DNA of 32,324 nucleotides from Verrucomicrobiales bacterium. Lineage in GTDB: Bacteria; Verrucomicrobiota; Verrucomicrobiia; Verrucomicrobiales; SLCJ01. The stretch is taken from the NCBI GenBank assembly GCA_046075565.1, contig JBJTQJ010000018.1, positions 1 through 32,324 on the forward strand, in the 5' to 3' direction. Each line of letters opens with the position of its first letter. Within the stretch, counting starts at the first letter, position 1. The notes under the pieces are model-generated. The model had not been told where the DNA came from, made no database searches, and saw nothing but the letters and a program-made list of their open reading frames with translations. Below are positions 1 to 32,324 of the stretch, in pieces. A program made the position numbers and the translations under genes.

Positions 1-70
1 AACCCAGATGCCGGTTCTCCACCCCGCATTCCTTGATAACGGTGGTCCAGATATGATCAAAGTTGTTCAT
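1..70 (-). CDS. Possible 5' end of a gene running off the window (MNNFDHIWTTVIKECGVENRHLG...)
   Basis: ATG at 70-68 on the minus strand, open to the window edge, preceded by an AT-richer intergenic stretch (71-286); too short to assign a product. Confidence 0.3.
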   Translation of the reverse strand, partial: MNNFDHIWTTVIKECGVENRHLG

Positions 71-286
71 CGGGAAAATTGGCGACTTCTTGACAAAAGC
101 GGGATGCACGTCTGCCGCAGTGAATACGCGCAACCCCCCGGATGAATTTTCGGGAATCATGGTGGCAGGTCGACAAAAAAGCCCCGCTTGGCGTTTAAAT
201 TATTCCGTCAGGGAAAAAACAGCTAAAGGCGGTCGGGTTAAGAGTAAAACCTGTCTGCCGGGCTCACCGACCGTGCGGGTGCGCGG

Positions 287-682
287 TCAGAACGTCCGGC
301 GCAAACTGCCATTGACGTATTCCGCAGTCCGGCCGCTCTTGAGCTCGGCAAATACAGTCCCCTGTTGAACGCGCACACGGATAGCGTTCATACCGTATGT
401 GCGGACCCGTGACCCATTTTTGTATTCGGCGATTCTTCCGTCTTTGGTCACTCCGGCCACGATCACTCCATCCGTGGCCACATCAACCAAATTGCTCCCG
501 TAAGTTCTACGCAGGGAGCCCTTGGCGTATTCCTGGATGCGGCCATCCTTGAGCCTGACGGAGCTAGATCCGGCATCGCTGGCATGGCTACCTGGGCATA
601 CCAAACAAAAAGTTCCGAAGACGAGAAACCAGGCAAGTTGCAATGACCTGGGTTCGATTTTGAATCGTGGCGTGGCGTTCAT
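287..682 (-). CDS. Small secreted hypothetical protein with ~2.5 internal 35-aa repeats
   Basis: N-terminal hydrophobic signal-like segment ending SHA-S; repeats KDGRIQEYAKGSLRRTYG / KDGRIAEYKNGSRVRTYG / KSGRTAEYVNGSLRRTF. Confidence 0.7.
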   Translation of the reverse strand: MNATPRFKIEPRSLQLAWFLVFGTFCLVCPGSHASDAGSSSVRLKDGRIQEYAKGSLRRTYGSNLVDVATDGVIVAGVTKDGRIAEYKNGSRVRTYGMNAIRVRVQQGTVFAELKSGRTAEYVNGSLRRTF

Positions 683-728
683 TTGACCAAACGAGTTGGG
701 ATTGGATGAGGGAGTGGGTTGTTTCGGA

Positions 729-754
729 TGAGGCGGACCCGAAAGTCCGGCCAG
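729..754 (+). repeat. IS3 left terminal inverted repeat
   Basis: Exact reverse complement of 2190-2215. Confidence 0.95.
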
Positions 755-816
755 TGGCTAAGCTATGATTATGGTGGTCGGGTGCGGGTAACAGCCCTAA
801 CCTAAACGACACCAAA

Positions 817-1116
817 AGGAAAGCAAAAAGCAGAAGACACGACCCTGAATTCAAGGCCCGGGTAGCGCTCGAAGCGCTCAAGGGCATCAAGACCATCCAG
901 CAAATCGCCAAGGATTTTGACGTCCACCCGGTGCAAGTTTCCGATTGGAAGAAGGCCATGCTGGAAGGTGCCAGCGGGATATTTGGCCACTCTCGGGAGC
1001 AGGCTGGCTCTGAGGCGGATTTCGAACGCCAACGTGAAGAACTGCACGCCAAAATCGGGCAGTTGGCCGTTGAGGTAGACTTCCTGCGAAAAAAGTCCAG
1101 ACAACTCGGACTGTGA
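817..1116 (+). pseudogene. IS3 transposase OrfA (HTH); start codon apparently mutated (AGG at 817-819)
   Basis: Frame reads (R)KAKSRRHDPEFKARVALEALKGIKTIQQIAKDFDVHPVQVSDWKK...LHAKIGQLAVEVDFLRKK, a typical OrfA; no in-frame ATG/GTG/TTG between the TGA at 766-768 and the GTG at 931. Confidence 0.75.
1089..1095 (+). other. -1 programmed ribosomal frameshift heptamer A_AAA_AAG
   Basis: CGA AAA AAG in the orfA frame; a -1 shift enters the orfB frame with no stop before 1113; canonical IS3 signal. Confidence 0.85.
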
Positions 1117-1994
1117 GGGAGCGCGCCGAGTTGGTCGAAAAAAATCATCCTAAAATCAGCATGAGAAAACAATGTGAACTCCTCGGAGTTGCCCGATTGA
1201 CGGTGGCTTACCAAGCGGTGCCGGAATCTCAGGAAAACCTCGCCATCAAGTGCCATCTTGACCAGATCTACCTGGTGGATCCGTGCCTGGGAAGCCGCCG
1301 ACTGGTAACGGTCCTCCAGCGAGAGCACGGAGTGGTCACCAACCGCAAACGCTTGCAACGCTTGCGGAGGGAAATCGGCCAGGAAGCTATTTGGTGCAAG
1401 CCACGAACAAGCATTCCGGATAATGGCCACCGCAAGTATCCATATCTGCTAAGGGACTTGGTGATCGCCCGACCCAATCAGGTTTGGTGCGCGGACATCA
1501 CCTACGTGCCGATGCCCGGCGGACATGCCTACCTGTGCGCTGTGATGGACTGGCATTCCCGCAAGGTGCTGGGCTGGGCCGTTTCCAACACCATGGAAAC
1601 AGGGCTTTGCCTGGAGGCCCTGGAAAACGCGCTGACTATCACCGGTTGCGTCCCGGAGATATTCAACACCGATCAAGGCTGCCAATTCACCTCGGCGGAG
1701 TGGACCGGCAGGCTATCCGAATTGGGGGTGAAAATCAGCATGGACGGGATCGGCCGCTGGATGGACAACGTGTTCATCGAGCGTTTGTGGAGGAGCGTGA
1801 AATACGAGGAGATCTATCTGTTCGAACACGCAACGATACCTGCGCTTCGAGCAGGACTGAGAAAATGGTTCGGTCGCTACAACGACTGGCGGCCCCACCA
1901 TGCCCTCGGAAACCTTACCCCTGCGGCAGTGTATCAATCAGGCCCCGGAAGCCCTCAGAATGGCCCTGCGGGGACAACCCCGAAAGCTGCGTGA
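1113..1994 (+). CDS. IS3 transposase OrfB (DDE integrase core)
   Basis: PNQVWCADITY, FNTDQGCQFTS and DNVFIERLWRSVKYE motifs; GTGA overlap with the orfA stop. Confidence 0.95.
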   Translation: MRERAELVEKNHPKISMRKQCELLGVARLTVAYQAVPESQENLAIKCHLDQIYLVDPCLGSRRLVTVLQREHGVVTNRKRLQRLRREIGQEAIWCKPRTSIPDNGHRKYPYLLRDLVIARPNQVWCADITYVPMPGGHAYLCAVMDWHSRKVLGWAVSNTMETGLCLEALENALTITGCVPEIFNTDQGCQFTSAEWTGRLSELGVKISMDGIGRWMDNVFIERLWRSVKYEEIYLFEHATIPALRAGLRKWFGRYNDWRPHHALGNLTPAAVYQSGPGSPQNGPAGTTPKAA

Positions 1995-2009
1995 GCCCCC
2001 CCTGCGCGC

Positions 2010-2100
2010 CGAAATTGGGCAGCCTGCGCTCCAGGCTCCGCACTCCACTCCGCTACGCTCCGTTCCGTGCTCCGCCTTCCGCTCCGGCTGCCCAATTTCG
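2010..2100. repeat. 15-bp perfect inverted repeat enclosing degenerate pentamer repeats inside the IS 3' region
   Basis: CGAAATTGGGCAGCC (2010-2024) / GGCTGCCCAATTTCG (2086-2100); loop rich in GCTCC/ACTCC/GTTCC. Confidence 0.85.
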
Positions 2101-2189
2101 AGTCGCCCCCCGAATCACGCTTGACCCCCAACCCCAGATCTCCTACCCTTTGCCGCACCCAGCCGCCTATAGCTTGGTTTAGCCCCGCG

Positions 2190-2215
2190 CTGGCCGGACT
2201 TTCGGGTCCGCCTCA
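2190..2215 (-). repeat. IS3 right terminal inverted repeat
   Basis: CTGGCCGGACTTTCGGGTCCGCCTCA. Confidence 0.95.
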
Positions 2216-2528
2216 GTAGGAAGAACCCGAACTTCCCGGTGGCGGGAATGTGCCAGATGGTCTGGTTTGGTCCGTTCAAATCCCGGCGGATTTCGGTGCC
2301 GTTGGGGATCTTGTCCGGTTGCGCTTCTACATCGGCGCTGTGTTCCACCCGCCACTCGGAAGGGAATGCGTCGGAGTCGCAGGCTTCGCACCGAAGCAGC
2401 GAATCCGTATCCGAGGGCGGCTCAACCGGCTTTTGTCCGCAAATGGGACAACTGAGGCGTCCCTCGGCAAAAGCACGTTTCGTGGTAGCCAGACCGGCTT
2501 TCGCCAGCGTTCTTTCAAACATATTCAT
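2216..2528 (-). pseudogene. 5' fragment of a Zn-ribbon-containing, probably membrane protein truncated by the IS
   Basis: CPICG...CEAC motif pair; reads ...WHIPATGKFGFFLL and then runs directly into the IS right IR at the start of a hydrophobic segment. Confidence 0.7.
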
Positions 2529-2708
2529 TCATCGGCGAAGGTGGAGTCGGTGTCAATTGTCTGGCCAAGAGCAGGACGGATGGCGGGGGGCGCGAAACGA
2601 GCAATGCTCAGACACCCATCTCCGTCCCGAATTTCCTACTTCCAAGCCATGCCAGATTGGTGAATGAATCAATTCCGGCCCGCGTATTGTCCGCACTCCG
2701 CACCCGCC

Positions 2709-3659
2709 ATGAAATCGCCCCATCATTCCGCAATTCTTGCCGCCATCCTCGCCGTGACCCCAGTAGCCGCGGCCTCTGCTAACCCCGAAAATGTCGCCCA
2801 TCTCAAAGGTGAGGAAGGCAAGCCACACCTCGTTTTTATTACCGGGGATGAGGAATACCGCTCGGAGGAAACCATGCCGATGCTGGCCCGCATCCTCCAC
2901 CGCGACCATGGGTTCACCGTGAGCGTCTGCTTCGCTCAAACGGACGGAATCATCGATCCGAACCGGACCGATAACATCGAAGGTCTCGAAATCCTCGGGA
3001 AAGCCGACATGATGATCGTGAACACCCGTTTTCGGAATCTCCCCGACGACCAGTTGAAGCACATCACCAATTTCGCCGAATCCGGCAAACCGATGGCCGG
3101 TTTCCGCACCGCGACCCATGCCTTCCGCTATAAGGATGGCAACAAGATGGACAAGCAATGGCCGCAGCAAGTCTTTGGTCTGCCGTGGATCAGCCATCAC
3201 GGCGGTGGCAATTCCACCGATGTGCTCATCGCCGACGGCCAAAAGGACCATGTCATCTTGCGCGGCGTCCTCCCGTTTCACGCCCGCAGTTGGCTTTACC
3301 ATTCCACCAGCCTCCTTGAATCTGCCACTCCGCTTTTGGTAGGTCGTGCCGTCAAAGGGGCCGAAGCCGGCGGCGAACAGTTTAGTGATCCTCACATCGT
3401 CGCGTGGACACACGAGTATGCTGGCGAAAAAGGGAAGAGCCGCGTTTTTTTCACCACCCTTGGTCATCCCTACGATTTCAAAGAGGAATCGATGCGCAAA
3501 CTCGCCCTCAACGGTATCCTCTGGGCCTTGGGTAAAGAAGACGCCATCCCCGCCAATGGCAGCAAGGCCGACTTCGCCAAGCCATACGAACCCAACGACG
3601 CGGGTTTTGGTGAGAAATACAAACCCGGCCTTAAACCGGCCGCCATGCTCGCCGAGTGA
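2709..3659 (+). CDS. Secreted ThuA-like (class I glutamine amidotransferase-like fold) domain protein
   Basis: Signal peptide MKSPHHSAILAAILAVTPVAAA; HLVFITGDEEYRSEE, GFRTATHAF and RVFFTTLGH motifs typical of PVC ThuA-like proteins; start moved to ATG 2709. Confidence 0.8.
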   Translation: MKSPHHSAILAAILAVTPVAAASANPENVAHLKGEEGKPHLVFITGDEEYRSEETMPMLARILHRDHGFTVSVCFAQTDGIIDPNRTDNIEGLEILGKADMMIVNTRFRNLPDDQLKHITNFAESGKPMAGFRTATHAFRYKDGNKMDKQWPQQVFGLPWISHHGGGNSTDVLIADGQKDHVILRGVLPFHARSWLYHSTSLLESATPLLVGRAVKGAEAGGEQFSDPHIVAWTHEYAGEKGKSRVFFTTLGHPYDFKEESMRKLALNGILWALGKEDAIPANGSKADFAKPYEPNDAGFGEKYKPGLKPAAMLAE

Positions 3660-3709
3660 GCCTCATGGGGAATGCTAGGACACGACTCCTCGAGATCGTC
3701 TCTCTCCGG

Positions 3710-4372
3710 TTAGGGAGTTAAAGCCGCGAAATCCCAATCGCCAAATTCCTCCGGCACTGGCGAAATGGCGGTGATTTCTCCGCCTTCGGGAGCTGGAAAA
3801 ACCAACTGCCGGGCATGTAATAGCAGCCGCGGCTCCGTTGCCGGGCCGGGGCGTCCGTAAAGCGCATCTCCGAGGATCGGGTGACCGAGGTGGCGGAAAT
3901 GCACCCGCAATTGGTGGGTGCGTCCGGTGATCGGCTCCGCCTCGACGAGCGAACAATCATCTTTACTGGCAAGAACGCGGTAAACGGTTAGCGCGATCGG
4001 CCCGGCTCCCGGTTCGACCACGACCATCCGCCCACTGTCCGGCGGAGTCTCGGCTAGATGGGTGAAAATTTCCCCTTCGGCCGTTTCAAGCCGGCCGTGG
4101 AGCACGGCGAGATAGGACTTCCGGACCCGCTTGGTCGCGAAAGCTTTGGTCAGGAAGCGAAGGACGGGTTTTTCCAAGGCGATGAGCAAGCAACCGGAGG
4201 TAGCGGCATCCAGTCGATGCACGGCCACCGGGTTTGTTTCCGGCCATGCCCGAGCCAGAACAGAAATGACATCACTTCCATCAGGGGAGGAGTGGGTCGC
4301 CGGGCCGCTGGGTTTGCCCACCACCGCCCACCCGGAGCCCCGCACGATCACGCTGGGAATGTTCGCGTCCAT
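3710..4372 (-). CDS. RluA-family RNA pseudouridine synthase
   Basis: KPSG, VHRLDAATSG (catalytic Asp), TGRTHQLRVH, HPILGDALYG and LLLHA motifs; start set to ATG 4372. Confidence 0.92.
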   Translation of the reverse strand: MDANIPSVIVRGSGWAVVGKPSGPATHSSPDGSDVISVLARAWPETNPVAVHRLDAATSGCLLIALEKPVLRFLTKAFATKRVRKSYLAVLHGRLETAEGEIFTHLAETPPDSGRMVVVEPGAGPIALTVYRVLASKDDCSLVEAEPITGRTHQLRVHFRHLGHPILGDALYGRPGPATEPRLLLHARQLVFPAPEGGEITAISPVPEEFGDWDFAALTP

Positions 4373-4380
4373 GCGGGCGG

Positions 4381-5670
4381 CTAACTTGAAGGACGCCCCA
4401 ATCGAGGTGTCCAAAACGAGTCGGCCAAGATCGCGTGCAAATCATTCAGTCGCTCGCGATCATTTTTACCCTTGAGGCGATCCAGACGGGGGGCGAGGCC
4501 GAGCGCGGTGCCGAGGGCGAATCGTTTGTCGGCGGTGATTCGGGCAAGCAACCGGGAAAGTTCTTTCCGGGCAGAGGCTTCCTCGCGGGCGCTGTTTCGT
4601 TGTTCACGCAGGGCATCGAGCTTCTCGGGCATGGATGAGGCCATGCCGAGTGGGCCACCGCCTGGCCAGGTATTGACGTGGTGGCGGTTGGGAAAACGCT
4701 CCAACTCCGGCCAGTCGGCGGGTTCCATCGCGCGGATAAACTCATCCAGCGCGGAGGCGTCGCCGACAGCCAGCGAGCGTCCGAGCACTTGGAGAAAGAG
4801 ACTGGTGTCGAAAGCCGAGATATTCTCGAAGGCGGCCTGGATATACAATTTGTAACGGCGTCGCATGTCCGGGTCGTTCCGCATCTCCGGTTCGAATTCG
4901 CGGAGGAAATCCACCTGCTGGCGAAGCAATTCTTTCATCAGCTTCGCGGGCTGGGTATTCATGGTGTTTCCCGTATGGACGCGGTAATTGACGAGCGGTT
5001 CGGAAAGAATCTTCAGCCCGCCGCGCACCGCCGCACCTGTTAGGAAGTAGTAGTCGTGGTTGTAGTGGTAGGGCCGCATCGGATTGGCCGCCAGATAGTC
5101 CGCACGCGCCAGAATATTGCTGGTGGTGGCGGGAAAATTTCCCAAACCAATCCACTCGACCATCTCCAAATCATCCCGGGCTTCCATGGACCAGATTGCC
5201 TGGAACCAACGGGTCCGGGAATGGTCGGCGGCCAGTGGTTCGTCGTTCTCGTCAATAATGTTGAGACCCGAACAAACGACCATGGCCTCCGGGTCGGCCT
5301 CGAGAAGGGGAAGCAGTTTTTCGAATCGGTCCGGCGTATAGTGATCGTCGGAGTTGAGGATGGCGATGAATTCGCAATCCTTGGCCGCCATGGCGACCCC
5401 GCGGTTGATGGTATTGAACGCGTTCTGGTTCTCTTGGACGTGCAACTCGACACGCGGTTCGCCGAGTGCGCGGATTACTTCGACCGAGTTGTCGCGTGAT
5501 CCATCGTCGATCACAATCAGCCGGTCCACCGGACGGGTCTGTTCCAGCACGCTCCGGATGGCGCGGGTGATGTAATGCGCGTGATTGTAACAGGGAATCA
5601 CTACGGCCAAGCGACCCTCTCGCGAAGCGGGGGTGGTCAAGGCATCAAACTCAAGCTGACGGGAACTCAT
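4381..5670 (-). CDS. Glycosyltransferase family 2 with C-terminal extension
   Basis: VVIPCYNH, IDDGSRDNS, ILNSDD (DxD) and LVNYRVH motifs. Confidence 0.9.
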   Translation of the reverse strand: MSSRQLEFDALTTPASREGRLAVVIPCYNHAHYITRAIRSVLEQTRPVDRLIVIDDGSRDNSVEVIRALGEPRVELHVQENQNAFNTINRGVAMAAKDCEFIAILNSDDHYTPDRFEKLLPLLEADPEAMVVCSGLNIIDENDEPLAADHSRTRWFQAIWSMEARDDLEMVEWIGLGNFPATTSNILARADYLAANPMRPYHYNHDYYFLTGAAVRGGLKILSEPLVNYRVHTGNTMNTQPAKLMKELLRQQVDFLREFEPEMRNDPDMRRRYKLYIQAAFENISAFDTSLFLQVLGRSLAVGDASALDEFIRAMEPADWPELERFPNRHHVNTWPGGGPLGMASSMPEKLDALREQRNSAREEASARKELSRLLARITADKRFALGTALGLAPRLDRLKGKNDRERLNDLHAILADSFWTPRLGRPSS

Positions 5671-5685
5671 GATGGTTGGTTGAAA

Positions 5686-6984
5686 TCAGTTAGCACCGAG
5701 CTTCTTCACGCGGATGTTGCGGAATTTCACCGGGTCATCATGTCCGGCGAAGCCGAGGAATCCCGAGGCGCGATCCATGCCTTTGGGAATCTTGCCAATT
5801 TTGGTCCGGTCGATGGTGGCGAGGTCGGTGTCCACGACAACCGTGCCGTTGACTGTCACCTTGACTTTGGATCCTTCGAATTGGACTTCCTGGTGATTCC
5901 ACTCGTCGAGCGGACGCAGGTATCCGGTCCGCGCTGGCACGAGGCCGTAGACCGAACCATGAAATTGGTAGGGCTTGAGATTCGCATACATCTCATGCCG
6001 GTCGTCGAGCACCTGCACTTCGAAGCCATCCCAAGCCGGGTCGCCCGTGGCGGGTGCACGCGCGGCCACGCCATTGTTGCCTCCCGGGGGCAGTAGACAT
6101 TCGAATTGGAAAATGAAATCCTTGTATTCATCTTTGGTCAGCAACGAGCCTCCGCTGCCTTTTTTGCAGGCGACCCAACCTTCGGGAGTGACCTCCCAGC
6201 CCGCGACGTCACCCTGCCAGCCGTCGAGAGACTTGCCATCAAAAAGAGTCACCCAACCTTCGGAGCCCGCGGCCTCATTCAGGATGCGGTTCGATTCAGC
6301 TCCGGCGATTTCGCGCACGTGCACTTCGCGCCAGCGGATCTCGCCGCCATGGGTTTGCAACTGAATCGGCCCCCGTGCGGGCAGCGAACCCTTGCGGTCG
6401 AAATAGTTTTCCATCCGTGCGTTATCGACGACGAGTTTGTCATTCATCCAGACGCTGGTCAATTCTCCAACCAGACGGATGCGCATCTTGTTCCATTCGC
6501 CGAACGGTTTGTCCATGAGGGCCAGCGGATCCTTGCCCGGTGCCTCCGGTGAATTGTTCCACAATCCTCCACTGCCCTTGTCCGCTCCCAACTTGAACTT
6601 TTCCTTCTCCGTCGAATCCCAGATCTGCACCTGCGGGCAGCCGCGCAGATACACGCCGCTGTCGGCTTTGGCGACCGTCTTGTATTCGAGGACGAGTTCA
6701 AAATCTCCGAAGAACTCACGGCTGCTGAGGTAGAGGCCTTGGCCGTCGTTGACGAGTTCCCCATTTTCCACCGTCCAGTGCTTGCGGATATCGGCCATGC
6801 TCTTCTCCATGGTGGAGGCGAGTTCCTCTGTGTTCATGGCGAGAAGTTTGGCTGGGTCATCCGTGCCCCACCCGAACCATCCTTCGAGGTCGCGACCGTT
6901 GAAAAGCGGGCGGAAACCATCCGGGGCGGCGGCGGTGGCTAGGCCGGCGCAAAAGAAAAACGAGAGCACAAATTTTCGCATCAC
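5686..6984 (-). CDS. Secreted protein with two DUF1080 (3-keto-disaccharide hydrolase-like) domains
   Basis: Signal peptide; two copies of LFNGRDLEGW/LFDGKSLDGW, DSGVYLR/NNGVAAR, GEWN/DEWN and GPIQLQTHG/GFLGFAGH. Confidence 0.9.
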   Translation of the reverse strand: MMRKFVLSFFFCAGLATAAAPDGFRPLFNGRDLEGWFGWGTDDPAKLLAMNTEELASTMEKSMADIRKHWTVENGELVNDGQGLYLSSREFFGDFELVLEYKTVAKADSGVYLRGCPQVQIWDSTEKEKFKLGADKGSGGLWNNSPEAPGKDPLALMDKPFGEWNKMRIRLVGELTSVWMNDKLVVDNARMENYFDRKGSLPARGPIQLQTHGGEIRWREVHVREIAGAESNRILNEAAGSEGWVTLFDGKSLDGWQGDVAGWEVTPEGWVACKKGSGGSLLTKDEYKDFIFQFECLLPPGGNNGVAARAPATGDPAWDGFEVQVLDDRHEMYANLKPYQFHGSVYGLVPARTGYLRPLDEWNHQEVQFEGSKVKVTVNGTVVVDTDLATIDRTKIGKIPKGMDRASGFLGFAGHDDPVKFRNIRVKKLGAN

Positions 6985-7150
6985 GCACCATTCCGTTGCC
7001 CCGGCGGACTGTCAAGATGGGATAGGGACTGCAGCCAGGCTGGGAGTTTTCTGAGAATCCCAACCGGTTGGCCCTTCCGACCGCCGAATGCCCGCTTGCG
7101 TTCCCGGGTAAGACAAATATCATCACTCCATTATCGATTTTCCAACTCAG

Positions 7151-8308
7151 ATGTCCGAATCCGTCCAGACCATCGTCAACTGCCGGGCCATTTCTCCCGG
7201 ATTTGACCTCGCCCGTGCCCGTGTGCGCATCGAAGGCAAACACATTGCCGCTATCGCTGAGGGAGAAGTTTTGCCCGCCGAGGGCGAAATCGTTGATGCC
7301 GGAGGCCGCTGGCTCGTGCCTGGATTCATTGATATCCATACGCACGGAGCGAACGGTTTCGACACCTGCGACGGCAGCGGGAAACGCGTCAGCGGCATGG
7401 CCGAGGCGAAACTCCGTGAGGGGATCACCACCTTTCTCCCGACCACTTTAACTCTGGCGGCGGAGCGGTTGGAGGAAGTCATGCGCGGGGTGGCCGAATA
7501 CCAGGCCGACCCGACCCATGCCAAGGCCCCCCTCGTCCATATCGAAGGACCATTCATCAACCCGAAATGTGCAGGGGCACAAAATCCGGCCTTCGTGCGC
7601 AACCCCGATGTGGCCGAAATCGAGAGGCTCAATGCCATTGCTCCGGTGGGTATTGTTTCCCTTGCTGTCGAACAACCCGGCGGGGTCGAGTTTGTCGCCG
7701 CCATGAGGGAGCGCGGCATCACGTGTTCCCTCGCCCACACTGCGGCCACCCATGCCGACTTCGCGGCCGCCAAAGCAGCCGGCTTGAAACACCTCACGCA
7801 TTTCTGCAACCAGATGACCGCGCTGCATCACCGCGAAATCGGGATCGTTGGCGCCGGTCTGATGGATGACGAAATCCTCATCGAGATGATCTGCGATAAG
7901 ATTCATCTCTGCCCCGACATGTTGAAACTGGTCTGGAAACTCAAGCCGGTGGATCAGCTCATGATCATCACTGACTCCATGTCTGCTTCCTGGTTACCCG
8001 ACGGCAGTTACGATCTCGGCGGGCTCAAGGTCATCGTCAAGGAACGCCAGGCTCGGTTGGAGAATGGAGCACTCGCGGGCAGCACCGCGCTTTATTTCGA
8101 GGAATTCCGCAACATCCTCGACATCACTGGCCTGCCGCCTTCCGTGGTCATTCAGGCGACGTCGTGGAATCAAGCCAGCTCGCTCGGACTGGAAGGCGTC
8201 GGCAAAATCGAATCCGGCTTCTTAGCCGACCTCGCCCTGCTCGAACCCGTCACCAGCAAACCGGAAACAGTCTGGGTGGAGGGAGAGAGAAAGTTTGGGA
8301 CTGGGTGA
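7151..8308 (+). CDS. nagA: N-acetylglucosamine-6-phosphate deacetylase
   Basis: PGFIDIHTHG, HIEGPFI, AHT, THFCNQM, ITDSM and LAGS motifs. Confidence 0.93.
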   Translation: MSESVQTIVNCRAISPGFDLARARVRIEGKHIAAIAEGEVLPAEGEIVDAGGRWLVPGFIDIHTHGANGFDTCDGSGKRVSGMAEAKLREGITTFLPTTLTLAAERLEEVMRGVAEYQADPTHAKAPLVHIEGPFINPKCAGAQNPAFVRNPDVAEIERLNAIAPVGIVSLAVEQPGGVEFVAAMRERGITCSLAHTAATHADFAAAKAAGLKHLTHFCNQMTALHHREIGIVGAGLMDDEILIEMICDKIHLCPDMLKLVWKLKPVDQLMIITDSMSASWLPDGSYDLGGLKVIVKERQARLENGALAGSTALYFEEFRNILDITGLPPSVVIQATSWNQASSLGLEGVGKIESGFLADLALLEPVTSKPETVWVEGERKFGTG

Positions 8309-8347
8309 CCCAACACCCAGTCCTCAGATTATGGTCCAAAAAGCGAA

Positions 8348-8737
8348 ATGGAGAGTTCGACCATGAAATCGCGAATTCAGTCGGATTCGAACTCTGTTGC
8401 CCGCGGAGGCGAGTATTCATGGCTGAACGAACTAGAACACTCCAGTGGAATCCGCGGTCTTGTCCTGCGACCTTGGCCGGAGGTTCCGGGTTCCGAAAAG
8501 TTCTACAGTGAAGCTTTCCCCTATGAGGTGAATGTCATTTTCAATTCCGGGGTTATACGGGTGGTTTGCAGGGATGCCAGTGGCAATGTGCAGGATGAAC
8601 GCTGGTCAAGTCTGCGTGAATTGCCCTTTGCGGAAGATGAAATTACTTCGTTGGAAGAATGGAAAGATCGTGCCCGCCAAGCAACCGGTGGTCAGCGGCT
8701 TGGAGACCACCTTAGAAGTCCGAAAGCACAAGAATAG
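8348..8737 (+). CDS. Hypothetical protein (visibly lower GC than neighbours; start may be 8363)
   Basis: 129-aa ORF filling the gap between nagA and the DUF5329 gene; no recognised motif. Confidence 0.5.
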   Translation: MESSTMKSRIQSDSNSVARGGEYSWLNELEHSSGIRGLVLRPWPEVPGSEKFYSEAFPYEVNVIFNSGVIRVVCRDASGNVQDERWSSLRELPFAEDEITSLEEWKDRARQATGGQRLGDHLRSPKAQE

Positions 8738-8827
8738 AGAGTGACGTGCTTCCTTGTTTCACCCCAAGGCTACCAGCATCCGATTTTGTTGCCCGGAGCA
8801 AAGTATGCTACAGCGAAGATGCCTCCG

Positions 8828-9217
8828 CTATTTCGCCTGAGCAGCGGCTTCCAACTTCTTGAGTTCCGCATTGAGGTAGTCGGCGCAAGGAACCTCAGGT
8901 GCGTCCTTGAGGCGGATCAGATAAGGCTTTCCGGTGGTCGAGGAAGCGGTCGCCGCCATGGCGATGAAATCCGCTGCTGTCTTGATGTCTTTTTCATTCG
9001 CTTCCCATTTGCCGCGGAGGAATTTGGCGGCGGTTTTGGAATCATAGTCTGATCCGTTGCGCACGAATTTGGCATCAGCTAATCCCTCTAGATGGGCGAG
9101 CAAAGTTTGAATTTTTGCCTTCTCTTCCGGGGGCAAGGCCTGCGCCTGCAATCGAGGCGAAAACGCGAGCGACAACAGCACCAGCAAGGCAAATTGAAGG
9201 AAGTGGCTTTTGATCAT
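8828..9217 (-). CDS. DUF5329-family secreted protein
   Basis: Signal peptide; FVRNGSDYDSKTAAKFLRGKW and DFIAMAATASSTTGKPYLI motifs. Confidence 0.8.
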   Translation of the reverse strand: MIKSHFLQFALLVLLSLAFSPRLQAQALPPEEKAKIQTLLAHLEGLADAKFVRNGSDYDSKTAAKFLRGKWEANEKDIKTAADFIAMAATASSTTGKPYLIRLKDAPEVPCADYLNAELKKLEAAAQAK

Positions 9218-9264
9218 AGGGGAGTTTTGTTCGTCTGGTGAGAGAAACGAAACGAAAACCCTAT

Positions 9265-10251
9265 TTACACATCATTCTTCAATTCCGCAAGCGGCGGAAA
9301 CTCGATATCGCCAATTTGTTCCGGGACCATGGAGTAGGAGTTCCCATCCCAAGCGATGCCATGATGCCAATGAGCAGGCCGCGCTGTCGGGGGGAGGCCG
9401 TCGTGGCCGGGCAGGCGAGGCCAAAGGGCATGGAGCACTCCGCTGGCCATTGGTCCAAGCTCGGTTGTCGTGCGAACCCGGTGGCGGCGGTGCTCGAGAT
9501 CGACCTGAGCCATGACATTGAGTCCGTAACCGCGCAGGATATCGACGAGGTGGGCGGCTTCGACTCCGTAACCGGAAGGGAAGGGGAGGGCGCGGTGCAA
9601 GCTTCGTCGCATGGCATATTCGCCGCTCAAGGGCTGGATGATGCCGGCCAGTTCGGGGAAATGCAGGCTGAAAATCGGACGAATGAGGATTTCCGTGACA
9701 CGTCCGCCTCCAGGGTCGGGTTGTCCGCCATCGGGCGCGAGAGGGCGTTCGTAGAAGGCTTTCGAAAAGAGCAATGTCTCGTCATCCAGTAGGGGGCCGA
9801 GCAATCCGCTCACGAACCAGGCTTGGAAATTCGAAATATCGCCGTCGATGAAGCAGAAGATGTCGGCTTGGCTCACGAGCCCTGCTTTCCAGAGGTTTTC
9901 GCCTTTGCCACCAGGGGAAGGGAATTGAGGGGCGATGGTCGATGCCAGATGGACGTGTGCGCCGGCGGCCTTGGCGATGGCCCGCGTGGCATCGGTCGAA
10001 CCCGAATCGATCACGTGGATTTCATCGAGCAGGGTGGTTTCTTCCATCCACGCGTGATGGGCGATGCTCACGATGTCGCCGATAGTGGACGCTTCGTTGA
10101 GCGTTGGAATTACCAGGGCGATGCGCTCACCGGTCCTGTCTTTGCCCGCAAGCAAGGACTCGATGGAGAACTCCCGATGGTGCCGAGTGCGGCTTGAGAA
10201 CCAGGCCTCGACCTCGGCCGTGATTTCGGCTTCCGGACGGGCCGGGGTCAT
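9265..10251 (-). CDS. gpgS: Glucosyl-3-phosphoglycerate synthase
   Basis: VIPTLNEASTIG, IDSGSTD, GKGENLW, FIDGDI, KAFYERP, GGGRVTE, QPLSGEYA and GYGVE motifs. Confidence 0.9.
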   Translation of the reverse strand: MTPARPEAEITAEVEAWFSSRTRHHREFSIESLLAGKDRTGERIALVIPTLNEASTIGDIVSIAHHAWMEETTLLDEIHVIDSGSTDATRAIAKAAGAHVHLASTIAPQFPSPGGKGENLWKAGLVSQADIFCFIDGDISNFQAWFVSGLLGPLLDDETLLFSKAFYERPLAPDGGQPDPGGGRVTEILIRPIFSLHFPELAGIIQPLSGEYAMRRSLHRALPFPSGYGVEAAHLVDILRGYGLNVMAQVDLEHRRHRVRTTTELGPMASGVLHALWPRLPGHDGLPPTARPAHWHHGIAWDGNSYSMVPEQIGDIEFPPLAELKNDV

Positions 10252-10814
10252 TCGCCGCGGGCGCGGGGTTCGCGGCTCACCTGAGTGCCGCCGGTGGACG
10301 TGACAAACGGTCCGCCTTCCAGAGGTGCGATGCCAGTGAAGGCGACATCAGGCATGTCGGTCGGTTTGCCAGCGAGGGGAAAGTCTTTCCGCAGCGGGAA
10401 GTAGGGATAACCTTCCCACATGAGGATGCGACGGAGATCGGGGTGGTTGCGAAAGCGGATGCCCATCATGTCGTAAACTTCCCGTTCGTGCCAATCGGCG
10501 GTCGCCCAGAGGTCGGTCACGGAATCGATTTCCGGAGCGTCCTCAGCCATACGCGCCTTTATTCGCAGATGAGTATGGTGGCCGAGCCCGTAAAGTTCGT
10601 AGACCATTTCCCAGCGATCATTTTCACCCATGTGGTCAATGCTGGAGATATCGAGCAACAAATCAAAGCCAAGATGGTTCTGGCAATGGCTCATGAGTTC
10701 GTGCACTCGCCCGGCCGGAATATGAATGGTGGTTTCGCCCCGGAATTCGACGATCGATAGAATGGCGTCGGGAAACTTTTCCTTGAGGGATTGAACGGCT
10801 TCGTTGGCGGTCAT
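10248..10814 (-). CDS. nuoC: NADH-quinone oxidoreductase subunit C
   Basis: FRGETT, ADWHEREVYDMMGIRFRNHPDLRRILM and PLRKDFPL motifs. Confidence 0.95.
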   Translation of the reverse strand: MTANEAVQSLKEKFPDAILSIVEFRGETTIHIPAGRVHELMSHCQNHLGFDLLLDISSIDHMGENDRWEMVYELYGLGHHTHLRIKARMAEDAPEIDSVTDLWATADWHEREVYDMMGIRFRNHPDLRRILMWEGYPYFPLRKDFPLAGKPTDMPDVAFTGIAPLEGGPFVTSTGGTQVSREPRARGE

Positions 10815-10844
10815 GGAACTGCGCGGGAAAAAGGATGTAAAAAA

Positions 10845-11378
10845 TCAGGTAAAGCTGGCGAGCAGTTCCTTTTTCTGGTCGACGAAGGAGGACTCGGTTT
10901 CGATTTTGCGTTGCAAGCGCATGAGGCCTTCCAGCAAGGCCTCCGGACGCGGCGGGCAGCCGGAGATATAAATGTCCACCGGGATCAAATGGTCGATGCC
11001 CTGAAGCACGGCGTAGCTGCGATACATGCCGCCCGAGGAAGCACAGGCACCCATGGCGATGACCCATTTCGGTTCGGGCATCTGGTCGTAAATGCGTTTC
11101 ACGGCCAAGGCCATTTTATAGGTCACGGTTCCGGAAACGATCATCACGTCGGCTTGGCGGGGAGAAAACCGCATCACTTCCATTCCGAAGCGGGAAATAT
11201 CGAATCGGGATGCTCCGGTCGCCATCAATTCGATGGCGCAGCAAGCCAAACCCATCGGCATTGGCCAGAGGGAATTCTTGCGCATCCAATTGATGGCCGC
11301 ATCAAGGCGGGTGAAAATGATATTGCCCTCGACTTTCGAGTCGTAGGCGGCGATGGGCGCTTCGTTGGGGGGGACCAT
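10845..11378 (-). CDS. nuoB: NADH-quinone oxidoreductase subunit B
   Basis: [33 protein letters not shown] and GCPPRPE motifs; true start likely ATG 11378, not 11933. Confidence 0.95.
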
Positions 11379-11516
11379 GCGGGTTAGGGAGATTTCGTCT
11401 AAATGATACGATAAAGCCGGGGGCAGGGGAGACAAGGAAAATATGGGCGGCGGCACGGCCAGGTCCCGGCCAGATTGGCGTAATTTTCGGGGGGCGGTGA
11501 TCGTATTGGGGCTGAC

Positions 11517-14426
11517 GTGTTGAAATCCCCCCGGCATTTTCTCTATTTCTCCCTCCCGGTTCTTCTCGGGGTGGGATTCATCGTCCCGCTTTTTCAAGCC
11601 GAACCCGCAGGCCCGACGGCGCACTCGGCGACCGGAAAACTCGACTTCAACCAGTCGATCCGGCCGATTTTGAACCAGCATTGCACGGCCTGCCACGGCG
11701 GGGTGAAAAAAGCAGGAGGGATTTCTTTCCTTTTCCGTGAGGAGGCCATGGTAGCCGGTGAATCCGGCAAAATGGCCATCACTCCGGGGATCCCGGCCCA
11801 ATCGTCCATGCTGGATCGCGTCGTCGATACTAAAGACCCGATGCCGCCGCCGGAGCATGGGCACATGCTCGGAGAAAGGGAAGTGAAACTCCTCCGCCAA
11901 TGGATCGAAGAAGGGGCGGAGTGGTCGGACCACTGGGCATTTGTCGCGCCGAAGCGCCCGGTCGTGCCCGCCGCGCCGGAAGGGCTGTCGCCAATCGATG
12001 CTTTCGTGCGCGCCCGATTGACAAAGGAAGGGCTCTCACCTGCGCCGGAAGCCGATCGAGCCGAGTGGTTGCGACGGGTGAGTTTTGATTTGGTCGGCTT
12101 GCCGCCAACGCCGGAGGAAATCGAGGCATTTCTCGCCGACCGGGAAAACGGTGCCTACGAACGGGTGGTCGATCGTTTGCTCGAATCGCCGCGATATGGC
12201 GAAAGATGGGCCGCCGTGTGGATGGATCTGGCGCGTTATGCCGACACCAAGGGTTATGAAAAAGATCCCCACCGCGACATGTGGCCGTGGCGCGATTGGC
12301 TCATCCGTTCGCTCAATGCGAACCGCCCTTACGACCAAATGATCACCGATATCATGGCAGGCGATCTTATTCCTGGGGGCACACTCGACCAGAAGCTCGC
12401 CACCGCATTCCACCGCAACACACAGGCTAACACCGAAGGCGGCACGGATGACGAGGAATTCCGCACAACGGCCACTCTGGATCGCATTGCCACCAGTTGG
12501 GCTGCTCTCTCCGGGATCAGCTTCAATTGTGTGCAGTGCCACACCCACCCCTACGACCCGATCCGGCACCAGGAATATTACCAATTCCTCGCCTTCTTCA
12601 ACAATTCGAAGGATGCCGACCTGAGCGACGATTTTCCCAAACTGCGTGTGCCTTCCGATGCCGGGCAGTTTGAAAAGATGAACGCGTTGCAGAATGAGTT
12701 GAACCAGCTCCGTCCGCGCGCCCTCGCGGTGGAAATAGCCGTCGCCGAGGATGCGGCATGGAATCCTCTTTCCATCGAAAAGGCGTCGAGCAAGCCGGAG
12801 GCGGAAATGGTGATCCGAGGAACCATGGCTGAAGCCGTCGGCACGGTTGCGTCCGGTGCGAGATATGAAATCATCGCGCCATTGCCGGAAGGCGCCATCA
12901 GCGGCATCCGCCTGAAGGTCCCCGTCGCCAAGGCACCAAAAGCCGTTCATTCGCCCGAACCCGGATTCATCATCAGTCGGGTGAAATTATTCGTGGTCGC
13001 TCCCGATGGAGCAGGGGAGACGGAAGTGAGCATCGCCCGCGTGGCTGATTCTTCCTCCGACGAACCCCGTGATCCGCGAGGTGTGCTGCGCGACGACAAC
13101 CAGGGCTTTTCCGCCGAACCGGTGCAGCATCGTGATCGTTATCTTCTGCTTTTACCCGCGCAAGCCCTGGCACTCGCGCCCGGTTCGAAGCTGCGTGTCG
13201 AGATCCGGCATGGCCAACAGATTTCCGAAAAACCCGCAGTCACCCGGCGGTTGGAAATCGCCGTGAGCGCTGACGCAAAATGGACGTCCATGGCCAACGA
13301 CGAAACATGGAGGGCCGAGCTGGCCCGCTACGATGCAGCGACCACCGAGATGCGGGCCATTCCCGGCACCGACGTTCCGGTATTGGTCGAACGCGCTCCC
13401 GACAATGGTCGAGCCACCCATGTCTTCATCCGTGGCAACTGGCTGGAAAAAGACAAGACGGCTGTTGCTCCCGGCGTGCCTCATATTTTCCCGTCCTTGC
13501 CGGAGGGGAAGAAGGCCGACCGACTCGCTCTAGCGCAATGGATGGTCTCGCCCGAACATCCGCTGACCGCGCGGGTGGCTGGCAACCGTCTCTGGGAGCA
13601 ACTCTTCGGCACGGGACTTGTCGAAACCCTCGAGGACTTTGGAAGCGTCGGCTTGCCACCTTCCCATCCCGAGTTGCTCGATTGGCTTGCCATACGGTTC
13701 CGGGATGATTTGCAGTGGGATACCAAAACCATGCTGCGCGAACTGGTGCTCAGTGCCACTTACCGGCAGAGCAATCGGATCGGCACCGGTGATGCCGAAC
13801 GTGACCCTCGCAACCGCCTCCTCGCCCGGGGGCCGCGCGTTCGTTTGACCTCCGAAATGGTGCGCGACCAAGCCCTGGCAACCGCGGGGATCCTCAGCCC
13901 GAAAATGTATGGAGCACCGGTCATGCCTCCACAACCGGATGGAGTCTGGCGCTCGGTTTACAGCGGTGCAAAGTGGAACGAATCCAAAGGCGAGGATGCC
14001 CGCCGCCGCGCCGTCTACACGTATTGGAAACGCACGAGCCCGTATCCGAGTTTCCTTTCCTTCGATGCACCCACACGCGATGTGTGCACCGTGCGCCGGC
14101 TTGCCACCAACACCCCGCTGCAAGCCTTGGTCACGCTCAATGATCCCGTCTTTGTCGAAGCGGCCCGTGCCTTGGGCAAACTTGCCATCGAACGCGCTTC
14201 GGGTGATCTGCCGGCCGCCATCAGCCATGCTGTTTTGCGTGTGACCGGGCAACCGGCCGCTGAAGCCGAGATCACTGAGCTGATTTCCCTGCACTCCGAT
14301 GCTCTCGCGACCTATCGTGCCGATGCCGCTTTGCTCAAAGATACCGATGAAGCCGATGCCGAAGCCGCCGCGATGACCACCGTGTCCATGGTAATTCTCA
14401 ACTTCGACCGGGCCATGTCGAAATAA
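11517..14426 (+). CDS. DUF1553/DUF1549 (PSD1/PSCyt) planctomycete cytochrome c domain protein
   Basis: [14 protein letters not shown] and [11 protein letters not shown] heme-binding motifs; [28 protein letters not shown] and [13 protein letters not shown] motifs. Confidence 0.92.
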
Positions 14427-14448
14427 CAAACTCCTGCTCCCTCGAGCC

Positions 14449-15936
14449 ATGGATTCCCTTCTCCGCCAACTCCAGCAAGAAACCGTCGGCCTTAACACCC
14501 GCCGACACTTCCTGCGTGACTGCACGACCGGTCTCGGGGCGATGTTCTTCTCCGCCATGGGTGGAAGCGCTCTCGCCGCTTCTCCAGGCAGCCGATTTGT
14601 CCGGCCCCAAGCCGAACCCATGTCCACCCTCGCCCCGGATTTTCCCGCCAAGGCAAAGCGAGTCATCTTCCTCCACATGGCCGGGGCTCCCAGCCAGCTC
14701 GAGCTTTTCGATTACAAACCGGAGTTGATGAAGCTCAACGGCCAGCCTTGTCCTCCGTCTTTCCTAGAAGGGAAACGATTCGCCTTCATTTCGGGTGTGC
14801 CGAAAATGTTAGGCCCACAGTATCCATTTCATAAGGCGGGAAATTCGGGCGCATGGATTTCCGACCGACTGCCGCATTTCGAAAAAGTCATCGACGATGT
14901 CTGTTTCATCAAGTCGATGAAAACCGATCAATTCAACCACGCGCCGGCCCAACTGCTCGTGCAAACCGGCACACCGTTGCTTGGCGGGGCATCCATCGGC
15001 TCATGGGTGCTCTACGGTCTTGGCAGCGAAAATCAGAACCTACCCGGCTTCGTCGTGCTGGTTTCCGGCGGCAATACTCCCGATGGCGGAAAATCCTTGT
15101 GGGGCTCCGGTTTCCTGCCGAGCGTCTATCAGGGTGTGCAATGCCGTTCGCAGGGAGAGCCAGTGCTCTATCTTTCCAATCCACCGGGAGTGAGCCGGGA
15201 TCTGCGCCGGCGCGCCCTCGACAGCCTCGGCCGCATCAACCGGCGTTCCTACGAGGAGGCGGGAGATCCGGAGACGCTCACCCGTGTCGCCCAATATGAA
15301 ATGGCCTTCCGCATGCAGATGAATGCCACCGATGCCATGGACCTCGGGCAGGAGCCGTCGCACATTCATGAACTCTACGGCACCAAACCCGGAAATGAGA
15401 GTTTTGCCAACAACTGCCTGTTGGCCCGTCGTTTGGCCGAACGCGGCGTGCGGTTCATCCAACTCTACCACTGGGGATGGGACAGCCACGGGGCCGGACC
15501 GAATGAAGCCCTGAATGCCGGCTTCCGCGATCGTTGCCAGGAAGTCGATCGACCCATCACTGCGCTGCTGACCGACCTCAAACAACGCGGGCTGCTCGAC
15601 GAAACCCTCGTTGTCTGGGGCGGTGAATTCGGACGGACCCCCATGCAGGAAAATCGTGGGGGAGGTGAAATGGCCTTCATCGGGCGCGACCACAATCCGG
15701 GGGCTTTCACCATCTGGATGGCCGGCGGAGGAGTCAAACCCGGTTACTCGTATGGAGGCACCGACCCCATCGGCTACGACGCGGTCGAGAATCCCGTCGA
15801 AGTCCGCGACCTCCACGCCACCATTCTCCGTTTGTTGGGCTTCGACCACCACAAGCTGACCTATCCTTTCCAAGGCCTCAACCAGAAGCTTGTCGGAGTA
15901 AAACCCGTGCGCGTTGTCGATGATATCATCGCTTGA
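14449..15936 (+). CDS. DUF1501 domain protein (Tat signal)
   Basis: TRRHFL Tat motif; KRVIFLHMAGAPSQLELFDYKP, CLLARRLAERGVRFIQ, WDSH, GEFGRTP and GRDHNP motifs; usual partner of DUF1553. Confidence 0.93.
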   Translation: MDSLLRQLQQETVGLNTRRHFLRDCTTGLGAMFFSAMGGSALAASPGSRFVRPQAEPMSTLAPDFPAKAKRVIFLHMAGAPSQLELFDYKPELMKLNGQPCPPSFLEGKRFAFISGVPKMLGPQYPFHKAGNSGAWISDRLPHFEKVIDDVCFIKSMKTDQFNHAPAQLLVQTGTPLLGGASIGSWVLYGLGSENQNLPGFVVLVSGGNTPDGGKSLWGSGFLPSVYQGVQCRSQGEPVLYLSNPPGVSRDLRRRALDSLGRINRRSYEEAGDPETLTRVAQYEMAFRMQMNATDAMDLGQEPSHIHELYGTKPGNESFANNCLLARRLAERGVRFIQLYHWGWDSHGAGPNEALNAGFRDRCQEVDRPITALLTDLKQRGLLDETLVVWGGEFGRTPMQENRGGGEMAFIGRDHNPGAFTIWMAGGGVKPGYSYGGTDPIGYDAVENPVEVRDLHATILRLLGFDHHKLTYPFQGLNQKLVGVKPVRVVDDIIA

Positions 15937-16004
15937 GTGACGCCTGAATCGGAGCGAGAATGCCGGAGGGGACTTGGCCGCGAGCCCGGAATCCTCTTCC
16001 CCCG

Positions 16005-16721
16005 ATGCGCGTTCACTATTTACAGCATGTCGTCTTCGAAGGCCCGGGGGCTATCGCTACCTGGTTGCACGAACGTCGGTTCCGCGTCACCCGCACGGCC
16101 TTCTATGCCAAAGAACCTCTGCCCATGCCCTCCGAAATCGACGTGCTGATCGTGCTCGGCGGCCCGATGAGCGTGCACGATGAATGCAGTGTCGGTTGGC
16201 TCTCGGTGGAGAAGGCATTTCTCCAGGCGGTGATCGACGCGGGCAAACCCGTTCTTGGCATTTGTCTGGGAGCCCAACTGATTGCCGAGGTGCTGGGCGG
16301 CGAAGTGCGGCGCAATCCATGGCAGGAAATCGGATGGTGGCCGGTGCGGGGGCTCCCCGGCGCCGATGGTGCATCCATCCACCGCTTCCCTGAGGAGTTC
16401 ACGGCCTTCCATTGGCACGGGGAAACATTTGATCTACCGACCGGTTCCACCCTCCTCGCCAGTTCGCCCGCTTGCCCGAATCAGGCCTTCCAGTGGGGTG
16501 ACCGGGTCATCGGCCTGCAATTCCACCTCGAAACCACCGACGATGGATCGGCGGTGCTCATCGAACGTTGTGCCCAAGAGATGTTTCCGGGTCCTTGGGT
16601 GCAATTCGCCGCCACCATCCTCGATGCACCTCAGTCCCACTACGACAAAGCACAGGAAGAAATGGCCCGCCTGCTGGAATTCCTTTGCGCCAAGGTCGAG
16701 AGCGAACTGACCTTGGCCTGA
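16005..16721 (+). CDS. Type 1 glutamine amidotransferase
   Basis: LQHVVFEGPG, LGGPMSV, GICLGAQL (Cys), WHGETF and QFHLE (His-Glu) motifs; start set to ATG 16005. Confidence 0.9.
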   Translation: MRVHYLQHVVFEGPGAIATWLHERRFRVTRTAFYAKEPLPMPSEIDVLIVLGGPMSVHDECSVGWLSVEKAFLQAVIDAGKPVLGICLGAQLIAEVLGGEVRRNPWQEIGWWPVRGLPGADGASIHRFPEEFTAFHWHGETFDLPTGSTLLASSPACPNQAFQWGDRVIGLQFHLETTDDGSAVLIERCAQEMFPGPWVQFAATILDAPQSHYDKAQEEMARLLEFLCAKVESELTLA

Positions 16722-16736
16722 TATCCGCCTCCACGT

Positions 16737-17492
16737 ATGACCGTCCAAACGCCCATCCTGGAGGCCCGGCAGCTCGTGAAACGTTTCGACGGTTTCACCG
16801 CTCTTGATGGACTCTCTTTTTCCATCGCGCCTGGAGAATCACTCGGTCTGTTAGGCGTCAATGGAGCCGGCAAGACCACCGCCATGAACCTGCTGCTCGG
16901 GCTGACCACCCCGACCTCCGGCAGCGTGCGGATTTTCGGCCTCGATTTCTGGAAACACCGGGAGGAAATCCTCCGCCAAACGAATTTCACTTCCGCCTAC
17001 ACCAACCTGCCATCCAATCTGCTGGTCTGGCAGAATCTGCTCGTCTTCGCCCGGCTTTATGGAGTGCCTGACGCGAAAGCCCGCATCGATGAGCTGCTCG
17101 AACTGCTCGACATCACGCACCTGCGCAAGTCGGTCACCGGGCGCCTCTCGGCCGGCGAGTCCACCCGCGTGAACCTCGCCAAGGCCCTGCTCAATCGACC
17201 GCGCCTCCTGCTTCTCGACGAACCGACCGCCTCGCTGGATCCCGATATCGCCGACCGTGTCCGTAAACTCCTGCGCCGTCTCCAGGCCGAAACCGGGCTT
17301 ACCCTTCTCTACACTTCCCACAACATGCGCGATATCGAGGAAGTCTGCGACCGCCTCATCTTCCTGCACGGCGGGAAAGTCCTCGCCGAAGGCACTCCCG
17401 GCGATGTGCATTCCAAATTCAACCGCTCCTCCCTCGAAGACCTCTTCATCGGCGTCGCCCGCGGGGAAATCGATGCCATGGGGATCGAGTGA
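16737..17492 (+). CDS. ABC transporter ATP-binding protein (ABC-2 exporter type)
   Basis: Walker A GVNGAGKT, signature LSAGE, Walker B LLLLDEPT, H-loop TSH. Confidence 0.93.
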   Translation: MTVQTPILEARQLVKRFDGFTALDGLSFSIAPGESLGLLGVNGAGKTTAMNLLLGLTTPTSGSVRIFGLDFWKHREEILRQTNFTSAYTNLPSNLLVWQNLLVFARLYGVPDAKARIDELLELLDITHLRKSVTGRLSAGESTRVNLAKALLNRPRLLLLDEPTASLDPDIADRVRKLLRRLQAETGLTLLYTSHNMRDIEEVCDRLIFLHGGKVLAEGTPGDVHSKFNRSSLEDLFIGVARGEIDAMGIE

Positions 17493-17667
17493 GGATGGGA
17501 AAGGCCAACAAAGAGCGGACTTAGGGGCCTTCATCGGAGTCGGCAAAAAGTCGCAGAATCAGGATTGGGCGAGATGCCTGTTGGGCCCTCGGGGAGCGGG
17601 CGTCGCTCCTTGAACCGTAGCCGCACCCGGTTTGCGCGTTCTTTCCGATTCAATCCGCGTATTTTCC

Positions 17668-17715
17668 AAAGGGGACCGTTTCGTCATGTATTTTGCTGAC
17701 CAAAGAGTCGGTACT
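17668..17715 (+). promoter_or_regulatory. Two candidate operator sites GAC-N6-GTC upstream of the nifJ-like gene
   Basis: GAC-CGTTTC-GTC (17674-17685) and GAC-CAAAGA-GTC (17698-17709); a similar site lies before the Rrf2 gene. Confidence 0.35.
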
Positions 17716-17732
17716 GGTCTTGCTTGTGCCTA

Positions 17733-19700
17733 ATGAACGCACCCACAGTTCCCGTCATGGGCACACTCGACGCCAACGAGGCGGTCGCCTCGGTTTCCTA
17801 CCGGCTGAACGAGTTTTTCGCAATTTACCCCATCACTCCATCCTCGCCGATGGCCGAATTCGCCGATGAGTGGTCGGCTGCGGGCCGGAAAAACATCTGG
17901 AATGTCGTGCCGAGTGTGGTCGAAATGCAGTCCGAGGGCGGGGCCGCCGGAGCTTTGCACGGCGCGCTGATGGCCGGATCGCTCTGCGCCTCGTTCACCG
18001 CCTCGCAGGGATTGCTTTTGATGATCCCGAACATGTATAAAATCGCGGGCGAACTGATTCCCTTCTGCCTGCATGTGACAGCCCGGGCGCTGGCCACGCA
18101 TGCCCTGAGCATCTTCGGCGACCATTCGGATGTCATGTCCTGCCGTCAGACCGGATTCGCGATGCTGTGCGGAAATTCCGTCCAAGAAGCGCAGGACTTG
18201 GCGGTGATTTCGCAGATGGCGACCCTGCGCTCGCGGGTTCCTTTCCTCCATTTCTTCGACGGCTTCCGCACTTCCCATGAGGTCTCGAAAATTGCATTGC
18301 TTTCCGACGACGACCTCCGCGTCCTCATGGATGACCAGGCGATCGCGGCCAATCGTGCGCGCGCCCTCACGCCGGATCGTCCGGTGGTGCGGGGCACGGC
18401 CCAGAACCCGGATGCCTTTTTCCAAGCCCGCGAAGCGGGTAACCAGTTCACCGATGCCGTGCCCGGTATCGTTGTCGCCGCCATGCAGGCTTTTGCTGAA
18501 CGAACCGGCCGCGGCTACAAGCCCTTCGATTACGAGGGGAGCGAGGATGCGGAAGATGTGGTGGTCATCATGGGCTCGGGCGCGGAAGCGGTCGCCGAGA
18601 CCGTCGAATGGCTGAATCGGAACGGACGGAAGACCGGGGTCGTCAAAGTTCGCCTTTATCGTCCATTCTCCGTCGAGCATTTCGCGGCCGTCCTGCGAAA
18701 GTCGGTGAAACGGATCGCCGTGCTCGACCGGACCAAAGAACCGGGGGCCCTCGGTGTACCGCTTTATCTCGATGTCGTGGCCGCCTTGCGCCAGGCCGAA
18801 CGTCTCGGTCTGATGAAGAACACATCGGCCATCACGGTGACCGGTGGTCGTTACGGACTCGGCTCCAAGGAATTCACCCCCGCGATGGTGAAAGCAGTCT
18901 TTGATGATCTGGCGGGCCCATTGCCGAAGCCGGAATTCACGGTCGGCATCAATGACGATGTGACCGGACTCTCCCTCGCTTATGACCCGGACTTCGAGGT
19001 CATCGGATCGGAAGTGAAACAATCCATCTTCTTCGGGTTGGGCTCGGATGGCACGGTCGGCGCGAACAAAAACAGCATCAAGATCATCGGCGAATCCACC
19101 GACAATTTCGCGCAAGGCTATTTCGTTATCGCCTATTCGAGTGTCAGCCACATGGGTTTCGTTTTGCTCGGGCTCGCCAGCGGGAACCGTTGGGGCACCG
19201 GCGGTGCGGTGCTACAGATGATTTCCCACGGGTTGATTGCCGGATTGCTGTTCGGTCTGGCCGGACGCGTTGTCTACGATCGCGTGCATGTGCGCGAGTT
19301 CGAGGCTCTGGAAAAAGAGAATCTCTGGAGCCGGTTGCGCTGGGGGGCGGTGGCCTTCATCGTGGCGAGTGCAGCTTCGATGGGACTGCCCGGTTTCAGC
19401 GGATTTGCGGCCGAACTTTCCGTTCTCCTCGGGGCATGGTCGGCCTTCCCATGGTTGGTCGCTCCCGTCGTGCTTGGTGTGGTCGTCACCGGCGCTTTCA
19501 CCCTGCGGGCGATTCAGAAGGGATTCCTGCCACAACGTGAATCCCGCGCCACCACCGCAACCAGACCGCTGCCTCCTCTCACCTGGCCCGAAATTTCCGC
19601 CACGGTCCTGTTGCTGGCTGCGTCACTCGCCATCGGCTTGTATCCCGCGCCCTGGTGGGCGTGGGTGCTGGATGGACTCCATTACTCATTGGCACCGTGA
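17733..19700 (+). CDS. Chimeric ORF: N-terminal pyruvate:ferredoxin/flavodoxin oxidoreductase (NifJ) fragment fused in frame to a C-terminal NuoM fragment (likely a non-functional remnant or an artefact)
   Basis: 17733-19127: AIYPITPSSPMAE, EMQSEGGAAG, FTASQGLLLM, FFDGFRTSHE, GGRYGLGSKEF, GLGSDGTVGANK, AQGYFV (NifJ). 19128-19700: IAYSSVSHMGF, QMISHG, SMGLPGFSGFAAE (NuoM). Confidence 0.85.
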   Translation: MNAPTVPVMGTLDANEAVASVSYRLNEFFAIYPITPSSPMAEFADEWSAAGRKNIWNVVPSVVEMQSEGGAAGALHGALMAGSLCASFTASQGLLLMIPNMYKIAGELIPFCLHVTARALATHALSIFGDHSDVMSCRQTGFAMLCGNSVQEAQDLAVISQMATLRSRVPFLHFFDGFRTSHEVSKIALLSDDDLRVLMDDQAIAANRARALTPDRPVVRGTAQNPDAFFQAREAGNQFTDAVPGIVVAAMQAFAERTGRGYKPFDYEGSEDAEDVVVIMGSGAEAVAETVEWLNRNGRKTGVVKVRLYRPFSVEHFAAVLRKSVKRIAVLDRTKEPGALGVPLYLDVVAALRQAERLGLMKNTSAITVTGGRYGLGSKEFTPAMVKAVFDDLAGPLPKPEFTVGINDDVTGLSLAYDPDFEVIGSEVKQSIFFGLGSDGTVGANKNSIKIIGESTDNFAQGYFVIAYSSVSHMGFVLLGLASGNRWGTGGAVLQMISHGLIAGLLFGLAGRVVYDRVHVREFEALEKENLWSRLRWGAVAFIVASAASMGLPGFSGFAAELSVLLGAWSAFPWLVAPVVLGVVVTGAFTLRAIQKGFLPQRESRATTATRPLPPLTWPEISATVLLLAASLAIGLYPAPWWAWVLDGLHYSLAP

Positions 19701-21178
19701 ACCCTTCCGAACTCATCCGACTTCTTCTGCCCGAAGCCGTTCTCCTGGCGGCGGCTTTCGTGCTGCTTTCTTTTATAGCCGTGCCAAAGTTGCGCTAGGC
19801 GCATCCCGCATGGTCGCGGTTTGTCGCCCTCGCTGGATTCGTCGGCGCCGCCGCCGCCATGCTGCTCAAGGTTCCGGCGATCGATGGCGAGATGCCAAGC
19901 AATCCACTTTTCCGTCCGGATGGATTGGCCGATGTCGGGCGATTGTGGATCTTCCTGCTCGCCATTCCTGCGGTGATCACGCCGCCGAGTCGGAATGACG
20001 GACGCGCCCATGAGCATCTGGCTTTGATATTGTTTTCCGTGATTGGTCTATCGCTCGCGGTTGTTTCCGACCATCTGCTGATGCTGTTCGTGGCTCTTGA
20101 ACTGGCGGCGCTTTCATTCTACCTGCTCGTGGCTTGGAACCGAACCCGCGAGTCGGCGGCGGCGGGTATCCGGTTCTTCCTTTTCGGCGCGGTGGCCTCG
20201 GCGTTTTTTCTCTACGGGTGCAGTTTGATTTACGGGTCGGTTCCGCAATTGACCTTCCCCGCGATGCTGGAGCGATTCTCGAAGGTGCCGGTGCCGGATT
20301 TTGCCATGCTCGGCATTCTCATGATCGTGCTCGCCCTCGTTTTTAAACTCGCCGCCGCCCCGTTGCATGGGTGGGCCCCGGAGGTTTATGAAAAGGCGCC
20401 GGCACGGGTCGTCTTTCTCATCGCTGGCGCTTCGAAAGTCACGGCCTCCCTGGTGTTGGCCAAACTCTGTCTCTTTGCCTTCCCCCAACTCGCCGGTTCG
20501 GCGATATGGGGTGCCATGAAGCCGGGATGGACCCTCTGGTTTGCCGTCCTCGCGGTGGTCTCGATGATCTGGGGAAACTTTCTCGCCCTCGGGCAAAATT
20601 CCGTGCGCCGCTTGCTCGCAGCTTCGGCCATTGCGAATGCCGGATACGCGCTCGTCGGATTCGCCTCCGGCGGTGCGGGAGGGATCTCCATGGCGGTCCA
20701 TCACATGATTGTCGATGGCCTCGCCACCACCGGTGTGCTGGTGATTACCCATCGGGTGGTGGCCACGCGGGGAGGGGACTCGTTGGATCATTTCAGGGGC
20801 TTAGCGCGGCGAGACCCATGGCAGGCGGCGGCCTTGGTGATTTGTCTTGGTTCCTTGGCCGGACTGCCCCCCATGGCCGGCTTCTTTGGAAAATTCCAGC
20901 TTTTCGCCGCGGTTTTGGCGGAAACCGGTAACGGACTTCTCTGGCTGGTTGCGCTGGGAGCGGGACTGAGCGCGGTTTCCCTCTACTACTATCTGCGGGT
21001 TTTGCGTCGCGTCTTCGAGCGCGGGGAAGGGGAGCAAGAGGAAGGCGCCGAGGGCTTGCCCCACGCCGCTCTTTGGCCGATGACCGCGGTTCTCGGTCTC
21101 GGATTGCTGCCCTCCGTGCTGCTGGGCCCGCTTTTCCACGCGGTTTCGGAAGTGCTTTCGGCGATAGCATTGCCTTGA
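19697..21178 (+). pseudogene. nuoN: NADH-quinone oxidoreductase subunit N with an in-frame TAG at 19796-19798
   Basis: GTG overlaps the upstream TGA; MNPSELIRLLLPEAVLL is in the same frame as the 19859 ORF; LFVALEL, ESAAAGIRFF, FKLAAAPLHGWAPEVYE, SLAGLPPMAGFFGKF and SLYYYLR motifs. Confidence 0.85.
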
Positions 21179-21199
21179 CGACCACGGATTTCACGATTA

Positions 21200-21222
21200 A
21201 TGGTGACGTAGCTATCCTTTTA
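21200..21222 (+). promoter_or_regulatory. Candidate Rrf2 autoregulatory site GAC-N6-ATC
   Basis: GGTGAC-GTAGCT-ATCCTTTTA immediately before the Rrf2 start codon. Confidence 0.35.
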
Positions 21223-21773
21223 TGAACATGCTGTCCATGACCACCGGTTACGCGGTTTCCGCACTTTCTTTGATGGTGCAACGACCGGACGAATACATTC
21301 TGATTCGCGATATCGCCGAAGTGACAGGGGTGCCCGCGCCCTACCTATCGAAGGTGGCGCAGCGTTTGGTTGATCTCGGGCTCTTGGAATCAAAACGCGG
21401 TTATCGCGGTGGTGTCCGTCTGGCGGTTCCGGCGGAAGAATTGACCATTCTCCGAATCGACGAGGCGTTGGACATGGGGGACAACCGCCCGCGCTGTCTG
21501 CTCGGAGGAGTCGAGTGCAGTGACGAGAGGGCTTGTCCGGCGCATGAATTTTGGAAATCGACCCGCAAACAAATCCAAGAACGTCTGGCATCGCTGACCC
21601 TCGCGGATGTCACGGCCTTCGAGAAACATAAAACCGATTTCACGCCCTTCAATCCCGTGCGAAGGGAGCGCAAGGTTCCGAAGAAATACCGGAAACGGAA
21701 GACAGCCAAAGCGCCGGTGTCCAAAGCAACTGGTAAAGCCGCGAAGAAGAGCCGACGCAAGAAGAAGTCTTGA
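21222..21773 (+). CDS. Rrf2-family transcriptional regulator with an Fe-S Cys cluster and a Lys/Arg-rich tail
   Basis: IAEVTGVPAPYLSKV, LLESKRGYRGG, CLLGGVECSDERACPAHEFW. Confidence 0.92.
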   Translation: MNMLSMTTGYAVSALSLMVQRPDEYILIRDIAEVTGVPAPYLSKVAQRLVDLGLLESKRGYRGGVRLAVPAEELTILRIDEALDMGDNRPRCLLGGVECSDERACPAHEFWKSTRKQIQERLASLTLADVTAFEKHKTDFTPFNPVRRERKVPKKYRKRKTAKAPVSKATGKAAKKSRRKKKS

Positions 21774-21802
21774 GAGCGAGTGTTTCTCGTCGGTATTCAA
21801 AT

Positions 21803-22546
21803 TCATCGGCGCGGGCTTCCGAACCAACGCCGTATTCCAAACCCCAGCACGGCCATGGCCATCATGAAAGCATGCCGTGCACGCACATGGCCACCGGGTT
21901 GTTCTCTCCAATGGATGGGCAATTCCCGCAAGGTATAACCACGCTGATGCAGGGTGAGAGCGAGTTCGATATCGAAGGCGAAGTCGCGGCGCTTCAGATC
22001 CGCGCGAATGTCCTGATAAGCCGCGGTGGGCAAAGCCTTCAGCCCGCACTGTGTATCACGGACTGGCAGACACACCAGGACGTGGGTCAGGAGCCGGAAA
22101 CCGAAGCCGACGAGGTCGCGCAGTAGCGAGCGTTCGACTCCCTCCGCTTGCACCCGCGAGGCGAACCATGCCGTCTTTTGCGGACCTGCAATGGCTTCCG
22201 AAAGCAGACGGCGTGTTTCATCGGCGGGAACGGCTCCATCGGCATCCACGAACGCAAGCCAATCGCATTCTTCAACGAGGTGATTCCATCCGGAGTGCAC
22301 GGTGCCGCCTTTGCCGATGTTTTGGGGCAAGCGGAGGACAGGGCGGACATCAACGTGAGAACCATTTCGAACCGAATCGACAAATTCGGAGAGTTTGGTT
22401 GCTTCCACTTCGCCCGAACCATCATCGACAACTTGCACCACCACTCTGGCAGGCAACGTTGCAAGCTCGCCCAGCAACGCGGGAAGAAATTTTGGCAGAC
22501 GTGTGCTTTCCTTGAAACAAGGAATGACCAACCCGATAACAGACAA
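21803..22546 (-). CDS. Glycosyltransferase family 2 (polyprenol-phosphate glycosyltransferase-like)
   Basis: VIPCFKE, VDDGS, NIGKGG, FVDADG, DTQCGLK and FAFDIEL motifs. Confidence 0.88.
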   Translation of the reverse strand: MSVIGLVIPCFKESTRLPKFLPALLGELATLPARVVVQVVDDGSGEVEATKLSEFVDSVRNGSHVDVRPVLRLPQNIGKGGTVHSGWNHLVEECDWLAFVDADGAVPADETRRLLSEAIAGPQKTAWFASRVQAEGVERSLLRDLVGFGFRLLTHVLVCLPVRDTQCGLKALPTAAYQDIRADLKRRDFAFDIELALTLHQRGYTLRELPIHWREQPGGHVRARHAFMMAMAVLGFGIRRWFGSPRR

Positions 22547-22580
22547 TGGAGGTTCCGCGGCGATGCCAAGAGAACGCCGT

Positions 22581-24053
22581 TCAATTGCCTAGGCTTTCAG
22601 ATTCCGTCAAGCGGGCCGCGACCAAAGCACTTGCGGGAAGTCGAATCTTCTGGCCTTCTTGCAAAGGAGCATCTACCGGCAACGAATTCATCGCCGCCAA
22701 TTCTTCGCGGGAAAGGAAGTAACGTTTTGCGATCGAAAAGATCGAATCACCGAGATGAACCGTGTATTCGGCCATTTCAACTCCTTGGGCAGCGGCTGCG
22801 GGCTTCGCGGCAGGGCGCACGGAAGCACCGTCATTGTTGCGTGGTGGTGTCGTGGTCGAGGGAGAGGCGCCACCTCCGGCGGGTCCACGCCGAATCTTCA
22901 ACGATTGTCCCGGATGAATCGTATCATCCTTCAGGTTGTTTACTTTCCTCAGTTCATCAATTGGAGTATTCGTTTGGCGTGAGATGGAGGAGAGAGTATC
23001 GCCGGGTTTCACGATGTGGGTGCCAGGCGTGGGTATGCGAGGTTTTTCCGGCTCAGTTGGTTGCGTGGATGGGGCGGGTGCCGCGACGCTTGTGCCATCA
23101 GGTAGTTTCAACTTCATGCCAATCTGGATCGTCGATGGATTGGCGATACCGTTGATGCGGCAAAGCGCATCAACGGTTGTGCCGGAGCGACGGGCGATGG
23201 AATGCATTGTGTCACCGGACTGCACCACATAGCTGCCGGAAACGGCAGGGGCGGTCGGTTGGGTGTTGGTTGTCTCCGGCGGAGCGACTGGAGCGACAGC
23301 AACCGCGGCTGCGGAGCCTGACTTTAATTTGATCTTCTGACCAAGTTGCAATTTCTCCGGCACCAGGCCTGGATTGACTTTCAGCAACTCGGCTACCGTC
23401 GTCTTATTGCGCCGGGCGATGGCACTGAGGGTATCACCTGGTTGCACCGTCACTTCGTTGGCATTCGCCACCACGGGAGGAGCGACTGGTTCTGGAGGTC
23501 TCACCACCGGGGGCGAAGGCGGAATGGGGTCTACTGGCGGGGGAGCGGGGGGCTGAACCACGACCACGGGCGGAGTTGGAGGCGGAGCAACAGGTTCCAC
23601 GACCGGAGCGGGAGGTGGTGGGGGAGGAGGAATTGGCGGGGTGACAACGGCGACATCCGGCATTGGCGGAGGCGCTGGAACGGGCGGAGGGGGCGCGGTA
23701 ACCGGCGGAACTTCATTCAGCGGGACAGCGGGACGCACTTCCACCGGAGGAGTCGGGGCTGGTCCAGGATCGGGACTCGGAGGTGGCGGCGGATCCGGAG
23801 ATGGGGCAGGGGCAGGGGCAGGAAGCGGGGCGGGCTCGGGAGCGGGGCGCTCCGGTTCACGGCGAGGCAAAGGCGTGCCTTCTCGGCCAAGGCGATTGGA
23901 AAGACTCTGGATTTCGGCATCAAGGGCGAGGATCTCCGTCATCTGCTTTTCCAACCGCCCGCGGAGAACACCCATTTCTGTCGAGCTGTTTTCGGCCATT
24001 GCCAGCGAGGAACACGTGAGAGCAAGGGCGAGGGGGAGAGGCTTTAGTTTCAT
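22581..24053 (-). CDS. Secreted protein with a short coiled coil, a long Pro-rich linker and four LysM domains
   Basis: Signal peptide from ATG 24053; LysM starts VQPGDTLSAIA, VQSGDTMHSIA, VKPGDTLSSIS and VHLGDSIFSIA. Confidence 0.9.
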   Translation of the reverse strand: MKLKPLPLALALTCSSLAMAENSSTEMGVLRGRLEKQMTEILALDAEIQSLSNRLGREGTPLPRREPERPAPEPAPLPAPAPAPSPDPPPPPSPDPGPAPTPPVEVRPAVPLNEVPPVTAPPPPVPAPPPMPDVAVVTPPIPPPPPPPAPVVEPVAPPPTPPVVVVQPPAPPPVDPIPPSPPVVRPPEPVAPPVVANANEVTVQPGDTLSAIARRNKTTVAELLKVNPGLVPEKLQLGQKIKLKSGSAAAVAVAPVAPPETTNTQPTAPAVSGSYVVQSGDTMHSIARRSGTTVDALCRINGIANPSTIQIGMKLKLPDGTSVAAPAPSTQPTEPEKPRIPTPGTHIVKPGDTLSSISRQTNTPIDELRKVNNLKDDTIHPGQSLKIRRGPAGGGASPSTTTPPRNNDGASVRPAAKPAAAAQGVEMAEYTVHLGDSIFSIAKRYFLSREELAAMNSLPVDAPLQEGQKIRLPASALVAARLTESESLGN

Positions 24054-24208
24054 GGCTTGGAGAGCTTTTCCGAGGCGGAACTTGAATTTTTGGAATTCCC
24101 GTACGCTAAAATGCCGGGAAATGCGGCAAATGGCAAGAAAAATCCCTTCACACCCCGCCATCATCAATCTTTCCAGATTTTTAAGAATAATTGCGTTTTG
24201 CGGAAAAA

Positions 24209-25024
24209 ATGGCTAATTTTGCCGTCGTGGACCGAATTCTCCCCCGCCCGGTAGCTTTTCTCACCGCCCTTTTGCTTGGGGCGGGGGTGATTGCCATGAT
24301 TTGGGCGGCGTTCCGGCAAACGGCCGAAGACGAGGTCGGATTCTCTGATTCGGCCCCATTGGTTATTGTGGACGCCGGTCATGGGGGTGAGGATGGCGGC
24401 ACGGTTGTTTTTGGCGTCAGGGAGAAGGATGTCACGATCGATCTCGCGCTCAAACTGGAGCGTGAACTGGTGAAACGCGGCGTGAGGGTCGAAATGACCC
24501 GTCGCGATGACTCCACAGTCTCGCTGGCGGATCGGGTTGCTCTCGCCGCCAAGCATCCTGGCGCGGCTTTTGTCAGTTTGCACCTCAACCGTTTCGCCAG
24601 TCCCAAGGTGCGTGGTGCCGAAGTTTACATCTCCACACCCGAGCAACCGATCACCTTGCGACTCGAGCCCGGAGACAAAGGCCGGCCCTACCGCGACGGA
24701 CGAAGTGCCGAGTTGGGACGTCGGATTCTCGAGGAAATTGGTGTCACCACCGATTTGCCCGTTCGAGATGTTAGGGAATCCCGGATGTTTGTCACACGCG
24801 AGGCACCCTCGCCATCGGTGCTCGTTGAATGTGGTTTTCTCTCGAATCCTTCCGACGCGATGATTCTTTCAAAAGCGGAAGGACGAAAGGAAATTGCCCG
24901 TGCCATCGCAGCCGCGTGCGACCGCTACTTCCGCGAGACCAGGGAGAACCGTCTTTTGGGTTGTTCGCCCTGGTCAGAGGGCGGGCCCGCTCCCGTGATC
25001 GCCGGGCCGGAGGGGGAGCCATGA
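24209..25024 (+). CDS. N-acetylmuramoyl-L-alanine amidase (Amidase_3)
   Basis: N-terminal TM segment; IVDAGHGGEDGG, EKDVT, FVSLHLN and VLVECGFLSN Zn-ligand motifs. Confidence 0.92.
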   Translation: MANFAVVDRILPRPVAFLTALLLGAGVIAMIWAAFRQTAEDEVGFSDSAPLVIVDAGHGGEDGGTVVFGVREKDVTIDLALKLERELVKRGVRVEMTRRDDSTVSLADRVALAAKHPGAAFVSLHLNRFASPKVRGAEVYISTPEQPITLRLEPGDKGRPYRDGRSAELGRRILEEIGVTTDLPVRDVRESRMFVTREAPSPSVLVECGFLSNPSDAMILSKAEGRKEIARAIAAACDRYFRETRENRLLGCSPWSEGGPAPVIAGPEGEP

Positions 25025-25810
25025 GGAATTCTGGATCCATCCGCGTAATGGTGGCTCCTGGCCTCCTCTGGGAACCTCCACATAACTCCACCCGCTTTTC
25101 CTGACGACACGCAAGGAAGTTCCGCTTGGAACAGATTCCACAATCCGTTCCGTACTCCGCGTGGGTTCAGAGTAAAGCGGGGAATCCTTCATCAATTGGC
25201 CGTCGGCGAGCCAAACGCGCGGAGGTGAGTCGGGCGACGCCTTGACGGCGCGCTCTTTGACCATCCAAGCGGTTCCCGTGGTCCCTAGGGCAAGAGTTCC
25301 GGTCGAGAGGGAGATGATGGAAAGAATGGCCAGGCCACCTTTGCACTGTAGGAATAAACCCATGCCTCCGGCAATGGCGAGCCAAGCCGCCACGGACGCC
25401 GCGAGAACAAACGCTTCGACGGAGATGGAAAGCAAAAAACCGTCGATGGGCGATGGAGCAGGGGGCTCGACCACACCCTGGCTGCGTGCCAGAACTAACA
25501 AATTCTGCGACGCTTCGGGCTGGCCCGGTCGCAAGTCCAGCACCCGTCGGTAACTGAGCATGGCCTCGGCAACTTTTCCGTCTTTTTCCTGTCTCGCCTG
25601 CGCGTGTCCTAACAACAACAAGCTCTGCACCGACCACTCCGCCGGTGGTATCTCGGCCAATTTCGACTCTGCGCCGGCCCAATCGCCATTCGCGTAGCGC
25701 CGGGTGGCTTCCTCATATCTACCGTTAGCCGCCGACGAAACACCGGTTTCTGCCGCCATGGCCGGCAGGCAGGAGACAATCAAGATGAAAATGAGAGAGA
25801 TGCGCGACAT
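24974..25810 (-). CDS. BatE-like TPR / TM / SH3-like protein
   Basis: Signal peptide, TPR-like LGHAQARQ...AMLSYRRVLDLRP...ASQNL, two TM segments, C-terminal WSYVE...RGWI; last gene of the bat cluster. Confidence 0.75.
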   Translation of the reverse strand: MSRISLIFILIVSCLPAMAAETGVSSAANGRYEEATRRYANGDWAGAESKLAEIPPAEWSVQSLLLLGHAQARQEKDGKVAEAMLSYRRVLDLRPGQPEASQNLLVLARSQGVVEPPAPSPIDGFLLSISVEAFVLAASVAAWLAIAGGMGLFLQCKGGLAILSIISLSTGTLALGTTGTAWMVKERAVKASPDSPPRVWLADGQLMKDSPLYSEPTRSTERIVESVPSGTSLRVVRKSGWSYVEVPRGGQEPPLRGWIQNSSWLPLRPGDHGSGPAL

Positions 25811-25812
25811 GG

Positions 25813-27471
25813 TCAATGCGGGGCAACGAGCAGGCTTTCGAGTTTGGCGAGATCGGGATAGGAAATCCGCGCGCTCTTTGGCGTGTAGCGGGAGGAAGTG
25901 AGGGCTTCGCGCCAAGTCCGCAGATCGGCGGCCTCGTCTCGGGTGAGTGAGCGGGCAAAAGGCGAATTCGACCAATCTTCTTGCCAGCGCAGAGCGAGCA
26001 GCAGTCGCTCCTCTTCTTCTTTTGATCCCAATGCCATCCGGAGCGATTTTCTCATCCTCCGGCGACGGGCGGCCAACTGACCTGCCTCCGAGCGGCGGTA
26101 TTGATTCCACCAAGTTGCGCCGATGACCAGGAGAAGAAGGGTGAGGCCGGTGGCATGCACCGCGATGGTCACCGTGCGCAAGATCTCCCGATTGTTGTGC
26201 CAGCGTCCGGGCGCTGGAAGGTCCAACAAAAGTCCCTTGGCCACCAATGGCGGCGGAAGCGGCAACTCCGTGCTGGGCGCGGCCTGCGCTGGAGAGGTAG
26301 TCGTGCCCGTTGTCGTGGGAGGCGCGCCTCTCGCGGCCATGGGAAGTTCGAGAGGTTTTGATTCCGCGACCTCGTAAGCGCCCGACTCGGGATTCAGGTA
26401 GACAAGACGGAAGGGTGGAATGGCCGTGCCCGGATCGCGTAATGGCCGCAGGATACGACGGAAGCGCGCTTCCACTTCCGGGTCACTGGTATCCGCCGGT
26501 CGGACTTCCTTGGTTCCTTCGAAAATTTCCCATCCACTTTCATCCGCCAGTTGAGGAACCGTGATCTGGCTCTCATCACCTTTGCCATGCACTGTCAATT
26601 GGATGGCAATTGGATCTCCCGGTCTTCCGGGTGCGGGATCAAAGGAGGCATCGATGTTGAATTTTCCCACCGTGCCGGTGAAGCCTTCGGGTGCGCCCGC
26701 GGGGAAGGGGCGAATATTCAACTTTACCTCTTCACCCGTGGCGGTGACGGGGTAGTTGCGCCAGCGCGTAAATCCATCCGTGGAATTCTCGGTGACCGCA
26801 ACGGCGGCCTTTACCTCGGGTGGTCCGAGTTTCACTTCACCCGCTCCCATGGCCGTGGCCCGGGTCGAGTAAGCGAAAGAGACCCAGCTTCGACCGGCGT
26901 AGCGCACCCGGCCCTGAATGGGGTTCTCCAACCGTTCGACGGCCACGCCATCGCGAGGTAACTTCGGTTGATCGAGATTCTGCAGGTTGGCCGAAGCGTC
27001 CACGAGCACGAGCACCTGCATGGGGAATCGTTCGCCGCTGAAAAAATCCCGTCCCGGCGTCAGGGTGAGGCAATGAAGAAGCCGATTCGCTGGCGGCGGT
27101 GGACCAACCTCCTCTTCCTTCAGCACGTGCAGGACCAACTCCTTCGTGGATTCCGTGCCGCCGCCGCTGAGCGCGATGGGGAAAGACGGAATCCGAACCC
27201 GGCCGGTCACCGATTCTGGCACGAGTTCGAAACCCGCCACCACGTTTACCACATTACCCCGCCGAACCCGGCTGGCACCGATTGGTTGGATGGCGAATCC
27301 GGGAATCGCCGGTGGGGTGGGCATTTGTTCTATCCGGCCCTCCTCAATCTCGACTTCAAGCATACAACTCTGACCTAACAGAACCACCGACGGGCGAATG
27401 CGAGCGCGCGCCTCGGCGAATCCCAACGAAGGGACGATCAGGCAGAGCAACAAGCTGAGGAGGGCAATCAT
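25813..27471 (-). CDS. BatD-like protein
   Basis: Signal peptide, beta-rich modules, PEGFTGTVGKF, GDPIAIQLTVHGKG, IPPFRLVYLNPESGAY and a C-terminal TM segment; cluster position. Confidence 0.8.
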   Translation of the reverse strand: MIALLSLLLCLIVPSLGFAEARARIRPSVVLLGQSCMLEVEIEEGRIEQMPTPPAIPGFAIQPIGASRVRRGNVVNVVAGFELVPESVTGRVRIPSFPIALSGGGTESTKELVLHVLKEEEVGPPPPANRLLHCLTLTPGRDFFSGERFPMQVLVLVDASANLQNLDQPKLPRDGVAVERLENPIQGRVRYAGRSWVSFAYSTRATAMGAGEVKLGPPEVKAAVAVTENSTDGFTRWRNYPVTATGEEVKLNIRPFPAGAPEGFTGTVGKFNIDASFDPAPGRPGDPIAIQLTVHGKGDESQITVPQLADESGWEIFEGTKEVRPADTSDPEVEARFRRILRPLRDPGTAIPPFRLVYLNPESGAYEVAESKPLELPMAARGAPPTTTGTTTSPAQAAPSTELPLPPPLVAKGLLLDLPAPGRWHNNREILRTVTIAVHATGLTLLLLVIGATWWNQYRRSEAGQLAARRRRMRKSLRMALGSKEEEERLLLALRWQEDWSNSPFARSLTRDEAADLRTWREALTSSRYTPKSARISYPDLAKLESLLVAPH

Positions 27472-27497
27472 GGGAAAATGTCTAATCTCAAGTATGG

Positions 27498-29456
27498 TTA
27501 CCAGTCCTTCATTTGGGTTGACGGAGGTTTCGGCGCATTCGGTGGAGGAATTCTGACGCTCCGTTCCTGCGAGCGATTCTCGAGGTTGCGCTTCAGGTTT
27601 TCCAGGAGTTGTCTACGTTCCACGGGATCCGCGGGAAGAATGATACGCCCATCGGGACCGACACGCACCGGCACGGCCTGTGCCGAGGCTTTGCCGCCCT
27701 CCTCGCCGGTGGAAGCATCCTTGAGATTCTCGGGGTTGGCATCGAGTTGCCGCTGGCGCATTTGCTCCTCGGTGCCTTCGCCTTCGGCAGCAGTGGGGTC
27801 CTTGCCACTTTTGCCATCGTCACCCGGTTGTTTTTCTCCCGAGTTGCCTTGTTCGCTTTGTTCTCCCTTTTTGACTCCGGATTGATCTCCATCTTCCTGA
27901 TTTTTGGGTTCACCGCCCGGTTGATCACCGGATTCCCCTTCGTTGGATGTCTGGTCTTCCGGCTTGCCTTGTTGCGGGTTTCTATCCTGCTCTTCTTTTT
28001 GTTCTTGTTTTTTCTGCTCCTCTTTTCGCTTCTCCTCCTCCTTGCGATCGGAGAGCTTCTTGCGCAATTCATCGAGGGCCTTTTTGACCATGGCATGGCG
28101 TTCTCCGAGTGCCTCTCCGCCCTGAAGGCCTGTGCCGTAGCCTAGATGTTCGAGTGAATCTTCCCAATCGAGCACGGTTTTCTCCATATCGGATATTTTC
28201 CATTCCTTCTCCTTTTCCGCGGGCAAACGGGCGCGACCTTTTTCGTAAACCGCACCGGCGAAATTTCCGAGAGCTGGAATTTGTTCGTGGTTGGATCCCG
28301 AGACCATCACCCGGCATGCGGACGAACGTGCTTGCTCCCAATCCGCTCGCCGCAGGGCCTCGGCGGATGCCGCGACTGGATCCGCGGGCAAGGGCTTGTC
28401 CTCCGCAGCGGAAGCATCGCCATGGAAACCACAGAACAGAATGGCCAATGCTGCCACGGCGGCCTTGCTCGTCAAGCGAGGCCAGAAGATGCAGAGGGCG
28501 AAAAGCAGGAGAGCGGGGAACAACACCCATTGGAAACGATCGGAAGCCCGGCTGCGTTTCTTTTCTTTTGCCTCCGCTTTCTCCAACCGTTGTAAACCGT
28601 CGGCGAATTGTCCGGGCAGGGAACCGGACGAGGTGAGTTCCGCCGCGTATCCCCCGCTGGCTTCGGCGAGTTTCCGGAGGTGCCGCGTGGTCGCTTTGGT
28701 TACCACAGGTTGCCCATCCGGGGCGCGGATGAATCCGCCCGGCGCTTTCGGGAAAGGAATCATCGCCCCTCGATCCGTGCCGATGCTGAAACCGAAAATC
28801 AGCACGCTTTTGTCCTTCGCTTTGGCTGCCAGCCCATCGAGGTCGCCTTCCAGATCCTCGCCGTCGCTGAGGATGACCAGTGCCCGCTGGCGTGGGCCGG
28901 CTTCATCCAATGTATCGAGGGCGGCTTCAATGGCAGCGGCCAGACGAGTGCCCCCGACGGGCAGGCTTTCCGTGTCGATTCCGAGGATGGTTTCGCGGAT
29001 CGCCTCGTGATCATTCGTGAGCGGGGCCATGGGAAAGGCGGTGCCCGCGAAGGCAAGGATACCGACCCGGTCATCCGGAACGGAGCGCAACAAATCGAGG
29101 GCGGCCAACTTCGCGGCTTCAAGGCGGTTCGGCGCGGCGTCGGTCGCGAGCATGCTCTTCGAGGTATCAATTGCGACGAGGATGTCGCGGGCACGTGCCA
29201 GTTCTTCGACGGATTCCTGCCCCAACTGTGGACGTGCCATGGCGAAGCCGAGGGAAAGCAGAAGAAGGAAACGCAGCAGATGCCGCGCCCAGAACCTGGT
29301 TGCCGGCGCGGAGGGGAGCAAAAGCGGTTGTAGCCGCGCTGGCACGAACCCATCGATCTTTTTGCGCTTCTCGCGGGCGCGGGCCAACCACCAGCCAGCC
29401 ACCGGCAACAGGGCCAGGGGCAAAGCGAGCCAAAAAGGTTGGAGAAGGGTGGGCAT
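27498..29456 (-). CDS. BatB-like VWA protein with a BatC-like charged tail
   Basis: AMARPQLG, MIDAS DTSKSM, PNRL, PLTND, LSDGED; E/K/Q-rich tail ending KDW; start set to ATG 29456. Confidence 0.85.
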   Translation of the reverse strand: MPTLLQPFWLALPLALLPVAGWWLARAREKRKKIDGFVPARLQPLLLPSAPATRFWARHLLRFLLLLSLGFAMARPQLGQESVEELARARDILVAIDTSKSMLATDAAPNRLEAAKLAALDLLRSVPDDRVGILAFAGTAFPMAPLTNDHEAIRETILGIDTESLPVGGTRLAAAIEAALDTLDEAGPRQRALVILSDGEDLEGDLDGLAAKAKDKSVLIFGFSIGTDRGAMIPFPKAPGGFIRAPDGQPVVTKATTRHLRKLAEASGGYAAELTSSGSLPGQFADGLQRLEKAEAKEKKRSRASDRFQWVLFPALLLFALCIFWPRLTSKAAVAALAILFCGFHGDASAAEDKPLPADPVAASAEALRRADWEQARSSACRVMVSGSNHEQIPALGNFAGAVYEKGRARLPAEKEKEWKISDMEKTVLDWEDSLEHLGYGTGLQGGEALGERHAMVKKALDELRKKLSDRKEEEKRKEEQKKQEQKEEQDRNPQQGKPEDQTSNEGESGDQPGGEPKNQEDGDQSGVKKGEQSEQGNSGEKQPGDDGKSGKDPTAAEGEGTEEQMRQRQLDANPENLKDASTGEEGGKASAQAVPVRVGPDGRIILPADPVERRQLLENLKRNLENRSQERSVRIPPPNAPKPPSTQMKDW

Positions 29457-29470
29457 GAGAAAAGGATGAA

Positions 29471-30481
29471 TCAAGCGGGGAGGGCGCGTTCCTCCGGAAG
29501 CGGCCGCAGGCAGTCTAACAGAACCAATAATACCGCTGGCAGCAGAAACCACGCGAAGACATCCTGCCGGTGCGTGATGCTGCGGCTGGCCAGCGTGCTT
29601 TTTTCGAGCGTGTCGATGGATGAAAAGGCATCGCGTAGGTTGGCGGTCGCCTCCGCACGGTAACTCTGCCCGCCGCTCAAGCGGGCGATCTCTGCCATCG
29701 TTGCGGGATCGTATTCGTTCGTGAGACGGGCGAGCCGCTCGCCGCCGAACTCATCCGGAATGCGGATCACGGTCGTGCCGGTTCCTCCGACCGTGATGGT
29801 GTAGATGCGGATGCCGAGCGCGGCCGCTTGCCTTGCCGCGTCCAAAGGATCCAGCTCCCCTGCGTTGCTTTTACCATCGGTGATTAAGACCAGGATGCGG
29901 GATTTGCTTTTCTGTTTGTTCAGACGGCTGGCTCCGGATGCGATGGCGGATCCAATCGCCGTGCCATCTTCAACCATGCCGATCCGAATGGCAGCCATGC
30001 GTTCTAGCACCCAGTCGTGGTTCAGAATCGGCACGCTCACGGGATACGGCCGCCCGGCGAAAGCGACCATGCCGATGCGATCATTCGGCCGGCCGCGGAT
30101 GAATTCCTTGCACACCGCTTTCGCCGCCACGAGCCGGTCCTTCCGTTCCCCTTCGAGCACAAAATCCACCGCCGTCATCGAACGTGAGACGTCGAGGGCG
30201 ATCATGATGTCGATGCCGCTGTATTCCCGTTGTTCCTCGACTTCGAGTTTCTGCGGCCTGGCCATCGCGGTGACCGCGAGGATATAAGCGGGGATGAGCC
30301 AGCTCCATCTAGCCCCCCAGCTGTGCGTGCGCGGCATCGTGCCGATTTTGCCTAACAAATGGAATCCGCCATAACGCAGGCCGCGGCGCGATGACCCGCC
30401 GCCGAGCGCGAAAAAGAAGACGGGCACGAGCAGCAATGCCCAGAACCACGCGGGATCCGCGAATTCATAATCCTTCATCAT
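29471..30481 (-). CDS. batA: BatA-like VWA domain protein
   Basis: FADPAWFW, AMARPQ, GIDIMIALDVSRSM, DRIGMVAFAG, DGTAIGSAI, LITDGKSNAG. Confidence 0.85.
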   Translation of the reverse strand: MMKDYEFADPAWFWALLLVPVFFFALGGGSSRRGLRYGGFHLLGKIGTMPRTHSWGARWSWLIPAYILAVTAMARPQKLEVEEQREYSGIDIMIALDVSRSMTAVDFVLEGERKDRLVAAKAVCKEFIRGRPNDRIGMVAFAGRPYPVSVPILNHDWVLERMAAIRIGMVEDGTAIGSAIASGASRLNKQKSKSRILVLITDGKSNAGELDPLDAARQAAALGIRIYTITVGGTGTTVIRIPDEFGGERLARLTNEYDPATMAEIARLSGGQSYRAEATANLRDAFSSIDTLEKSTLASRSITHRQDVFAWFLLPAVLLVLLDCLRPLPEERALPA

Positions 30482-30963
30482 GGGGCGCCCCCTTGCGTTG
30501 ATGTCTGCCCGGTGGTTTTGAGAAATGTCTCCGCCAGTGCGCGGGCATCATCCCAATCGGCGCGGGTTGGATGAAGGCGGCACGACAGCGATTCCATTTC
30601 CACGAGCAGATTCGTTAGTTCGCGCCAAGCTTCCGCCGCACGCAGGCCGCTGAATGAGCGTGCGGGGTGGGCAAGACCGGGGCCCATGCCAACAGCACCG
30701 AGGTAAGCGCGCAGCACCCGGGCGCCTGCCGCAGCCGAGCGATCGACCGGCCAGTCCGCTGGAATTGCCGAGAGCGCGTTCAGGGCTCTGTTCGAGGGAA
30801 GGGGCGGAGGCAAGGGCAAAGGACGCTTTCTTAGGAACCGGCGGGACAACACAACCGCCGTGATTAGGAGAATAACCAGTGCCACGCCCGCGCCTGCCCA
30901 ATGCTGCCAGGACAATTCCGGTGGCGGGGCGGGTGGCAGGGCTTGGTATTGTTCCCAGGGCAT
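30478..30963 (-). CDS. Single-TM bat-cluster protein (DUF4381-like)
   Basis: Pro-rich N-terminus, one TM segment, LRAYL; located between DUF58 and batA with a 4-bp overlap. Confidence 0.65.
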   Translation of the reverse strand: MPWEQYQALPPAPPPELSWQHWAGAGVALVILLITAVVLSRRFLRKRPLPLPPPLPSNRALNALSAIPADWPVDRSAAAGARVLRAYLGAVGMGPGLAHPARSFSGLRAAEAWRELTNLLVEMESLSCRLHPTRADWDDARALAETFLKTTGQTSTQGGAP

Positions 30964-30972
30964 GGCTCGGAA

Positions 30973-31761
30973 TCAGTGCGGGTGTTTCGAGCGGCGGCGC
31001 AGGTGGGCATGCAGCGCGGGAGTGAAATCGGAATCGGTGGCCGCGGCCAGCATCGAACATCCGGCCTTGTTACATTGATCTTCCTTTTTTTCTCTCCATC
31101 GCCTTGCCGCCACGGCGATTGCCGTGCGCGTTTGCGGTTTGCTCGTGTCCAATAGACATGATTGGGTTTCGTCCTCTGGATCGATCACGGCGATGAGGCC
31201 CATGTCCGGTATGCGATCTTCAGCAGGGTCGCGGATGAGCACGGCAGTGACATCGTGTTTTTTCGCCACCGGCCGGAGTGTTTCGGAAAATCCCGGACCG
31301 ACCATGTCGGAAATGAGGAAGACGAGCGCGCGTCGTGGCACGGCTTTGCGCAGTCCTTCGAGCGCCGCTGCCGGGCCTTTTCCTCCACTTTCGCCCTTGC
31401 GGGCGAGGATCTCCCTCAGCACACGCAGGACATGGGGACGCCCTCGCATGGCGGGGAGCATGAGGTCGATGCCTTTGGAGAACAAAATCAATCCTACCTT
31501 GTCATTGTTGCGCAGGGCGGAGAAAGCAATGGTCGCCGCCACTTCCGCCGCCAGCGCCCGTTTGTTCAACCGGGCATGAGCCGGTTTGTTCTCCGCGGGC
31601 ACGGTGCCGAAGTCCATCGACGGGCTGATATCCACGAGCAGATACACGAGCAATTCACGTTCCTCGATAAAGGTGCGGATGAACGGATCCTGCAGACGCG
31701 CGGTGACATTCCAGTCGATATTTCTCGTCTCATCGCCAGGCAGGTAGGCTCGGTGTTCGAT
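30973..31761 (-). pseudogene. DUF58 domain protein lacking its N-terminus
   Basis: Frame extends upstream of the called start: EHRAYLPGDETRNIDWNVTAR...FIEEREL; it then hits AT-rich DNA and an in-frame TAG (31770-31768) with no start codon. Confidence 0.85.
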
Positions 31762-31930
31762 ATGTAGCTAGTATTAATTCCTACTATGTAGGTTTTTTAA
31801 TTGTACTGAGGTCCTATGTATGTAGGATCCTAGGCTTGTATCAAGTCCTTACGTATGTATGTAGGTTATACTAATTCCTAATGAGTACGATTTTTTTGCT
31901 TATACTGAATTCCTATGTATGTAGAAAAAA
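31762..31930. repeat. AT-rich DNA with degenerate CCTA(TGTA)nGG-type repeats
   Basis: About 32% GC by hand count over 31762-31920; motif copies at 31778-31792, 31811-31826, 31845-31865 and 31910-31924. Confidence 0.7.
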
Positions 31931-31933
31931 TTA

Positions 31934-32304
31934 GCCATGTTTTTCCATTTAGGAAAAGTTCGACATTTCTCACCCATACCCACACCCAGTTTTTCCATTT
32001 AGGAAAAGTTCGACATTTCACACCCATACCCACACCCACACCCACACCCACAACAATATTACCCACAACAATATTTCCCAGTTTTGCCATGTTTTTCCAT
32101 TTAGGAAAAGTTCGAAATTTCACACCCATACCCACACACAGTTTTTCCATTTAGGAAAAGTTCGACATTTCACACCCATACACCCACACCCATACCCATA
32201 CCCACACCCACACCCACACCCAAACCCACACCCGCACCCACACCCACACCCACACCCGCACCCACACCCACACCCACACCCACACCCACACCCACAACAA
32301 TATT
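31934..32304. repeat. Composite satellite: four copies of GTTTTTCCATTTAGGAAAAGTTCGA(C/A)ATTT interspersed with (CACACC/CATACC)n
   Basis: Copies start at 31939, 31989, 32091 and 32141; long CCCACA hexamer run from ~32171 to 32295. Confidence 0.95.
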
Positions 32305-32324
32305 TGGATGTATGAGCTTGTACC

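Follow-up and report, generated by a model that had tools for sequence, protein, structure and literature searches.

An in-frame nifJ-nuoM fusion in a freshwater Verrucomicrobiales genome as the probable scar of a deletion within a nifJ-nuo operon

The fused frame and the genes behind it

The window, that is, the whole stretch of 32,324 nucleotides that was analyzed, belongs to the metagenome bin G000 of a Verrucomicrobiales bacterium, which consists of 129 contigs and is rated 100% complete. An open reading frame on its forward strand combines the 5′ part of nifJ, encoding pyruvate:ferredoxin oxidoreductase (PFOR), with the 3′ part of nuoM2, and is followed by nuoN and a regulator gene of the rrf2 family (Table 1). 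The likely true start of the frame is the ATG at position 17757, which gives the database entry P0001 of 647 amino acids.

Table 1. Features of the fusion locus in the window. X1, X2, and X4 denote sequencing runs.
Feature	Position	Strand	Basis and remarks
Fusion ORF	17724-19700	+	TTG 17724 to TGA 19698-19700; 658 amino acids
5′ stump of nifJ (pyruvate:ferredoxin oxidoreductase)	17724-19127	+	Pfam, TIGR02176, homology to relatives
Probable deletion junction TTCGTT (Phe-Val)	19122-19127	+	Sequence; common to both parent genes
3′ stump of nuoM2	19122-19700	+	TIGR01972, tblastn, hydropathy; TGA 19698-19700
nuoN	19697-21178	+	GTG start and nuoM stop overlapping in GTGA; N-terminus aligned with NuoN of seven relatives
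Polymorphic nonsense codon TAG in nuoN	19796-19798	+	CAG in X1 and X4, TAG in X2
rrf2-family regulator	21222-21773	+	Pfam Rrf2 at residues 5-131; directly after nuoN

The NifJ portion of the fusion comprises the PFOR domains I and II, recognized by Pfam as POR_N at residues 24-253 (E 6e-79) and PFOR_II at residues 276-360, and extends some 25 residues into domain III. In the full-length NifJ encoded at the related locus L094, Pfam additionally detects domain III (POR), EKR, the two-[4Fe-4S] domain, and TPP_enzyme_C, none of which is found in the fusion. Residues 13-473 correspond to positions 2-453 of the 1167 positions of the NCBIfam NifJ model TIGR02176, and with 727.8 bits, below the cut-off of 911.35, the protein does not rank as a full-length NifJ. 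The NuoM portion represents the last 192 residues of NuoM2, with about five hydrophobic helices according to hydropathy, while the first 293 residues are gone. Proton_antipo_M is matched at residues 468-587 (profile positions 174-292 of 294), and the NuoM model TIGR01972 is covered from position 300 to 474 of 486 with 146.3 bits, which is below the cut-off of 263.8, so that the fusion is no full-length NuoM either. The Pfam and TIGRFAM model positions thus confirm the in-frame, linker-free union of a NifJ N-terminus with a NuoM C-terminus that had been recognized in the preliminary description. Both sides of the join are alike in GC content (0.60-0.62) and GC3 (0.71-0.74). A scan of positions 17400-22000 yielded no sigma-70-like promoter site, versus 1.4 expected, and three terminator-like sites, versus 6.4 expected, none of which is meaningful.

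Across the join, the sequence reads ...CAA GGC TAT TTC GTT ATC GCC TAT TCG.... The tblastx match to the nifJ genes of relatives stops at position 19127, and the tblastn match to intact NuoM orthologs begins at position 19122, which corresponds to residue 294 of 485; the join is therefore seamless, with Phe-Val being common to both parents. The corresponding nifJ motif, TTC GTN TAY, is present in ten of the eleven relative loci scanned, with L014 (G002) giving no match, and the nuoM2 motif, TTY GTG ATC, in seven of eight, the exception without match being L208. At the break, the intact NuoM2 orthologs P0002-P0007 read KFVIAYSS. Beyond it, nifJ would run on into ...TAYGAYTCNAAR, and the nuoM2 side is preceded by ...AAR. 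Since TTCGTT is common to both parent genes, the junction coincides with a microhomology of five to six bases, and the earlier proposal that its codons fit either parent is borne out, with both parents encoding Phe-Val as TTC/TTY GTN.

The nuoN gene behind the fusion is related to intact NuoN orthologs of 495 amino acids, to which it is 74-89% identical. In the haplotype of the window, its frame is broken by the TAG at codon 34, so that an uninterrupted frame for the NuoN model TIGR01770 is not available; the 439-amino acid frame restarting at ATG 19859 reaches 277.9 bits, the cut-off being 332.6.

The parent operon in relatives and the parts missing from the bin

In relatives, the parent genes are members of one same-strand cluster with the order nifJ, DHO_dh-like gene, rrf2, nuoABCDIHJKL, nuoM1, nuoM2, and nuoN. 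The DHO_dh-like gene lies directly 3′ of nifJ in all 13 metagenome loci that are at least 75% identical in the N-terminal part of NifJ and have usable sequence beyond nifJ; L059, which ends with nifJ, is outside this count. It is followed by rrf2 and then nuoA in each of the ten loci that extend far enough, and at L078, L088, and L094 the cluster runs on through nuoD, nuoH, nuoL, and a NuoM gene. The distal order nuoL-nuoM1-nuoM2-nuoN is seen at L182 and L130-L135, with L182 also having the DHO_dh-like gene, rrf2, and nuoA at its start. At L046 (G210), L048 (G085), L094, and L182, a nuoABCDHIJKLMN cluster with a second NuoM and without nuoEFG is present; of this operon type, the window retains only the nuoM2 tail and nuoN, so that no two-NuoM complex I is encoded there. 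The loci used for collinearity are about 80% identical in NifJ and about 62% in NuoM2, and it is from these relatives, more distant than those with P0004, P0007, P0121, and P0122, that collinearity is inferred. With the parent genes in one same-strand cluster, a loss between codon ~467 of nifJ and codon ~294 of nuoM2 would amount to approximately 13.8 kb.

The suggestion that nifJ, nuoM, nuoN, and rrf2 would be collinear in relatives holds for the order and strand of nifJ and nuoM-nuoN, but not for rrf2, which sits between the DHO_dh-like gene and nuoA. The Rrf2 protein of the window, which is the sole homolog of its kind in the bin, is 36-42% identical to the relatives' proteins encoded at that site and 47% identical to the one encoded directly upstream of nifJ in G002. 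As the identity to the relatives' rrf2 is only about 40%, a deletion alone fails to explain the position of the gene, and because rrf2 is located after nuoN here, and before nuoA or, in G002, before nifJ elsewhere, at least one further rearrangement or another ancestral order is needed. The gene is possibly the regulator of the operon in a lineage-specific position. These observations, together with the lack of synteny between the flanks of the window and the nifJ neighborhoods of G003 and G002 (except for rrf2 in the latter), would be accommodated by a multistep rearrangement, in which a different ancestral order, with rrf2 either adjacent to nifJ, as G002 has it, or after nuoN, was changed by a deletion combined with either a transposition or an inversion. 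Such a history is rather unlikely to account for the fusion itself: the conserved order and strand of the stumps and the seamless junction are what would be expected of a single deletion, and for the regulator to lie at the opposite end of the operon, no event at the junction is required.

Searches of the bin for the missing parts recovered only the stumps. With the TIGR02176 profile, the nifJ stump and two weak, unrelated matches were obtained, and the missing nifJ part was not found. Intact NuoM2 orthologs (P0002-P0004) matched in tblastn with residues 294-485 alone, at 92-95% identity, the other NuoM matches being paralogs of at most 34% identity. An ortholog of the DHO_dh-like gene was not found in the bin; for nuoA, nuoD, nuoH, and nuoL of this operon type, only paralogs of 38-45% identity were present, and blastn of positions 17601-20000 against the bin revealed no second copy. 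A NuoM-like gene cut by the end of contig C123 was considered as the missing half and rejected, being a paralog with 26-29% identity to P0002-P0004 and without DNA overlap with the window. The bin contains three genes of the E1_dh family and a weak match only to the AceE-type pyruvate dehydrogenase E1 (TIGR00759).

Junction support, haplotypes, and sequence decay

A Logan contig of run X1, 2938 bases in length and 17.9-fold in depth, aligns without gap over positions 18780-21717 and thus includes the junction; the adjoining X1 contigs have depths of 16.1, 18, and 16.4. Together with its neighbor, this contig differs from the window by seven single-nucleotide polymorphisms within 17594-21717 (4.1 kb), and it therefore represents a second haplotype with the same junction. 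In the low-depth runs X2-X4, no piece bridging positions 19122-19127 is among those listed. The support consists of independently assembled Logan contigs from one study, and such contigs show presence, not absence.

An assembly or amplification chimera, for which the preliminary description had named an unspanned junction and the presence of the missing halves on other contigs as hallmarks, would imply that two loci were misjoined and that the real genome carries intact nifJ and nuoM2. The fragmented nature of a 129-contig metagenome bin, the restriction of the support to the level of Logan contigs from a single study, and the lack of a bridging piece listed for X2-X4 would be in line with this possibility. 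It is nevertheless very unlikely, as the independent X1 assembly spans the junction at flank depth (17.9 versus 16-18) in a haplotype seven polymorphisms apart, and neither missing half occurs in the bin, which has a completeness rating of 100%. Moreover, the stumps keep the order and strand of the relatives' operons, and the composition is equal on either side. Assemblers work with words longer than six bases, and an overlap of six bases cannot seed a k-mer join. A tandem duplication or excised circle, an idea derived from the rrf2-nifJ adjacency in G002, was also considered and discarded; the depth is flat at 16-18 across positions 16500-22000, and the genes on either side are ordinary and present in single copy.

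Intact counterparts of both stumps occur in close relatives. The NuoM2 proteins P0002-P0007 (485 or 486 amino acids) are 90-95% identical to the nuoM2 stump, and the intact NifJ proteins P0121 (1192 amino acids) and P0122 are 94% and 91% identical, respectively, to the nifJ stump. P0121 is encoded on a 9.4-kb contig. The possibility that the same junction would recur elsewhere was examined and found no support: none of 40 related genomes contains a NifJ::NuoM fusion, 13 of them having full-length NifJ frames of 1190-1270 amino acids, and among the best 120 of 7643 protein matches, region 400-658 is covered to 100% only by the window's own P0001, the others reaching at most 74%. Judged from these sequence comparisons, the deletion is recent and private, since close orthologs are intact and the fusion is a singleton.

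Two substitutions at conserved NifJ positions (LRKSV and GVPLY) had been taken as decay. Both are real, corresponding to P325R and E345V, but only the former is shared by X1, which also has R325 where Pro is found in 120 of 120 homologs. At residue 345, where 116 of 120 homologs have Glu, X1 and X2 read GAA (Glu), so that E345V is confined to the window haplotype and is not fixed. In nuoN, the window haplotype carries Q34stop, Y335H, and Y340D (Tyr in 115 of 115 homologs). X1 is ancestral at all four places, that is, NifJ E345 and NuoN Q34, Y335, and Y340. For the nonsense codon, the T>C change at position 19796 accounts for 17.9 of 17.9 of the depth in X1, 3.5 of 3.5 in X4, and 0 of 4.5 in X2. 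The differences between X1 and the window comprise five amino acid or stop changes and two silent ones. Over all runs, 14 non-silent versus six silent variants are found in the two remnant genes, many of them in contigs of depth below 5, where variants, including two extra stop variants in X3, may be errors or derive from other organisms.

The distance to outgroup homologs is larger for the window than for the nearest sister in seven of seven comparisons for NuoN, in seven of nine for the N-terminal part of NifJ, and in five of eight for the C-terminal part of NuoM, the excess being small. At conserved sites, private changes are essentially lacking in the NuoM stump; its one real private residue, Q604, lies in a variable column and is polymorphic. 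The control homolog P0124 likewise has two private residues at conserved NifJ columns. Small as the numbers are, P325R, E345V, the nuoN stop, Y340D, the non-silent excess, and the slightly longer branches may be regarded as signs of relaxed selection.

These data bear also on the view that the fusion is functional, with a membrane-anchored N-terminal PFOR fragment kept under selection, for example, for docking or regulation together with NuoN. Although 658 codons are open, the frame has kept its native start together with the region upstream of it, and the C-terminal stump keeps its hydrophobic helices with almost no private substitutions, a function of this kind is extremely unlikely. The fusion has neither a ferredoxin domain nor a TPP diphosphate-binding domain and little of domain III, an invariant Pro is replaced in what is a singleton, and the presumed partner nuoN has a stop codon and an invariant-Tyr change in the window haplotype. 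Variants are mostly non-silent, and chance alone puts one third of deletions in frame.

Origin of the fusion and comparison with known systems

The best explanation, to which a probability of roughly 0.87 is assigned, is that a single recent deletion removed about 13-14 kb from a nifJ-nuo operon and left the fusion as its scar and, hence, as a chimeric pseudogene. The spanning X1 contig, the absent halves, the collinearity in relatives, and the shared Phe-Val support the microhomology-mediated deletion of many kilobases, leaving two decaying stumps, that had been envisaged at the outset. Illegitimate recombination or replication slippage would have joined the TTCGT(T) of nifJ codons ~466-467 to that of nuoM2 codons ~294-295. 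By this event, nifJ would have lost its 3′ two thirds and nuoM2 its 5′ 60%, and the DHO_dh-like gene, nuoA-L, and nuoM1 between them, probably along with an rrf2 gene, would have disappeared altogether. Because the Phe-Val codon pairs are in the same phase, the stumps are read through as one frame of 647 or 658 amino acids, which would be transcribed from the retained nifJ upstream region. Without the PFOR domains III-VI, which provide for CoA binding, hold two [4Fe-4S] clusters in a ferredoxin domain, and bind the TPP diphosphate, and without the first two thirds of NuoM, the product could function neither as a PFOR nor as an antiporter-like subunit and most probably lacks a function. The orphaned nuoN behind the fusion would be starting to decay. 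The fusion is an ordinary deletion remnant of a freshwater bacterium and no new enzyme.

Annotation pipelines will mislabel the hybrid as PFOR or NuoM, and in a metabolic reconstruction of the bin it should earn no credit for PFOR or a second complex I. The locus further offers a clean, datable case in which an uncultured freshwater population has lost an operon through microhomology, with two haplotypes bearing the same scar and different later damage.

A by-product of the analysis, which may matter more, is the tightly packed cluster of nifJ, the DHO_dh-like gene, rrf2, and a two-NuoM complex I without NuoEFG in the relatives. For the 11-subunit type of complex I that lacks NuoEFG, the electron donor is treated as an open question in a passage of PMC11238625, and the Nitrospira-type 2M complex I with its extra NuoM is described in a section of PMC9040806, where Chadwick et al. 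2018 is cited. The relatives' operon resembles these types in gene content, with nuoABCDIHJKL, two NuoM genes, and NuoN but no nuoEFG. By its genomic context, the nifJ-nuo cluster speaks for ferredoxin derived from pyruvate oxidation as the donor of the NuoEFG-less complexes. More tentatively, the scar could record the loss, before further decay was fixed, of a Verrucomicrobiota respiratory module leading in one operon from PFOR via ferredoxin to a complex-I-like enzyme. This operon would then tie the 2M NuoEFG-less complex I to its electron source, and its repeated erosion, here and in loci retaining only nuoA, could conceivably mark the oxic adaptation of freshwater lineages. In a bolder version of this reading, the chimeric protein itself might be made, inserted into the membrane, and have some effect on the cell.

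With regard to its parents, the fusion matches NifJ/PFOR (TIGR02176) over domains I and II and into the beginning of domain III, but lacks everything past model position 453; with NuoM (TIGR01972), it shares the last 192 residues, 92-95% identical to those of intact 485-amino acid orthologs, but not the first 293. Microhomology-mediated (illegitimate) deletion is a known source of chimeric pseudogenes in bacteria. To these the fusion corresponds in its seamless in-frame join, the repeat of five to six bases, the lost intervening genes, and the private, recent event. Nothing substantial sets it apart from them, and the availability of close relatives with intact genes and of a second haplotype makes it a well-resolved case.

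Junction of the nifJ and nuoM2 remnants

The fusion of the 5' part of nifJ, encoding PFOR, to the 3' part of nuoM2, the second NuoM gene of the complex I operon of relatives, is a real, recent and private deletion scar, that is, a chimeric pseudogene. The preliminary description of a NifJ N-terminus joined in frame to a NuoM C-terminus proved correct to the base in the ORF, in the Pfam and NCBIfam matches, and in the junction sequence. In NCBIfam, fusion residues 13-473 correspond to positions 2-453 of the 1167 of the NifJ model (727.8 bits; cut-off 911.35), and residues 468-647 to positions 300-474 of the 486 of the NuoM model (146.3 bits; cut-off 263.8). Since the PFOR domains that bind TPP diphosphate and iron-sulfur clusters and NuoM residues 1-293 are missing, the product is a member of neither family.

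Features of the window around the junction, and contigs of sequencing run X1 aligned to it
Feature	Position	Strand	Remarks
nifJ-nuoM2 fusion ORF	17724-19700	+	658 aa, ORF listing
POR_N	fusion residues 24-253		Pfam
PFOR_II	fusion residues 276-360		Pfam
Proton_antipo_M, final two fifths	fusion residues 468-587		Pfam; profile 174-292 of 294
TTCGTT at the join	19122-19127
nuoN	from 19697	+	GTG start, overlaps nuoM stop; N-terminus aligns with seven relatives
rrf2	21222-21773	+	directly after nuoN
ORF	22581-24167	-	528 aa; long proline-rich stretches; repeated segments resembling LysM by eye
X1 contig	16500-17592		depth 16.1
X1 contig	17594-18778		depth 18
X1 contig, spans junction	18780-21717		2938 bases; depth 17.9
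X1 contig	21688 onward		depth 16.4

The DNA at the join reads ...GGC TAT TTC GTT ATC GCC TAT TCG...; homology to nifJ of relatives stops at the last base of TTCGTT, and homology to intact NuoM orthologs starts at its first, corresponding to residue 294 of 485. In close relatives the genes are intact and encode NuoM orthologs of 485-486 aa (P0002-P0007; 90-95% identity over the stump), reading ...LKFVIAYSSVSHMGF in the break region, and NifJ proteins 94% (P0121, 1192 aa) and 91% (P0122, 1200 aa) identical to the stump. By motif matching, nifJ at the break is CAR GGN TAY TTC GTN TAY GAY in 10 of 11 loci of relatives, and nuoM2 is AAR TTY GTG ATC in 7 of 8. The join thus lies within an identity of five to six bases, in line with the FV/TTCGTT microhomology proposed earlier, and the fusion frame stays open because these bases have equal codon phase in both genes. 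No extra bases are inserted, and this seamless signature suggests that illegitimate recombination or slippage at the microhomology would have produced the join.

That the fusion is an assembly or amplification chimera is very improbable. The window makes up all of contig C18 in bin G000, which comprises 129 contigs (3.9 Mb) and is rated 100% complete. The stretch is present in four runs (X1-X4), all of one freshwater-metagenome study, whose independently assembled contigs were aligned to window positions 16500-22000. An X1 contig crosses the junction without gaps, extending 342 bases to one side of it and 2.6 kb to the other, at the depth of its flanks (contig level). Because seven positions in this contig and its neighbour (18362, 18757, 18800, 19534, 19796, 20699, and 20714) do not match the window, X1 is a separate haplotype with the identical junction; at 18800, the window base is found in none of X1-X3. 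GC (0.60-0.62) and GC3 (0.71-0.74) are likewise alike on either side. No joint or loose end falls on the TTCGTT among the run contig pieces listed, a set short of 86 pieces and 73 loose ends, though contigs cannot prove absence. At 18380-18424 (conserved NifJ motif) and 17196-17231 (conserved ABC-ATPase motif), contigs of other organisms from all four runs align briefly and then diverge; they inflate depth at these sites, and some of the low-depth variants may stem from them.

Missing gene parts and signs of decay in the remnants

The missing halves, sought on other contigs, are nowhere in G000. Across its contigs, besides the stump, the NifJ model gives only two weak hits, both unrelated; P0002-P0004 match only residues 294-485 (92-95%) and otherwise paralogs at ≤34%. 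On contig C123, a NuoM-like gene truncated by the contig end is a paralog (26-29% identity), not the missing half. NuoL/M-like genes outside the canonical nuo operon of contig C78 lie on C123 (this gene, at 5-1066, minus strand) and on C72, and probably belong to Mrp-type or other antiporter-like clusters. The DHO_dh-like, NuoA, D, H, and L proteins of a relative's operon find nothing in G000, or the C78 operon at 38-45%. C78 also carries nuoF, so a standard complex I is retained in this organism. The genome further encodes three members of the E1_dh family.

The junction was found nowhere else: when fusion residues 400-658 were searched, the protein of the window itself was the sole one to cover it among the best 120 of 7643 matches, and none of 40 related genomes, 13 of which have NifJ frames of 1190-1270 aa, contains a match spanning both parts.

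The NifJ stump carries six residues private among 120 homologs, two of them at conserved columns: P325R (Pro in 120/120) and E345V (Glu in 116/120). Four of five control homologs have no such change and P0124 has two. Both substitutions (LRKSV, GVPLY) had been noted as fitting decay; X1 shares R325, but V345 is polymorphic, X1 having Glu. The NuoM stump shows no private change at any conserved column. In nuoN, codon 34 (19796-19798) is TAG in the window and X2 and CAG in X1 and X4. H335 and D340 of the window replace Tyr, the residue at both sites in X1, X2, and the eight closest homologs, apart from Phe at 335 in one of the eight; Tyr340 occurs in 115 of 115 homologs. Over the remnant genes, five non-silent and two silent changes separate X1 from the window; all four runs yield 14 non-silent (three being stops) and six silent changes, many of which come from contigs below depth 5 and could be errors or of foreign origin. 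Compared with its nearest sister, the window lies farther from outgroup homologs in 7/7 NuoN, 7/9 NifJ-N, and 5/8 NuoM-C (three ties) comparisons, by 0-3.5 points. Taken together, these signs would fit recent loss followed by neutral drift, short of proof. Two stages of decay are seen in one population: sites 19796-19798, 20699, 20714, and 18757 are altered in the window and ancestral in X1, which has the identical deletion. The window haplotype would accordingly appear further along in drift.

Gene order in relatives

NifJ and NuoM matches on contigs of the same sizes (28410, 75975, 30815, 40533, 179414, and 67177) gave a hint of linkage. In a metagenome scan with P0121, 15 loci were found to encode NifJ at about 80% identity. 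A DHO_dh-like gene comes next after nifJ in all 13 loci with usable sequence beyond (L059 ends with nifJ), and rrf2 and then nuoA in all 10 reaching further; L078, L088, and L094 continue through nuoD, nuoH, nuoL, and a NuoM gene. A genome scan with the NuoM ortholog alignment added loci of Akkermansiaceae, Luteolibacter, and Haloferula with the order nuoL-nuoM1-nuoM2-nuoN, nuoM2 being the ortholog of the stump (59-63%); L182 starts with DHO_dh-like-rrf2-nuoA. Gene spacing in L094 and in L182 puts the two Phe-Val sites about 13.8 kb apart.

The collinearity nifJ...nuoM-nuoN-rrf2 considered in the preliminary description therefore stands, in these more distant relatives, for nifJ and the nuo genes (L078, L088, and L094 for nifJ to nuoL and a NuoM gene; L130-L135 and L182 for nuoL-nuoM1-nuoM2-nuoN) and fails for rrf2, which precedes nuoA. 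The rrf2 of the window lies at the opposite operon end. Its product is 36-42% identical to Rrf2 encoded before nuoA in relatives and 47% to that encoded directly before nifJ in the related genome G002; at 183 aa, against about 136 aa in relatives, it carries a long C-terminal tail rich in Lys and Arg. Either the regulator was ancestrally at the other operon end in this lineage, or a second event occurred.

Summarizing, junction, absent halves, gene order of relatives, and uniqueness support the original reading of a microhomology-mediated deletion with decaying stumps. Such a scar is an ordinary kind of thing, well resolved here.

The nifJ-nuo operon and its probable erosion

The cluster of the Verrucomicrobiota relatives, nifJ, DHO_dh-like, rrf2, nuoABCDIHJKL-M1-M2-N, lies tightly on one strand (L094:9959-23559; also L078, L088, L050, L182, and L130-L135). 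By Pfam, L094 has the order nifJ, DHO_dh, Rrf2, NuoA, B, C, D, I, H, J, K, L, M, with genes overlapping or tightly packed and none for NuoE, F, or G. G210 and G085 have the NuoEFG-less two-NuoM (2M) operon without adjoining nifJ; in L198 (Opitutae), nifJ-DHO_dh lie convergent directly behind nuoN. Seven metagenome loci extend 8 kb or more past nuoA; in four of them (L051, L053, L055, and L058), nuoA alone remains behind nifJ-DHO_dh-rrf2, and nuoD, H, L, M, and N are all missing. A DASS-type symporter, absent from the other three, and outer-membrane genes follow in L051 (13227-15153). These nuoA-only loci suggest that the operon has eroded more than once, at different breakpoints. It deserves separate study.

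As predicted from gene content, the operon would connect a complex I lacking NuoEFG with an enzyme that reduces ferredoxin. A 2M type is described for Nitrospira in the relevant section of PMC9040806, citing Chadwick et al. 2018. For the 11-subunit enzyme, the corresponding section of PMC11238625 leaves the donor unresolved and proposes PFOR, via ferredoxin, on expression grounds; the relatives' operon adds evidence, from genomic context, that this complex-I-like enzyme has PFOR/ferredoxin as its donor.
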